From Gammaproteobacteria bacterium (lineage in GTDB: Bacteria; Pseudomonadota; Gammaproteobacteria; UBA4575), in assembly GCA_965222615.1 (NCBI GenBank), contig CBDCUI010000007.1, positions 672,001 through 736,000 on the forward strand: a stretch of DNA of 64,000 bases, written 5' to 3'. The notes under the pieces were generated by a model that searched no databases, was not told the origin of the DNA, and was given only the letters and a program-made list of their open reading frames with translations. Position 1 is the stretch's first letter; each line of letters begins with the position of its first letter. This document shows, in pieces, positions 1 to 64,000 of the stretch. Position numbers and translations under genes: made by a program.

Positions 1-160
1 TGGTGCGACCATCGGTGCAATTGCTCGTGGTGATGAGGTCATTATGGCTGAAGCCGATCTTACCATTGAGCCTGAAGATCACGTAATTATGTTCTTGGCC
101 GACAAGTCCGGTGTTAGAGAAACAGAACGCTTATTTCAAGTGAGCGCCACATTCATTTAA
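1..160 (+). CDS. trkA: Trk potassium uptake NAD-binding subunit, 3' end only
   Basis: Manual translation (frame 2) GATIGAIARGDEVIMAEADLTIEPEDHVIMFLADKSGVRETERLFQVSATFI* resembles the TrkA C-terminal RCK_C domain; lies directly upstream of trkH. Confidence 0.9.
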   Translation, partial: GATIGAIARGDEVIMAEADLTIEPEDHVIMFLADKSGVRETERLFQVSATFI

Positions 161-302
161 GGGCACCTCTAAAAATGCACTTTTTTTATGATCGCTACGT
201 CAGCATGGTGCTCAAATCTTCGTGTATTACTTACACACTCCGGTTTTGCGTACATTGCTTTCTTGTTCTCAAAAAAAAATTACTATTTTTAGAAATACCC
301 TT
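159..302. mobile_element. Degenerate palindromic miniature element (RPE/MITE-like), copy 1
   Basis: Terminal inverted repeats aagggcacctctaaaaa / tttttagaaataccctt (14/17). Minus-strand core aaccggagtgtgtaagtaatacacgaagatttgagc resembles the Rickettsia-palindromic-element-type core. Confidence 0.65.
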
Positions 303-370
303 GCAGCCTAATAATTTGTATTTTGTTAAACACGTTTTAACTGTCTTCTAAAAAAACAAAAATATAACTT

Positions 371-1822
371 ATGCAGCGACAGGTTATACAACGCGTTTTA
401 GGTATATTACTCGCTTGGTTTAGTGTCACGATGTTGCCACCGATATTAGTTGGCATATTATATAAAGACGAGGCAATCACACCTTTTATACTAGCTTTTA
501 TAGTTACCCTAATTACGGGATTAATTACTTGGTATCCAGTGCGTCAGTATCGTGATGATTTGCGTTTGCGTGATGGTTTTTTAATCGTAGTGTTATTTTG
601 GACCGTGCTCAGTGCCTTTGGCGCCTTGCCTTTATTATTTAGTCAATCTTTAACGATAGGCATAACCGATGCAGTATTTGAGTCCGTTTCGGGGCTAACC
701 ACAACTGGTGCCACAGTCATCACCAACCTCGATGAGTTACCTAAATCCTTATTGTTTTACCGACAAATATTACAATGGTTAGGCGGCATGGGAATTATTG
801 TATTAGCTGTTGCAATATTGCCTATGTTAGGTGTTGGAGGTATGCAGTTATATCGTGCTGAAACACCAGGCCCAGTGAAAGACAGCAAACTCACTCCACG
901 TATTAAAGAAACGGCTAAAGCACTTTGGTATATCTACTTATCTTTGACGATTGCCTGTGCACTGGGTTATTGGATAGCCGGTATGGATGTCTTTGATGCA
1001 ATCTCGCATAGTTTTTCAACCGTGGCGATTGGTGGATTTTCCACACACAATGAAAGTATCGGATATTTTCGCAGTGCGCCAATCGAAACGGTGTCTATCA
1101 TCTTTATGTTATTGTCCGGACTTAATTTTGGTTTGCATTTTATTACCTGGAAATCGCAGAGTCTGCGCCACTATTTCCAAGATGCAGAATTTAAAACCTA
1201 CTTCTTTGTAATATTCTCAATTACATTCATAACCGCGGTTTTTTTGCGTGTTAATGAAGTGTATCTAAGCTGGGACGATGCCTTTGCTAAAGCAATTTTT
1301 CATGCGGTCTCCATTGGCACTACAACTGGTTTTACTACCTCGCATTATTACTTTTGGCCAAGTTTTTTGCCTTTACTATTGCTGTTAGCGAGTTTTATTG
1401 GCGGTTGTACCGGTTCTACCGGAGGTGGTATGAAGGTGATCCGCGTATTGCTATTGGTGAAACAAGGCCTACGGGAAATGTTACGTCTGATCCATCCAAA
1501 TGCAAAGATCGCGGTGAAAATTGGTTCTAAGGCAGTAGATAGTCGAGTTGTCGAAGCGGTATGGGGGTTTTTCTCGGCATATATAGGTGTATTTGTGGTC
1601 ATGCTATTGCTATTGATGGCCTCTGGCCTTGATCAAGTTACCGCATTTTCTGCAGTAACTGCGACACTGAATAATCTCGGCCCAGGTTTAGGCGAAGTGG
1701 GCGCTAATTACACAAGTATTAACAGTTTTAGCAAATGGGTATTGTGTTTAGGCATGTTGTTAGGCCGATTAGAAATTTTTACTTTGTTAGTGATTCTTAC
1801 TCCCGCCTTCTGGCGTCAGTAG
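371..1822 (+). CDS. trkH: Trk potassium uptake membrane protein
   Basis: Motifs FESVSGLTTTGAT, QWLGGMGII, GGCTGSTGGGMK, MLLGRLEIFT. Confidence 0.97.
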   Translation: MQRQVIQRVLGILLAWFSVTMLPPILVGILYKDEAITPFILAFIVTLITGLITWYPVRQYRDDLRLRDGFLIVVLFWTVLSAFGALPLLFSQSLTIGITDAVFESVSGLTTTGATVITNLDELPKSLLFYRQILQWLGGMGIIVLAVAILPMLGVGGMQLYRAETPGPVKDSKLTPRIKETAKALWYIYLSLTIACALGYWIAGMDVFDAISHSFSTVAIGGFSTHNESIGYFRSAPIETVSIIFMLLSGLNFGLHFITWKSQSLRHYFQDAEFKTYFFVIFSITFITAVFLRVNEVYLSWDDAFAKAIFHAVSIGTTTGFTTSHYYFWPSFLPLLLLLASFIGGCTGSTGGGMKVIRVLLLVKQGLREMLRLIHPNAKIAVKIGSKAVDSRVVEAVWGFFSAYIGVFVVMLLLLMASGLDQVTAFSAVTATLNNLGPGLGEVGANYTSINSFSKWVLCLGMLLGRLEIFTLLVILTPAFWRQ

Positions 1823-1826
1823 CTTG

Positions 1827-1947
1827 GGAGCCCCGATTTATTCCAATACTTCGTTAAAATATCTGTCAAAATGCGGGACGCGCAAACTGCAAGTACATTC
1901 CGCTTTTTCCACATATTTTGCCTCGTCTTGAAATAAATCAGTGCCCC
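1827..1947. mobile_element. Degenerate palindromic miniature element (RPE/MITE-like), copy 2
   Basis: Terminal inverted repeats ggagccccgatttattccaa / ttgaaataaatcagtgcccc (16/20); minus-strand core gcggaatgtact...gcattttgac. Confidence 0.6.
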
Positions 1948-1964
1948 TTTAAATTTGTATCTAT

Positions 1965-2543
1965 ATGGATAAGAAGGCTAAACAGAAATGGAATCGAATT
2001 TATAGTGATCGTAACGAAACTTCGATAACACCCGCGTATGTATTGTCAGAATTTCAATACCTTTTGCCGAACTCGGGAACTGCACTGGATGTTGCCTGTG
2101 GTCTAGGTGGCAATGCTATTTTTTTAGCACAACAAGGCTTACAAACTCATGCATGGGATATTTCTGAACAAGCCATTAAAAAACTTTCACAATTTTGTAA
2201 ACAGAATGACATTGATCTTATCGCTTCAGTACGTGATGTGCAGGAATGTCCACCTGCTGTAAACTCTTTCGACGTGATCTGTGTAAGTTATTTTCTTGAA
2301 CGCGGAATTACTGAGAATATAATTACTGCACTGAAACCTAGTGGTTTATTGTTTTATCAAACATTTCTTGCTGAACGTGTAACTGAACATGGACCACGTA
2401 ATCCAGAATATCGTTTAGATCAGAATGAACTATTAAAAATGTTTACACCATTACATATTTTAGTTTATCAAGAGCTGGGGCGTGTTGGAGATATTAGGCA
2501 AGGCCAGCGTGATTGTGCATTGCTAGTTGCACAAAAACGCTGA
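1965..2543 (+). CDS. Class I SAM-dependent methyltransferase (TehB-like)
   Basis: Motif I ALDVACGLGGNA, then AWDIS, FDVICV, ALKPSGLL. Confidence 0.85.
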   Translation: MDKKAKQKWNRIYSDRNETSITPAYVLSEFQYLLPNSGTALDVACGLGGNAIFLAQQGLQTHAWDISEQAIKKLSQFCKQNDIDLIASVRDVQECPPAVNSFDVICVSYFLERGITENIITALKPSGLLFYQTFLAERVTEHGPRNPEYRLDQNELLKMFTPLHILVYQELGRVGDIRQGQRDCALLVAQKR

Positions 2544-2591
2544 TTAAATCTGATAAGTTTCAAAACACCAATCCTCTACTCAAAAAATTGA

Positions 2592-3548
2592 ATGGCACTA
2601 CTTGAACTTTATCCTGCGCTCGATCCATATCACGAGTTTCAGCTTAAAGTAAGCGATCTACATACTTTATGGATAGAAGAGTCCGGCAACTCAAACGGAA
2701 CACCCATTGTGTTTTTGCATGGTGGGCCTGGTGCTGCGTGTGAAAAGTTTCAGCGACGATTTTTCGATCCGCAACAGTATCGAATTATCTTGTTCGATCA
2801 ACGTGGTTGCGGTCGTTCTACGCCGCATGCAGAGCTACGCGAGAATACCACACAAAATTTGGTCGCCGATATTGAGCACATTAGAAACCATTTAAATATC
2901 GATCGATGGCTAGTGTTTGGCGGTTCTTGGGGTTCGACTTTGGCACTTGCTTATGCGCAGGCACATGCAAACCATGTGTTAGGTTTGATATTAAGAGGGA
3001 TATTTCTGTGTCGCAAACGCGATATTCAGTGGTTTTATCAAGAAGGCGCAAGTTATATTTACCCTGATCTGTGGCAGGACTATATTCAAGTCATACCTGA
3101 ACAAGAGCGTGATGATTTAGTTACCGCATTTTATAAACGTTTGACCTCAGCTGATAAAAACATTCAACTTGAGGCAGCACGTGCTTGGTCGATTTGGGAA
3201 GGACGTACTTCAAACTTAGTTACAAAATCTTCCGTACTCGATCATTTTGCAAGTGACAATATTGCTTTAAGTCTTGCACGTATTGAATGTCACTACTTTA
3301 TAAACGATTCGTTTTTAGAAAAAGATCAATTACTGCTGAATGCAAATAAACTTAAGGATATTCCTGGAGTAATTGTACATGGACGCTATGACGTAGTGTG
3401 TCCTATTGAACAGGCCTATGCTCTACATCAAGTATGGCCAAAAGCTGAATTTATAATTGCACCCCACTCAGGACATTCTGCTACCGAACCTGAGATTGTC
3501 GATGCACTAGTAAGAGCAACACAACAATTTATTTCAGCAAAAATATGA
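2592..3548 (+). CDS. pip: Proline iminopeptidase
   Basis: LHGGPG, FDQRGCGRSTP, nucleophile motif GGSWGS, GRYDVVCP, SGHS. Confidence 0.96.
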   Translation: MALLELYPALDPYHEFQLKVSDLHTLWIEESGNSNGTPIVFLHGGPGAACEKFQRRFFDPQQYRIILFDQRGCGRSTPHAELRENTTQNLVADIEHIRNHLNIDRWLVFGGSWGSTLALAYAQAHANHVLGLILRGIFLCRKRDIQWFYQEGASYIYPDLWQDYIQVIPEQERDDLVTAFYKRLTSADKNIQLEAARAWSIWEGRTSNLVTKSSVLDHFASDNIALSLARIECHYFINDSFLEKDQLLLNANKLKDIPGVIVHGRYDVVCPIEQAYALHQVWPKAEFIIAPHSGHSATEPEIVDALVRATQQFISAKI

Positions 3549-3982
3549 TCGTACTTTTACAGCGTGTACTTACAGCCAGCGTCGTGGTCGATAACAAGAC
3601 GATCGCATCTATTGAACAAGGAGTTTTGCAATTTGTTGCAGTTCAAAAGCATGATGACGAAGATACCATTACACGCATGTGTGAACGTGTTTTAGGGTAT
3701 CGAATATTTGCCGACGATCAAGATAAGATGAATAAAAATGTCATGGATATAAAAGGGGATATTTTAGCGGTGCCACAGTTCACGCTTGCGGCAGATACCA
3801 ACAAAGGGATGCGGCCAAATTTTTCTCACGCAGCTCCACCAGATATTGGCCGCACATTATTCGACTATTTTTTGAGCACACTAAAGTCGAAGTATGCTAG
3901 AGTTAAAGCCGGTAAATTTGGAGCCAATATGCAGGTACAATTGACCAATGATGGTCCGGTTACCTTTTGGCTACAAAATTAA
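3545..3982 (+). CDS. dtd: D-aminoacyl-tRNA deacylase
   Basis: LQRV, PQFTLAADT, GMRPNFS, NDGPVT. Confidence 0.96.
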   Translation: MIVLLQRVLTASVVVDNKTIASIEQGVLQFVAVQKHDDEDTITRMCERVLGYRIFADDQDKMNKNVMDIKGDILAVPQFTLAADTNKGMRPNFSHAAPPDIGRTLFDYFLSTLKSKYARVKAGKFGANMQVQLTNDGPVTFWLQN

Positions 3983-4057
3983 CGAGTGAACGAAATAATA
4001 AATCAGAACTTCCTAAATTGATTTTTCAAGCCTCATAATATTTTTTTGTATATTACT

Positions 4058-4651
4058 GTGACATCACGAACTGCCAGTGTTGAGCGCAATACCAAAGAAA
4101 CACAAATAGCCATTCAATTGAATTTGGACGGCAACGGTCAAGCTACACTAAAAACGGGATTGCCTTTTTTTGATCACATGCTGGATCAAATAGCTCGTCA
4201 TGGAATGCTGGATATCAATATCGATGCTCAAGGCGATCTTGAAATCGATGCTCACCATACCGTTGAAGATATAGGCATAACATTAGGGCAAGCATTTACG
4301 CAGGCGCTTGGTGATAAAAAGGGGATACGGCGCTATGGGTATGCCTATGTTCCATTAGATGAGGCGCTTTCACGGGTGGTGATTGATTTTTCGGGTCGTC
4401 CCGGGCTTGAATTTCGTGTGCAATTTCCACGCGCACGTGTTGGTGAATTTGATGTGGATCTTACCCATGAATTCTTTCAAGGGTTTGTAAACCATGCCAA
4501 TGTTACTTTGCATATCGACAATTTATGTGGAACAAATTCTCATCATATCGCTGAAACCATATTCAAATCGTTCGGTCGAGCGGTTCGTATGGCTGTTGAA
4601 TCAGATGAACGTATGCAAGGAGTGGTTCCATCCACTAAAGGAAGCCTCTAG
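4058..4651 (+). CDS. hisB: Imidazoleglycerol-phosphate dehydratase (monofunctional)
   Basis: [33 protein letters not shown] start at 4058 preferred over TTG at 4046. Confidence 0.96.
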
Positions 4652-4756
4652 GATGTTGCCTAAGCATACAAATGATTGTCTAGATCAAGTAAAAATTTGT
4701 AGCATGGTTATGGAAATTGACAAGTTTTTTGTCCAAGTACAACGCACTAGGAATTT

Positions 4757-5419
4757 ATGGTGAGTAAAATTGCAGTAGTTGATTACGGTATGGGCAATCT
4801 ATATTCCGTCGCCAAAGCAGTTGAACACGTGACTACTGATGCCGATCGTGTAATCGTTACTTCAAGTCCAGCAGAAATTATCAGCAGTGATAAAGTGGTA
4901 TTTCCAGGTCAAGGTGCTGCACAGGATTGTATGTCTGCCATGCATAAGTATGATCTACAGTCGGCAATTATTACTGCTGCAGAACAAAAACCATTTTTAG
5001 GAATATGTATGGGCATGCAAGTTCTAATGCGGACTAGTGAAGAAAATGGTGGAACAGATTGCTTGGCATTTTATGAAGGTAATGTAAGTTACTTTGGTAA
5101 CCATTTTTCAATTGGCTCAGCCGAAGGTTGTTATAAAGTCCCACATATGGGTTGGAACTGTATTGAACAGCAACAGGCGCACCCATTATGGAAAGATATT
5201 TTAAATGTAAGTTATTTCTATTTTGTGCATAGTTATTTTGTACAATGCAATGATGAAAAACTCATTGTGGGGACTACTGATTATGGAATAAGCTTTACGT
5301 CTGTTATTGCGAAGGACAATGTGTTTGCAATGCAGTGTCACCCGGAGAAAAGTGCAAAACCAGGTTTACAGTTACTTCATAATTTTGTGCAATGGGATGG
5401 TAGCTATACCGTGAGTTAA
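4757..5419 (+). CDS. hisH: Imidazole glycerol phosphate synthase glutamine amidotransferase subunit
   Basis: DYGMGNL, FLGICMGMQ, YFVHSY, QCHPEKS. Confidence 0.96.
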   Translation: MVSKIAVVDYGMGNLYSVAKAVEHVTTDADRVIVTSSPAEIISSDKVVFPGQGAAQDCMSAMHKYDLQSAIITAAEQKPFLGICMGMQVLMRTSEENGGTDCLAFYEGNVSYFGNHFSIGSAEGCYKVPHMGWNCIEQQQAHPLWKDILNVSYFYFVHSYFVQCNDEKLIVGTTDYGISFTSVIAKDNVFAMQCHPEKSAKPGLQLLHNFVQWDGSYTVS

Positions 5420-5438
5420 GTTTTTAAATGTACATACC

Positions 5439-6176
5439 ATGTTAATTATTCCAGCAATAGACTTAAAAAATGGAAAATGTGTTCGTCTACGCCAAGGCGA
5501 TATGGAGGATGTAACAGTATTTTCTGAAGAACCAGTTGCGGTTGCAGAACAATGGGTGAAAGGGGGTGCAAGGCGATTGCACATTGTGGATTTGGATGGC
5601 GCTTCTTCAGGGGGTCCCCAAAATGCTGAAATAATCCACACCATTTGTTCGAATCATCCAGACCTCCCCATTCAAGTAGGCGGTGGGATACGCGATGAAG
5701 ACACGGTGCAAGCCTATCTTGATGTTGGGGTTCAATATGTAATTATTGGTACAAAAGCCGTCAGTGCCCCTCATTTTGTAAACGACCTGTGTTTGGAGTT
5801 TCCAGGCCATATTATTGTTGGACTGGATGCCAAAGAGGGAAAAGTTGCAATCGATGGTTGGTCCAAACTTTCACATCATGATGCTATTGATATGGCACAA
5901 CACTTTGAATCAGATGGAGTGGCTGCTATTGTGTTCACAGACATTAGTCGCGATGGCATGATGCGAGGATTGAATGTTGAAGCTACTGCAGAATTAGCCA
6001 ATGCCATTCATATTCCGGTTATTGCATCAGGCGGGGTTACCTCAGAGAAAGATATCAAAAAATTATGTGAGTGTGATGAGGAAGGTATTATTGGGGTCAT
6101 TGTAGGGCGTGCACTTTATGAAGGAACGATAGAGCTTCAGCATGCACAAAAACTTGCCGATTCCTATCAGCCATAA
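5439..6176 (+). CDS. hisA: ProFAR isomerase
   Basis: IIPAIDLKNGKCVRL, QVGGGIR, IASGGV, GRALYEG. Confidence 0.97.
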   Translation: MLIIPAIDLKNGKCVRLRQGDMEDVTVFSEEPVAVAEQWVKGGARRLHIVDLDGASSGGPQNAEIIHTICSNHPDLPIQVGGGIRDEDTVQAYLDVGVQYVIIGTKAVSAPHFVNDLCLEFPGHIIVGLDAKEGKVAIDGWSKLSHHDAIDMAQHFESDGVAAIVFTDISRDGMMRGLNVEATAELANAIHIPVIASGGVTSEKDIKKLCECDEEGIIGVIVGRALYEGTIELQHAQKLADSYQP

Positions 6177-6229
6177 TAATTCATAAATACTGTTTAGCAG
6201 TTTTCCTGTTTTTCCCACAATTAAATTAA

Positions 6230-6362
6230 AAGAAGTTCTGATTTATTAATGTAATGACTGATATTAGGCAAAAGATCTCGAGCAAGCGCAGTGTATGTAA
6301 AAGTATACATGAGCATTGTGAGAGATCTTTTAACAACATATCAGAATAAATCAGAGCTTCTT
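6230..6362. mobile_element. Palindromic miniature element (RPE/MITE-like), copy 3, between hisA and hisF
   Basis: Terminal inverted repeats aagaagttctgatttatt / aataaatcagagcttctt (17/18); nested inverted repeats ctgatat..aaaagatctc / gagatctttt..atatcag; core gcgcagtgtatgtaaaagtatacatgagcatt. Confidence 0.7.
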
Positions 6363-6370
6363 TACTAATT

Positions 6371-7144
6371 ATGCCGCTTGCGAAACGCATCATCCCTTGC
6401 TTAGACGTCGATGCTGGTCGTGTAGTGAAGGGGGTTAAATTTGTAGATATCCGAGACGCCGGAGATCCAGTTGAAGTGGCTAGGCGTTATGATGCAGAAG
6501 GTGCAGATGAAATTACTTTTTTAGATATCACAGCCAGTTCTGACAATCGCGAAACGATTGTCCATGTCGTAGAAAAGGTTGCCGCGGAAGTTTTTATCCC
6601 ATTAACTGTTGGTGGAGGAATTCGTAAAACCGAGGATATTCGCAAACTGTTAAATGCGGGTGCGGATAAGGTTGGTATCAATACTGCAGCAGTGTTCGAT
6701 CCAGAATTTGTAAAACAAGCCAGTAAAAAAGTCGGTTCACAATGTATTGTTGTGGCCATCGATGCCAAGCAAGTCAGTCAAGAAGATCAAGCGCCAAAAT
6801 GGGAAATTTTCACTCATGGGGGACGTAAGCCCACCGGTATCGATGCCGTGCAATGGGCTCAGAAAATGGAAAGCTATGGTGCCGGTGAAATTCTACTAAC
6901 CAGCATGGATCGTGATGGCACTAAAATAGGCTTTGACTTGGAGCTTACTCGAATGGTTAGTGAAACCGTTGGTATTCCGGTTATAGCCTCTGGGGGAGTG
7001 GGGACATTGGCACATCTGGCCGAAGGCGTGACAATAGGTAAAGCCGAAGCCGTATTAGCTGCAAGCATATTCCATTTTGGTGAATATACGATTCAGGAAG
7101 CTAAACGGTATATGGCCGCCCAAGGCATCTTAGTAAGAAACTAG
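6371..7144 (+). CDS. hisF: Imidazole glycerol phosphate synthase cyclase subunit
   Basis: [31 protein letters not shown]. Confidence 0.98.
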
Positions 7145-7247
7145 TATAAGAAATTGTTTACTTAAATTGTGTGAAGTGCGATATATCACTTATATTACGT
7201 TGTAACTACCTTTTTGAATACTACAGCTAAGAGCTCGCCAATATATA

Positions 7248-7577
7248 ATGAATACAATTAATACATTACGAGAATTAACGGAGATACTTGAGCAACGGAA
7301 AAACTCGAGCCCTGAAGCGTCCTATGTGGCTAGTTTATATGCATCAGGTCTTGAGAAAATCCTTGCTAAGATAAACGAAGAAGCAAATGAAGCGATTGAC
7401 GCTGCAAAAGAGGACGATGAGCAACACTTAATTCAAGAGATTGCCGATTTGTGGTTTCATTGTATGGTGCTACTTGCATATAAAGAGACAAGTTATGAAG
7501 CGGTATTGGCGGAACTTAGAAATAGGTTTGGAACTTCGGGGCTTGTAGAAAAAGCGCAACGCAACAAGGTAAATTGA
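7248..7577 (+). CDS. hisE: Phosphoribosyl-ATP pyrophosphatase
   Basis: SYVASL, KINEEANE, EIADLWFH, RFGTSGLVEK. Confidence 0.95.
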   Translation: MNTINTLRELTEILEQRKNSSPEASYVASLYASGLEKILAKINEEANEAIDAAKEDDEQHLIQEIADLWFHCMVLLAYKETSYEAVLAELRNRFGTSGLVEKAQRNKVN

Positions 7578-7614
7578 CATTATTAATTTTTAGATTTTTT
7601 ATTGGAGCAAAGCT

Positions 7615-7797
7615 ATGTCTATTGGACCGTTACAGCTACTTATTGTCTTACTAATTATTGTGTTGATTTTTGGTACTAAAAAATTACGCAATATGGGTAG
7701 TGACTTAGGTGGCGCGATTAAAAATTTCAAGAAATCCGTAAAAGACGAAAGTGAACCGGAAGATTCAGAAACTGAAGAAACTCCACCAAAAGAATAA
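7615..7797 (+). CDS. tatA: Twin-arginine translocase subunit TatA
   Basis: N-terminal [23 protein letters not shown]. Confidence 0.95.
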
Positions 7798-7811
7798 ATC
7801 AGAGTTTCGAT

Positions 7812-8186
7812 ATGCCTGATTTAGGGTTTTGGGAGCTCACTATCATCATGATAGTTGCATTATTAGTTGTTGGGCCAGAACGTCTTCCAGTATTGGCGGG
7901 GCAGGTAGGTCGGTGGGTAGGCAAGGCGAAAAGAGTACTGCGAAGTATCCGTTCGGACATCGAGTCTGAAATTAAAGCCGCTGAATTGCAAGAGATTTTA
8001 AAAAAACAACAAAATGAAATAGGGGAACTCAAAGAAGTTTTGACTGATACACAAAAAAAATTAGAAAAAGAATTCTATGACGAAGACAATCGTGATTTTA
8101 TTAAAGCGGTAGAAGATCATGTTGAATCTACTAAACAACAAGAGCTTAGTTTAAACCCTGACGCAAAAAAGCATGAATCCGACTGA
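7812..8186 (+). CDS. tatB: Twin-arginine translocase subunit TatB
   Basis: DLGFWEL...VVGPERLP. Confidence 0.95.
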
Positions 8187-9036
8187 AGAAACTTCAGACG
8201 AAAATAATACCCAAGAAACTCTGCTCTCGCATTTATATGAAGTGCGCACCAGGCTACTCTGGATTGTAGGCAGCGTTTTTGTTGTTTTTTTAGGGCTATT
8301 CCCTTTTGCGAATAAACTATATGCTTATTTAGCTGGACCATTGATGGCACATCTACCGGAAGGTAGCTCGATGGTTGCCATTGATGTCGCCTCTCCTTTC
8401 TTGACACCGTTTAAACTTGTCTTTTTGATTAGCATTGTGTTGGCGATACCGATTATTCTTTACCATGTTTGGGCCTTTGTTGCCCCAGGCCTATACAAGA
8501 ATGAGCAACGTTTAGTTTTTCCCATACTCGTTTCTAGCTCGATTTTATTTTATATAGGCATGGCGTTTGCATATTTTATCGTGTTCCCGTTGATGTTTGG
8601 TTTTTTTACCCGAGTCGCGCCGCAAGGAGTAGCGGTGATGACCGATATCGGTCGCTATCTAGATTTTGTATTAAAGATCTTTATCGCTTTTGGTGTCGCC
8701 TTTGAGGTGCCCATCGTAACCTTAGTGTTGGTGAAGCTGGGTATTACTACGCCAAATGATCTGGCTTCTAAGCGGCCATATGTAATTGTTGCAGCATTTA
8801 TTGTTGGCATGTTATTGACTCCACCTGATGTAGTCTCGCAAATTTTATTAGCCATTCCTGTATGGATATTATTTGAGCTTGGCCTATTTCTTGCGCGCGT
8901 GACTATCAATAATGATGATGAAACGGATACGGAAGAAACAACTGAGCCTCGCTTTAGTCCACTTACCGATGAAGAACGTGAAGTAGAACTAAATGAATCC
9001 GAACTACTAAATGATTCTGAGGGTCCTACTGATTAA
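8173..9036 (+). CDS. tatC: Twin-arginine translocase subunit TatC
   Basis: [32 protein letters not shown]. Confidence 0.96.
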
Positions 9037-9081
9037 TCATAGCTTTCTTGTATCACTTTAAATTAATAATCGATTCGTTGT

Positions 9082-10635
9082 ATGGCGGCAAATAATAAAA
9101 TAACACTACGTAACAGAGCGATGCTAATTATTCTGGACGGTGTTGGTGTCAATCCAAGTAAAGCTAATAACGCTGTGCTGCAAGCTACTACACCAAAGCT
9201 TGATGAATATTTTTCTAAATATCCGCATACGGTATTAGAAGCATCCGGTGAAGCAGTTGGTTTACCACCAGGGCAAATGGGAAATTCAGAAGTCGGTCAT
9301 ATGACCATTGGTTGTGGGACAATCATTAAGCAAGATTTGATTCGAATCAATGATGCCATTGCTGATGGTAGTTTTTTTGAAATGTCTCCACTGCATCGTG
9401 CGCTGGAAAATGCCAAAAAGAAAGAAGGCTATATCCATATCATTGGTTTGTTATCTGATGGTGGTGTACATTCCCACATTAATCACACACTTGCGCTTTT
9501 AAAGTTGTGCAGAGATGTCCAAGTGCGCCCTGTTGTACATGTGATAACAGATGGTCGTGATACTCCACCAAAGAGTGCAAAAAAATATGTACAACAATTA
9601 AGTGATGCACTAGCAGAAGTTAACGGTTCTATTGCCACAATAATAGGACGTTATTTCGCTATGGATCGTGATCGCAGGTGGGAGCGAACGATTAAAGCCT
9701 GGGAAGCCTTAGTGCTGTTGAAGGGTGAGAAGTGCACCGATGCAATGGATGCAATTAATCAAGCCTATACAAGAGGGGAAACCGATGAATTCATTACACC
9801 TTCGGTGCTAGGTGGTGCTATGCCCATGACGGCTGAATCGGAAGTGGTCTTTTTTAACTTTCGCAATGACAGACCCAGACAATTAAGCAAAGCATTGGCC
9901 AAACTCGATTTTACAGCTTTTGATCGTGGTCCGGATTACGAGCCTGTCAAACTCACCAAGATGACAAAATACAGCAAGGATTATCTTGGGCCGGTTGTGT
10001 TTGCACCTCGGAAACCCGAAACCAATTTAGCAGAAGTAATTAGCAAAGCGGGTTTAAATCAGTTCCGTTGTGCAGAAACTGAAAAGTATCCACATGTTAC
10101 TTACTTTTTAAATGGTGGCCAGGAAGATGCCTATGAGGGTGAAGATCGCAAAATGGTACCTTCTCCAAAAGTTGCTACCTATGATTTGCAACCGGAAATG
10201 AGTGCAGAAGAAGTAGCTGATGAAGTCATTAAAGCGGTTAACAATAATGCCTATGCGTTAATTGTCACTAACTTTGCCAACGGAGACATGGTTGGACATA
10301 CTGCAAAGAGGCAAGCCATTATTCAAGCGCTTGAGGCCTTGGACACTCATGTAGGTCGTGTGCTCGAAGCGGCCATAGAAAACAATATTTCAGTGGTACT
10401 CACCTCGGATCATGGTAATTGTGATGAAATGGTAGACCCATTAAGCCACGAACCACACACACAACACACCACTTATCCTGTACCCTGTTTAGTGATCGAT
10501 AAAGATAACTACTGGAGCTTAGCCAATGGTCAAGGCTTAAGTTCTGTAGCACCAACGATTTTAGAATTGATGGAGATTGAAAAGCCCGGCGCAATGACAG
10601 GCGAATCATTATTGATACCTAGAAATGGATTTTGA
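9082..10635 (+). CDS. gpmI: 2,3-bisphosphoglycerate-independent phosphoglycerate mutase
   Basis: LIILDG, GQMGNSEVGH, DGRDT, ETEKYPHVT, DMVGHT, SDHGN. Confidence 0.97.
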   Translation: MAANNKITLRNRAMLIILDGVGVNPSKANNAVLQATTPKLDEYFSKYPHTVLEASGEAVGLPPGQMGNSEVGHMTIGCGTIIKQDLIRINDAIADGSFFEMSPLHRALENAKKKEGYIHIIGLLSDGGVHSHINHTLALLKLCRDVQVRPVVHVITDGRDTPPKSAKKYVQQLSDALAEVNGSIATIIGRYFAMDRDRRWERTIKAWEALVLLKGEKCTDAMDAINQAYTRGETDEFITPSVLGGAMPMTAESEVVFFNFRNDRPRQLSKALAKLDFTAFDRGPDYEPVKLTKMTKYSKDYLGPVVFAPRKPETNLAEVISKAGLNQFRCAETEKYPHVTYFLNGGQEDAYEGEDRKMVPSPKVATYDLQPEMSAEEVADEVIKAVNNNAYALIVTNFANGDMVGHTAKRQAIIQALEALDTHVGRVLEAAIENNISVVLTSDHGNCDEMVDPLSHEPHTQHTTYPVPCLVIDKDNYWSLANGQGLSSVAPTILELMEIEKPGAMTGESLLIPRNGF

Positions 10636-10669
10636 TGTAGAAAGTATTTAATTACTGAATAAGCAAAAC

Positions 10670-11452
10670 TTAGTCAAACGGATTCCACCATTTCTTTTTT
10701 TTTGATTCTTCGGCTCTAGCTTCTTGCACTGGTTCTTCCGGAACCTCATCATCCAAAACACTTCCTCCTGGAACTGTTTCATCTTGAATTTCATTAGATA
10801 ATGTTCGGAATGCATTAGCTACAGCAGTAATGGAAAAATCACCTTTAACAGGAATATCCGTTGAGTCTTTAGATTCCTTCCATTCAAATTGCCTTTTTAA
10901 TCCTTCACGAAATTCTACTGGATAGTCGTCAAAACTACCTTTTAACTCAGGTTTTACATTGCCAATTAAGGTTACTGTACCCTGACCAAATATCGCAAAC
11001 TTTTTCCCAGCGGAATGTACTTTTAGATTTTCACGCGCGATTGTGAAATTTACTATGGGGCAATCTTTATAACGATAATCGATATCTCGACCGTTGCCAG
11101 TAATCAAGCATACTCTACGTGTAAATTTTATATTATCTTGAGTTACGTTAAGGTTGTATATATTAGTGCCTTTCTTTAAAGTCTTTATAGCTTCCCTCTG
11201 TTCTTGGTTAAAACCATCTTTAACTTCTGGGGATCCGCCATCTCTATAGATAACGACTTGCTGTTGATAAGGCTTATAATCTGGCGCACTTGTTTCGGAA
11301 GTAGAGGTTGCACACAGTTGGGTAATTTGTTCCTGTGTGAAGCCTTTTTCCAAATAGAATTCAATGTCGTCTTTTGAACATTTTGCAAATACAGACGCAG
11401 AAACTGAATATGTTGCGAGTGTTAAAATTGTAATAATTAACTTTGTATGCAT
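10670..11452 (-). CDS. Hypothetical exported protein
   Basis: Likely start MHTKLII (11452) gives a signal-peptide-like N-terminus ending VFA; acidic tail ends KKKKWWNPFD; no family recognised. Confidence 0.7.
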   Translation of the reverse strand: MHTKLIITILTLATYSVSASVFAKCSKDDIEFYLEKGFTQEQITQLCATSTSETSAPDYKPYQQQVVIYRDGGSPEVKDGFNQEQREAIKTLKKGTNIYNLNVTQDNIKFTRRVCLITGNGRDIDYRYKDCPIVNFTIARENLKVHSAGKKFAIFGQGTVTLIGNVKPELKGSFDDYPVEFREGLKRQFEWKESKDSTDIPVKGDFSITAVANAFRTLSNEIQDETVPGGSVLDDEVPEEPVQEARAEESKKKKWWNPFD

Positions 11453-11576
11453 GACGAAAATTAGGTAGTAATAAGCCGAACTATACACGAAACGAGTCTA
11501 ACTAAAGACATACATTTACTGTAAATAGTTCCGATTTTTATCTAACTTATTATTTAATCAAGAAAAAAAGACAAAA

Positions 11577-11604
11577 AAATAGGCGTCCGAAGACGCCTAT
11601 TTTC
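11577..11604 (-). terminator. Rho-independent terminator of the porin gene
   Basis: Hairpin aaaataggcgtc-cgaa-gacgcctatttt followed by a U-run on the minus strand. Confidence 0.85.
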
Positions 11605-11645
11605 CAACACTAAAGTCCTTTTTAGCTTAAAAAGTCCTTTTCAAT

Positions 11646-13046
11646 TTAGAACCACTGAACGATACCAAAAGCAAACATTTCTAGATCACCACCAACCCCA
11701 ACACCAGCAGGACTGATGCCAAAGTCATAGTGAGCATTGTTGCCGTTAGATACTTCAGAATAGGTTACACGCAGCTCTGTTCCTGCAGGCATGGTGTAGA
11801 ACAAGCCGACGTTATAGGCATCGGCATCTGTACTGTTGTCTGTGCCAGCTGCATTTCCAAGACAAACACCACTCACTCCATTGAGATCACAATCTAGGTC
11901 GTCTGCATCCATGTATGAGAAGCGGAAGTCTAGAGGGCCAGGAAAGTTGTGCTTACCTGAGATCATCCAAGCATCACGCTCTACTTCTGTTGAGCCAGCA
12001 ACACCGGTTCCACCTAAGAACCCATCACCACTAGCACAATCATCATGCTCGTATTCGAGATCTTCGTACATACCAGAAATCCAGGTAGAGTGGCCGTTAC
12101 CCCAGTCATGGATGTAACGTCCTGCAAGACGCCATGAAGAATCGTCAGAATCTTCACAACCAAAGTCAACAGCTGCCCATTCATCATGCTCTTCATATGT
12201 AACTGCAAACCAAACACTAGAGCCACCGCCACCAACGCCGGTTTCATAAGCAATACCCAAAGACCAGATACGAGGATCTAATTCTGCGGTGCCAATTGCT
12301 GTGGTCACACGGACTTCATCATTACCATTGAAGTAGTTGAAGCCTGGGTCTTGTTGTGCGCTGGTTGTAGCAATGCGTGCTGTGAATCCACCCCAGTTAG
12401 GAGACATCCACTGTACAACACCATTTTGACGTCGGTTGAAAGCATTGTTTTCAGAACCAAATCCAGATCCGAAATTGGTGAGACCACCAAAGCCGCCACC
12501 GTTATCAAAGCCAAAACCACCATTAAAGAAACGGCCGGTTCCACCACCAACGTTACCCATGATTGAGGTGTGAGAATCCGCACCTGCATCATAGAAGGGG
12601 TCTACCCATTGCGCGACCATTTCGTTGTGTGGTAACAACCAGTTTGCAAACATGACTTCACCCCAAGGGCCGGCTAAACCGATTTTACTATTACGATTAC
12701 AGAAATCGTTAAAGCCAAAGAAGCCAGAACCGACAAAACGGTTATGGAAAGTGAACTGTTCACAACGGAAAGTTGCTTTAACAGCCTGCCCAGCTACGGA
12801 TACACCCGTATCAATATCTGCTGAGAAACCAAGATTGGCCGCGTTGTTACTGATACGAGTTAAATCTCTGTCTACGCCTGGACCATAGTGGTCTTCAACG
12901 TCGACAAATTCATATGACCAGTTTTGCCATCCGTAGATAGTCCAATTTGAATTTGCGTTACCGCCACCAACACCGCCTGCGAACGATGCCAGTGGCAAGG
13001 TCGCGAGTCCAAGTGCTAGCGCAGTTCCGATAAGTTTAGTTTTCAT
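11646..13046 (-). CDS. Outer-membrane porin (Gram-negative porin family)
   Basis: Sec signal, WTIYG, NRNSKIGLAGPWG, C-terminal aromatic ...GIVQWF; strong RBS gaggag. Confidence 0.85.
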   Translation of the reverse strand: MKTKLIGTALALGLATLPLASFAGGVGGGNANSNWTIYGWQNWSYEFVDVEDHYGPGVDRDLTRISNNAANLGFSADIDTGVSVAGQAVKATFRCEQFTFHNRFVGSGFFGFNDFCNRNSKIGLAGPWGEVMFANWLLPHNEMVAQWVDPFYDAGADSHTSIMGNVGGGTGRFFNGGFGFDNGGGFGGLTNFGSGFGSENNAFNRRQNGVVQWMSPNWGGFTARIATTSAQQDPGFNYFNGNDEVRVTTAIGTAELDPRIWSLGIAYETGVGGGGSSVWFAVTYEEHDEWAAVDFGCEDSDDSSWRLAGRYIHDWGNGHSTWISGMYEDLEYEHDDCASGDGFLGGTGVAGSTEVERDAWMISGKHNFPGPLDFRFSYMDADDLDCDLNGVSGVCLGNAAGTDNSTDADAYNVGLFYTMPAGTELRVTYSEVSNGNNAHYDFGISPAGVGVGGDLEMFAFGIVQWF

Positions 13047-13452
13047 GAAGATACTCCTCTTCGTTAACTATAAATTTCAACAAGAAAAATACTCGAGTAA
13101 TTTTCCTAACAAAGAATTCACATGCTGTAGTTGCGGCCTTAGTTATTGATTAAGGCGCTTCCCTCCCTCTGCATGTTGAATCTCGATCTGAGTGAAAAAA
13201 TCAGCGTCCCTGCTAATCTTCCATTTCAAGATAAATACAACAGAAGTTGTATTTGTACGACAGGTTGCCTGTTGAACCTCGGTAAGTCAAGCCATTTATG
13301 TTGTATTTGCACAACAATTTGTACCTACAATTTATAGTGTATCTTATATATTACCGTTACAAGATATAGGCGGATTGGAATTGCAGGTGAATGGTTTTTA
13401 TCGTCGCTCAAACTTATCGTATCATCTTATAGATTGTTGCTAATTTGCAACA
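13047..13452 (-). promoter_or_regulatory. Porin promoter and structured leader with paired TGTTG-N8-CAACA palindromes
   Basis: Minus-strand TTGACT-17-CAACCT at about 13290-13262; palindromes tgttgtatttgcacaaca (13299-13316) and tgttgctaatttgcaaca (13435-13452); about six GGA motifs in the leader. Confidence 0.45.
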
Positions 13453-13808
13453 AGCCTCTAAAACTAGATATAACTAGTTGATTTGTTTGAACTATTTTTT
13501 ATTAAATGGGTAAGCTAGCGGTTAAACAATGAAAATGTAGATTGATCGAGTCGTAGAGTGACACTTCGTCACAGTTACTGAATGAAAAACGAAACTAAAA
13601 CCAAGTTTATCGGCTGACTATATGATTCGATCTAAAATTTGCACGAGCTGTGAATGGGAAAGCATAAACTGGTGAGATTGATATGCAAACATTGATTTCA
13701 GCGGATGACGATCAATCTTTTAATTGCGTTATTTATACTTATTGTTGGGGCGGCAGTGTTAATCTCAAATTAAATTAAATAGCCAAATACACGATAAGTT
13801 AATATTAA

Positions 13809-14216
13809 CTAATGCTGTGTGGTAATTTTATCTAACGGCAAATAATTCATTTTTATTTCTTTTTGATATTCGCGATCCAAAATTAACTCAATCGTTACTT
13901 CGGTATTTTTCTCAGTTGCTTTAATTTGTTTAAGTTCTGGTAGAGCCGTTGCCATATAGGCACAACTTGCGGCTGCAAGCGTATCATTTTCATTTAATAA
14001 GGCCGTAGTGAGATTTGTTGCCACAAACTCAATTCGTTGTTCTAGCGTTGGATGGGCAAGGAATTGTCCTCTTAAAGTAATGCCTTGATCTAATTTTGTA
14101 TCCATTAACTGTAAGGACTTTTTTTGTGCAGGAGATAATCGTTTGTTTCGATTAAACTCAAGAACAGCTGAATTATTTAGTATCACTACGACTAGGTTAG
14201 ATGTGTTGTTATGCAC
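13809..14216 (-). CDS. Hypothetical protein
   Basis: 135-aa ORF, co-oriented with the upstream AAA/TPR gene; no family assigned. Confidence 0.7.
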   Translation of the reverse strand: MHNNTSNLVVVILNNSAVLEFNRNKRLSPAQKKSLQLMDTKLDQGITLRGQFLAHPTLEQRIEFVATNLTTALLNENDTLAAASCAYMATALPELKQIKATEKNTEVTIELILDREYQKEIKMNYLPLDKITTQH

Positions 14217-14287
14217 GACTGAGTAAAAAGAACAACATTGATTTATACACTGCAGCTATTTTTATATTTATGCTGCAAGTGAGTGCT

Positions 14288-16651
14288 TTATGGATTCGAA
14301 CTCTGGGTAGTACGCAATGATTTTATCTCTTCTAACCTCTGCACAAGTTGCTTATCAGCAGGATCTATAGCGAGGGCCTTTTTATAAAATAGAGCAGCAC
14401 GATGGGGATTATTTTTCTTTAAGTCCTGTTCGGCCCAGCTTACATAACTTTTCTTAATGATAGAAATACCTTGTAGTGCTATATCATTATTAGGATCGGT
14501 TTGAAGTACCTGCTTATAAGTTTCAAATGCATTGTCATTTGGTGGGGAGGTTAAGTTTTTATTTTGTAACTGCTGTTTTGCTTTTATCAATAACGTACCA
14601 ACCAATAAATTATTGGCATCATTATCATCCATGCTCACGTCTGATTTGTTTGCATTAATGGTACTGGTCTCGGTTTCAGACAAAGTATTAGCTTGCACCA
14701 GTTGCGTATCTAGATTTCTAAGTACTTGTTGACTTACTTGGTCATCGGGGTCAACTTCAAGGGCCTTTTTAAAGAAATATATGGAACGATCAAGATCATC
14801 GTTGCGCATATAGTAATTTGCCCAGCTTACATATCTTTCGTGTATGTTTTTAATTCCCTGTTTTGCAGCCAAATAGTTAGGATACTTTGACAGTATAGAT
14901 TGATAAGTCTCTAAGGCATTTTCACCTGGTGGAGTAGTTAAGTTCTTGGCTTCAAATTGTTGTGACGCAAGCGCTAACAATTCAACAACTTCTGGATCAT
15001 CGTAGGGGCTGGTTATTTGTTGGCGGTCTTGTTGAACGGATGCATCAGTAGAATTTTGCGTGTTGTCAATTTTAGTAAGAGCTTTATCCTCATTTGAGGG
15101 CTCCATTACAGATTCTTCCGAAGCAGATTTTTCAGGAACAGTGATAACCGCAACTTCTTGATCGGTGACTGTTTCAATTTCCTTGCCAGGCAGCGGATCG
15201 ATCGTGGTTGGTAGCTCCTCGACAATAGCAGGTGGTTCGACTTGATCGGCGACTGTTTCAATTTCCTTGCCAGGCAGCGGATCGATCGTGGTTGGTAGCT
15301 CCTCGGCAATAGCAGGTGGTTCGACTTGATCGGCGACTGTTTCAATTTCCTTGTCAGGCAGCGGGTCGATCGTAGTTGGTAGCTCCTCGGCAATAATACG
15401 TGGTTCAGCCGTTTCCTCTATAGTTTCGTTCTCGATAATCGTACTGCGAGGGCTCTCGACATTACCGTAATCTTGTTCAATGTTTTCGTCGTCAATACCT
15501 AAGTCCTTATCTAAAATAAAAGGGCGAAGTTGAAAATAGATTAATGTAATTAATCCAATAACTAGCAAAGGAGCTATAGATTGCATTATAAAAGATGACT
15601 TTTTATCGATAGCCATCGAATTGGATGTGGAGACCCACTGTGTTGGCATGACTTCTTTTTCTAACTCAGCAATCTCGCTGTGAGAGTAGTCTAATGTTTC
15701 GTTGTCTTTACTAGCAGCAATTTTTGGGATAACCGCTGCAATAGATTCTAGATTATCGCTTTTTTTAGTTTGGGTAATAGGTGTACTGCTTTTTTGTTTT
15801 TCTTTTCTAAAGGAAATATTAGCAATAAGTCGGTTGATTTCTTTTTGTGTGGGATATGAATTTTCTAGCTGAGCGCCACTGTCTTTGGCAGATTGTTTTG
15901 CAAAAGCTACCGCTTGGTTTACGATGTCCGTTGTAATTGAACTAGTCTTAGTTTTATATGCAAGTGCTGAGCACCATTCCAGTAGTACATCCAGATGTTG
16001 CAAATTGCCAGAGACATGCTTAGCAAGTAAACTTAAAGCACTTCGATCGAATTGCAGTTCGTCATTTCTAGGTTTAATTCGATAATCTTTTTTTGTTGAA
16101 TAGATGCGTATATCAGTTTCGTTCAACTCATCCAATGAACAATGAATAAAGTCCTGTAAAGAGATATCTTCGATATTCTCAAGTTGGTTTTTTAATTTAG
16201 GCGAACCTCCCAATATTAAGCTTATCCCTGAATCGCTGTAGGCAAGTTGCTCATTAATAGTAAACAGATCTTGTAATATATTGGTGGGCAGACAATCTGC
16301 AGAATCTACAATTACTGTTAATTCTTCTCCCAATAAGGCTGACTCGTGAATGAAATCCTTAATCGAGTTGAAGTCATTTTCCTCTTCGCTGTTATCCTTT
16401 GAATAAGAACTAAGTAAATCTGGACCATTTAGAAAGATCATGCGCTCATTCACAGCTACCTTAGTACTAATCGTCCGTAACAAGGTTGTTTTGCCTTTTT
16501 TGGATTCGCCGGTTAGTAAGATAGTAATAGGACGATTTTGAATAGAAATAAGAATTTCGTTTTGAACACGCTTTACAACACTTGGTGGTGCAGATGTAAG
16601 ATCCACTTCATTTCTTAAAGTCGGTATTTTAGTGTGTGTAGCTGTGTTCAT
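14288..16651 (-). CDS. ExeA-like AAA ATPase domain + TM + repeat linker + TPR-like periplasmic domains
   Basis: Walker A GESKKGKT, VIVDSAD, ILGGSPKL; one TM (IAPLLVIGLITLIYF); two LTxPPxxNAxETY...PN helical repeats. Confidence 0.75.
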   Translation of the reverse strand: MNTATHTKIPTLRNEVDLTSAPPSVVKRVQNEILISIQNRPITILLTGESKKGKTTLLRTISTKVAVNERMIFLNGPDLLSSYSKDNSEEENDFNSIKDFIHESALLGEELTVIVDSADCLPTNILQDLFTINEQLAYSDSGISLILGGSPKLKNQLENIEDISLQDFIHCSLDELNETDIRIYSTKKDYRIKPRNDELQFDRSALSLLAKHVSGNLQHLDVLLEWCSALAYKTKTSSITTDIVNQAVAFAKQSAKDSGAQLENSYPTQKEINRLIANISFRKEKQKSSTPITQTKKSDNLESIAAVIPKIAASKDNETLDYSHSEIAELEKEVMPTQWVSTSNSMAIDKKSSFIMQSIAPLLVIGLITLIYFQLRPFILDKDLGIDDENIEQDYGNVESPRSTIIENETIEETAEPRIIAEELPTTIDPLPDKEIETVADQVEPPAIAEELPTTIDPLPGKEIETVADQVEPPAIVEELPTTIDPLPGKEIETVTDQEVAVITVPEKSASEESVMEPSNEDKALTKIDNTQNSTDASVQQDRQQITSPYDDPEVVELLALASQQFEAKNLTTPPGENALETYQSILSKYPNYLAAKQGIKNIHERYVSWANYYMRNDDLDRSIYFFKKALEVDPDDQVSQQVLRNLDTQLVQANTLSETETSTINANKSDVSMDDNDANNLLVGTLLIKAKQQLQNKNLTSPPNDNAFETYKQVLQTDPNNDIALQGISIIKKSYVSWAEQDLKKNNPHRAALFYKKALAIDPADKQLVQRLEEIKSLRTTQSSNP
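15157..15395. repeat. Intragenic 84-bp tandem repeat (about 2.85 copies; 28-aa unit IAEELPTTIDPLPxKEIETVADQVEPPA)
   Basis: Units start at 15157, 15241 and 15325 and are nearly identical in DNA. Confidence 0.95.
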
Positions 16652-16860
16652 TGTTTTTAAAGTAGTATAAAACAGTTACAAATTAATAAGTGTCTATAAT
16701 ATAAGAACAAGCGTGTTAACAAAGTGATATTTCGCCTTTTTTGATTGTTTTTTTACAAGTAAGTGCAAAAAAAGCTATTTCCCATAATTATTCTATGGGA
16801 AAATTTTTGAACTTAAGATTAAAAATTAATCTAGGTTATGAAGTAAAAGTTTTATACAAG

Positions 16861-17202
16861 CTAAAGCTTGGAGACGGTTATTTCTTTGGATGGATTTATA
16901 TAAAAATCTCTAATACAAGTTTTTCGTGTTTGTAAGAAAATTGTATCGTTAGTCACAAATTGATATGGGCCGTAAATTTTATCAATTAAACTCAGCACAA
17001 TTTTCTGTTCTTCATAATCGTTACCTTGATCAAGGTAGTGGCCAATTAATTCCACTTCTTTTAATCCAATGTCACGATTCATTGCAATTACGCGTGCGGC
17101 ATTGGCTTTCCAAGAACAAAAGCGAGTGATTTCAGGATGTCCTTCAGCGAAAGCTTGTGAACTAGCTAGAAGTGCTGCAGATATAACGAGGGTCCTTAAC
17201 AT
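16861..17202 (-). CDS. Small exported hypothetical protein
   Basis: Start reassigned to MLRTLVISAALLASSQAFA (RBS cagggag, signal peptide ending AFA); two Cys in the mature part. Confidence 0.7.
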   Translation of the reverse strand: MLRTLVISAALLASSQAFAEGHPEITRFCSWKANAARVIAMNRDIGLKEVELIGHYLDQGNDYEEQKIVLSLIDKIYGPYQFVTNDTIFLQTRKTCIRDFYINPSKEITVSKL

Positions 17203-17604
17203 CGTGTACTCCCTGTATTGGCTCGGTATATACTGATTTACTGCATAAATTAGACCAATCCTTGAATAAACCAACGCCTGTATAGACACAAATATTATTT
17301 GGTATGAAACTAAGTACAAACGGTGGGTGTTGCACATTTCTAAGCAGCATTATTTGCTTAATTTTGGACAAATAAGAGTACTTATGGTCAATTTTTGCAT
17401 GAAATATTACGTCTTCTACCATTAACAGATTCATCAATGGGATGGAGTTACCAGTAAATATTACGGTCACTTAGGTATTTGTTTTGGTTCTGCATCGGGC
17501 CATATGTGAATATAGTCATGCTAATCATGGCGATAAACGATACATCTGTTACTATCTGTGTATAGCAAACCAAAAGTTTTTTGTGTAACCATTAAGGAGA
17601 AAAC

Positions 17605-18894
17605 GTGAGTAATAATTCTGATTATGGGTTTGCAACACGTGCCATTCATGCAGGTGCTGCACCAGATCCAAGTACGGGAGCCCGTGCTACACCTATCCAC
17701 CAGTCTACTGCCTTTGTTTTTAACGATGCGGATCATGCTGCAGCGTTATTTGGTTTAGAGGAATTCGGATTTATTTATTCACGTCTTACCAACCCAACGG
17801 TGAGTGTTTTCCAGGATAGAATGGCAAATTTAGAAGGTGGTGTTGCAGCGGTTTGCACCGCCTCTGGTCATTCTGCGCAATTGCTTGCGCTATTTGCATT
17901 AATGAATAGTGGAGATGAGTTTGTCGCTTCTAATAAACTTTATGGTGGTTCAATTACTCAATTTGGGCATAGTTTCAAAAAGTTTGGCTGGAAAGTAAAT
18001 TTTGTTGATCCAGTTGATCCCGAAAATTTTCGCAAAGCGATTAATGAAAAAACTAAAGCAGTATTTATTGAAAGCTTAGCAAACCCGGGTGGCATCGTCT
18101 GTGATGTTGAAGCAATTGCTGCGATAGCACATGAAGCAGGTATTCCGTGCATAGTAGATAACACCTTACCTTCACCTGCACTGTGTCGGCCAATAGAATA
18201 TGGTGCTGATATTGTGGTGCATTCTACGACCAAGTTTATCTCTGGTCACGGTAATGCAATGGGGGGTGCGATCATAGATAGTGGTAACTTTGACTGGTCG
18301 CAAAATGATAAATTTCCAGGGTTGGTAGAAGAATGTGAGGCATATCATGGTCTAAGATTTCAACAGACCTTTGGTAATCTCGCTTATGCAGTTTTTTGCA
18401 TTGCCGTGGGGTTAAGAGACTTGGGTCCAAGCATGTCGCCGATGAATGCTTATCTTTCACTTACCGGTGCAGAGACTTTACCTCTGCGCATGCAAAGGCA
18501 CGCAGACAATGCCTTGGAAGTAGCAAAGTGGTTACAGAGTCATGAGAAAGTTTCATGGGTGTCCTATGCAGGTTTACCAGATAATGAATTTCATAGCTTG
18601 GCACAAAAGTATTGCCCAAGTGGGGCGGGTTCAGTGTTTACCTTTGGCGTAAAAGGTGGTTATGAAACTGGTTCAGGGGTAGTAAGTAACTGCAAACTGT
18701 TTTCACATCTAGCTAATATTGGTGATACGCGCTCACTTGTTATTCATCCGGCTTCCACCACACACAGACAACTCACTGAAGAACAACAAATTACCGCGGG
18801 TGCTGGGCCAGATGTAGTAAGATTATCAATAGGCTTAGAAGATGCCAAAGATATTATTGCCGATTTAGATCAAGCCTTAGCGGCAAGCAAATAA
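17605..18894 (+). CDS. metY: O-acetylhomoserine aminocarboxypropyltransferase/sulfhydrylase (MetY family)
   Basis: IYSRLTNPT, PLP lysine motif HSTTKFISGHG, HLANIGDTRSLVIHPASTTH; RBS aaggag. Confidence 0.9.
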   Translation: MSNNSDYGFATRAIHAGAAPDPSTGARATPIHQSTAFVFNDADHAAALFGLEEFGFIYSRLTNPTVSVFQDRMANLEGGVAAVCTASGHSAQLLALFALMNSGDEFVASNKLYGGSITQFGHSFKKFGWKVNFVDPVDPENFRKAINEKTKAVFIESLANPGGIVCDVEAIAAIAHEAGIPCIVDNTLPSPALCRPIEYGADIVVHSTTKFISGHGNAMGGAIIDSGNFDWSQNDKFPGLVEECEAYHGLRFQQTFGNLAYAVFCIAVGLRDLGPSMSPMNAYLSLTGAETLPLRMQRHADNALEVAKWLQSHEKVSWVSYAGLPDNEFHSLAQKYCPSGAGSVFTFGVKGGYETGSGVVSNCKLFSHLANIGDTRSLVIHPASTTHRQLTEEQQITAGAGPDVVRLSIGLEDAKDIIADLDQALAASK

Positions 18895-18911
18895 ATCCTG
18901 TAGGCATAACC

Positions 18912-18944
18912 GCACAAGCTCGCACTTTTAGTGTGAACTTGTAC
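18912..18944. terminator. Imperfect hairpin between convergent metY and DUF1501 genes
   Basis: gcacaagctcgcact-ttt-agtgtgaacttgtac. Confidence 0.45.
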
Positions 18945-18970
18945 TGGTAAGTATTTGCGTCTAATCGCTA

Positions 18971-20260
18971 TTAGCTAAGATGCGGGAAACCTGTAGATCG
19001 GTTTTGATTGAGGAAACTAACGTTTTCTGCACCCAGTGCAAATTGATTCATTGCCAACTCGGTATTGGTAATCCCGGCCAGCTGACGGACCAAGCTATGT
19101 ACGTGTTTAGGTTCAAGTTCGACCCCATTAGCATCTTCTTGCAACGTACTTGGGTTGATCTTTAATGCATCTTGGGTGCCAGTCGTGCAACCCACTACAC
19201 GATTAGTCCAGCCAACATTCTTCTTCATTAAGACCGCACTGCCTACCGCCCAATGGTCTTTGCCATTGCCACCGTTATATTTAGGTGTGCGTGCAAAGTC
19301 GCTGGTTAATACCACTAATAGACGATTTGCGATACCGAGTTGTCCGGCACGTGTCCAAATGTAGTCGACGAGGTTAGTGAAATCCGTTAAGGCTACTGCC
19401 TGTCGGGCATCGTGATCTGAGTGCGTGTCAAAACCAAAAGATTGAACCGCAGCGGAACAACACACGCCTTCGCGCATCGCATGTAAAGCCACATCGGCAT
19501 GGGTAATCATGTAATTGGTTTTACCAGTTAGATCCTTGTTATCAAAAGAGGCGGGGAGATTGTTCCCAAAATTTTCTAATACACTAGTGTTCGCTTGACT
19601 GTTTCTGAGTTCGGCAATTTTTTCCTTGGTTTTAGGTAGGTGGTTTTGCTGTAGCAGGTCTTGTGCACGTTGTAATTGTGCCTGTCTGACTAAATCAAGT
19701 GCAGTTTGTGAAAAGTAATTACCATTTCCTCTTTTGTTCGGCAAAGATACGTCTTTAATTCTGTTGGCACTGGCACGGGTATATTTAACAATGCCGCCTG
19801 CTGTTTCGGTGACAGGTCCTTGACCAAGGTACGCCAAAGGTAAGTCTTGTCCAACTACGGCACTATAAAGTCCTTCGCTAGTGGGGAAACCGGTTGCCAA
19901 TTTACCCGTAACTTGATGTCTCCTGCCCGCAGGATGTGCATTGGTGTGGCCATGGACGCCATTAATGACCAGCATGTCTTGGTAATATTTATTAAAGAAT
20001 GCGGCGTTATTAGCAAAAGGCGCATATCGTAGATTTCCAGCAACACGCGAATTATCGTTATTAGCCCAATTATTTACATCGGTGCGTTGTTTTGGATCAC
20101 AAAAACTACTGGTATCCCAGGCCCCATTTGCATGTACATTCATCACCAATAGACCGCTATGCGGATAGGCCGCTCTGACGGTATTGATATTCAAACCAAA
20201 AGGCAATAGCGAACTTGCCCCGGCATAAGACATGAGTTTTAAGAAGTCACGACGTTCCAT
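18971..20260 (-). CDS. Tat-exported DUF1501-family protein
   Basis: MERRDFLK twin-arginine signal; GAWD...DPK, FDTHSDH, SDFARTP, GKDHW motifs typical of DUF1501. Confidence 0.85.
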   Translation of the reverse strand: MERRDFLKLMSYAGASSLLPFGLNINTVRAAYPHSGLLVMNVHANGAWDTSSFCDPKQRTDVNNWANNDNSRVAGNLRYAPFANNAAFFNKYYQDMLVINGVHGHTNAHPAGRRHQVTGKLATGFPTSEGLYSAVVGQDLPLAYLGQGPVTETAGGIVKYTRASANRIKDVSLPNKRGNGNYFSQTALDLVRQAQLQRAQDLLQQNHLPKTKEKIAELRNSQANTSVLENFGNNLPASFDNKDLTGKTNYMITHADVALHAMREGVCCSAAVQSFGFDTHSDHDARQAVALTDFTNLVDYIWTRAGQLGIANRLLVVLTSDFARTPKYNGGNGKDHWAVGSAVLMKKNVGWTNRVVGCTTGTQDALKINPSTLQEDANGVELEPKHVHSLVRQLAGITNTELAMNQFALGAENVSFLNQNRSTGFPHLS

Positions 20261-20279
20261 GATGTAAACTCCAGTTCAT

Positions 20280-23200
20280 TTATTCGTAAAGGAATTCATA
20301 CGTACCTATGAAATAGGTAAGCATGATCATCCAAGAGCGTTTCATAAAGTTGTTATCGGTAACAGAACTACAAGGTGCAGAAGTATTATCCGACTGTGCC
20401 GCATTGCGTACTTGTTGCAACAAGTTAAAAGTACGGTCTATCTCAGTATCATTAACTGATAGATTTTTACCTAGAAATCGCGCATGTAGATGCACCAAGT
20501 TTTGACGTATCGCAGCTTCTGCATTCGCAGGTGTGTCATTAGGTGAAACACTTGGGAAGAGTAAACGTTGACCTGCATTGCGATTAAAATCATCTCTTAC
20601 CACTTCACAGGAAAGTTCCGCTCCCATGCGGTCAATCATTGCAGCCATCAAGCTACTGATTTGTGTGTTACGAGTATTTTCCCTAGTTTCAATTCTGGCA
20701 TCAAAATTGCCATACATGAGGTAGTAATTGTTATCACCTATCAACCTGGTCCAGGTTTTGCCAAGCAGCGCCGTTAATTTACGGTCCAATTGCTCAGGAG
20801 TAAGTACGCGACTCGTACCTAAGTCAGCAAGCTCGGCACGGCCTGCATTGGCTAGATCCACTGAGCCCGAACGGAACCATGGGCTGAGAACTAGCTCAGC
20901 AAGTAAATGCTTAAGGTTGTGATTATTATTTCTAAATATTTGCCCGGCCTGATTAAATACCACGGTCTGCGCGTCGTATGCAGCCTGTTGTACGGGATCT
21001 GGCTCAACCGGTGCGGCAAGTGGTTTACGACCAAACAAACCTTGGTACCAGAATTTAGCCGTACCGGAATCAAAGCGGGTATCGGCGGTCATGCGTTCGC
21101 CTAACCAGCGCAAAGAGGTGTTATTTCTAGAAGTCGGTAAACCAGTGCCGGAAAATGGATAACCTGGAGCAACCATATCTCGATACCAGATGTCTCCACT
21201 TTGATAATACTTAACTCCATTTTCATCGCGAGCATTGCTGGCGTAGTAGTAACTAATGTTGGTAAAGGTCCCGCCAATGTTTCTTCGACGATAACTACCG
21301 CCACTGTTATACCAATTTTGAAATGCTCCGGCGATGGGGTCTACGGTGTTGTGGCACACTGTACAATTAGGGTTATTTAATGTCGGATTGAGCTCATTTT
21401 TTACTGAATCCACATCGATTGCACGTGTTGCCAAGGCCTCTAGATCTACCCCTAAGAAAAGGTCAGAAGTTACGCGCGCGCGCATGCGATTGCGGTTGGT
21501 ATCTGTAGATGGCCATTTGATTAAGAAACTGGGCTGGGTCAACAATCCTGCATGCGGATAGGCACCACTCATACGACCATTCATGTTTATACCTGTGCGT
21601 GCTCGAACAAATGTCTTTGCATCTGCACCATTTGGCATAGGATCTAAAAGAGTTGCTTGATACAAGTACGCACTTTCTGGATTGACCATAGTGTAATCTG
21701 CAGTAATGACTTCAGAATAAGGCCTGTCGTTACGTACGATATGCTTTACCAACTCCAGTGGTTCATATCTAAGGGCGTCTCTTAGAACATTGCGTCGTTG
21801 AGTATCCGCTTCAATTTCTGCCAAGCGTGGGTAGTCGTCGTCCCGCAAGTTACCGATAAAGTATGCCCCAGTGACTAACAACTTATCATTCACGGTCTCA
21901 CTTACGAACTTTTCAAATTCAGGCCCATTCATCATATTGATTAAAGCCTGTCTCATTTGCGCGCGATCACCTGCAGTATTTAATTCTGCTGAGGTAGGTA
22001 GACGTCCTGCAAGCATTATGGCGGCTTTACGCATCACGTCTTGGTCAGACATCGCATTTACGCCAGTGTAAAATGCCGAGTTATCTACTGGCTCAGTTTG
22101 ATCACCGTTTTCTTTAATAATGTCGCGGAACATATAAGCTGCAATATCCTTGCCGCATTGAACATCACATACACCTGGCACAGGCATTTGCGCAGTAAGA
22201 TAAGTAGCTAACGTAGCCTCATCTGCACAACGGTTTGCTTCACAGGGTTTAACGTTAATATCGCGTGGCGCAATTACTGCAACACCGTCTGCTCCATGAC
22301 AACCCGCACATGAAATTGCGTAATTCGAACCAGGAATGGCATTGTTATATAAGAACATGCCACGGTCTGGGTTCGGTGTGGTATCGATATTTACATTTAC
22401 GGAAACCGATTTACTTATATCGATGCCGTTAATGGCCTGACAATTTAACGTAAAGCTAGTAGATGCCTGTAGGTTATTAATGCTTACGCCATTAGCGTTA
22501 GATACCGCCTTGGTACCCGTCCATGCTGGGTTCGCGGGGTTCGCACTGGCAGTACAAGTACTTATATCTTTAGATTGCCAAGATAAGGTCGTCGCCATGC
22601 CCTGATCAATCGAAGTCGGTGATGCTGTAAAAGTTAAATCCGGCATAGCAGGGACAACTGTGACGGCAACGGTTGAGCTGGAAGAACCGCCTTTACCGGT
22701 ACAAGCCAGCGTGAAGCTCGTGTCTTGAATCAAGTTGGTAATGCTGACACCGTTTTGGTTATTCACTGCACGGTTACCAGACCATCCACCACTAGCTTGA
22801 CAACTATCTGCATCCGTAGAAGTCCAGGTTAAAACTGTATTACCGTTATATGGAATATTGGCCATTGGGTTTGCACTTAGGCTTACAGTAGGTGCATTAG
22901 GTTTTGCCGCTACAGTGACGGCAACAGACTTTACTTGTGAATTAATATTGCCGATAAAGCAGGTCAACATAAATGTGTTGGTGCCTGAATCAACCAGGTT
23001 GCTTAATGTTTTCGAACCCGAAGCCGTAACATCACCTTGCCACTGTCCTGCAGCCATTGCACCTGAGGCCACACATTTTTCAGCATTAGAAGTCCAAGAA
23101 AGTGCAGTCGAACCACCGTATTCCACTGAAGTTGGAGTAGCCGTGAATTGACTAATAACAGGCTGCACGTCGTCATCCATGTTAATTACTGTAACATCCG

Positions 23201-25112
23201 ATGCATTTAGCCCTTGGTATTCGTTGTCAGCACTCATTGCTGGATCGGTCACAATCATATAGCTAATCGGACCATCGACCAGGTCATCGTTTTGTCCGGT
23301 TATGGTGACAGATTGCGGAGTGTTCCAATTATCGACCGTGAAATTAACCGAGTTAGGATTAACCGTTCCCTCGCTTGTATCACTACTGCGTAAACCAATG
23401 GTGACATTTGCAGTAGGTTTTGCACCTAAAACAACCGTGAAACTTGCAGTTTGCCCAGCCTCGCTCGTGTTTAGGCCAGAGCTTGGGTTTACATTAATTG
23501 TTCTAGGAGTTGCTGGCACAACACTCACTTCTATAGATTTACTTACATCAACACCATTAATGCCTTTACAAGCCAAGGTAAAGGTGGTTGTAGCTTGTAG
23601 ATTAGAAATTTTTTCACCACCAGCATTTGAAACGGCTTTGGCACCCGTCCAAGCAGAATTTGCTGGGTTTGCGCTGGCAGAGCAAGAACTAATATCTTTA
23701 GATTGCCACGACAAGGTCGTTGCCATGCCCTGTTCCACTGAAGTCGGCGCAGCAGTAAAGGTCAATTCTGGTTTTGCGGATACCACGGTAACGGTAACCG
23801 TAGAAGAAGAACTACCACCTTTACCGCTACAAGTCAGCGTGAAGCTTGTATCTTTAATAAGTTGAGTGATGCGTACACCGTTTTGGTTATTTACTGCACG
23901 GTTACCCAACCATCCACCGCTGGCTTCACAGCTATCCGCATTCGTAGAAGTCCAGGTTAAAACGGTAGCGCCGTTATATTCAATATTAGCCATTGGATCG
24001 GCTTTTAGGCTCACGGTAGGTGCGTTGGGTTTCGCTGCTACCGTAACCGCTACTGATTTTACTTCCGAATTAATATTGCCGATTGAACAGCTCAGCATAA
24101 AGTTGTTTACGCCTGCACTGATGAGATTGTTAAGTACTTTTGAACCCGAAGCCGCGATGACGCCCTGCCATTGGCCATCCGCTGTAGATCCAGAGGCTAG
24201 ACATTTTTCTGCATTTGACATCCATGAAAGTGTCGCACTAGCACCATATTCAACAGCAGTTGGATTGGCGCTGAATTGATTGATAATCGGTTGCACGTCG
24301 TTATCGGTATTCACTACTGCAACATCTGATGCCTCTAAATTTTGATAACTTGCATCCTGGCTGACTGCCGCATCGGTGATGATCATATAGTTGATTGGAC
24401 CATCTATGACCGCGTCATCTTGACCAATTACCGTGACGGTTTGTGGGGTGTCCCAATTGTCGATGGTGAAATTAACCGCATTCGGACTGACCGTTCCCTC
24501 GGTCGTGTCACTACTGCGTAAACCAATGCTGACGTCTGCAGTCGGTTTTGAAGCTAAAACCACCGTGAAACTTGCAGTTTGACCAGCTTCACTAGTACTT
24601 AATCCTGAAGTTGGGTTTACATTGATAGCACCAGGTGTAGCTACATCATTGTCGGTATTCGTTGCACTTACATCGCTAGCATCCAACCCATTGTAATTAA
24701 TATCCATGCTTATGGCTGCGGCGGTAACAATGGTATAAGCAACATTGCCATCGATCGCGCCATCGTCTATTCCAGTAACCGTAACGGTTTGCGCTTGACT
24801 CCAATTGGTACTATCAAAACTTAAAGAAGTAGGTGACACCATGCCTTCACTGCTGTCACTACTGCTTAAGGTTATAGAAACTTCTTCACTTGGTTGTGTC
24901 ACCAGCACCACACTAAATGCAGCCATGTCTCCGTTTTCTGACGTGACCAGTCCAGTAGAAGGAGTTACTTGAATTTCCGGTGTACTAGGAATGGGATTAA
25001 CAACTTCATCATCGTCATTGCTGTCACCATCAAATAACGAGTCCCCACCGCATGCAGTTAAAAAAACTGTAGATAGTAATAAAAGACCAAACCAACGTAC
25101 CAAACAACTCAT
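20280..25112 (-). CDS. Large lipoprotein: Calx-beta-like and Ig-like repeats, cytochrome c domain, C-terminal DUF1592/DUF1588-like region
   Basis: Lipobox LTAC; three TSE.G..A.F.VVL...DND domains; six Cys-paired Ig-like repeats; CAGCH (22296-22310) and CTVCH (21351-21365); HAGLLTQ, NRNRMRAR, DPIAGAFQNW. Confidence 0.8.
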   Translation of the reverse strand: MSCLVRWFGLLLLSTVFLTACGGDSLFDGDSNDDDEVVNPIPSTPEIQVTPSTGLVTSENGDMAAFSVVLVTQPSEEVSITLSSSDSSEGMVSPTSLSFDSTNWSQAQTVTVTGIDDGAIDGNVAYTIVTAAAISMDINYNGLDASDVSATNTDNDVATPGAINVNPTSGLSTSEAGQTASFTVVLASKPTADVSIGLRSSDTTEGTVSPNAVNFTIDNWDTPQTVTVIGQDDAVIDGPINYMIITDAAVSQDASYQNLEASDVAVVNTDNDVQPIINQFSANPTAVEYGASATLSWMSNAEKCLASGSTADGQWQGVIAASGSKVLNNLISAGVNNFMLSCSIGNINSEVKSVAVTVAAKPNAPTVSLKADPMANIEYNGATVLTWTSTNADSCEASGGWLGNRAVNNQNGVRITQLIKDTSFTLTCSGKGGSSSSTVTVTVVSAKPELTFTAAPTSVEQGMATTLSWQSKDISSCSASANPANSAWTGAKAVSNAGGEKISNLQATTTFTLACKGINGVDVSKSIEVSVVPATPRTINVNPSSGLNTSEAGQTASFTVVLGAKPTANVTIGLRSSDTSEGTVNPNSVNFTVDNWNTPQSVTITGQNDDLVDGPISYMIVTDPAMSADNEYQGLNASDVTVINMDDDVQPVISQFTATPTSVEYGGSTALSWTSNAEKCVASGAMAAGQWQGDVTASGSKTLSNLVDSGTNTFMLTCFIGNINSQVKSVAVTVAAKPNAPTVSLSANPMANIPYNGNTVLTWTSTDADSCQASGGWSGNRAVNNQNGVSITNLIQDTSFTLACTGKGGSSSSTVAVTVVPAMPDLTFTASPTSIDQGMATTLSWQSKDISTCTASANPANPAWTGTKAVSNANGVSINNLQASTSFTLNCQAINGIDISKSVSVNVNIDTTPNPDRGMFLYNNAIPGSNYAISCAGCHGADGVAVIAPRDINVKPCEANRCADEATLATYLTAQMPVPGVCDVQCGKDIAAYMFRDIIKENGDQTEPVDNSAFYTGVNAMSDQDVMRKAAIMLAGRLPTSAELNTAGDRAQMRQALINMMNGPEFEKFVSETVNDKLLVTGAYFIGNLRDDDYPRLAEIEADTQRRNVLRDALRYEPLELVKHIVRNDRPYSEVITADYTMVNPESAYLYQATLLDPMPNGADAKTFVRARTGINMNGRMSGAYPHAGLLTQPSFLIKWPSTDTNRNRMRARVTSDLFLGVDLEALATRAIDVDSVKNELNPTLNNPNCTVCHNTVDPIAGAFQNWYNSGGSYRRRNIGGTFTNISYYYASNARDENGVKYYQSGDIWYRDMVAPGYPFSGTGLPTSRNNTSLRWLGERMTADTRFDSGTAKFWYQGLFGRKPLAAPVEPDPVQQAAYDAQTVVFNQAGQIFRNNNHNLKHLLAELVLSPWFRSGSVDLANAGRAELADLGTSRVLTPEQLDRKLTALLGKTWTRLIGDNNYYLMYGNFDARIETRENTRNTQISSLMAAMIDRMGAELSCEVVRDDFNRNAGQRLLFPSVSPNDTPANAEAAIRQNLVHLHARFLGKNLSVNDTEIDRTFNLLQQVRNAAQSDNTSAPCSSVTDNNFMKRSWMIMLTYFIGTYEFLYE
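22372..24625. repeat. Internal tandem duplication with 1128-bp period (376 aa: one Calx-beta-like plus three Ig-like domains)
   Basis: Matching anchors offset by exactly 1128 bp (accgtgaaacttgcagtttg at 23434/24562; gg.tgcacgtcgt at 23161/24289). Boundaries approximate. Confidence 0.85.
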
Positions 25113-25299
25113 AGGTCACAACTCCATTTGCACGTGAATGCTTGCTCAACTCCTTTAGAGCCTATTCACATTATTTATTCCATGAAAAATATTTTGCTAA
25201 GTACAAGCCAAATAGTTTTTTCTCACACAATATTGCTGTGATTAAACATGAGTTAAACCACAGCTTTTGAATCCAACATAACGAACTTTGAATTAATCA

Positions 25300-25800
25300 A
25301 ATAATTTGTGAGCCTGCTACAAGATAAAAGGTCTTATTGAATGGACAAAAGGTATAAATATTTTCAAATTTTTGTAATGTGAAGGCTCGCACAAAATGAA
25401 ATATATTCAATGTAATTAGTGAGTTATAAGAAACTGTGTAAATCGACACAGTTGTATTTTTAAGTTTGAAAAATGTATGCGTAAAGAAATGATTGGACGA
25501 TTTTTACTGGAAAAGAACAAAGTGCTAAGAGCACTATTTAGCAACGATAATCAGTAGGCAATTCCTGATGAAAGGAACACTGAAACATGGTCGAACTAGT
25601 ATAGTTTGATTTGCGAGCCTAAACATTGAAATTAAATTCATATCACAACGAGCCTTTTAAATCCTAGGCACATAAGTAGATACATCTATTTGTTTAGTCA
25701 GAAATTTAAACCCATTCAGTGCGTTATTAGGCCAATTTTTTTTAATAATACAGAATAATTTGTTCATACCAAGCAAGTGTGTGCGGCAACTCACACTAAA
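25300..25800. promoter_or_regulatory. Cluster of CRP-like boxes in the divergent promoter region
   Basis: TGTGA-gcctgc-TACAA (25307), TGTGA-aggctc-GCACA (25378), TGTGT-aaatcg-ACACA (25435), TGTGC-ggcaac-TCACA (25780). Confidence 0.5.
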
Positions 25801-25878
25801 GAAATATAGATAAAACGAAGAGTGAGAAATTCGATCAAACAGGTTGGTAATTATTTATTAAATTTAAGAGGTAAAGGT

Positions 25879-26379
25879 ATGAAATCACGTCTACTTAGCA
25901 AACTGATACTAATAATGTTGGTGGTTTTACCATTTGGCGTTTCTGCAATTTCAGTAGGTGACACCGTTCCATCATTTAAAGCAAGGACAATCGATGGAAG
26001 TAAAACCGTGGCACTTGAAGATTATAGGGGCAAAGTTGTGCTAGTAGATTTTTGGGCTTCTTGGTGCCCTCCCTGCCTCAAGTCGTTACCTAAATATAAT
26101 CAGTTACGCAGAGAAATTGGTACAGCTGATTTTGAAATCGTGGCAATTAACGTTGATGAAAACACCGACGAGGCTAGGAAATTCTTACAAAAACATCCAG
26201 TAAGTTATCCTGTTGCTAAAGATCCGAAAGGTATTTTACCTGGTGTGTTTGGAGTTAAGGCCATGCCTACTTCGTATTTAATCGACAAAAACGGTGTTGT
26301 GAAATACGTACATGCTGCGTTTAAAGATGGCGATATCGAAAAAATTAAGCACGAAATTGAAAAGTTAATCGCTAACTAA
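25879..26379 (+). CDS. TlpA-family thiol:disulfide oxidoreductase
   Basis: GKVVLVDFWASWCPPC, cis-Pro motif AMPTSYLID; signal peptide from ATG 25879 (RBS gaggt). Confidence 0.92.
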   Translation: MKSRLLSKLILIMLVVLPFGVSAISVGDTVPSFKARTIDGSKTVALEDYRGKVVLVDFWASWCPPCLKSLPKYNQLRREIGTADFEIVAINVDENTDEARKFLQKHPVSYPVAKDPKGILPGVFGVKAMPTSYLIDKNGVVKYVHAAFKDGDIEKIKHEIEKLIAN

Positions 26380-26392
26380 ATCTGATCGCACA

Positions 26393-26608
26393 GTGAAAAA
26401 CATAAGTACTTTAATACTACTACTAAGTGTTTTTCTACTTAGTGCCTGCACATCGGTAAGCCCTTGGGAGCGTGGCATTCTTGCTAAGCCAGAAATGGCG
26501 TGGGAACCAGATGTATTACAGGGAAAGTTACAAGAACATGTCTACTTCAGCAAAGAAGGCTCTAATGGGGGATATGGCGCCGGAGGCGGTGGTTGCGGTT
26601 GTAATTAA
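26393..26608 (+). CDS. DUF4266-family small lipoprotein
   Basis: Lipobox LSAC, VSPWERGILA, C-terminal SKEGSNGGYGAGGGGCGCN. Confidence 0.9.
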   Translation: MKNISTLILLLSVFLLSACTSVSPWERGILAKPEMAWEPDVLQGKLQEHVYFSKEGSNGGYGAGGGGCGCN

Positions 26609-26651
26609 ACATACTTAGATCAAATTTAAAAAGAAGTTAGAGAACTTAAAA

Positions 26652-27863
26652 ATGGGAAAAAAACAAGGCGGCCCTAGCCCCACTTTGGCCGCATTAACTT
26701 CTGCCGCTATGGCGCTTCCGGGGATTAGTTCATCTGTGAAAGCAGGCGTCGTTGCCAATCAACCTAAGCTGTCGTTGCAATATACGCGTTATGATGAAGA
26801 CAGTATTCCAAGTGGAGATGCCGATGTCGTGGTGGGGGATCGTGATCGTTACGACATCGATGTTGCGCTAATAGAGTTTTTATATCCCATCAATGCACAG
26901 TGGCAGATCACCGGTGGGTTCGCCTATGATGATATGAGTGGTTCTTCACCTTGGTATGTAAGACCGACGGATACTGCAAATGCAACAGGAGATCCATTGG
27001 TTGTGATGAGTGGTGCGACTATCGATGATACGCGTTACGATTTCAGCCTCAAAGCGGACTACTTTGGCGAAAAATTTACCGTCTCACCAAGTGTCGGGTA
27101 TTCAACCGAAAAAGATTATGAAGCCATTAGTGGTGGTGTCGAGGTGGAATATGAATTTCCCAACAAGGCCACTTCCATACGTGGAGGAGTATCGGTTTCG
27201 TTTGATGAAATCGATCCTACCCAACTTACTGGGCAAACCAGAATCAGTAGCGACGATAAAGAAAATTACGCAATTTTTGGTGGCCTGACACAGGTCATCA
27301 ACAAATACACCGTCATACAGACGACATTGGGAGTATCAGTTTTTGATGGGTTTTTATCTGACCCGTATAAGCAGGTATGGGTAGCCGGTAGTGTATTACC
27401 GGATAGTCGACCGGGTGATCGGACGCAATATACCTGGGCAACTCGCTTACGCCGCTATTCAGAATTATTGGGTGCAGCACTGCATGTAGATTATCGTTTT
27501 TATTACGATGATTGGGATGTGCGATCGCATACCTTGGATCTAGGTATACATAAAGTTACCGACAGTGGTTGGGCCTTCGATTCTTCCATTCGTTACTACT
27601 CTCAGACACAGGCCGATTTCTATGAACCATTTTATCGACAAACGCGTGCCGATGGAGAATATTCCAGTGATTATCGATTATCGCCATACGGCTCAATTGC
27701 ATTTCGATTAGGCTTGTCTGAGACCATCGATAATTGGACTGTAAAAATTGCTGCCGAACGTTACGTCAGTGACAAATCTTACTCAGTGCAAAAAGTCGAT
27801 GTTGAAAATCCTGCCTTATTGGACTACACCTTATTTTCATTTGGTGTTGACTATAGCTTTTAA
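26652..27863 (+). CDS. DUF3570-family predicted outer-membrane beta-barrel
   Basis: LAALTSAAMALPG signal, DDMSGSSP and VMSGAT motifs, GFLSDPYK, YRFYYDDW, RYYSQTQADFY, SSDYRLS, C-terminal Phe; typical position between DUF4266 and apbE. Confidence 0.85.
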   Translation: MGKKQGGPSPTLAALTSAAMALPGISSSVKAGVVANQPKLSLQYTRYDEDSIPSGDADVVVGDRDRYDIDVALIEFLYPINAQWQITGGFAYDDMSGSSPWYVRPTDTANATGDPLVVMSGATIDDTRYDFSLKADYFGEKFTVSPSVGYSTEKDYEAISGGVEVEYEFPNKATSIRGGVSVSFDEIDPTQLTGQTRISSDDKENYAIFGGLTQVINKYTVIQTTLGVSVFDGFLSDPYKQVWVAGSVLPDSRPGDRTQYTWATRLRRYSELLGAALHVDYRFYYDDWDVRSHTLDLGIHKVTDSGWAFDSSIRYYSQTQADFYEPFYRQTRADGEYSSDYRLSPYGSIAFRLGLSETIDNWTVKIAAERYVSDKSYSVQKVDVENPALLDYTLFSFGVDYSF

Positions 27864-27923
27864 CATCCTGTTCTGGATAAAAATTTAGTACACTAAGTTT
27901 TTCGTTTAAACGGGTTTTCTTGT

Positions 27924-28856
27924 TTGCAACTGTTTAGCTTTCCTTTTAAAGCAATGGGTTCGCCCTGTGAGCTAAAACTCTATGCCGGTCATAAAGACAC
28001 AGCAGACCAAATTGCGGCACAGACTATTGCCGAGATTGATCGCTTAGAAAAAAAATATTCTCGTTATCGCGATGATAGTGTCACCAGCGCCATTAACCAA
28101 AGTGCAGGTGATAAGGATGGTGTCGTCGTTGATAAAGAGACTGCACGCTTACTCGATTATGCACAAGTAGGGTATGAACAAAGTGATGGCTTATTTGATA
28201 TCACGTCGGGAATTTTGCGCAGGGTATGGAATTTTCGATCTAATGAACTTCCTATGCAAGCAGATATTGAATCGATTTTACCTCTAATCGGTTGGAATAA
28301 AATTAGCTGGGATTCGCCTCGAATTTGTTTACCACAACAAGGTATGGAATTAGATTTTGGCGGTTATGTAAAAGAATATGCTGCTGATGTTGCGGCTAAT
28401 ACCTGCCAACATGCTGGAATTACTAATGGCCTGGTCAATTTGGGTGGTGATATTTGTGTTATCGGCCCACATCCAAATGGCAACGCTTGGAAAGTAGGTG
28501 TGCGACATCCGCGCAAGCCGAATGAACCTATGTCTTTTGTATTTTTAACTAGTGGCGGCCTGGCTAGCAGTGGTGATTATGAACGCTATATGGTCGTCAA
28601 CGGTGTCCGTTATGCCCATATTCTAAATCCAAAAACCGGCTGGCCGGTTAAGAGTCTTGCCAGTACCAGTGTTTATGCACCGCAATGTGTGGTTGCCGGC
28701 ACTTCATCAACGATCGCCATGTTGAAGGGTGATATTGATGGTGTACAGTGGTTGGAAGAGCTAGGCTTACCTTACATCTGTATGAATCAGGACGAGGAAA
28801 TCTTTGGTACACTCAAACGAGTCGAAAATTTAAATGCCATTTCCAGTTTCACATGA
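27924..28856 (+). CDS. apbE: FAD:protein FMN transferase
   Basis: AMGS, GLFDIT, LDFGGYVKEYAAD, NLGGD, ASSGDYER, HILNPKTGWP. Confidence 0.93.
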   Translation: MQLFSFPFKAMGSPCELKLYAGHKDTADQIAAQTIAEIDRLEKKYSRYRDDSVTSAINQSAGDKDGVVVDKETARLLDYAQVGYEQSDGLFDITSGILRRVWNFRSNELPMQADIESILPLIGWNKISWDSPRICLPQQGMELDFGGYVKEYAADVAANTCQHAGITNGLVNLGGDICVIGPHPNGNAWKVGVRHPRKPNEPMSFVFLTSGGLASSGDYERYMVVNGVRYAHILNPKTGWPVKSLASTSVYAPQCVVAGTSSTIAMLKGDIDGVQWLEELGLPYICMNQDEEIFGTLKRVENLNAISSFT

Positions 28857-28903
28857 ACAAGCCAAGTCGAAACGTCTAGCCCATTACTAAGAAAATGCCT
28901 GTA

Positions 28904-28927
28904 AATTTGTGATTTGAATCACAATTT
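28904..28927. promoter_or_regulatory. CRP-type binding box
   Basis: aattTGTGAtttgaaTCACAattt, a perfect TGTGA-N6-TCACA (28908-28923) in non-coding DNA after apbE. Confidence 0.7.
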
Positions 28928-29014
28928 CGTGATAAATCGTTAAATAAATCATACAAATACAGTCAGTTATTGAAACAAATCTACCACTGGCGATAAAAAA
29001 AGGGTACTATTTCG

Positions 29015-29086
29015 TTGCCACATTGTTCCAACTCCAGTGGCAAACTATGAAAGCCTTGTGGAAGGATCCATGGGGCTTTCTTTATT
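29015..29086 (+). ncRNA. Candidate trans-acting small RNA with anti-Shine-Dalgarno loop
   Basis: -10-like TACTAT (29005-29010); hairpin ttgccac/gtggcaa with 15-nt loop attgttccaactcca; terminator stem 29049-29080 containing three G:U pairs (favours + strand) followed by tttatt. Confidence 0.55.
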
Positions 29087-29092
29087 ACGTTT

Positions 29093-30238
29093 TCATAAAT
29101 GTAAAAACTCCTCTATTTGATCCGCATTTTCTTCAGCATCTTTTTCACCTAGCTGAATCAGACGATCTAAATAGTCTGGTTGAAACATAAGTAGTGACAG
29201 TGAATCTGGACTTTTTGTATCCCGTGTACCAAAGCCGCGTGTAAAGTAACGAAACGGTTGCGGTAGACGAATTTCATATTGACTGGCAAGTTTTCCTAAA
29301 TCTTCACTGGGACGAAGTATCAATAGTTCTATTTTGTTTAATTCTTCACGTGCTTGTTCATCTAGTTCTTCATATAGCTCATTAATGCGATTCATGTTCG
29401 CGGCATCATGATCAAGCAAATCTAAAAATACCGAATCTAATAAAATGCCAATAACCTGTGCAAGAGGTGCATACTCGCTAATTACAGATTCGTCCGGTGT
29501 AACTTGTCCACCACGAAAGCGTGTTGAAATGGCTAAGATACGTTTCGCGCCTAAATGCATGGCAGGTGAAAGTGGTGCAATCGATCGTATACCTCCATCG
29601 CCGTGCCAACCGTCGTCAAGTTTTACCGCCGGAAAAACTAGTGGCAATGCAGCCGATGCCATTACGTGATCGACAGTTATCACTGCTGTTTCACTATGTC
29701 TTCTAGGTCTTTGCCAATGTTCATAGCCTTGACCTTGTACCCAAGTAATGGATTTACCCGTACCATAGTTTGTACTGGTGATACCTAACACACGTAAACG
29801 TCCGCGGTCGATATTTTCTTGAATACCAAGAATAGGTTCAGTTGCTGCAGATAGTAATTTTCTTACTAAAAATTGACGTAGTGGATCGCTATCTAAAAGG
29901 CTTCGCTTACGAGGACCAATATCACTACCACCTAAAATAAACCCAAATCCCCAACGAAAAAAGTTTGCTAAGAAATAACCACTGTCGGTACGAAAGACTT
30001 TGTCGGTAGTTAATTCTAGCCATAGCTCAGTAAGGTGTTCGACGGCTTCACAAAATGTACCTTGATATGCGGCAAGATGCGCGGCATTAACTGCTCCCGC
30101 AGAAACACCGGTAATAATGGGCGGTTGAAAACTGTCATATTTTTTACATATATAGCGTAATACTCCGACCTGATATGCTGCACGTGCACCACCACCAGTC
30201 ATGGCTAGTCCCAGATCATTGTTATTTGCATCTAGCAT
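29093..30238 (-). CDS. Patatin-like phospholipase
   Basis: GGGARAAYQVG, GVSAG nucleophile motif, DGG motif, SAALPLVFP. Confidence 0.92.
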   Translation of the reverse strand: MLDANNNDLGLAMTGGGARAAYQVGVLRYICKKYDSFQPPIITGVSAGAVNAAHLAAYQGTFCEAVEHLTELWLELTTDKVFRTDSGYFLANFFRWGFGFILGGSDIGPRKRSLLDSDPLRQFLVRKLLSAATEPILGIQENIDRGRLRVLGITSTNYGTGKSITWVQGQGYEHWQRPRRHSETAVITVDHVMASAALPLVFPAVKLDDGWHGDGGIRSIAPLSPAMHLGAKRILAISTRFRGGQVTPDESVISEYAPLAQVIGILLDSVFLDLLDHDAANMNRINELYEELDEQAREELNKIELLILRPSEDLGKLASQYEIRLPQPFRYFTRGFGTRDTKSPDSLSLLMFQPDYLDRLIQLGEKDAEENADQIEEFLHL

Positions 30239-30410
30239 CTTGTTTTAGTGGATTAGTAGGCCTATAAAGAAATCAACTGTAATGCGCATGGATATTCAAA
30301 TGTATATAGTATGAATCGTTAAACAGTCGACTCAAGAAAGTAAAAATTTATCGTTAGCCTATTTATAAGAGGAGCTTATTTTAAAACGCTTAGTCAGGTT
30401 TTCACAAACT

Positions 30411-33071
30411 ATGAATTTAGAATATATGAATGATATTGATCCCCAAGAAACACAAGAATGGTTGAATGCATTACATGCTATTTTAGAGCAAGATGGTGGT
30501 GAACGCGCACATTATATTATTGAACAGTTGATACATAGTGCGCGTATTGCAGGGGTTAATCTTCCTTATCGTAATACTACGGCATACGTAAATACCATTC
30601 CGGTAAATGAAGAAGAACGTTTGCCGGGTGATCCAAGAATGGAGCATCGGGTACGCTCGTTGGAGCGTTGGAATGCATTAGCCATGGTAATACGAGCAAA
30701 TAAAAAATATCCTGAACTCGGTGGGCACATTTCTACTTACGCATCTGCTGCTACTTTAATCAGTATTGGCTTTAACCATTTTTTCCGTCCTGCTTCGGCT
30801 GAATTTGCCGGGGACTTGGTTTATTTTCAAGGACACGCGGCACCAGGCGTATATGCACGTGCCTATTTAGAAGGACGTCTGAGCGAAGAGCAGCTACAGC
30901 ATTTTCGTCGCGAAGTTGAAGGTAAAGGCCTATCTTCTTACCCGCATCCATGGTTAATGCCCAACTTTTGGCAGTTTCCTACGGTATCGATGGGCCTTGC
31001 TCCGATTATGGGAATTTACCAAGCGCGATTTATGGAATATTTACATGATCGCGGCCTTATCGATAAGGCAAACCGCAAAGTATGGGTATTCACCGGTGAT
31101 GGAGAAATGGATGAACCCGAGGCTTTAGGTGCCATTTCTTTAGCGGCGCGAGAAGAGTTAGATAATTTAATCTTTGTCATTAACTGTAACTTGCAGCGTC
31201 TGGATGGACCCGTACGTGGCAACGGTAAAATTATTCAAGAACTCGAAGGCGTGTTTCGAGGAGCTGGGTGGAATGTCATCAAAGTGATCTGGGGTGGCAA
31301 TTGGGATCCACTGTTAGCAAGAGACAAAGATGGTATTTTGCGCAAACGTATGGAAGAGGCTTTAGACGGAGATTATCAAAACTATCGAGCTAAAGGCGGT
31401 GCCTATGTGCGCAAACACTTTTTTGGTAAATATCCAGAACTTGAAAAACTTATCGAGAATATTACCGATGATGACATCTGGCGTTTAAATCGGGGCGGCC
31501 ATGACCAACAAAAGATATATGCCGCTTATGCAGCTGCAGTAAAACATATTGGTCAACCTACGGTTATTTTAGCTAAGACAGTGAAAGGTTACGGTTTGGG
31601 TAAAAGTGGAGAGAGTTTGAACATTGCGCATCAGTTAAAAAAGCCGGCCAAAGAATCCTTAATTGCATTTCGAGATCGTTATCGAATTCCAATTGACGAC
31701 GATCAATTAGAAAACGCACCTTTTTATAAACCACCACAAGACAGCGCAGAAATGCGTTACTTGAAAGAATTACGTAGTAACTTAGCCGGTGATATCCCCA
31801 AGCGCAATAGCCCTGAAATTGATTTGCCTATTCCATCACTGGATATTTTTAAAGATTTACTAGTCGGTAGCGACGGTCGTGAATATTCTACAACGATGGC
31901 ATTTGTGAGAGTTTTACTTTCTCTTACTCGTGATAAGGAGTTGGCAAAATACATCGTGCCCATTGTTCCCGATGAAGCGCGCACCTTTGGCATGGAAGGG
32001 CTGTTTCGCAGTATGGGCATTTATGCACACAAAGGCCAACTTTATGATCCGGTCGATGCCGATCAAGTCATGTTCTACCATGAAGAGCAAGCCGGGCAAA
32101 TATTAGAAGAAGGCATCACAGAAGCAGGCGCGATGTCTTCATGGATTGCTGCTGCAACTTCTTATAGTTACCACAACATGCCGATGATTCCATTTTATAT
32201 TTACTACTCGATGTTTGGATTTCAACGTGTCGGAGATTTGGCTTGGGCCGCAGGCGATAGTCGCGCGCGAGGATTTCTAATTGGTGGTACGGCAGGTCGT
32301 TCTACTCTTGCAGGCGAAGGTTTACAACACCAAGATGGGCACAGTCACATACTTGCTTCGACCATTCCCAATTGTCGTGCTTACGATCCGACATTTGCTT
32401 ACGAATTTGCTGTGATTGTGCACCATGGCATGCAAAGTATGTATGTGCAGCAGGAAGATTACTATTACTACATCACCGTAATGAATGAGAATTATGAACA
32501 TCCACCTATGCCGCAAGGTTGTGAAGAAGGCATCATTAAGGGCATGTATTTATTGCAAAAAAATCAAGTTAATAAGATGCAGGTCCAATTATTAGGCAGT
32601 GGCGCGATATTGCGCGAAGTATTGCGCGCAGCAGAATTACTGCAAGAAGATTTTGATATCTCCGCAAATGTGTGGAGTGTAACCAGTTTTAATCGCTTGC
32701 GTAGAGAGGGTATGGAGGTGCAACGTTGGAACATGCGGCATCCTAAAGAGCAACAAAAAACTACCTATGTGGAAGATTGTCTTAGCAATGCTCAAGGACC
32801 CGTGATTGCGGCAACGGATTATATGAAAATCTACGCAGACCAAATTCGCTCTTATATTAAATCTAGATATATAGTGTTGGGAACAGATGGGTTTGGGCGC
32901 AGCGATACACGTTACCAACTACGCAGATTCTTTGAAGTTGATGCTCGCAATATTGTAATGGCTGCACTACATGCGCTTGCCGAAGACGGGGAAATCGATA
33001 AATCAATAGTTCAGTCTGCGATAAAAAAATATGAGATCGATACAGAAAAACCGAATCCTGTTGTTTCTTAG
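30411..33071 (+). CDS. aceE: Pyruvate dehydrogenase E1 (homodimeric)
   Basis: GGHISTYAS, FPTVSMGL, GDGEMDEPE, NCNLQRLDGPVRGN, LGTDGFGRSD. Confidence 0.98.
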   Translation: MNLEYMNDIDPQETQEWLNALHAILEQDGGERAHYIIEQLIHSARIAGVNLPYRNTTAYVNTIPVNEEERLPGDPRMEHRVRSLERWNALAMVIRANKKYPELGGHISTYASAATLISIGFNHFFRPASAEFAGDLVYFQGHAAPGVYARAYLEGRLSEEQLQHFRREVEGKGLSSYPHPWLMPNFWQFPTVSMGLAPIMGIYQARFMEYLHDRGLIDKANRKVWVFTGDGEMDEPEALGAISLAAREELDNLIFVINCNLQRLDGPVRGNGKIIQELEGVFRGAGWNVIKVIWGGNWDPLLARDKDGILRKRMEEALDGDYQNYRAKGGAYVRKHFFGKYPELEKLIENITDDDIWRLNRGGHDQQKIYAAYAAAVKHIGQPTVILAKTVKGYGLGKSGESLNIAHQLKKPAKESLIAFRDRYRIPIDDDQLENAPFYKPPQDSAEMRYLKELRSNLAGDIPKRNSPEIDLPIPSLDIFKDLLVGSDGREYSTTMAFVRVLLSLTRDKELAKYIVPIVPDEARTFGMEGLFRSMGIYAHKGQLYDPVDADQVMFYHEEQAGQILEEGITEAGAMSSWIAAATSYSYHNMPMIPFYIYYSMFGFQRVGDLAWAAGDSRARGFLIGGTAGRSTLAGEGLQHQDGHSHILASTIPNCRAYDPTFAYEFAVIVHHGMQSMYVQQEDYYYYITVMNENYEHPPMPQGCEEGIIKGMYLLQKNQVNKMQVQLLGSGAILREVLRAAELLQEDFDISANVWSVTSFNRLRREGMEVQRWNMRHPKEQQKTTYVEDCLSNAQGPVIAATDYMKIYADQIRSYIKSRYIVLGTDGFGRSDTRYQLRRFFEVDARNIVMAALHALAEDGEIDKSIVQSAIKKYEIDTEKPNPVVS

Positions 33072-33077
33072 TTAAAA

Positions 33078-34355
33078 ATGGCTGCCTTGAAAGAAGTACA
33101 CATTACCGACATTGAGGAATTTGATGCTGTTGATGTTGTAGAAGTATTAGTGAAAGAAGGTGATGCGATTGAAATTGACCAACCACTTGTTACGATAGAA
33201 AGTGAGAAAGCTATGATGGATTTTCCATCGCCTTATAAAGGGGTTATTCAAAAAGTAAACGTTACAGAGGGTGGGCAAGTCAAGGAAGGTGACACATTAG
33301 TTGTGATTGCAACAGAAGAAAAATCTGCTGCTAAGCAAACTAAACAACTGGAAGCTGTTGATACCGATGCTAAATCTAATATGTTGGAATCGAATATAGA
33401 GATTAAAGAACCTAGTCCAGCACCAGTAGAAACTGGCCATATGCACAAAGTGGTTACAACAAATACTACGGTAGCTTATGCAAGTCCTGGGGTACAAAAA
33501 TATGCACGTGAACTGGGGGTGAACCTGAATAACATAGCCGGTAGTGGACGCCAACAAAGAGTGATACAAGCGGATGTACAGCAATACGTGCGTCATCAGT
33601 TAAATAGTAGTGGTGATACTCAGACTTTGGGTGCCACAAAGCAAAGACCTTTAGATTTTTCCATGCATGGAGAAGTAGAAGAAAAAGATTTGACTAAAGT
33701 GCAAAAAGTTACTGTGAAAAACATGTTAAACGCATGGCAGAGCATACCGCATGTGACTCATTTTGATCAGGCCGATGTCACCTTGTTGGAAAAGCACAGG
33801 AAACAACTTGCTGAAGAACTAAAACAAAAAAATATCAAGCTCACGCCTTTGGCCTTTGTGATTAAGGCCTTGATGGCTACCTTAAAGCAATTTCAAATAT
33901 TTAATGCATCGCTTGACTTAGCTTCTCAGAAGCTAATATTTAAAAAATATTTTCATATTGGAATTGCTGTGGATACACCACATGGATTATTAGTACCAGT
34001 GATGCGAGATGTGGATCAAAAAACCGTTACCCAAGTCGCAGCAGAATTAATAGAACTAAGTGAACTGGCAAGGCAAAGAAAGTTGACAGCAAAACAAATG
34101 TCAGGTGCAAGCATGACTATTTCAAGTTTAGGAAATTTAGGTGGACAAGCGTTTACACCGATCATAAATCCGCCTGAAGTCGCAATTTTGGGTTTATCTA
34201 AGATAAGAGTGATAGAAAAACCAGGCGTGCAACCTCAAAAATTACTTCCTCTATCCTTGTCTTACGATCATAGAGTGATCAATGGAGCCGATGCAGCACG
34301 CTTTTGTTCGCATTTAATAAACGTCCTCGAGGATATCTGGAAGCTTATTTTGTAA
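33078..34355 (+). CDS. aceF: Dihydrolipoamide acetyltransferase E2 (single lipoyl domain)
   Basis: IESEKA lipoyl site, ASPGVQKYARELG binding domain, LSYDHRVINGA. Confidence 0.95.
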   Translation: MAALKEVHITDIEEFDAVDVVEVLVKEGDAIEIDQPLVTIESEKAMMDFPSPYKGVIQKVNVTEGGQVKEGDTLVVIATEEKSAAKQTKQLEAVDTDAKSNMLESNIEIKEPSPAPVETGHMHKVVTTNTTVAYASPGVQKYARELGVNLNNIAGSGRQQRVIQADVQQYVRHQLNSSGDTQTLGATKQRPLDFSMHGEVEEKDLTKVQKVTVKNMLNAWQSIPHVTHFDQADVTLLEKHRKQLAEELKQKNIKLTPLAFVIKALMATLKQFQIFNASLDLASQKLIFKKYFHIGIAVDTPHGLLVPVMRDVDQKTVTQVAAELIELSELARQRKLTAKQMSGASMTISSLGNLGGQAFTPIINPPEVAILGLSKIRVIEKPGVQPQKLLPLSLSYDHRVINGADAARFCSHLINVLEDIWKLIL

Positions 34356-34374
34356 TTGCTAAAATTCTATTCAA

Positions 34375-35475
34375 ATGCGTATTGGAATACTAAAAGAAAC
34401 CAAATCAGATGAATACCGAGTTGCGCTATTACCAGTGGGCGCACATTTATTAGTTGAAGATGGTCATGAACTTTTAATCGAGACACAAGCCGGGCGTGGC
34501 AGTGGTTATCATGATGAAGAGTATATTAAGGCGGGTGCAAAAATAGTTGCATCGGCTCAAACGATATTTAATGAATGTGAATTAGTCGTAAAAGTAAAAG
34601 AACCGCAAGAGCAAGAACTAGAATTTTTATCTGCTTCGCATATCGTGTTTGGTTATTTTCATTTTGCCAGTTCCAAAACATTGACCGAAAAGTGCCTACA
34701 GCAAAAAGTTACTGCACTGGCCTATGAAACGCTAACTGATACACATGGACAATTGCCATTGCTTAAACCGATGAGCGAAGTAGCGGGCAAGATGTCAATC
34801 CAAGAAGGCGCCAAATGTTTGGAAAAACCTATGATGGGGCGCGGGATTCTATTGGGAGGTGTAACCGGAGTTGCGCCTGCAAATGTATTGATATTAGGAG
34901 CCGGTATCGTAGGTTCCAATGCGGCGCGTGTTGCTGCAGGTTTGGGTGCAAACGTCGTGGTAATGGATATCGATATTGAAAAGCTTCGTCATTTAGATGA
35001 AGTAATGCCTGCTAACGTTACCACTATGTATTCCGACCCACATGCAGTAGAAGAATTTGCACTACAAGCCGATTTGGTAATTGGTGCGTTACTTATTCCT
35101 GGTGCGCGCGCACCTAGATTGATTAGCCATGAGTTGCTGAAACAAATGAAGCGCGGCGCGGTATTAGTAGATGTTTCGATTGATCAAGGCGGATGTTTTG
35201 AAACCAGCAAGCCGACGACACACCATGATCCAATATTCATTGTCGACGATATTGTTCACTACTGTGTCACGAATATACCGGGTGCGGTAAGTCGTACCAG
35301 CAGTCAAGCATTATGTAACTCAACTTTACCGTACATACGTAAGCTGAGTAATTTAGGCTTAGAAGGTTTTCTGAATCAAGGCAAAGGGATGCGCAATGCC
35401 TTAAATTTGTATGACGGTAAGATTAAACACATTGAAGTAGCCAATGCCTTTCCGAGTTTACCCAATAGTTTTTAA
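34375..35475 (+). CDS. ald: Alanine dehydrogenase
   Basis: KETKSDEYRVAL, VKVKEP, PMSEVAG, GAGIVG, IDQGGCFETS, HYCVTNIPG. Confidence 0.95.
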   Translation: MRIGILKETKSDEYRVALLPVGAHLLVEDGHELLIETQAGRGSGYHDEEYIKAGAKIVASAQTIFNECELVVKVKEPQEQELEFLSASHIVFGYFHFASSKTLTEKCLQQKVTALAYETLTDTHGQLPLLKPMSEVAGKMSIQEGAKCLEKPMMGRGILLGGVTGVAPANVLILGAGIVGSNAARVAAGLGANVVVMDIDIEKLRHLDEVMPANVTTMYSDPHAVEEFALQADLVIGALLIPGARAPRLISHELLKQMKRGAVLVDVSIDQGGCFETSKPTTHHDPIFIVDDIVHYCVTNIPGAVSRTSSQALCNSTLPYIRKLSNLGLEGFLNQGKGMRNALNLYDGKIKHIEVANAFPSLPNSF

Positions 35476-35481
35476 ACAAGA

Positions 35482-36069
35482 CTACTTATACTCAATAATA
35501 TAGATCGCTGAACCTAAAGCGATCAGAACTATTTCAATAAAGCTTATACATAATATTAAATAAGTTACTCTTCTTGCAGTGGGCCGCATGGGTAACCAAA
35601 TGCGATTTTTATAATATCGCCAAGGTGAAAACCAAGACCAACGATGCCAATCGATAAGAAATTCTTGTAAATTTTCCGCCCATTTATTTAGACTTTTGTC
35701 AACTTTATGAAGTTTTTGACGGCGTTTTTCTTCTGGCAGTCCCGTGTATTTTTCAGTGATTGTCAATTTTGAGCCATTGGTTATTTCCTGAATAGTAAAT
35801 GCAGTGCTCGATTTTAGTCCTCGCCGATAGAGGATTTCTAATCCATCTGTTTTCTTTTGTATTTGTAAGTCTGTTGTAATTTCAAAAGCTGGATTTTGGC
35901 TGTGATTGATGGCATGAAAAAGAAAATGCTGATCTGACAATTTTTCCCATTTTTTTATATCTAAAAAGGGATTTATTCGTAGTAAACGTTCTACATCTTG
36001 ACAAAAATTTAGTAAGACGCGTTTATTTAAAGGTGTTTTAAATTCTGCCCAGGCTTTATCTTCAGGCAT
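35482..36069 (-). CDS. Hypothetical protein with C-terminal TM helix
   Basis: Overlaps the usp stop; DVERLLRINP motif; last gene of the YeiH operon. Confidence 0.75.
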   Translation of the reverse strand: MPEDKAWAEFKTPLNKRVLLNFCQDVERLLRINPFLDIKKWEKLSDQHFLFHAINHSQNPAFEITTDLQIQKKTDGLEILYRRGLKSSTAFTIQEITNGSKLTITEKYTGLPEEKRRQKLHKVDKSLNKWAENLQEFLIDWHRWSWFSPWRYYKNRIWLPMRPTARRVTYLILCISFIEIVLIALGSAIYIIEYK

Positions 36070-36523
36070 TTGGATGGGGTACTACCATGAGTGTTCGAGC
36101 CAAAGTATTGGTAATGGCTTTAGACAACATTTTCGATTTCAAGCCGTGCATTTTTTTAGGCCTTGTTGATCCCATTACGACTAAATCAAAATTATCTTGT
36201 GAATAGGTATCCAACAGGCACTTTTGTGGCTGGCCAAATAAAATTTTTTGTGCATAGTTTACGTTATGATTTTCAAAATCTTCACGTACACGCATACAGT
36301 TTTGATGAGCTTCTTGTTCAAGTTGATTTTCTAAATAATCAACAAATTGTCTTTGGGTGCAAACATTGTTAAGCCAATCATCCCCTAAGATATGTTGCCA
36401 AAATTCTGGTATTACATGAAGATGAGTTACATGTGCTGTTGGAGCGCTAAACTTTAAAGCAACTTGTTCTGCTTGTCTCGCGCCAATAGAGCCATGGCTA
36501 GCTAACAAAATGTTTCTACACAT
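36062..36523 (-). CDS. Universal stress protein (UspA family)
   Basis: NILLASHGS, LHVIP, DLVVMGS...G, MVVP. Confidence 0.85.
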   Translation of the reverse strand: MCRNILLASHGSIGARQAEQVALKFSAPTAHVTHLHVIPEFWQHILGDDWLNNVCTQRQFVDYLENQLEQEAHQNCMRVREDFENHNVNYAQKILFGQPQKCLLDTYSQDNFDLVVMGSTRPKKMHGLKSKMLSKAITNTLARTLMVVPHPNA

Positions 36524-36536
36524 CTTACTTTATAGA

Positions 36537-36659
36537 TCAATAAACGAGATACACGAGTAGAGCAATGAGTAATGCCAAGACTAATGCAACAAAGTCTTCT
36601 CTACGGTCACTATTAAAAATCGATAATTTTGAACCACGATCAAATTTGGTTTCATCCAT
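36537..36659 (-). CDS. Unannotated 40-aa single-TM protein
   Basis: Manual translation MDETKFDRGSKLSIFNSDRREDFVALVLALLIALLVYLVY*; RBS aagga; fills the gap between the exporter and usp genes; below the ORF-track length cutoff. Confidence 0.7.
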   Translation of the reverse strand: MDETKFDRGSKLSIFNSDRREDFVALVLALLIALLVYLVY

Positions 36660-36669
36660 TGTAATTTCC

Positions 36670-38250
36670 TTAAATTGTTTCTGAAATAAGTAATACCACA
36701 ACAATCAGCGAAAGCGCCGCTTTAATAGCACCTACAATTCCACCTATTACCGCAGGTTGGCCTCCTGCCTGCCGCATAGAAGACACAGTAATCTGCATAC
36801 CAAGACCAACCAAGCCAAATGCAAATAACCAGGTAATCCAGTCTCTAAAGGCTTTAATTTTTTTAGCGGTGTGACGCACAGCCTTATGCGATTTTTTAAG
36901 TACAGCATTTGCCTCTTTAGAAAGGACTTTGGCATTCACGAGTCCACGTAAAGTATCGTCATCATCGATAGACATTACCTTGCCGCTAGTAATTAATCGT
37001 TGCAGTGCTTGTTTGCGTTGTTCTCGTTGAACTTTTGTGAGCTCACTATTTAACAATGAGACTTCATCTGAAGTAAGCAAATTCTCTTTTTTAAAGCCAG
37101 AGCTTGTTGTGTTGCCAAAATACTTTCCTTTGTAATGATTAGCCGGTGCAAAGATTCCCGTAGTCGATAATGCAAATAATAAAATAAAACCTAAAACAAA
37201 GACTGGGAATTTTTCAAAAACTACTTTGCCTACATTCACTTGTGTGGTTACTGTGTCTTCACGTTTTACATACCAGATTGCTAACCACAGTACGATAATA
37301 GGTAGAACTAATACACGGGTGATATTAAAAATTTCTGCAACCTTAAGGGTTTCTATTCCATCAGGTTGGTAGGCAAGCGCTGCTCCCGCTACTTGTGCAG
37401 AGTTTAAAATTCCAGTACCTGCCCAAGCGCCAAACTGTACATGAGAGAGATTTAATAAATGACCTACAATGGGGAACAAAAACATACACATGACACCCCA
37501 TAATAAAATGGTGCCAATCGTATAAGCGATCTCAACAGATTTTGCCTGTACAACAGGTGCAGCAGCAACGGTTGCCGAAACCCCACATACACCCATGCCA
37601 GCAGATAAAACCCCACCCATTGAATTTGGAATTTTTCTGCGTCGGCCTAGCCAAAGTACAAGGCCTACGGAGCCCAGTACGAAAAAACCAATCATGATAA
37701 TAGAAAGCCCACCAAGGTTTTTAAGTTCTGCTGCACTGTAAAGTGTTCCCAAAAGGATGACGCCCGTTTTTAACCCCAGGCGCGAAAGTCGCACTCCATT
37801 TTCTGCCCAACTTGGAACCCTAAACATATTCACAATAATGATTCCGGCAAGAATCCCCAGCACAACGTAATTTAAACCAAGTATTTTGTGCAGGTGTTTA
37901 CCAGTATTACCGATTTCACCCATTGCAGTACTCAGCACTTCTATCTCAGGTGCGATAAACCAGCGCACCAACATAGCAATAAGTAGAATAAACATTGCAC
38001 CCGCAACCGTGGATAAGTAATAGTCACCCGCACCTTCTTTGTGTGTACCTAACCATTGCCAAATTCCAACCACAATTGAAATGATTCCAAAATACAAAGG
38101 CAGGGTGGCAAGCTCATCTTGGTACTTATACTTAGTCCCACCTAAATGTTGGATATAATTTGCTAGTAAATCTGAATTGGCCAAATACCAAATGGCCAGC
38201 ATAATGATGCCAATAATAAATAGGGCAGGTGTTTTTTTAGTGTAGACCAT
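36670..38250 (-). CDS. Putative sulfate exporter (YeiH/PSE family)
   Basis: LKTGVILLG, GMGVCGVSATVAAAP, FGAWAGTGI, PVFVLGF; polytopic membrane protein. Confidence 0.85.
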   Translation of the reverse strand: MVYTKKTPALFIIGIIMLAIWYLANSDLLANYIQHLGGTKYKYQDELATLPLYFGIISIVVGIWQWLGTHKEGAGDYYLSTVAGAMFILLIAMLVRWFIAPEIEVLSTAMGEIGNTGKHLHKILGLNYVVLGILAGIIIVNMFRVPSWAENGVRLSRLGLKTGVILLGTLYSAAELKNLGGLSIIMIGFFVLGSVGLVLWLGRRRKIPNSMGGVLSAGMGVCGVSATVAAAPVVQAKSVEIAYTIGTILLWGVMCMFLFPIVGHLLNLSHVQFGAWAGTGILNSAQVAGAALAYQPDGIETLKVAEIFNITRVLVLPIIVLWLAIWYVKREDTVTTQVNVGKVVFEKFPVFVLGFILLFALSTTGIFAPANHYKGKYFGNTTSSGFKKENLLTSDEVSLLNSELTKVQREQRKQALQRLITSGKVMSIDDDDTLRGLVNAKVLSKEANAVLKKSHKAVRHTAKKIKAFRDWITWLFAFGLVGLGMQITVSSMRQAGGQPAVIGGIVGAIKAALSLIVVVLLISETI

Positions 38251-38415
38251 TGAGCACCTTTTCTTTTTTATTGTACTTACATATTCTGCAGTTAATTTGT
38301 GATGTAGAGTGATTTAGGTGTAATTAACTTTTATCATTAGGCCTTTATTGAGAGTAACGGTAAGATCTACAAATAACAAGTTGTATTAATTATTTTTATC
38401 AAAGTCTATCGAGTA

Positions 38416-40314
38416 ATGACTAAAAAATATACGGTTGATTGGGACGATATTCCAATACAAAGGAAATGTATCAATACTGCGTTTTATAAATTACTGCAAA
38501 GCCGAATCAGTCGGCGCAAGTTGTTAATCAACACTGGTTTGCTAAGTACAAATTTAACTATATGTGCAACCACTAATGCTAAAAAAGATTCTAGTATTGG
38601 TTTTACAGAAATTTCACACGGCTTAGATGAAAGGCTACACGTTGCAGCTGAATACTCACACCAGGTTTTATTGAAATGGGGCGACCCGATTTTCAAACAC
38701 GCTCCAAAATTTGATCCATTTAATCAAACCCCCCACTCACAAAAACAGCAGTTTGGTTACAATAATGATTTTGTCACCTACATACCATTGCAATTAAAGG
38801 AAAATTCTTCTGAGCATGGTTTGCTGGTGGTCAATCATGAATATGTTAATAGTTCATTAATGCATTCCGGCTCACCAAAAGCGGATAATTTGAACAAACT
38901 ACAAATTGATACTGAAATATTTGCACATGGTTTAAGTATTGTCGAAATTCAAAAGCAAAAAGACACCTGGCAAGTAATTCTTGAATCAAATAAAAATCGA
39001 CGCATCACTCCTCATACCGGAATGATTTTTTCTGGCCCTGCAGCTGGACATCGACGCTTACGCACTTCGTTTGCACCCGATGGCAAACAATGTATCGGTA
39101 CTTTTGCTAACTGTGCCGGCGGCGTAACACCTTGGGGTACGGTATTGACCGCTGAAGAAAACGTTCAGGCCTATTTTATGGGTCAAGCGAAAAACACCAA
39201 TGAATACTCTAACTATAAACGCTTTGGTTTATTAGGCGATCGAACCGCACTTTCTATTTGGGGCAAATACCATGAACGTTGGAATCTCGATAAACATCCG
39301 CAGGTGGGGAACCATGCAGGGTGGATCGTAGAAATAGATCCATTTGATCCGAACTTTACTCCTATTAAAAGAACGGCATTGGGTCGCTGTAAACATGAAG
39401 GTTGTGATGTTGTTATTAATAAAGATGGTCGGGTTGTTGTGTATATGGGTGATGATCAAGCGTATGAATATGTGTACAGGTTTATCAGTAAGGAAAAATA
39501 TCGGCCGGGTAATAAAAAGCATAATATGTCATTGTTGGATGAAGGGGAGTTAGCAGTAGCCGAATTTAACGATCAAGGTACAGTTACTTGGCATCCTCTG
39601 GTTTGGGGTAGAAATCCTCATATCAAGCAAAATGGATTTAACAGTCAAGCAGATGTAGTGATTGAGGCCAGAAGAGCTGCTGATTTGGTAGGTGCAACCC
39701 CAATGGATCGCCCTGAAGAGATTAAAGTGAATCCTGTTTCAGGAAATGTTTTTGCTGTGTTTACCAATAATATAAGACGCGGCCCGCTACAAACAGATGC
39801 AGCAAACCCACGTGTACTCAATCGGCATGGACACATACTCGAACTAATTCCCCCCAAACAAGATCATAGTGCACGCGAGTATCAGTGGGAGGTATTTTTA
39901 CTCGCAGGGGATCCTCAAGATAAATTGGATCAAGCCTTTTATCATACAGAGCTTAGCAAAAACGGATGGTTTTCCTGTCCTGATAATTGCTCATTCGATC
40001 ATCAAGGCAACTTGTGGATTGCGACTGATGGTTTTTACCGTTTTGGTCATTCAGATGGAATTTGGGTGTGTGCAACACAGAGTGATAACAAGGCCTTGTG
40101 TAAACATTTTCTTCGTGCACCAAGAGAGGCTGAAATTTGTAGTCCCTGCTTTACACCAGATCACAAAACCATGTTTTGTTCTGTACAGCACCCTGGAGAC
40201 GATTCAAGTTTTGATCAGCCTACTACTCGTTGGCCAGATTTTGATAACAATATGCCTCCACGCCCCGCAGTGATTGCAGTAACTCATAAGCAAGGCAAAG
40301 TCATTGGTAATTAA
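38416..40314 (+). CDS. phoX: PhoX-family alkaline phosphatase
   Basis: SRRKLL Tat-like motif, FGYNND, VNHEY, NCAGGVTPWGT, EEN, GRCKHEG, MDRPE, CPDN, VQHPG. Confidence 0.93.
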   Translation: MTKKYTVDWDDIPIQRKCINTAFYKLLQSRISRRKLLINTGLLSTNLTICATTNAKKDSSIGFTEISHGLDERLHVAAEYSHQVLLKWGDPIFKHAPKFDPFNQTPHSQKQQFGYNNDFVTYIPLQLKENSSEHGLLVVNHEYVNSSLMHSGSPKADNLNKLQIDTEIFAHGLSIVEIQKQKDTWQVILESNKNRRITPHTGMIFSGPAAGHRRLRTSFAPDGKQCIGTFANCAGGVTPWGTVLTAEENVQAYFMGQAKNTNEYSNYKRFGLLGDRTALSIWGKYHERWNLDKHPQVGNHAGWIVEIDPFDPNFTPIKRTALGRCKHEGCDVVINKDGRVVVYMGDDQAYEYVYRFISKEKYRPGNKKHNMSLLDEGELAVAEFNDQGTVTWHPLVWGRNPHIKQNGFNSQADVVIEARRAADLVGATPMDRPEEIKVNPVSGNVFAVFTNNIRRGPLQTDAANPRVLNRHGHILELIPPKQDHSAREYQWEVFLLAGDPQDKLDQAFYHTELSKNGWFSCPDNCSFDHQGNLWIATDGFYRFGHSDGIWVCATQSDNKALCKHFLRAPREAEICSPCFTPDHKTMFCSVQHPGDDSSFDQPTTRWPDFDNNMPPRPAVIAVTHKQGKVIGN

Positions 40315-40331
40315 CTTTAACTCGCTTTATT

Positions 40332-40652
40332 TTAGTAATTTTCGTTTTGCTCTATCCTATCTTTTGGATGAATAAATCTATCTGTCCATGGGGATTGTTG
40401 CATAAACTCTAAAAATTCAAAACGGTTAATCGTGCCATTATTATTTTCATCATAACGCGCAAAGATCTCATCATCCGCTAGATTATAAACATTTTTAGCT
40501 TCATCACGGTCAAGACGCTCATTTCTATCTAAATCTGCACTCCAGAACAATCCATCCTCATAGCCTTTACCGCCACCCGCACCGAAACCAGCTATTGAAA
40601 TTGCCGGAATTGCGACTGCAGATAGTATAAAAATTGAAATAAATGTTTTCAT
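40332..40652 (-). CDS. Small exported EF-hand protein
   Basis: Signal peptide; EF-hand loops DLDRNERLDRDE and DENNNGTINRFE. Confidence 0.75.
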   Translation of the reverse strand: MKTFISIFILSAVAIPAISIAGFGAGGGKGYEDGLFWSADLDRNERLDRDEAKNVYNLADDEIFARYDENNNGTINRFEFLEFMQQSPWTDRFIHPKDRIEQNENY

Positions 40653-40781
40653 AGTCGCCTCGTTGTTATTTATATGGTTAAGAAGACCTATTAGTTAGTG
40701 GAAGTATTTCACAATAAGGTTCAATTCAAGCTTTAATAAAATAGCTAATGAAGGTTCTAGACTGTTTTTATGACCTATTTT

Positions 40782-41450
40782 TTAAGGTGTTACAGGCGAT
40801 TTAATTTGTAATGCCATAAGCAAAGTAGCTAAACCTTGGTCCAGTCTAATAATACTATTTTTCCAGACTGAATGGTCATTTGTACATTTGTTTGTATTTT
40901 GAAAATCATCAGATTTTGATTCTTGTTCACGTACTAAAAGACCAGACTGTGTGCGAAACACAATAAAAACTGTATTTGTCCTCATTTTTTCATATACAGA
41001 ACTGCCATATTTGGTGTCTACCAAGTCAAACTTTTCATTGTATTGTTCAGCGATCTTACTTAGGTCAAGAGTCGTAATGGGTTTAAGGTCATGTGCAATA
41101 TGTTGTTTAGAATTTTCATCTTGTATATCAGTGTAACGACCTGATAGTCGTTCAATTCTATATAAAGCATCAATTCCAAATAAGTTCACCCATGATTTCC
41201 ATTTCAAAAATTGGGCATCGATACGCCACTCGTCTCCGTATACTTTATATACGTTGCTATCGCAAAAATTGCCAAGACGAATTGTCGCATCATATTCTTG
41301 AGTATTAATTTGGTTAAAAGTTAGTTGTGCAATTGGTTTTTCATCTATTAAATGTTTGTAGGTATATAAATTTGCAAGTACTAAGACAGCGAACACAACA
41401 GCAAAAACAAATAGTAACTTTAAAAATATTCGAAACAGTAGTTTTAACAT
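40782..41450 (-). CDS. Membrane-anchored hypothetical protein
   Basis: N-terminal TM; GDEWRIDAQFLKWK, YRIERLSGRY, VDTKYGSSVY look conserved; function unknown. Confidence 0.75.
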   Translation of the reverse strand: MLKLLFRIFLKLLFVFAVVFAVLVLANLYTYKHLIDEKPIAQLTFNQINTQEYDATIRLGNFCDSNVYKVYGDEWRIDAQFLKWKSWVNLFGIDALYRIERLSGRYTDIQDENSKQHIAHDLKPITTLDLSKIAEQYNEKFDLVDTKYGSSVYEKMRTNTVFIVFRTQSGLLVREQESKSDDFQNTNKCTNDHSVWKNSIIRLDQGLATLLMALQIKSPVTP

Positions 41451-41615
41451 GGTTGTATTTGCTTCTTAGCGGTTATTTACAGTCTTTGTAGATTCTAATT
41501 ACAAGATGTATGATTTTAATGCCGTTTGTCCTACTAATTGGACCATTTACAAGGAAGAAAGCAAGTTATGCACTTAGTCTAATAAAATAAAACGTAGTGA
41601 GTTGGAGTTGGAATA

Positions 41616-41843
41616 ATGTGGGGACTAAAGAGGCAAGCGCAAGCAAAGCCTTACTTAAATAATAGACGTGGTGAAAGCGAAGATCGGCGAGTTTTTGGCC
41701 CACCGACACGATTTCCTTTTATCGACGGTACTGGGAAAATTATCAAAGTAGATCGGCGTTCAACACCTGATCGTCGATTAGCAAACATTCAAGTTAGAGA
41801 AGATTATCTGGATTTTGACACTAATCGTTTTCTTCGTAAGTGA
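41616..41843 (+). CDS. Small basic protein with repeated (D/N)RR motifs
   Basis: Strong RBS ggag; NRRGESEDRR...FPFIDGTGKIIKVDRRSTPDRR. Confidence 0.7.
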   Translation: MWGLKRQAQAKPYLNNRRGESEDRRVFGPPTRFPFIDGTGKIIKVDRRSTPDRRLANIQVREDYLDFDTNRFLRK

Positions 41844-41886
41844 TTTGAATATTCTTGTTTGTAACAACATTCACTTTCAAATAACT

Positions 41887-42321
41887 TCAAGCAACATTTA
41901 ATCGATTCATTATGCTGCGTTTATTTACAGAGATGTCAGCAAGTGTGTATTGGTCTAATGTTTCTAAAAATGCACTTAACGCATCTGATAATATATGTTG
42001 CAGCTTACATACCTTTACTATTGGGCATTTAGTTTCTGAGTCAAAACATTCAACAATGTGAAAATCAGATTCGGTTTTTCTGATTACATCACCAAGCGAA
42101 ATGTCATGGGGATCTAGTGCTAATTCAAATCCGCCCCCCTTACCTTGAATACAATTGATGTAACCGAGTTGACCAAGCTTATGGACAACCATACGAATGT
42201 GGTGAACGGAGATTGAATACGCTTCTGCCAATTCTGAAATGGTGATCAAATTACCATCAGGTTTGCTGGCTAAATAAATTAAGACTCGCAAAGCATAATC
42301 GGAAAATTTTGTTACACGCAT
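41887..42321 (-). CDS. nsrR: Rrf2-family NO-sensing repressor
   Basis: TKFSDYALRVLIYLA, GKGGG, three Fe-S Cys in HIVECFDSETKCPIVKVC, FLETLDQYTLAD; divergent from NOR genes. Confidence 0.85.
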   Translation of the reverse strand: MRVTKFSDYALRVLIYLASKPDGNLITISELAEAYSISVHHIRMVVHKLGQLGYINCIQGKGGGFELALDPHDISLGDVIRKTESDFHIVECFDSETKCPIVKVCKLQHILSDALSAFLETLDQYTLADISVNKRSIMNRLNVA

Positions 42322-42389
42322 AAATAAATATCCTGTTTTCAGCCATAAAACAATAGCCCATATCTTACGAACAGATAGTAGTGCTTAAA

Positions 42390-42449
42390 AAGATCTATTT
42401 ACTTTAGATCTTATTAGGTATATTTTACCATCTATTTTAAATAGATGTT
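42390..42449. promoter_or_regulatory. Two NsrR-type 11-1-11 operators
   Basis: AAGATCTATTT-A-CTTTAGATCTT (42390-42412) and ACCATCTATTT-T-AAATAGATGTT (42427-42449) resemble AAGATGCATTT-N-AAATGCATCTT. Confidence 0.75.
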
Positions 42450-42525
42450 TAACTAAATAGACTGGAAAGCATTATTAAATGCAGGTTATTTGCTACGTCG
42501 ATTTAAAAATATGGAGGAGAGTATT

Positions 42526-43050
42526 ATGTATCAAGAAATCTCGTGGGTTGTGACATTAATCCTTGTGGCATTGTTGGCGTTATTTTTTATTATCGTTGCA
42601 AAAAATGCTTCGGTTACAAACACCGATTACTCCGCAATTCAAAAAAACGCATATAGTTTACGTACAAAACTGTTCTTTCTGATATTGCTTATCATCATCC
42701 CGGTTATTGGATATACCCTTACTAAGATGCCGTATCCAAAAAATTCAGCACTTGCAGAAGCTTCAAAAGTAGTCGATGCAATTGGTCATCAATGGCATTG
42801 GGAAATAAGCGATACCAGTGCAAAAGTAGGTGAAACGGTTTTATATAAGGTCACTTCTGCTGATGTGAATCATGGGTTTGGTGTCTACGATCCTGATCTC
42901 AATGTTATTGGCCAGACTCAAGCGATGCCTGGCTATACGAATAATTTGCTCATTACTTTTCAAAAAGCGGGAACGTATAAAATCCTTTGTTTAGAGTTTT
43001 GTGGTGTGGCGCATCATGACATGGTCACAGAAATAAATGTTAGTGAATAA
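42526..43050 (+). CDS. norS: Heme-copper oxidoreductase subunit II (CuA), sNOR small subunit
   Basis: QWHW, DVNHGF, CLEFCGVAHHDM CuA ligands; ATG 42526 with RBS ggagga. Confidence 0.8.
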   Translation: MYQEISWVVTLILVALLALFFIIVAKNASVTNTDYSAIQKNAYSLRTKLFFLILLIIIPVIGYTLTKMPYPKNSALAEASKVVDAIGHQWHWEISDTSAKVGETVLYKVTSADVNHGFGVYDPDLNVIGQTQAMPGYTNNLLITFQKAGTYKILCLEFCGVAHHDMVTEINVSE

Positions 43051-43068
43051 AAAGAGAGGTGGCTAAAA

Positions 43069-44505
43069 ATGAATACGCTTAGTGTACCCATCGCAGGAAA
43101 GAGAACGATTTACGCCTATATCGCTATATTTGGTGCGGTAGTGGTGCTTATGATGTTTCTGGGTTTAGTCATGCGCGCTGCACAAGGCGGCACACTTGCA
43201 ATTGCGCCCGACTTTTTTTATCAAATTATGACTGCACATGGAGTTGGTATGGTGGGGATCGCTGGTTTAGGGGGTGCGGCCATCATGTGGTACTTCTTAC
43301 GCCAGTATGTTGAGTTGTATACGGGGATTTTGGTTACTAACCTACTATTGTTTCTCACTGGTGTAGTGTGCATTCTTGCGGCTATATTTTTAGGTAAATT
43401 TGGTGCTGGCTGGACTTTTTTATTTCCATTGCCTGGTCAATCCGCAGGCGCATGGCCTGCAGGAGCCGCCGTATTGTTTCTCAGCGGTGTGTTAATTATT
43501 GGTGTCGGCTTTTTATTGTTTTACTTAGATGCGGGGCGTGCCATTATTTCGAAATACGGTAGCTTTGCAAAGTCTTTGGGTTGGCCACAGTTGTTTGGAA
43601 ACGACGATGGCAATGCCCCTCCTCCAACCGTTGTGGCAAGCACGATGGTCACTATTGTAAATACTTTAGCGTTGATTGCAGGGGCTTCAATATTGGTCAT
43701 GATGATTATCAATATATTAATTCCATCGTTTAAGGTAGATGCACTGCTTGCTAAGAATTTAATCTACTTTTTTGGTCATACCTTCATCAATGCGACGATA
43801 TATATGGCGATTATTTCTGTATACGAAATTTTGCCTAGATACACCAATCGTCCTTGGAAATCTAACAAAATATTTTTAGCTGCTTGGACCGCATCTACCA
43901 TCATGGTGCTGATTGTGTATCCTCATCATTTGTTTATGGATTTCGTTATGCCAACCTGGATGCTTGTCATGGGTCAAATCATCTCCTACACAAGTGGACT
44001 GCCCGTATTACTTGTCACCATGATTGGAACCTTAGCTATTGTGCATCGTTCTGGTATTAAATGGGATCTGGCATCCGGCTTACTTTTCTTTTCTATTTTT
44101 GGTTGGGCCGGTGGTGTCATCCCCGCAGTGATCGACGGAACCATTGCCGTAAATCACGTCATGCACAATACCATGTGGGTGCCTGGCCATTTTCATTTTT
44201 ACTTAATTTTGGGAATGGTTGCGATGGTATTTGGCTTTATGTACTACTTACTTAAAGCGGAGAAAAACTGTACCGATAATGCAATCGATCGCGGTGGCTT
44301 TTGGATCTATGCCATCACTGGCACGGTATTCGTGTTTATATTTTTAATTTCCGGTAAAGAAGGTATTGCTAGGCGCTTTGCAGTACATTTCCCTGAATGG
44401 CAGAGTTATTCCAGCATCGCTTCGATTTTTGCCATATTTATTTTACTCGGTGCAGCGATATTTACGCTACGGTTCATATTGCGTTTAAATTCCAAGCCTG
44501 TATAG
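43069..44505 (+). CDS. norY: Heme-copper oxidoreductase subunit I, sNOR-type nitric oxide reductase
   Basis: MTAHG, GWTF, FFGHTFINATIY (Asn at the cross-link Tyr position), YPHH, HNTMWVPGHFH, RR. Confidence 0.8.
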   Translation: MNTLSVPIAGKRTIYAYIAIFGAVVVLMMFLGLVMRAAQGGTLAIAPDFFYQIMTAHGVGMVGIAGLGGAAIMWYFLRQYVELYTGILVTNLLLFLTGVVCILAAIFLGKFGAGWTFLFPLPGQSAGAWPAGAAVLFLSGVLIIGVGFLLFYLDAGRAIISKYGSFAKSLGWPQLFGNDDGNAPPPTVVASTMVTIVNTLALIAGASILVMMIINILIPSFKVDALLAKNLIYFFGHTFINATIYMAIISVYEILPRYTNRPWKSNKIFLAAWTASTIMVLIVYPHHLFMDFVMPTWMLVMGQIISYTSGLPVLLVTMIGTLAIVHRSGIKWDLASGLLFFSIFGWAGGVIPAVIDGTIAVNHVMHNTMWVPGHFHFYLILGMVAMVFGFMYYLLKAEKNCTDNAIDRGGFWIYAITGTVFVFIFLISGKEGIARRFAVHFPEWQSYSSIASIFAIFILLGAAIFTLRFILRLNSKPV

Positions 44506-44514
44506 ATATCCGTC

Positions 44515-45126
44515 ATGAAGGTATTTCGAAATACGGCGTTGACGTTACTCGTCGGTATCGTAGTCCTGTTTTTTACTACCAGTGGCTTCAAGGCATTTAC
44601 TTCAGAAGGCGCAAGAAGGCTTCACATTGAACAGCACCCTATTACTTTACCTAACATTCCTCTAAATAGCTCATCAGGTGAAGAGTTCTTTATTCAAGAC
44701 TTGCAAAATAAAATCGTATTAGTTGATTTTATTTTTACAAATTGCACAAGCATTTGCCCAATGATGACGCAAAATTTCCGAACATTACAAAAGGAATTGC
44801 AATCCTCGCCATTGCAGGAGTTTGTTGTACTACTTACGGTAAGTTTTGATCCTGATCGAGATACAAATCAAGTATTAGCTGAATATGCTGGGGCAGTGAA
44901 AGCCAATACTGCTTTGTGGAAGTTTGCCACGGTTACCGATAAAAAGAATCTACAAGAATTGTTAAATACATTTGGGATAGTGGTGATCCCAGCACCTGAT
45001 GGCCAATATGAGCATAACGGCGCTATTCATCTAATTAATCAGTTTGGGAAATTAGCCAAAATATATGACTATGCTGCTACGGAACTGATTTTGAACGACT
45101 TAAAATCAATAAATCATGTCTTATAA
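44515..45126 (+). CDS. senC: SCO1/SenC copper chaperone
   Basis: FIFTNCTSICP (CxxxC), VSFDPDRD, conserved His in YEHNG. Confidence 0.9.
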   Translation: MKVFRNTALTLLVGIVVLFFTTSGFKAFTSEGARRLHIEQHPITLPNIPLNSSSGEEFFIQDLQNKIVLVDFIFTNCTSICPMMTQNFRTLQKELQSSPLQEFVVLLTVSFDPDRDTNQVLAEYAGAVKANTALWKFATVTDKKNLQELLNTFGIVVIPAPDGQYEHNGAIHLINQFGKLAKIYDYAATELILNDLKSINHVL

Positions 45127-45748
45127 ACAAAGTCATTACTCACCATTCTATGGATTAAATAGTCACAGAGTGGTGCAACTGAATTTATTTTCTACTTTAT
45201 TCAATTTGGTCAGTTATAAAACGGTTATTGCATTGGCTCTAATATTTTTGCTTGCAACTCCGCTGGTTAGGGAAAGCTTAGAACAGTACATGCTAACGCA
45301 TGTACTCATTCAACTCCCGTTACTAGTGATATGTGGTATGTGCATTGCTGATGATATGGTAGAACAAACTAAGTTCACTATTGCGTATCAATATTCACTT
45401 CCACTCGTAGCCATTGCGTTAGTTACCGCAATGATTTGGATGTTGCCACGCATGTTGGATATCTCACTTGAGCATTCAAGTTATGTGTGGGCAAAATTTA
45501 TATCATTACCGTTTTTACTAGGTCTTCCACTTAGACTTGGTTGGAGAAATGTAGGTCCAATCACCAAGGCATTTATCATCACAAACATTTTAAGCATGCT
45601 AATTGTGTTGGCATGGCTTTATATCGAAGCCCCGACTCGCTTATGCAATTACTACTTAATCGATGAGCAACACAACTTAGGTATAAGTCTAATTTACATT
45701 TCAGGGTTGGTTTCACTGTACTGGATTGCCAAACTATTTAAAGTATAA
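45116..45748 (+). CDS. Membrane protein, sNOR-cluster accessory ORF (CtaG-like)
   Basis: Polytopic; MLTHVLIQLPLL, WMLPRMLD, PTRLCNYY; follows senC as in norSY-senC-orf clusters. Confidence 0.65.
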   Translation: MSYKQSHYSPFYGLNSHRVVQLNLFSTLFNLVSYKTVIALALIFLLATPLVRESLEQYMLTHVLIQLPLLVICGMCIADDMVEQTKFTIAYQYSLPLVAIALVTAMIWMLPRMLDISLEHSSYVWAKFISLPFLLGLPLRLGWRNVGPITKAFIITNILSMLIVLAWLYIEAPTRLCNYYLIDEQHNLGISLIYISGLVSLYWIAKLFKV

Positions 45749-45813
45749 GTAAGACAAATATTTAAATAGCGAAGCGAAATACAGACAATAAAAAATTTCT
45801 ATAATAAAAATTT

Positions 45814-46374
45814 ATGAAAAACTCAAAGCTAGTAGATTATCTTGGAATTGATTGCAGCGATGTAAGTCACAAAGAACGCATCATATCTGCAGTAGGGGGA
45901 TTTGTAGGCATTGCGGCGATATATTTTATTTGCGATATGGTTTTAGGCGATGATAAATCTAAATTTATTATTATTGCATCCATGGGTTCAACGGCGGTTT
46001 TACTTTTTGCTGCCCCATTAAGTCCGCTAACTCAACCCTGGAATGTTTTAGGTAGTCACTTTATTGCTGCAGTTATAGGCGTAAGTTGTGCAAAAATTTT
46101 CAGCTATGAATTAGTTGCCACGGCAGCAAGTGTTGGACTTTCTATCGGGGCTACTCATTATGCACGTTGCATTCACCCACCGAGTGGGGCCACGGCATTG
46201 GGTGCTGTCGTTGGTGGTCAGCATGTACATGCGCTGGGCTACGAATTTGTATTGATCCCCGTCATGTTTAATGTCGTTATTATATTTTTGGTAGCGATAC
46301 TTTTTAATATGCCGTTTAGTTGGAGACGATATCCGAAAACTCTTGCCATCCCAATTTCAAAGCAAGAAGAGTGA
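45814..46374 (+). CDS. HPP-family membrane protein
   Basis: ASMGSTAVLLF, SPLTQPWNV, CIHPPSGATAL. Confidence 0.92.
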   Translation: MKNSKLVDYLGIDCSDVSHKERIISAVGGFVGIAAIYFICDMVLGDDKSKFIIIASMGSTAVLLFAAPLSPLTQPWNVLGSHFIAAVIGVSCAKIFSYELVATAASVGLSIGATHYARCIHPPSGATALGAVVGGQHVHALGYEFVLIPVMFNVVIIFLVAILFNMPFSWRRYPKTLAIPISKQEE

Positions 46375-46436
46375 TTCAAAAATGCCTGAGATGTAGATGG
46401 TGTTAGCTCGCAAGTTCTGACTCCTTCACCGAGTTA

Positions 46437-46724
46437 CTACCCTGTTATTTCGTAAACGCGGATGCTTGCAACAAATGGATTTTCCCGAGCAATCTTTTCA
46501 GCATCATCTAGATTTTCGGCATTAATAATCGAATAGCCCGTAATGGATTCCATCCCCATTGCCAAGTCCTGGGTGCCACTAGGCGAGATTTCTCGTGCAC
46601 CGCCATGGAAACCGCCGTGTTCCACACTTTTGTCGGCAACTGATTCAAACCACTTGCCCCATGCTGCCATGATTTCCGGCGTGGGTTTTTCAAATCCAAA
46701 ATGTAGCAACATGAATTTTTTCAT
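46437..46724 (-). CDS. YciI-like protein
   Basis: MKKFMLLH, WGKWF, ITGYSIINAENLDDAEKIA..NP, IRVYEI; RBS aggag. Confidence 0.75.
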   Translation of the reverse strand: MKKFMLLHFGFEKPTPEIMAAWGKWFESVADKSVEHGGFHGGAREISPSGTQDLAMGMESITGYSIINAENLDDAEKIARENPFVASIRVYEITG

Positions 46725-46909
46725 TTTTCTCTCCTACTAGTGTTTTTTTCTATCCACAAAAGGCTTGTTTTGAGGGTTAAATCATCTGCAACGATTGGTA
46801 AGTCTTAAAAGAGTGATCAATATGCCAAGATTATGTGAATGGATAAACAGAGTATGTCATACCGACATACACTTTATAATATTTGTATTAAATATAATAA
46901 AACTTGCAG

Positions 46910-47956
46910 TCAGATTTGTATGGAATCGTGTGGGCGGGTACTTGAGAGAATTTTTGCAATATGTTTGTAAGTTACTTCACCATTGTCTATTCGAGTTTTT
47001 TCATGGTCCGTGATAAACACAAGCTCACCGAGTACCTCAAGGCCGCCAATGATGCCTTGCATGTCTAATGAACGAGCACGTTGTTGATCACGTGGAATAA
47101 AATAAAACTCAATCTCTCCACTATGATTATTCAATGAGGAAATAATATTTGCTGAGAGCCGATTTTGTACTTTATTGTTATTTATTAACCAATTTTTTAC
47201 CCAATTATTAACGCGCTTTATAATATCCCTTTTTTGACCTTGCCAGTACCATGCGTGTACTGGGTAGTCTAAAGACTGATGTGCGTTGGTAGTTTTTTGC
47301 CTAGGTGCTAATTCAATGGGAAAACGATATTCATCATTCTCTCGCTTAATTACGTGCAAATGAAAATGTGCAGATATAGATGCACCTGCATTAATACCGT
47401 TGTAAAAAACTACATAGCCTGGCAGCTTGGATGATAAATCAATAGTGTCATCAATAATTTTCTCAATTGAGAATGCATCTAGGTCCTTATTATTTCGATC
47501 CCATGCTTGTGCAATGTGCTCACGCGTTACAACTAATGCATGCACTGGCATCAGTGGGAAAGGATTCATTAAAACAGTATAGGCAGTGTTGTTAATAGAA
47601 ATATCATAACCTAACTCTTTTCCATTTTGTTGCCAGCCAATATTATCTCTGCATAACACACAACTTTTATGCATCTCTATTGCACCGGGGGGAGGTTTTC
47701 TAGCGCTACTAAAACGATTCAATCGATTTGGGTTATATTGAATGCTTAAATATCTACTTGCGTCCTCAGGATGAGGAAATTGAAATCTTTGTAAATTTGC
47801 TAAATCGTCTTTGACAAAACCTAGCTCTTTTTGATTTTGATATAACGCTTCAACAGTTTTTGCCAGTCCATCTCGCTGTTCAATTTGTTTTAGATGAAGG
47901 CCCAGTTTGTACCAACTTTCATCAAATTCCTTTTTGTTAAATAAATTCCCTTTCAT
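46910..47956 (-). CDS. HIT-superfamily nucleotide-sugar phosphorylase-like protein (DUF4922/GDPGP1-like)
   Basis: QYNPNR, CVLC, NPFPLMPVH, HIAQ, FYNGINAGASISAHFHLH. Confidence 0.7.
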   Translation of the reverse strand: MKGNLFNKKEFDESWYKLGLHLKQIEQRDGLAKTVEALYQNQKELGFVKDDLANLQRFQFPHPEDASRYLSIQYNPNRLNRFSSARKPPPGAIEMHKSCVLCRDNIGWQQNGKELGYDISINNTAYTVLMNPFPLMPVHALVVTREHIAQAWDRNNKDLDAFSIEKIIDDTIDLSSKLPGYVVFYNGINAGASISAHFHLHVIKRENDEYRFPIELAPRQKTTNAHQSLDYPVHAWYWQGQKRDIIKRVNNWVKNWLINNNKVQNRLSANIISSLNNHSGEIEFYFIPRDQQRARSLDMQGIIGGLEVLGELVFITDHEKTRIDNGEVTYKHIAKILSSTRPHDSIQI

Positions 47957-48061
47957 ATTTATTCATCCAAAAAATAATAGTTGTATATCGCGTCGTAAGC
48001 CGGTAAAAGCAGCGTATTGTACTGAATATATAATCCTTAACAAGCTAAGAGGGCACAATTT

Positions 48062-48712
48062 ATGCAAGGTGATTCCATAGTTATAGAAGAACATCACAGA
48101 AAATCAGCACATGGAGTCTGTGAACTTCTATTATCTGAGCTTAATAGTATAAATAGCCGTTTTACACTTACAATCGCAGGTGAATCTGGAAGTGGAAAAT
48201 CAGAGATCGCGATGGCTTTGGCCGAAGAGCTCGAAACACATGCATTTACTACGGTTATATTCCAACAAGACGATTATTTTGTGTACCCACCCAAAACAAA
48301 TGATCATACAAGGAGGCAGGATATAAATTGGGTGGGACCGCAAGAGGTACATTTGGGCTTACTAGATGAACACCTCCGGGATTTCATAGACGGGAAACAG
48401 TCCGTTAACAAACCTCTAGTTAGTTATGTTGATGATGCAATTACAACTGAACTTCTGGAATTCAATTTGGCACGCATAGCCATCGCTGAGGGTACATACA
48501 CATCATTATTAAGCAACATCAACCGACGTATATTTATTGATCGAAATTATATGGATACAAAAAAACATAGAGAACGACGCATGCGTGATTCTTCTGAGCT
48601 TGATGAATTCATAGATTCAGTATTGACTATTGAACATGACATTATTTCAGCCCATAAAGAAAAAGCTGACATCATAATTAACAAGGATTATTCAGTAATA
48701 CGTAATTCATAA
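48062..48712 (+). CDS. Uridine kinase/PRK-like P-loop kinase
   Basis: TIAGESGSGKSE, QQDDYF, IAEGTY. Confidence 0.75.
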   Translation: MQGDSIVIEEHHRKSAHGVCELLLSELNSINSRFTLTIAGESGSGKSEIAMALAEELETHAFTTVIFQQDDYFVYPPKTNDHTRRQDINWVGPQEVHLGLLDEHLRDFIDGKQSVNKPLVSYVDDAITTELLEFNLARIAIAEGTYTSLLSNINRRIFIDRNYMDTKKHRERRMRDSSELDEFIDSVLTIEHDIISAHKEKADIIINKDYSVIRNS

Positions 48713-48726
48713 AAAAGGAACAAGTT

Positions 48727-50145
48727 TTGTATATTGCATTTATCAATCCACAAGGAAATTTTGACAAATACGATTCATTTCTCACGGAACATCCTGATTT
48801 TGGTGGTCAGCTTGTATATGTTAAGGAGATTTGTCGGGCACTTGCGGATTTAGGCGCACAAGTAGATATTTTAACGAGGTGGATTGACGATTCAGAATGG
48901 TCGGGCTTTGAAAAGCCGATAGATTACTTTTCTGAAGAGGATAACAATCCGCGCATAGTACGAATTAAGTGTGGTGGCAACCGTTTTCTCAACAAAGAAG
49001 CATTATGGCCATATCTTCCAGAATTTGTTGACAATATAATGAAATTTTATGGTTCTGATTTGCCAGACTTTTTTACTGCACACTATGCCGATGCTGGATA
49101 TTGTGCAGCGCTACTAGAAAATAAGAGTGGTCGAGGATTTACTTTTACCGGTCATTCCTTAGGCGCACAGAAGCTAGATAAGCTTATTACTACACTGGGC
49201 GATATAGACAGAATCGAAGACCAGTTTTATTTCTCCAAGCGTATTGATGCAGAGCGCATAAGCATGCAACACGCATGCAAAATTATTACATCAACCCGAC
49301 AAGAACGAATGGAACAGTATTCACATCCACTCTATATAGGAGCCATAGATACACAGGAGGATGCAAAGTTTGAAGTGATACCTCCAGGAGTAAATTCGAA
49401 GATATTTTGTTCAGAACAGCAAAAAGCTGACCAAAAGATATTTGATAAAATCAGCGCAATCTTACCTCAACAAAATCAGCCTTATATCATTTCCTCAAGT
49501 CGACTCGATCACAAGAAAAATATTTTCTCTTTAGTAAAAGCTTATGCAGAATCAAAGGAACTTCGTGAGATTGCTAGACTGGCAATTTTTATACGTGGAG
49601 TTAGTGATCCATTTGCCGATATTTCAACTCTCACAGAAGATGAGCAAAAAGTTTTACAACCTATCTTAGATGTCATAGAACAATCTGCAATCATAAATCT
49701 AGTCGATTTCATTGATATGCGATCACAGGCTGAGTTAGCCGCAGCGTATCGTTTTTTTGCTGCACGAAATTCAGTTTTTGCACTTACTGCACTGTACGAA
49801 CCATTTGGCTTGGCACCTATTGAAGCTGCTGCATGTGGTCTTGCCGTAGTGGCAACTAAAAATGGCGGTCCTTCAGAAATATTTCAAAATGGTTCAGGGG
49901 TTCTTGTCGATCCTCTTAATACTGAAGATATTGCTAAAGGCTGTATACAGGCATTGAAACATGCAACGGATCTAGCTGATAAAGCTAAAATATTAGTTAA
50001 TGAAAAATACACATGGGCACAAACGGCAAAGCGGTATCTGCACGTGATAAAAGAGTGCGCTGCGAGAGGGCATTCAGAATTAATAGATTCTCAATACACT
50101 ATAAACGCACAAGATAGAATTAAAGAATATTTAATAAATTCTTAG
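48727..50145 (+). CDS. GT4 glycosyltransferase, sucrose-phosphate-synthase-like (Halothermothrix type)
   Basis: AFINPQGNFD, TEHPDFGGQLVYVKE, KEALWPYL, FTGHSLGAQK, YEPFGLAPIEA; no fused phosphatase domain. Confidence 0.85.
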   Translation: MYIAFINPQGNFDKYDSFLTEHPDFGGQLVYVKEICRALADLGAQVDILTRWIDDSEWSGFEKPIDYFSEEDNNPRIVRIKCGGNRFLNKEALWPYLPEFVDNIMKFYGSDLPDFFTAHYADAGYCAALLENKSGRGFTFTGHSLGAQKLDKLITTLGDIDRIEDQFYFSKRIDAERISMQHACKIITSTRQERMEQYSHPLYIGAIDTQEDAKFEVIPPGVNSKIFCSEQQKADQKIFDKISAILPQQNQPYIISSSRLDHKKNIFSLVKAYAESKELREIARLAIFIRGVSDPFADISTLTEDEQKVLQPILDVIEQSAIINLVDFIDMRSQAELAAAYRFFAARNSVFALTALYEPFGLAPIEAAACGLAVVATKNGGPSEIFQNGSGVLVDPLNTEDIAKGCIQALKHATDLADKAKILVNEKYTWAQTAKRYLHVIKECAARGHSELIDSQYTINAQDRIKEYLINS

Positions 50146-50170
50146 TTTGTAAAGATTTGACTTAACTTGA

Positions 50171-51475
50171 TTAGCTCTCTTGAATTTGTGTTGCACTGAT
50201 TGGAGTGTAGCGTCTTTCTTGGCCAAGCATATCTCGACTGACAAAAACAACCCCTTGGGGGGTTATATGAAACCGTTCTGCATCATTCTTGGGGTCTTCT
50301 CCAATAATTGTTCCAGGTGGAATTTCACATCCATTATCTATAACCACTTTTCGCAAACGAGAGTTTTCACCGATTACGCATCCAGGCAAGGCCAACACCT
50401 CATTTAAATCACAATGTTTATTTACTTTTACGTTAGAGAAGAGCAGAGACTTTTTCAGGTTGGATTCAACTACGACACAACCGCCGCTCACCATTGTATC
50501 GCTCTCCATTCCAAAATTACTCTTACCAGCACCTATAAATTTAGCAGGTGGTAATTGTTCTTGATAGGTAAAAATCCGCCAACTTGAGTTATATAAATCG
50601 AATGCAGGAGGATGGACGAGTATTTCCATATGCGCACTATGATAGGCGTCAATAGTTCCAATATCTCTCCAGTAAGCATTCTTGCCTGCAACCTGATCAC
50701 TAAAGGGATAAGCAAATATACGATGATCATTTTTGACTGCATGAGGAATTAGGTCCATTCCAAAATCGTGCTTGGAATTTTCAAGTTCCGTATCTCGTTG
50801 TAGCTGTTCATCAAGATACTCATATGAAAATATATATATCCCCATACTAGCTAAGGCATGTTCAGGATCATTTGGTAAAGAGGTCGGCTGTTCTGGTTTT
50901 TCCTGAAAATCGGCGATTTGAAATTCATCGTTAATGCTCATCACACCAAAACTTTTAGCTTCTGTAATCGTTACAGGCATACATGCTACTGTTACGTCAG
51001 CATCGTGCTGTACATGTGCTGCGAGCATTTCACCATAATCCATTTGATACACATGATCTCCTGCTAGAATCAGTGCATATTTAGGCGAGTGACTTTTAAT
51101 TATATCGAGGCTTTGGAATACCGCATCCGCTGTCCCTTCAAACCAGGTATCTTCCTCTACCCATTGTTGTGCAGGGATCAATTCCACAAAATCGCCCATT
51201 TCCATGTTCAGCATATTCCATCCAAGCATGATATGCCGCATTAAAGAGTGAGATTTATATTGTGTGAGTACACAAATTTTGCGTATCCCTGAATTGAGGC
51301 AGTTGGAAAGAGGGAAGTCAATTATTCGGAATTTGCCACCAAATGGCACAGCAGGTTTTGCACGCCAATCCGTTAACATTTCCAGTCGCGAGCCACGTCC
51401 TCCTGCAAGCACAATCGCCATAGTTTGATTCGTCAGTCGACTAACGAAACGAGCCGAAGAGTTTTCAGTGCTCAT
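50171..51475 (-). CDS. glgC: Glucose-1-phosphate adenylyltransferase
   Basis: LAGGRGSRL, RAKPAVPFGGKFRIIDF, GTADAV, FQEKP, SMGIYIF, YWRDIGT. Confidence 0.96.
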   Translation of the reverse strand: MSTENSSARFVSRLTNQTMAIVLAGGRGSRLEMLTDWRAKPAVPFGGKFRIIDFPLSNCLNSGIRKICVLTQYKSHSLMRHIMLGWNMLNMEMGDFVELIPAQQWVEEDTWFEGTADAVFQSLDIIKSHSPKYALILAGDHVYQMDYGEMLAAHVQHDADVTVACMPVTITEAKSFGVMSINDEFQIADFQEKPEQPTSLPNDPEHALASMGIYIFSYEYLDEQLQRDTELENSKHDFGMDLIPHAVKNDHRIFAYPFSDQVAGKNAYWRDIGTIDAYHSAHMEILVHPPAFDLYNSSWRIFTYQEQLPPAKFIGAGKSNFGMESDTMVSGGCVVVESNLKKSLLFSNVKVNKHCDLNEVLALPGCVIGENSRLRKVVIDNGCEIPPGTIIGEDPKNDAERFHITPQGVVFVSRDMLGQERRYTPISATQIQES

Positions 51476-51722
51476 ATAGACATCAAGTAAGATTCTTTTT
51501 AAATTTTATCGACAACAACCTTAGTGTCTAATTGTTACTCATTGTTGGCAAATAAGCTAATTTCAATTAAATCTAAATCCTATAAGATTTAATGCCTGCT
51601 TTGGGACGTCAGTGTCCATTGAAACAGAATTTATTTTTAATAATGCAGTTGCTGAAAGAATGGTGAAAATAACGCTATGTAAAATATAGCGAATTTGAGT
51701 AACAGTAACTAATTGTTTTTAT

Positions 51723-51799
51723 TGGTGGGCCCGGTAGGACTCGAACCTACGACCAAAGGATTATGAGTCCTCTGCTCTAACCAACTGAGCTACAGGCCC
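51723..51799 (-). tRNA. ileX: tRNA-Ile2 (CAU anticodon, lysidine-modified)
   Basis: GGGCCTGTAGCTCAGTTGGTTAGAGCAGAGGACTCATAATCCTTTGGTCGTAGGTTCGAGTCCTACCGGGCCCACCA; 77 nt with encoded CCA; usual position downstream of rpoD. Confidence 0.9.
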
Positions 51800-51828
51800 A
51801 ATAAATTGCTAAGTGGAATAATAGAATT

Positions 51829-53661
51829 TTATTCTATTTCAAGAAAGCTGCGTAATTGTTCTGAACGGCTTGGGTGGCGAAGTTTACGTAATGCCTTGGC
51901 CTCGATTTGCCGTATTCGCTCTCGTGTTACATCAAATTGTTTGCCGACTTCTTCTAAGGTGTGATCGGTATTCATATCAATACCAAAGCGCATGCGTAAC
52001 ACCTTTGCCTCACGCGGTGTCAGCGAAGCCAAAATCTCACGAGTGGCCTCACCTAGTCCTTCAGAAGATGCAGAATCCACCGGAGACTCAATGGTTGCAT
52101 CTTCGATAAAATCACCTAGATGGGAATCTTCATCGTCGCCAATAGGGGTTTCCATAGATATAGGTTCTTTAGCAATCTTTAATACCTTGCGCACTTTATC
52201 TTCTGGCATCTCCATGCGCTCTGCCAGTTCTTCAGGAGTCGGTTCGCGTCCCATCTCTTGTAACATTTGTCGAGAAATTCGATTGAGTTTATTGATGGTT
52301 TCGATCATATGTACCGGGATACGAATGGTTCTTGCCTGATCGGCGATCGAGCGGGTAATGGCTTGGCGAATCCACCAGGTTGCATAAGTCGAAAATTTAT
52401 AGCCGCGGCGGTATTCGAATTTATCAACCGCTTTCATTAAGCCAATATTGCCTTCTTGTATGAGGTCCAAGAATTGTAGGCCACGATTGGTATACTTTTT
52501 AGCAATAGAAATCACCAGGCGTAAATTCGCTTCCACCATCTCTTTTTTAGCTCGGCGTGCCTTTGCTTCGCCAATAGACATGCGCCGATTGATGTCCTTA
52601 ATCTCACGTATACTAAGCCCAGTTTCATCTTCAATAGTTACGAGCTTTTCCTGCTCTTTTTGAATTTCCATTTCTAATTCTGCAATTGCTTGCGAGTACT
52701 TAGCTTTTGACTGTGCGTGCATCGATACCCAACTGATATCCGTTTCATGGTCAGCAAATGTCTCAATAAATTTCGAGCGTGGCATTTTTGCATCGTGAAT
52801 ACAGAGTTGCATGATATTGCGTTCATGAGAGCGAATTCGATTCATCATTCCACGAAGCTCTCGAGTTAAAATATCAACAATCTTTGGCACTAGTTTCACC
52901 ATAGTGAATTCTTCCGCTAGTGTTTCGCGTGCTTTAGCAAGTTTTTTAGGGTCGCTATTTACACTTGAGCTGGATAGTTTTGTATATAGTTTTTCTAGTT
53001 TCTTAAAATATGCACGTGTTTCTTCAGGATCAGGACCTGTATCCAGTTCTTCTTCGCTATCACTATCTTCTTCGTCTTCACTATCACTTTCCATGTTACT
53101 GGCTTGGTTAATTTGGGTCGCGGGAGGAGGGATAGCATCAGTATCTTCATCAGGGTCAACAAAGCCGGTAATTAAATCTGTTAAACGTAGATCTTCTGAC
53201 TCAACTTTTGCATAGAAAAATAATAGTTTTTCTATGGTGGCTGGGTAATGACCAATGGCGAATAGTACTTGCCGCAAACCATCTTCAATGCGTTTAGCAA
53301 TCTTGATTTCACCTTCTCTTGTTAATAGATTAACAATCCCCATTTCTCGCATGTACATGCGTACTGGATCAGTAGTGCGACCAAATTCACTGTCAACCGT
53401 TGCTAAAGCCGCCGCTGCCTCCTCGGCAACCTCATCATCATCCGTTGCCGCATTATCCGAGAGCAATAAACTATCAGTATCCGGCGCCTGTTCATGCACG
53501 GTAATACCCATATCGTTGATCATGCTAACGATATCTTCTATTTGTTCAGGATCGACAATACCGCTAGGTAAATGATCGTTTACCTCAGCATAAGTAAGAA
53601 ATCCTTGTTCCTTTCCTTTGGCAATGAGTTGTTTAATGCTGGATTGTTGATCTTCGTCCAT
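51829..53661 (-). CDS. rpoD: RNA polymerase sigma factor 70
   Basis: [54 protein letters not shown]. Confidence 0.99.
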
Positions 53662-53735
53662 TTAGTACAGACCTCGTGTGAGGGAATTCAGCGAACCGGC
53701 GAGTATATCAGATAATACTGATATAGGTAGCTTGT

Positions 53736-55448
53736 TTAAGATGCCTTTTGGTGCAGTAAGTTCCTAAATTCTTGCCTTTCGTCATCCGTCAAACCATCGG
53801 TAGTCTCTTTATCAATGAGTTCCTGTACTCGTTGATTGTGAGATTTGCGTTGAACCCAGGCCAGAGCATCTTCAAAGGTACGTTTTGGATCATCCAACTC
53901 AGGCGGATTCCAGGCCATTAGCTTTTGTAATTGTGTCTCTTCAGCTTGGCCGCGAAAGCGCTCCAATAGTGCGGCGGGCTTTAAATCTGGTTCTTGTTTC
54001 AAGGCCTGAATGATTTTAGCCAATAGCGCGACACCAGGTATAGCAGATTTCTCTAACGTCGCCATAGAGTGAGTATTCATTGCAAGCGAAGGTTCGTGCA
54101 ATAAGGCAGCGATAGCGAGTCGCACAGGAGTGGCTTTATTAATTACCGACTTTTTAGCACCAGACTTATGTAAAACTTTAGTAGATGCTGCAAAATGAAT
54201 TTGAATTCCAACTTTTTTTTCTAACTCTTCTAGGACTAATTTTTTATACACACCATCAGGAAATTTCTCTATGATAGGTCTTACGGTCTGTACGAACCTA
54301 GCCTTTCCTGCAGGAGTTCGAATATCGATATTTTCTACCAGTTTATTGAAGATAAAAGTTGCTAAAGACTCACCTTCGTTAACATATTGTAGAAATATTT
54401 CTTTACCACGAGAGCGAATCAAGCTGTCTGGGTCTTCACCTTGTGGTAAAAATAAAAACTTTGCTTCACAGCCGTCCTTAAATAATGGAATCGTTTGTTG
54501 TGCTGCACGCCATGCAGCATCGCGACCGGCTCGGTCTCCGTCAAAGCAAAATACTATTTCTTGTGTATAACGATACAGTTGCTGTATATGTTGAGATGTG
54601 GTGGCCGTGCCCAATGTGGCCACAACATTTTCAATACCATGCTGTGCTAAGGCCACGACATCCATATAGCCTTCCACAACGATTATAAAATGAGCAGTGT
54701 CTTTTATTTTACGTGCTTCATATAAACCATATAAGGCTTCACTTTTATGAAACGCGGGAGTTTCAGGGGAATTTAAATACTTTGGTACTTCATCACCTAA
54801 TACTCTTCCACCAAATCCAATTATACGTCCACGGCGATCTTTTATTGGGAAAATTATACGGTTTCTAAAACGATCGTAAGTGTTGCCTTTGTCGTTCTTT
54901 TTAATTAATCCAATTTTAATGAGCTGCTCCTCGGTTGCGGCATTTTCAAACTGAGTTAGCAAATTATCGAAACCATCAGGAGCAAACCCTAATCCAAATT
55001 TTGCGGCGACTTCACCACTCACACCACGCGCTTTGAGATAATCAATAGCAGCCTGGTGTTCACGCAACATCTTTTGGTAATAACTATTTGCTTGTTCGAG
55101 AAGAACGAATAACTCTTGATGTTTGTTATAACTGGTAGCAGTTTCATCTCGGGGGATTTCAAGACCTAAGGTCTGAGCAAGGGTTTCAACTGCTTCAATA
55201 AAGTCGAGGTGCTCATATTCCATTAAGAAACCTAGCGCGGTGCCATGCGCACCACAACCAAAGCAATGGTAAAACTGTTTATCCGGACTTACAGTAAAAG
55301 AAGGTGTTTTTTCATCGTGAAATGGGCAACAAGCCATATATTCTTTGCCCTTTTTGGTTAATGAAACGTAGCCATTTATTAGTTCGACAATATCAGTGCG
55401 CGTGATGAGCTCGTCGATGAATGTTTGCGGAATTCTTGTTGGCACCAA
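53736..55448 (-). CDS. dnaG: DNA primase
   Basis: CPFHDEKTPSF, CFGC, KYLNSPET, VVEGYMDV, FDGDRAG, EDPD. Confidence 0.98.
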   Translation of the reverse strand: MVPTRIPQTFIDELITRTDIVELINGYVSLTKKGKEYMACCPFHDEKTPSFTVSPDKQFYHCFGCGAHGTALGFLMEYEHLDFIEAVETLAQTLGLEIPRDETATSYNKHQELFVLLEQANSYYQKMLREHQAAIDYLKARGVSGEVAAKFGLGFAPDGFDNLLTQFENAATEEQLIKIGLIKKNDKGNTYDRFRNRIIFPIKDRRGRIIGFGGRVLGDEVPKYLNSPETPAFHKSEALYGLYEARKIKDTAHFIIVVEGYMDVVALAQHGIENVVATLGTATTSQHIQQLYRYTQEIVFCFDGDRAGRDAAWRAAQQTIPLFKDGCEAKFLFLPQGEDPDSLIRSRGKEIFLQYVNEGESLATFIFNKLVENIDIRTPAGKARFVQTVRPIIEKFPDGVYKKLVLEELEKKVGIQIHFAASTKVLHKSGAKKSVINKATPVRLAIAALLHEPSLAMNTHSMATLEKSAIPGVALLAKIIQALKQEPDLKPAALLERFRGQAEETQLQKLMAWNPPELDDPKRTFEDALAWVQRKSHNQRVQELIDKETTDGLTDDERQEFRNLLHQKAS

Positions 55449-55560
55449 GCACCTTTAGTAAATCTTTGTACGGACCAATCAGTATAGGGTCCAAGTATGC
55501 GGCATTCAATGCCGCAGTTTTTCGAACTACACTAATGAAAAAGCGTTACTTAAAATGTGT

Positions 55561-57090
55561 TTATTGGCGAAGAAGTTGTTGAATTTTGTCAATTTGCAGT
55601 GGGTAGGGTTTATTTTTTACTATATTAGAAGGCAGTTTTTCGATTGCTGCAAGGGCTTCATCGCGTGTGGGATATAGTCCGTACACTAATATATACCACT
55701 GCTTTTCTTGGCTTGATTTAACATAGTATGCAGTTTGCTGGTCTGCAAAATTCTTTTTGGCAAATGCCGATAAGTTTTCTTGACTAGGGGATGCCACAAT
55801 TTGCACAGTGTAAGCATCAGGGTTTTGCTCGAGTAACCAAGCGGGTGGAAATGGAGGTGTCTGTTCCATACTTTCGTCAGCTTTTTCGGTCTCAGCAATT
55901 TTCTCAGTTGCGACTACTTTTTCAGTCACAACACTTTCTTTTGGCTTTTCTGATGCAGTTGGCGGTTCAATCTCTAGCGGGCCAAGTACTAATGGCGCAA
56001 CATAAGGTTTTTGTACTTTTTTAGGTTTAGGCTCATCGCTTGATGCGCGGTCTTCTTCGACAATTGGCGGATCTTCGACCTGTTTTGGTTCAGCTGTAGC
56101 TTGGTTTTCTGGTTGATTTAGTTCAGGCTTGCCGATTTCAAGTTCGACCGATGTTTGCGGTTGTTTGAAAAATGTGCCAATTAAAAATGCAATACCGACT
56201 AAACCAGCCAAAATTAAACCTAAGCGTGTAAATGGCGATAATCCAGAACGATGTGATTGTTCTGCACGACGAGAATCTTGTTGGCAGCGTTTAGTAAGTG
56301 CCTCACGCGCTAGTGAATTGATTACTCTAGGCAAGCCTTGAGATTTGTTGTGAAACTCTTGAATCTGTTCTTGAGGAAATAGATCAAAATTATCTGCACC
56401 GGCTTTTTTTAGACGAAAGTTTATGTACTGTTCACATTGTGCCACATCAAATGCACGCGTATTGATTTGATATATATGTGATGCAGCAGGATTAGTTTGT
56501 TCTAGCTCAGTGAGTTTTGTTTGGATACTTGGTTCAGCTGCTAAGACCAGACCTAATGTCTGTGGGGATTGTAGGCCTACTCGATGTTTTAATTGCAATA
56601 GGGAATCAAGCTCGTGAGTTCTTAAGCGATGTGCATCATCAATAATGATGACAGGGAATTTGTCAGTTTCGATGTATTTTTTTACATGTTCATCTGTTGC
56701 GATGTTTTCCTCAGTATCATTTCCAGGGATTCGCCAGCGGTCTTTTATTTTTTGTTCTATATGTGCAAAAGTCGTGCTAGATTTTGCCCGCAATGTACAA
56801 AAGTTAAAGTGTTGGTAACCTTTTCTTAAAAGAATGCGTAATAAGGTTGTTTTGCCTACACCTATTTCACCCAATAATGCCAGAGTAGAATTTTGGTTCT
56901 GCAAGTAGTCCACTAATACATTTACTGACATCTCAAGCTGCTGATCGATAAAAAGAAATGGATCTCTGGCATGATCGATAAACGGATTTTCATCTAAGCC
57001 CAACTTTTCCAGACATTCTACCGATAAAAAACCGGTGTCCAAATCAGAAATGGCATCGGGGCTGTAACTATTATCAAATGATTCTTGCAT
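55561..57090 (-). CDS. AAA ATPase + TM + SPOR domain protein (DamX-like)
   Basis: [22 protein letters not shown], a TM helix, YTVQI...[13 protein letters not shown] domain; position after aroKB-dgt. Start uncertain. Confidence 0.8.
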
Positions 57091-58264
57091 TAAAAATACG
57101 CTCGTGTTCCGCAATCGCAAATCGATCCGTCATCCCTGCAATATAGTCAGAAACTATTCGTGCTCGTCCGCTATCACCATGTTTTTTCTGAGCACTTGCC
57201 ACCTGTTCGCGATACTTATCAGGCAATAAAGGTACGTCTTGATAAAATGCAGTATATAAGTCAAAAATAATTTTGCTTGCCTTGTTACTCATTCGATGTA
57301 CGCGATAATGCTGGTACAAATTTTTGTGTAAGAAAGATTTTAATTCACGATTTTTTGATCGCATGGATTCACTGAATTGAATGAGTGGTTTATCAGAAGA
57401 ACGTACATCATCTATTGAATTAGGCTGCTCATTTAAAATCGTCTTTTGACTTTCATCAACTAAGTCTGTAACTAAATCATTAATTATTCGACGAATAGTT
57501 TCATATATCTTTCTACGTTCACCGATATCTGGATATTCACTAGAAGTCCTTTGAAAATGTTCTCTAAATAGTTCGGTTTGGTCTAATTGTTTAGTGGATA
57601 TTAATCCAGCACGTAGTCCATCATCAATATCGTGATTATTATAAGCGATTTCGTCAGCGATGTTAGTAAGCTGAGCTTCTAGACTAGGTTGTGTGCGTTG
57701 TAAAAAACGCCTGCCTAATGCGCCTAATTGTTTTGCATTTTTTTTAGAGCAATGTTTTAAAATACCTTCCCTTGTCTCAAAAGTTAAATTTAAACCAGCA
57801 TGGCGTGGATATTTAAGTTCTAGTTTATCCACTACTCGTAAAGATTGTAAGTTGTGTTCAAAACCTCCATGTTCGCGCATACATTCGTTTAACGCATCTT
57901 GGCCAGCATGTCCAAAAGGTGTATGACCTAAGTCATGGGCTAATGCAATGGCTTCACATAGGTCTTGATTAAGTTCTAGTGCACGTGCAATTGCGCGCGC
58001 AATTTGTGAGACTTCAATCGAGTGGGTAAGCCGTGTGCGAAAAAGATCTCCTTCATGATTTACAAATACTTGTGTTTTATATTCTAGTCGGCGAAACGCG
58101 GTGCAATGAATAATTCGTTCTCGATCGCGTTGGAATTCTCCACGATTGGGCGCTTTAGATTCAGGATAAACTCTTCCCTTAGATAAAGCATCCTGGGCTG
58201 CATAGGATGCAAGTATGAACTGCGAAGAGCCATAATCAGTTTTTGGAATTGTGACTGCGCTCAT
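57074..58264 (-). CDS. dgt: Deoxyguanosinetriphosphate triphosphohydrolase-like protein
   Basis: [39 protein letters not shown]. Confidence 0.93.
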
Positions 58265-58268
58265 GGGG

Positions 58269-59357
58269 TTATGCGTTAAAAAATTCCTGTAAAGTATCTT
58301 CTAATAAAGTGGCAGGAAAATCAGCTGTTAATATGGCATTGCCTATATTTTTAAGCAAAATTAGATAAAGATTGCCAGCACGTGATTTTTTGTCTATCGA
58401 CATTATTTTTAGATATTCGTTGGGTTGGATAGTTGCAGGTGCTTGAGTAGGCAATTTAGCGGATTTCAATATGCTTTTGATTCTTGAGTAGTCCTCTTGG
58501 TTTAGCCACTTAAGGTTAACGGATAAGTTGGCTGCCATGAGCATGCCACAAGCTACCGCTTCTCCATGTAGCCATGTTCCATAGCCGGTGGCAGTTTCAA
58601 TAGCGTGGCCAAAGGTGTGTCCATAGTTTAATAAAGCGCGTTTGCCAGTTTTTTCTAATTCGTCTTCGGCTACAATTCGTGCTTTATTCTCGCATGAACG
58701 ACACACTGCTTCGGTGAGAACCTTTGGCTCACGTGCTAACAGCTTTGCAATATTTTTTTCTAACCAAGCAAAAAACTCGGTATCACAAATTAGCCCGTAT
58801 TTAATAATTTCTGCAATGCCAGCGCTTAATTCACGGTCATCAAGTGTATTTAGCGTAGTCAAATCTGCAATGACACATTGTGGTTGATAAAAAGCGCCAA
58901 TCATGTTTTTACCTAATGCATGGTTCACGCCAGTTTTCCCGCCTACGGAAGAATCTACTTGCGCAAGTAAGGTCGTGGGGATCTGGATAAAATTTACCCC
59001 CCGTTGATAAGTGGCTGCGGCAAACCCAGTGATGTCTCCAATAACACCTCCGCCTAAAGCTATCAATGTAGTATCTCGGTTACAGCGATTTTCCAATAAG
59101 GCGCTGTAAATCATGTTCATTGTAGTTAATGATTTTTGCGTTTCTCCATCGGGTAGAATAATTTGGTGAACTTTGTATTCAGTAAGGTTTTGTAAAATAC
59201 TTTCTAGATATAAAGGCGCGACTTTTTCATTGCTAACAATAAATACACTATCGCCACAAATATGATTCTGCAGATAATGTGACTTTGTAAGTAGTTTTTC
59301 GCCTATATAGATTGGGTAACTACGTTTACCCAATTGTACTTCAAATGTAGTCATCAT
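58269..59357 (-). CDS. aroB: 3-dehydroquinate synthase
   Basis: [41 protein letters not shown]. Confidence 0.97.
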
Positions 59358-59389
59358 GAATAATAAGACATTAAAAAGTATGTTTTGTA

Positions 59390-59911
59390 TTAGTCACTAT
59401 TTCTTTCTAAATACTTTAAAATTTGATTAACCGTCCAGTTTGTAGTGTGTCGGTCTGTTTTGATCACATAGTCAGCGACTTTTTTATACAGTGGTTCTCT
59501 TTGTTGTAATAACGCTTGAAGTGTTTGAGATCTATCCGCTACGTTAAGTAAAGGTCGCCTAGAGTCGTCTTTTGTCCGCTTAACAAGTGATTCAACTGTG
59601 GCTTGTAAATAAAATACAGTGCCACTTGAGGAAAGTAGTTCTCTAGTGGTTTCAGAAAGAATTGCGCCCCCACCTGTGGCAAGTACAATATTTTCTAACT
59701 GACATAATTCCTTAATAGCTTTTTCTTCACGTAAGCGGAAGCCCTTTTCGCCTTCGTATTCAAATACGGTGGGTATATCAACACCGGTTTTTTCTTCGAT
59801 TACTTTATCACTGTCGTAAAATTTAATTTTCAATCTTTTCGCCAGTCTGCGACCAACTGTGGATTTTCCAGCGCCCATTGCACCAATGAGAATAATATTA
59901 GTTGCTATCAC
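59390..59911 (-). CDS. aroK: Shikimate kinase
   Basis: GAMGAGKSTVG, ATGGG, RPLL, REPLY. Confidence 0.96.
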   Translation of the reverse strand: MIATNIILIGAMGAGKSTVGRRLAKRLKIKFYDSDKVIEEKTGVDIPTVFEYEGEKGFRLREEKAIKELCQLENIVLATGGGAILSETTRELLSSSGTVFYLQATVESLVKRTKDDSRRPLLNVADRSQTLQALLQQREPLYKKVADYVIKTDRHTTNWTVNQILKYLERNSD

Positions 59912-59975
59912 AACATAAACATATGTGAGTTAAGAAATCTATGAGCAATTTTAATTCTGGTGTGAGTATAGACCA

Positions 59976-60016
59976 AAATAAAAAAGCCCTCGCGTGAAAG
60001 AGGGCTTTTTTTATTT
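59976..60016. terminator. Bidirectional Rho-independent terminator after pilQ
   Basis: aaaaaagccctc-gcgtgaaa-gagggctttttt. Confidence 0.85.
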
Positions 60017-60029
60017 AGATTACGTTTGC

Positions 60030-62198
60030 TTAGCGAACGAGGGTCAATTGTTCGCTGATAATTTTAGGTGTGATGAAAACCAACAATTCCGATTTGTCAT
60101 CTCTTAAGGTAGTGGTTCTAAATAACACGCCAACGAAAGGTAGGTCTGAGAAAAACGGAACCCTACTAACTGAATCGGTTTTATCTTGCTGATAAACGCC
60201 ACCTAGCACGATAGTTTGCCCATTGTCTACCAATACATCGGTCTCAACTTCGTTGGTATCGATGGAAGGAATAAATCCACCAAAACCGGATGGGACCTCT
60301 TCACCCACGCTGTCATTGGTGACTTTGAGTTTCATGGATACGCGATCATCCGGAGTGATCTGGGGGGTGACTTCTAAAGACAACACCGCCTTTTTGAATT
60401 CTACATCGGTAGCACCACTTGAAGTAGCAGATTGAAACGGTATTTCAGTGCCTTGTTCAATACGTGCGGTAGTTTGATTGGATGCGATCACACGCGGAGT
60501 CGATACCACCTCGGCACGACTCTCGGCTTGTGCAGCAGAGATCTCTAAATCGAGTATTAGGCCTAAAGGTAATTTAGCCAGCGCCAAGCCAATACTGCCT
60601 GTCGCACTAGGTGCTGGAAGATTTACATTTAAGCGGTTGTTTAATGAGATGTCTCCACCAAGTCGTGCCTGTTCAGTGCCTTCTAAGTTTCCTGCAACTG
60701 CATCAAAATCATTATCGTTTGCAGGAAGGCGATTATCTTTGTTGGAAATACCAAAGCGTACCCCTAGAGATCTAGTGAAATCATCATTGGCCACAACGAT
60801 GCGTGACTCGATCAGCACTTGTTTAACTGGGATGTCTAGCCGTTGTACCAAACGTCGAATTTCATCCAACTTCTGTGCGGTATCTTGGACTAGTAAATTG
60901 TTGGTACGTTCATCTACCGTGACATTGCCACGCTCAGATAATAAGGTATTGTCAGAAGATTTTAATAATCCAGCCAAATCACTGGCGCGTGCATAATTAA
61001 CTTGAATGAACTCTGAAAGCAGTGGTGCTAATTCTTGCACTTGCTGTTGGGATTCTAGTTCTAGTTTCTCGCGTGCGGCAATTTCTTCACTAGGTGCGAC
61101 ATAAATGACATTGCCATTTTGGCGCTTACCCAAGCCTTTGGTCTTCAAAATGATATCCAAGGCTTGATCCCAAGGAACATTTTTTAAGCGTAAGGTTAAA
61201 TTGCCACTCACGGCATCGCTTACCACCATATTGAGATTGGTAAAATCTGCAATCAGCTGCAACACAGACCGCACTTCGATATCTTGGAAGTTCAGCGATA
61301 GTCTTTCGCCTTCAAATACCTTTTGCTTGCGTTGTGCAACCACTTCTTTTGGTATTTCGCGTACTTCTACTACATATTGATTATCAGACTGATAGGCGAG
61401 ATGCTCGATTTCCTTACTGCTATCCGGTGAGATGACCATTTTGGTGTTGGGCCCATCGGCATAGGTTTCCACCAACTGTATAGGGGTTGCGAAATCAACG
61501 ACGTCCAAACGTTTGCTTAAGTTGCTAGGTAAGGAAGTGTTTTTGAAATCAACCAAAATGCGCCCACCTTGTTCACGTAAATTGATAGGGATATTAGGAT
61601 TGGAAAGTCCGATTACAACCCGTCCTACTCCACCCTCTCCACGACGAAAATCCACAGTATTGATATTAAAGGCACCACTGGATGTTTGTCTTGCGACTGG
61701 AGAGGTGGCCCCTGTACTTCTGGTAATTTGTGCTTGACTTGATCCTCCGGCATCTGAGCCGATAGTTAATATAAAATTATTTCCAGAAATATTCGTAGTG
61801 TAATCATCCAATCTAGTTAAATTTACTACAACTCGCGTTCGGCCATTTGCTTCAGCGGTATTTACACTTTGTGCTACGCCAACGTCAATTTTTTGGAATC
61901 GATCGGCTAAAGCATTTTCTGTGGCGGCAAAATCTAATGCAATTCGAGCTGGGTTATCAATGGTAAAAGCGAGTGGTTCAGTTGGAGTTCCACTAAATTG
62001 AAAGGACAATTGGATTTGGTCATTAGGCAAGCTTGAAACTTTAATGTCTTGCAGTGCATTTTGTGCATGAGCAACTGAAGCTAAAATAAAAAGCAAACTT
62101 AACAATGCAGCTTTTTGTATACGCGCATTGAATTTTGCACAAAATACAAAAGAAGCCTTTATTTTAGATTTACCTAAGCTTTGATTTATATAATTCAT
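60030..62198 (-). CDS. pilQ: Type IV pilus secretin
   Basis: AMIN-like domains, LSLNFQDIEVRSVLQ, VPWDQALD, QVLIESRIV, ELLVFITPKI. Confidence 0.96.
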   Translation of the reverse strand: MNYINQSLGKSKIKASFVFCAKFNARIQKAALLSLLFILASVAHAQNALQDIKVSSLPNDQIQLSFQFSGTPTEPLAFTIDNPARIALDFAATENALADRFQKIDVGVAQSVNTAEANGRTRVVVNLTRLDDYTTNISGNNFILTIGSDAGGSSQAQITRSTGATSPVARQTSSGAFNINTVDFRRGEGGVGRVVIGLSNPNIPINLREQGGRILVDFKNTSLPSNLSKRLDVVDFATPIQLVETYADGPNTKMVISPDSSKEIEHLAYQSDNQYVVEVREIPKEVVAQRKQKVFEGERLSLNFQDIEVRSVLQLIADFTNLNMVVSDAVSGNLTLRLKNVPWDQALDIILKTKGLGKRQNGNVIYVAPSEEIAAREKLELESQQQVQELAPLLSEFIQVNYARASDLAGLLKSSDNTLLSERGNVTVDERTNNLLVQDTAQKLDEIRRLVQRLDIPVKQVLIESRIVVANDDFTRSLGVRFGISNKDNRLPANDNDFDAVAGNLEGTEQARLGGDISLNNRLNVNLPAPSATGSIGLALAKLPLGLILDLEISAAQAESRAEVVSTPRVIASNQTTARIEQGTEIPFQSATSSGATDVEFKKAVLSLEVTPQITPDDRVSMKLKVTNDSVGEEVPSGFGGFIPSIDTNEVETDVLVDNGQTIVLGGVYQQDKTDSVSRVPFFSDLPFVGVLFRTTTLRDDKSELLVFITPKIISEQLTLVR

Positions 62199-62274
62199 GG
62201 CACAATGCCCCTTCGTATTAAACTTTCCCTAGTAAATTAGTATGTGTTTTATCACAACTACTTTAATTAATCAT

Positions 62275-62823
62275 TCATTCACTCAACGCAATAGAACCAT
62301 CGCGTTTTCGCCATCCGCCAAAGCCATCTGGAATAATTTCTTCTATTTTTAACCCCGCGTCTGACACTTCTATAACCTTGCCATTATTTTGGCCTAAATA
62401 ATTACCTGTAGAAATCCTTTGTATGGTTTTCTCAGGCGTTTGAATCAGAGCCCATAAACTTCCTCTTTGCTGCATGGTGCCTACCATGCGTAGCGTGTCC
62501 AAAGGAAAGCTTTCAAGAAATTCTGGGGTTCGATTTGGATCTGGTGAAATTGTGGAATTTGGTTTTCTAATTTTCTCTACAATTTTAGCCTGAAAGATTG
62601 TGGTATCGAAAGGATCACGCTGATTGCTGACTTGATATTTGTATATCTGATAAGGCTTCACTTCTGGTATAGGGTCGATGCCAGGAGGCTCGCGTGACTT
62701 TACCTCTTCGACAAAATCTTCTAAGTCGCGCATCTCGCGTCCACAACCGGCAATTAAAGTAACCAAAGTAAGCACCACTGCAATCAAAAGTGGATGCAGA
62801 TGAGATGCTGTCTTAGTACTCAT
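62275..62823 (-). CDS. pilP: Type IV pilus lipoprotein PilP
   Basis: IAGC lipobox, RDPF, LESFPLDTLRMVGT, GNYLGQNNG. Confidence 0.95.
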   Translation of the reverse strand: MSTKTASHLHPLLIAVVLTLVTLIAGCGREMRDLEDFVEEVKSREPPGIDPIPEVKPYQIYKYQVSNQRDPFDTTIFQAKIVEKIRKPNSTISPDPNRTPEFLESFPLDTLRMVGTMQQRGSLWALIQTPEKTIQRISTGNYLGQNNGKVIEVSDAGLKIEEIIPDGFGGWRKRDGSIALSE

Positions 62824-63404
62824 TCCTCATCCTCTTCTAAATAGCGGTAGGTCTTTACCGTTGCCGTCATGGTCATTTTTTCTTCACTAGGAGTAAGTGA
62901 AATATTATGCAGTGTTACAATACGTGGCAAGGCTGCAATTTCACTAGCGAACGTTCCAAACTGATGGTAATCGCCGCGCACACGCAAATCGATAGGTTTT
63001 TCCGCATAAAACTCTTTAATGGATTCGGCCTGCGGTTTAAACAATTCAATTTCTAAACCACTGGAAAGACCGGTTTGTGAGATGTCGACGATCAGCGCGG
63101 GGATCTCAGTCTTACTGGGTAACTGGCGTAACAAGGTACCAAAAGTTCTGCGCATCTCTTCTAGCTGCACTTTGTATAACTCAAGGTTCGCTGCCTTTTC
63201 CGCCTTATTCTCAAACGTTTTTCTGAGTTCTTGTTCCTTGGCCTTGACGCGAGTTAAACTTTCCAGTTGATTTTTGTGATGTAAATAATATCCGGCAAAT
63301 AAAATTCCGAAGCAGATGAGGCCTATCATTAACACCTTTAATGGCAACGGTGCCGTGCCAATATTGTTAAGGTTTGTGCTTCTTATGTCGTCAAGAAAAC
63401 TCAT
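62820..63404 (-). CDS. pilO: Type IV pilus assembly protein PilO
   Basis: LPSKTEIPAL, EFYAEKPI, LPRIVTLH, KTYRY. Confidence 0.96.
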   Translation of the reverse strand: MSFLDDIRSTNLNNIGTAPLPLKVLMIGLICFGILFAGYYLHHKNQLESLTRVKAKEQELRKTFENKAEKAANLELYKVQLEEMRRTFGTLLRQLPSKTEIPALIVDISQTGLSSGLEIELFKPQAESIKEFYAEKPIDLRVRGDYHQFGTFASEIAALPRIVTLHNISLTPSEEKMTMTATVKTYRYLEEDEE

Positions 63405-63406
63405 GC

Positions 63407-63976
63407 TTATTCTTCTTCAGAATTTTTTTCTTTATTCGGATCTGTCTGGGCCGCAGTTAGATTAAAATCACTAATACGGGCGAGTTCCGTTTCTTTAGTT
63501 TCGATCACTCCCAGGCTAGGATTTGTTAACCAGTCTGATTCTTCGATATTGCGCATATAAGACGAGACTCGTGCATTAGACTCCGCCCTACCTGCAATCT
63601 GTAAATTACTTTCGGCTTGCTTGAGACTAGTTAGATGTACACCATCAGGCAGGGTAGTCACCAGTTCATCAAATAAGTGCACAATACCTGGGCGCGTAGC
63701 TTGCAGGTTTTGAATAACTTCCATGCGCTCGATCAGTGCTTGTCTGGTTGAGTCTAGCTTCTTAATCTCCTTAATTTTGTCGTCGAGAATCTTAATCTCA
63801 TTGGTGAGATATTGATTGCGTCGTTCTTGGTGATTAATTCTGCCGTTAATTTCAAAATGCGTTAGCAGTACGACCACAGCACATAATGCAGCCGCCAAAC
63901 CCATCAACGTGAAAAATTCTTTTTGTTGTTCGCGTCGACGCGTTTCTCGCCAGGGTAATAAGTTAATTCTTGCCAT
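63407..63976 (-). CDS. pilN: Type IV pilus assembly protein PilN
   Basis: MARINLLPWRE, AESNARVSSYMRNI. Confidence 0.96.
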   Translation of the reverse strand: MARINLLPWRETRRREQQKEFFTLMGLAAALCAVVVLLTHFEINGRINHQERRNQYLTNEIKILDDKIKEIKKLDSTRQALIERMEVIQNLQATRPGIVHLFDELVTTLPDGVHLTSLKQAESNLQIAGRAESNARVSSYMRNIEESDWLTNPSLGVIETKETELARISDFNLTAAQTDPNKEKNSEEE

Positions 63977-63977
63977 C

Positions 63978-64000
63978 TTAATCGAATGCCCGTAACGCTA
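63978..64000 (-). CDS. pilM: PilM, last codons only
   Basis: ...ALRAFD* ends 1 nt before the pilN ATG; resembles the PilM C-terminus. Confidence 0.7.

Follow-up and report, generated by a model that had tools for sequence, protein, structure and literature searches.

The window, the whole stretch of 64,000 nucleotides analysed here, carries a candidate small RNA (sRNA) gene at 28956-29090 (+) and, further along the same strand, a short gene at 41616-41843 (+) whose start region is complementary to it. Coordinates are window positions unless a contig is named, and G000 is the window's own genome. The short open reading frame (ORF) encodes an arginine-rich protein of 75 amino acids with the motif RR..DRR..FP..D..G..DRR..PDRR..NI.V (hereafter the DRR protein). 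Its orthologues are 48-71% identical and all begin with MWGLK or MLGLK, and ten residues (RR, FP, G, DRR and RR) are invariant in alignment A4, which holds 19 DRR sequences; by the evidence of these sequences, the ORF is a real gene. The family is multi-copy, with 11 matches in G000. We found no Pfam or NCBIfam match for the DRR protein; its Atlas matches were 'hypothetical protein' clusters at 0.89, below the lead level of 0.9, and its AlphaFold2 model (pLDDT 62.5, pTM 0.22) did not reach the quality that a fold search needs. G000 has two nearly identical copies of a tandem arrangement of two DRR paralogues, at C6:6540-7194 and C9:57373-57991; C6 is a small contig and may be a repeat of the C9 region that the assembly left unresolved.

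Upstream of the DRR gene, TAAAAT at 41583-41588 (+) is a possible -10 element, which would imply a 5′ untranslated region of about 20 nt, and a block gtcta-ataaaata near the DRR start is common to G000 and a G002-like contig. A promoter scan of the + strand at the DRR gene returned no sigma-70 match.

The candidate sRNA locus and its conservation

We delimited the sRNA candidate by alignments and a covariance model, with the conserved block beginning near 28956 and including an invariant CTACCAC at 28981-28987. The RNAalifold consensus places a seed hairpin at 29017-29041 (+), formed by the arms GCCAC (29017-29021) and GUGGC (29037-29041) around a 15-nt loop (29022-29036), AUUGUUCCAACUCCA; the hairpin contains an anti-start codon, CAU (29021-29023), and an anti-Shine-Dalgarno (anti-SD) element, CUCC (29032-29035). 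This hairpin is unchanging in 18 full-length and two truncated copies, and its stem pairs form in every aligned copy; because nothing in the seed stem varies, covariation there is impossible. Loop bases in G000 mostly have unpaired probabilities of about 0.7-1.0 (three are at 0.40-0.48), and the stem arms are paired. An intrinsic terminator follows at 29049-29087 (+), with a 14-pair stem, a 4-nt loop and then a T-rich tail. Five of its stem pairs are variable, each altered on one side only and all still paired, and its T-tail is found on the + strand only, making it strand-specific. Overall, the alignment of sRNA copies consists of an invariant 26-nt core, GCCACATTGTTCCAACTCCAGTGGCA, a near-invariant terminator and variable flanks.

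A query of 161 nt recovered the sRNA locus in 9 of 41 relatives. In the genome collection, 17 further records at species level contain the exact core, all of them metagenome-assembled genomes labelled Thiotrichales or Gammaproteobacteria (one label being wrong). The covariance model, built from the 18 full-length copies and searched in 56 family genomes of 11 genera, detected a single copy in each of 20 genomes from five genera (g1, g2, g6, g7 and g9); the search for diverged homologues with altered seeds gave none in g3, g4, g5, g8, g10 and g11. At all 18 loci, the sRNA is flanked by the 3′ ends of apbE and of a patatin-like gene (apbE -> sRNA <- patatin), with no conserved ORF on either strand. 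No Rfam family matched the sRNA in a search of the whole window at the gathering threshold or of 28800-29150 at E<=10, and literature text searches for the seed sequence, or for Thiotrichales sRNAs with Hfq, returned nothing relevant.

Upstream of the sRNA lies a CRP-type palindromic box, TGTGATTTGAATCACA (28908-28923, +), a conserved TGTGA-N6-TCACA to which a CRP-family regulator would bind. It is present in 18/18 full-length copies, with half-sites identical in most and one base off in a few. In one locus (L058, on contig C25 of G046), the box lies about 20 nt, or two helical turns, nearer the sRNA than in the other 17, a shift reminiscent of class I versus class II activator positions. The pattern TGTGA-N6-TCACA occurs 16 times in the G000 genome versus 3.6 expected (reversed control, 2), and three G000 proteins of CRP/FNR type exceed the Pfam HTH_Crp_2 cut-off. 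A CATAnnAATAC block upstream of the sRNA is also conserved, and the promoter scan recognised no sigma-70 consensus for the sRNA.

Predicted pairing of the seed loop with translation starts

We read both strands of the duplex from the window sequence: CCACATTGTTCCAACTCCA on the RNA side (29018-29036, +) and TGGAGTTGGAATAATGTGG on the mRNA side (41603-41621, +). They form 18 Watson-Crick pairs and one G:U in a single unbroken run of 19, the same count as in the first-pass annotation, and two further wobbles (U41602:G29037 and G41601:U29038) lengthen the duplex as that annotation had proposed, giving a DRR mRNA target site of 41601-41621 (+). As also described there, the duplex spans the Shine-Dalgarno (SD) GGAG (41604-41607) and the AUG (41616-41618) of the 75-aa ORF, the AUG lying opposite the sRNA CAU. 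The statement that exactly the hairpin loop meets exactly a translation start is accurate for the start and approximate for the loop: 'exactly the loop' is slightly generous, because the duplex takes up four nucleotides of the 5′ arm of the stem besides the whole 15-nt loop. Of the 19 pairs, 6 fall in ATGTGG, the conserved start of the coding sequence, and 4 in GGAG. The spacing of 12.6 kb between sRNA and target, which had been part of the original proposal, is without significance for a trans-acting RNA.

The caution that an 18/19 match can arise by chance in 64 kb was warranted, as at least one distant inverted match of this quality appeared in 65% of 40 Markov shuffles compared all-against-all (3 loci in the real window versus a mean of 0.9). 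Other such matches in the window lie at 3994-4012 / 6230-6250 and 40358-40377 / 47957-47976, and their number fits the shuffled expectation. Chance does not account for the DRR match, because on the RNA side it involves the unvarying seed of a conserved sRNA. Searched with this one seed, the window contains two matches at <=3 mismatches (the sRNA gene itself and the DRR site) versus 0.02 expected. The whole 3.1-Mb genome contains five, of which the DRR start has 1 mismatch, two others have 2 and the remaining two have 3. None of 300 shuffled decoys, nor any of 300 decoys keeping GGAG and ATG in place, matched the genome at <=1 mismatch; decoys averaged 0.55-0.59 matches per genome at <=3 mismatches versus 5 for the real seed. 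Three of these five genomic sites put the ATG of a long ORF in the same register, namely those of the DRR gene, a 1323-aa PilY1-like protein and a lipoprotein.

By RNAduplex energy only, a genome scan gave -40.9 for the DRR site versus -40.7 for an internal site on C9. Because this energy-only ranking discriminated poorly, we adopted an estimate of hybridisation plus unfolding, calculated for the 70 best start-region-overlapping matches among the top 400; it approximates IntaRNA and is not IntaRNA itself. With the unfolding costs of both RNAs added, the DRR start ranked first at -21.4 kcal mol−1, followed by an internal TTG (-14.5 kcal mol−1) and the PilY1-like gene (-11.6 kcal mol−1); the genome-wide ranking that had been suggested as a check thus places the DRR start at the top in G000, within this IntaRNA-like approximation. 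The other DRR paralogue starts tested in G000 were without complementarity (-4 to -16 kcal mol−1).

We searched the family for the complement of the 19-nt seed at <=3 mismatches. In nearly all genomes with the sRNA there is a second site, TGGAGTTGGAACAATG with AAT, AAC or AAA after it; this site is the ribosome-binding site (RBS) and start codon of a lipoprotein of about 750 amino acids whose N-terminal domain has CxxCH and is cytochrome-c-like (translation of 11, protein search); Pfam and NCBIfam matches of this lipoprotein are weak. The 16-mer is exact in 18 genomes, and the 19th (G046) has one A-to-G change that gives a G:U pair, so that complementarity is kept in 19/19 sRNA-bearing genomes with an assembled 5′ end. 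In g8 and g11, where the sRNA is missing, the start regions of nine more distant homologues are unrelated (-13 to -22 kcal mol−1). The G000 gene lies outside the window at C9:1115469-1117579 (relatives, L136-L154), and its start is unreadable because the gene runs off the end of C9 at residue ~54. The co-occurrence of the seed with a complementary lipoprotein start is the strongest evidence that the loop would pair with translation-initiation regions, and the CxxCH lipoprotein is the predicted universal, core target of the sRNA. Of the 'specific sRNA-target pair' originally proposed for the DRR gene, the credible pair therefore stands and its exclusivity does not, since the core target is the lipoprotein gene elsewhere.

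Two neighbourhoods in the window may relate to this core target. A 1610-aa ORF at 20280-25112 (-), 4 kb upstream of the sRNA, is a core-target paralogue with 44-49% identity over the repeat region, and no seed complementarity was seen at its start. Beside the DRR gene, 41887-44505 holds a convergent gene for an Rrf2-family regulator and a COX2-domain gene with a 478-aa ORF after it; the group is possibly a respiratory or NO-related cluster, next to a predicted target of an sRNA with a cytochrome-like core target.

The conserved block could instead be something other than a trans-acting RNA: a DNA- or protein-binding element, a 3′ end or terminator region that the convergent apbE and patatin genes have in common, or an element acting mainly in cis, antisense to patatin read-through. 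Its constant position between the apbE and patatin stop codons and the undetected sigma-70 promoter would fit such roles, as would the minus strand, which is without a good T-run after the hairpin, so that a transcript reading through from patatin would be the perfect complement of the sRNA. However, a plain terminator needs neither an invariant 26-nt hairpin nor a conserved upstream CRP-type box, and the terminator found here acts on one strand, while a cis-antisense role would leave trans targets possible. The perfect co-occurrence with a complementary start on an unlinked gene (19/19) also argues against these roles, and we consider them very unlikely.

Even less credible, to the point of being nearly negligible, is that the block belongs to a minus-strand gene for a small protein (MWQRN...) and supplies its RBS and start, with the likeness to the DRR gene reflecting start-region homology rather than RNA pairing. 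Read on that strand, the block is TGGAGTTGGAACAATGTGG, with a good RBS and ATG and a protein that also starts with MW. Against this, the frame has 3-18 codons, stops at <=11 codons in 8/18 species and is poorly conserved past MW, and the small ORF was rejected on the basis of this length and truncation. Furthermore, the likeness to the starts of the DRR and lipoprotein genes breaks off abruptly at the edges of the seed, and the terminator and box indicate the + strand.

The features of an Hfq-type sRNA that we found are an independent, conserved intergenic non-coding gene, a Rho-independent terminator with a U tail, a conserved accessible seed complementary to conserved target sites, and hfq in the G000 genome (PF17209 match, 102.7 bits). 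Judged from its sequence and that of its relatives, the locus looks like one encoding a genuine, conserved trans-acting base-pairing sRNA.

Outside the window, the 1323-aa PilY1-like protein, which carries the vWA MIDAS motif DDSGSMD, is a predicted accessory target (G000 C7:541055-541073, -). Its RBS and ATG show a 17-nt exact seed complement in G000 and 16/19 in G014 (C1:1985598, -), and the PilY1-like genes of G046 and G047 are without seed complementarity; we regard the gene as a candidate for a second, patchy accessory target. The G014 PilY1-like gene and a G000 lipoprotein have a C-to-A mismatch at the same site position. In G002, a 17-nt exact seed complement, TGGAGTTGGAACAATGT (C111:1576-1594, L085), precedes only a 6-codon frame and may act as a sponge, belong to a leader peptide or be the remnant of a former target; chance is unlikely at 0.02 expected per genome. 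Three extra sites in G001 were rejected as targets, as only 10-27-codon frames follow them, and sites at <=3 mismatches in the sRNA-less G020, G015 and G016 were likewise rejected, being at unrelated positions or non-genic.

Conservation of the DRR pairing

Whether the pairing is preserved in related genomes, a point on which the proposal had been staked, has a divided answer: it is kept in G002 (genus g2) and missing from 5/5 orthologues in g7. The G002 site, TGGAGTTGGAGCAATGTGG, forms 18 Watson-Crick pairs and one G:U with the same seed, the wobble being shifted to the neighbouring position (positional orthologues: ...GGAGCAATG in G002 versus ...GGAATAATG in G000), and farther upstream the intergenic DNA before the DRR gene has diverged between the two genomes. 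In g7, synteny between the DRR locus and the sRNA is kept: the two share contigs, at a distance of 9-12 kb. The five syntenic orthologues (G019, G014, G041, G047 and G007) face an identical seed with 9-11 Watson-Crick pairs and a longest run of 6 (AUGUGG); because they lack the pairing despite this seed, it is dispensable for the DRR family.

The sRNA is present in G001 (the window's genus), G006 and G009, where no close DRR orthologue was found with the DRR query. A G002-like contig (L106), colinear with 29.3-41.8 kb of the window, is 95% identical to G002, and the synteny of the G002 orthologue was read from it; our metagenome scan for DRR relatives yielded five loci including one orthologue, 95% identical to G002 and hence no independent lineage. 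More DRR orthologues (P0002, P0004, P0006, P0007 and others) are known as proteins only. A tree of apbE and patatin, built from these two genes with midpoint rooting and with one node at 0.49 support, groups G000 with G001 and G002 with G009 and G006, both apart from g7; G000 and G002 are not sister lineages in it. From this tree, the pairing therefore spans the depth of the G000/G001/G002/G009/G006 clade where the gene is present (2/2 genomes).

True compensatory changes are not scorable because the seed never varies. On the target side, the changes are wobble-compatible: C-to-T and A-to-G in the DRR site, and A-to-G in the core target of G046. Between the G000 and G002 sites, 11 of 13 upstream bases are identical versus a background of ~55%, for an estimated p of ~0.03, or ~0.15 without GGAG. 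The conservation evidence for the DRR target is weak, because G000 and G002 are related and their sites differ by just two substitutions. Retention of the pairing in G002 is suggestive, not strong, and these alignments make it plausible that the DRR gene is an accessory, lineage-specific target in G000 and genus g2.

The same data bear on whether the sRNA is real and its match to the DRR gene without regulatory consequence, either as a fortuitous or neutral likeness to the true target or with RNAs that are never co-expressed. The five g7 orthologues lacking the pairing, the frequency of 18/19 matches in shuffled windows, and the pairs owed to GGAG (four) and the conserved MW coding start (six) all speak for such an outcome. 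It conflicts with the seed-fixed statistics, in which 0/300 decoys equalled the match genome-wide even with GGAG and ATG kept, with a register identical to that in the core target, with the first rank of the DRR site after accessibility correction, and with retention of the site in G002 through wobble-compatible changes only. Known sRNAs also make do with duplexes far shorter than one of 19 bp that covers SD and AUG. We regard a match without consequence as unlikely. We instead favour the DRR mRNA as a genuine direct target of the sRNA in the G000 organism, with a probability of roughly 0.65 on sequence grounds, in which case the sRNA most likely turns the DRR gene off.

Proposed mechanism and relation to known sRNAs

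We propose that a trans-acting sRNA, probably Hfq-dependent, would be transcribed from about 28956-29090 (+), probably under a CRP-family regulator acting at the TGTGA-N6-TCACA box. Its seed loop would serve as an 'anti-translation-initiation-region', with CUCC against the SD GGAG and CAU against AUG in a fixed register, and would pair with mRNAs bearing TGGAGTTGGAAnAATG at their start. Once paired, the sRNA would keep the 30S subunit from reaching the SD and AUG and would thereby repress translation, and mRNA decay would probably follow the translation block. The predicted core target is the CxxCH lipoprotein; the DRR gene has the same start-region sequence in G000 and g2, and its start is the strongest predicted target in G000, with 19-21 contiguous pairs. 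The mechanism is most likely classical SD/AUG occlusion of a small regulon, with no new mechanism involved.

CRP-type boxes also accompany the DRR family itself. Perfect boxes lie 78-93 nt upstream of two DRR paralogues in G000 (C6:6872-6887, C9:57644-57659 and C8:470362-470377), one of these paralogues being duplicated on contigs C6 and C9, and the DRR orthologues of the G002-like contig and of G014 are each preceded, at a distance of ~130 nt, by a box with one mismatch (alignment A3). At the G000 DRR gene, 41451-41615 contains no CRP-type box within two mismatches (degenerate box). The DRR family may thus belong to the same CRP-type regulon as the sRNA; that a CRP-family regulator drives both the DRR family and an sRNA repressing one of its members is speculative. 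In a wider reading, which we hold to be doubtful, the sRNA would be the post-transcriptional arm of a CRP-family regulon in which the 16-nt address TGGAGTTGGAAnAATG is gained and lost quickly, and an incoherent feed-forward loop would link the regulator, the sRNA and the DRR proteins. Bearers of the address would then be the CxxCH lipoprotein everywhere, the DRR gene in g1 and g2, and the PilY1-like pilus/adhesin gene in G000 and G014. It is from the boxes upstream of DRR paralogues and orthologues that this loop, acting on arginine-rich small proteins, is proposed.

Among known sRNAs, the closest analogue is the enterobacterial, cAMP-CRP-activated CyaR (RyeE; RF00112), described in PMC11795201 as CRP- and Hfq-dependent and as blocking ribosome binding at the ompX SD. 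Both CyaR and the window sRNA are short RNAs with an upstream CRP-type site, a seed against the SD of several mRNAs and an intrinsic terminator. They differ in that the RF00112 model, like every Rfam family, has no match at the locus, and the continuous 16-19-nt seed against SD and AUG is a feature of the window sRNA. The window sRNA also belongs to another taxon (uncultured metagenome-assembled genomes labelled Thiotrichales or Gammaproteobacteria), has other predicted targets (the CxxCH lipoprotein, the DRR protein and the PilY1-like protein), and owes its putative CRP dependence to the box only. By this analogy, the window sRNA most likely works like CyaR, but outside the CyaR family.

Spot 42 (spf) is repressed, not activated, by cAMP-CRP and has several unstructured seed regions. 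PMC8916003 presents it as an enterobacterial base-pairing sRNA that is linked to the CRP regulon and encodes a 15-aa protein. The window sRNA resembles it as a base-pairing RNA with a CRP link (in its case by the box only) and differs in having no Rfam match and no conserved ORF. In staphylococcal sRNAs with RsaE/RNAIII-type UCCC loops, an anti-SD hairpin loop occludes the RBSs of a regulon. The window sRNA has this logic in common with them, but they come from another phylum, have another chaperone dependence and show no sequence relation, and the window loop adds an anti-start codon at fixed spacing. Because its loop combines anti-SD and anti-start at that spacing, the predicted targets share a whole 16-nt start-region 'address'. 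The 'candidate new regulatory circuit' of the first-pass annotation would accordingly be new as an sRNA family and familiar in its kind of control, that of an anti-Shine-Dalgarno sRNA.

If this reading is true, the locus would represent a new family of sRNAs, found neither in Rfam nor in our text searches, in a lineage of gammaproteobacteria that only metagenome-assembled genomes document, with an unusually clean regulon backed by comparative genomics. Accessory targets including the DRR gene would apparently have been recruited by acquiring the same start-region sequence, which would make this a convenient natural case for how sRNA regulons grow. For the uncharacterised, multi-copy DRR family, co-regulation with a CRP-type box would provide a first functional handle.
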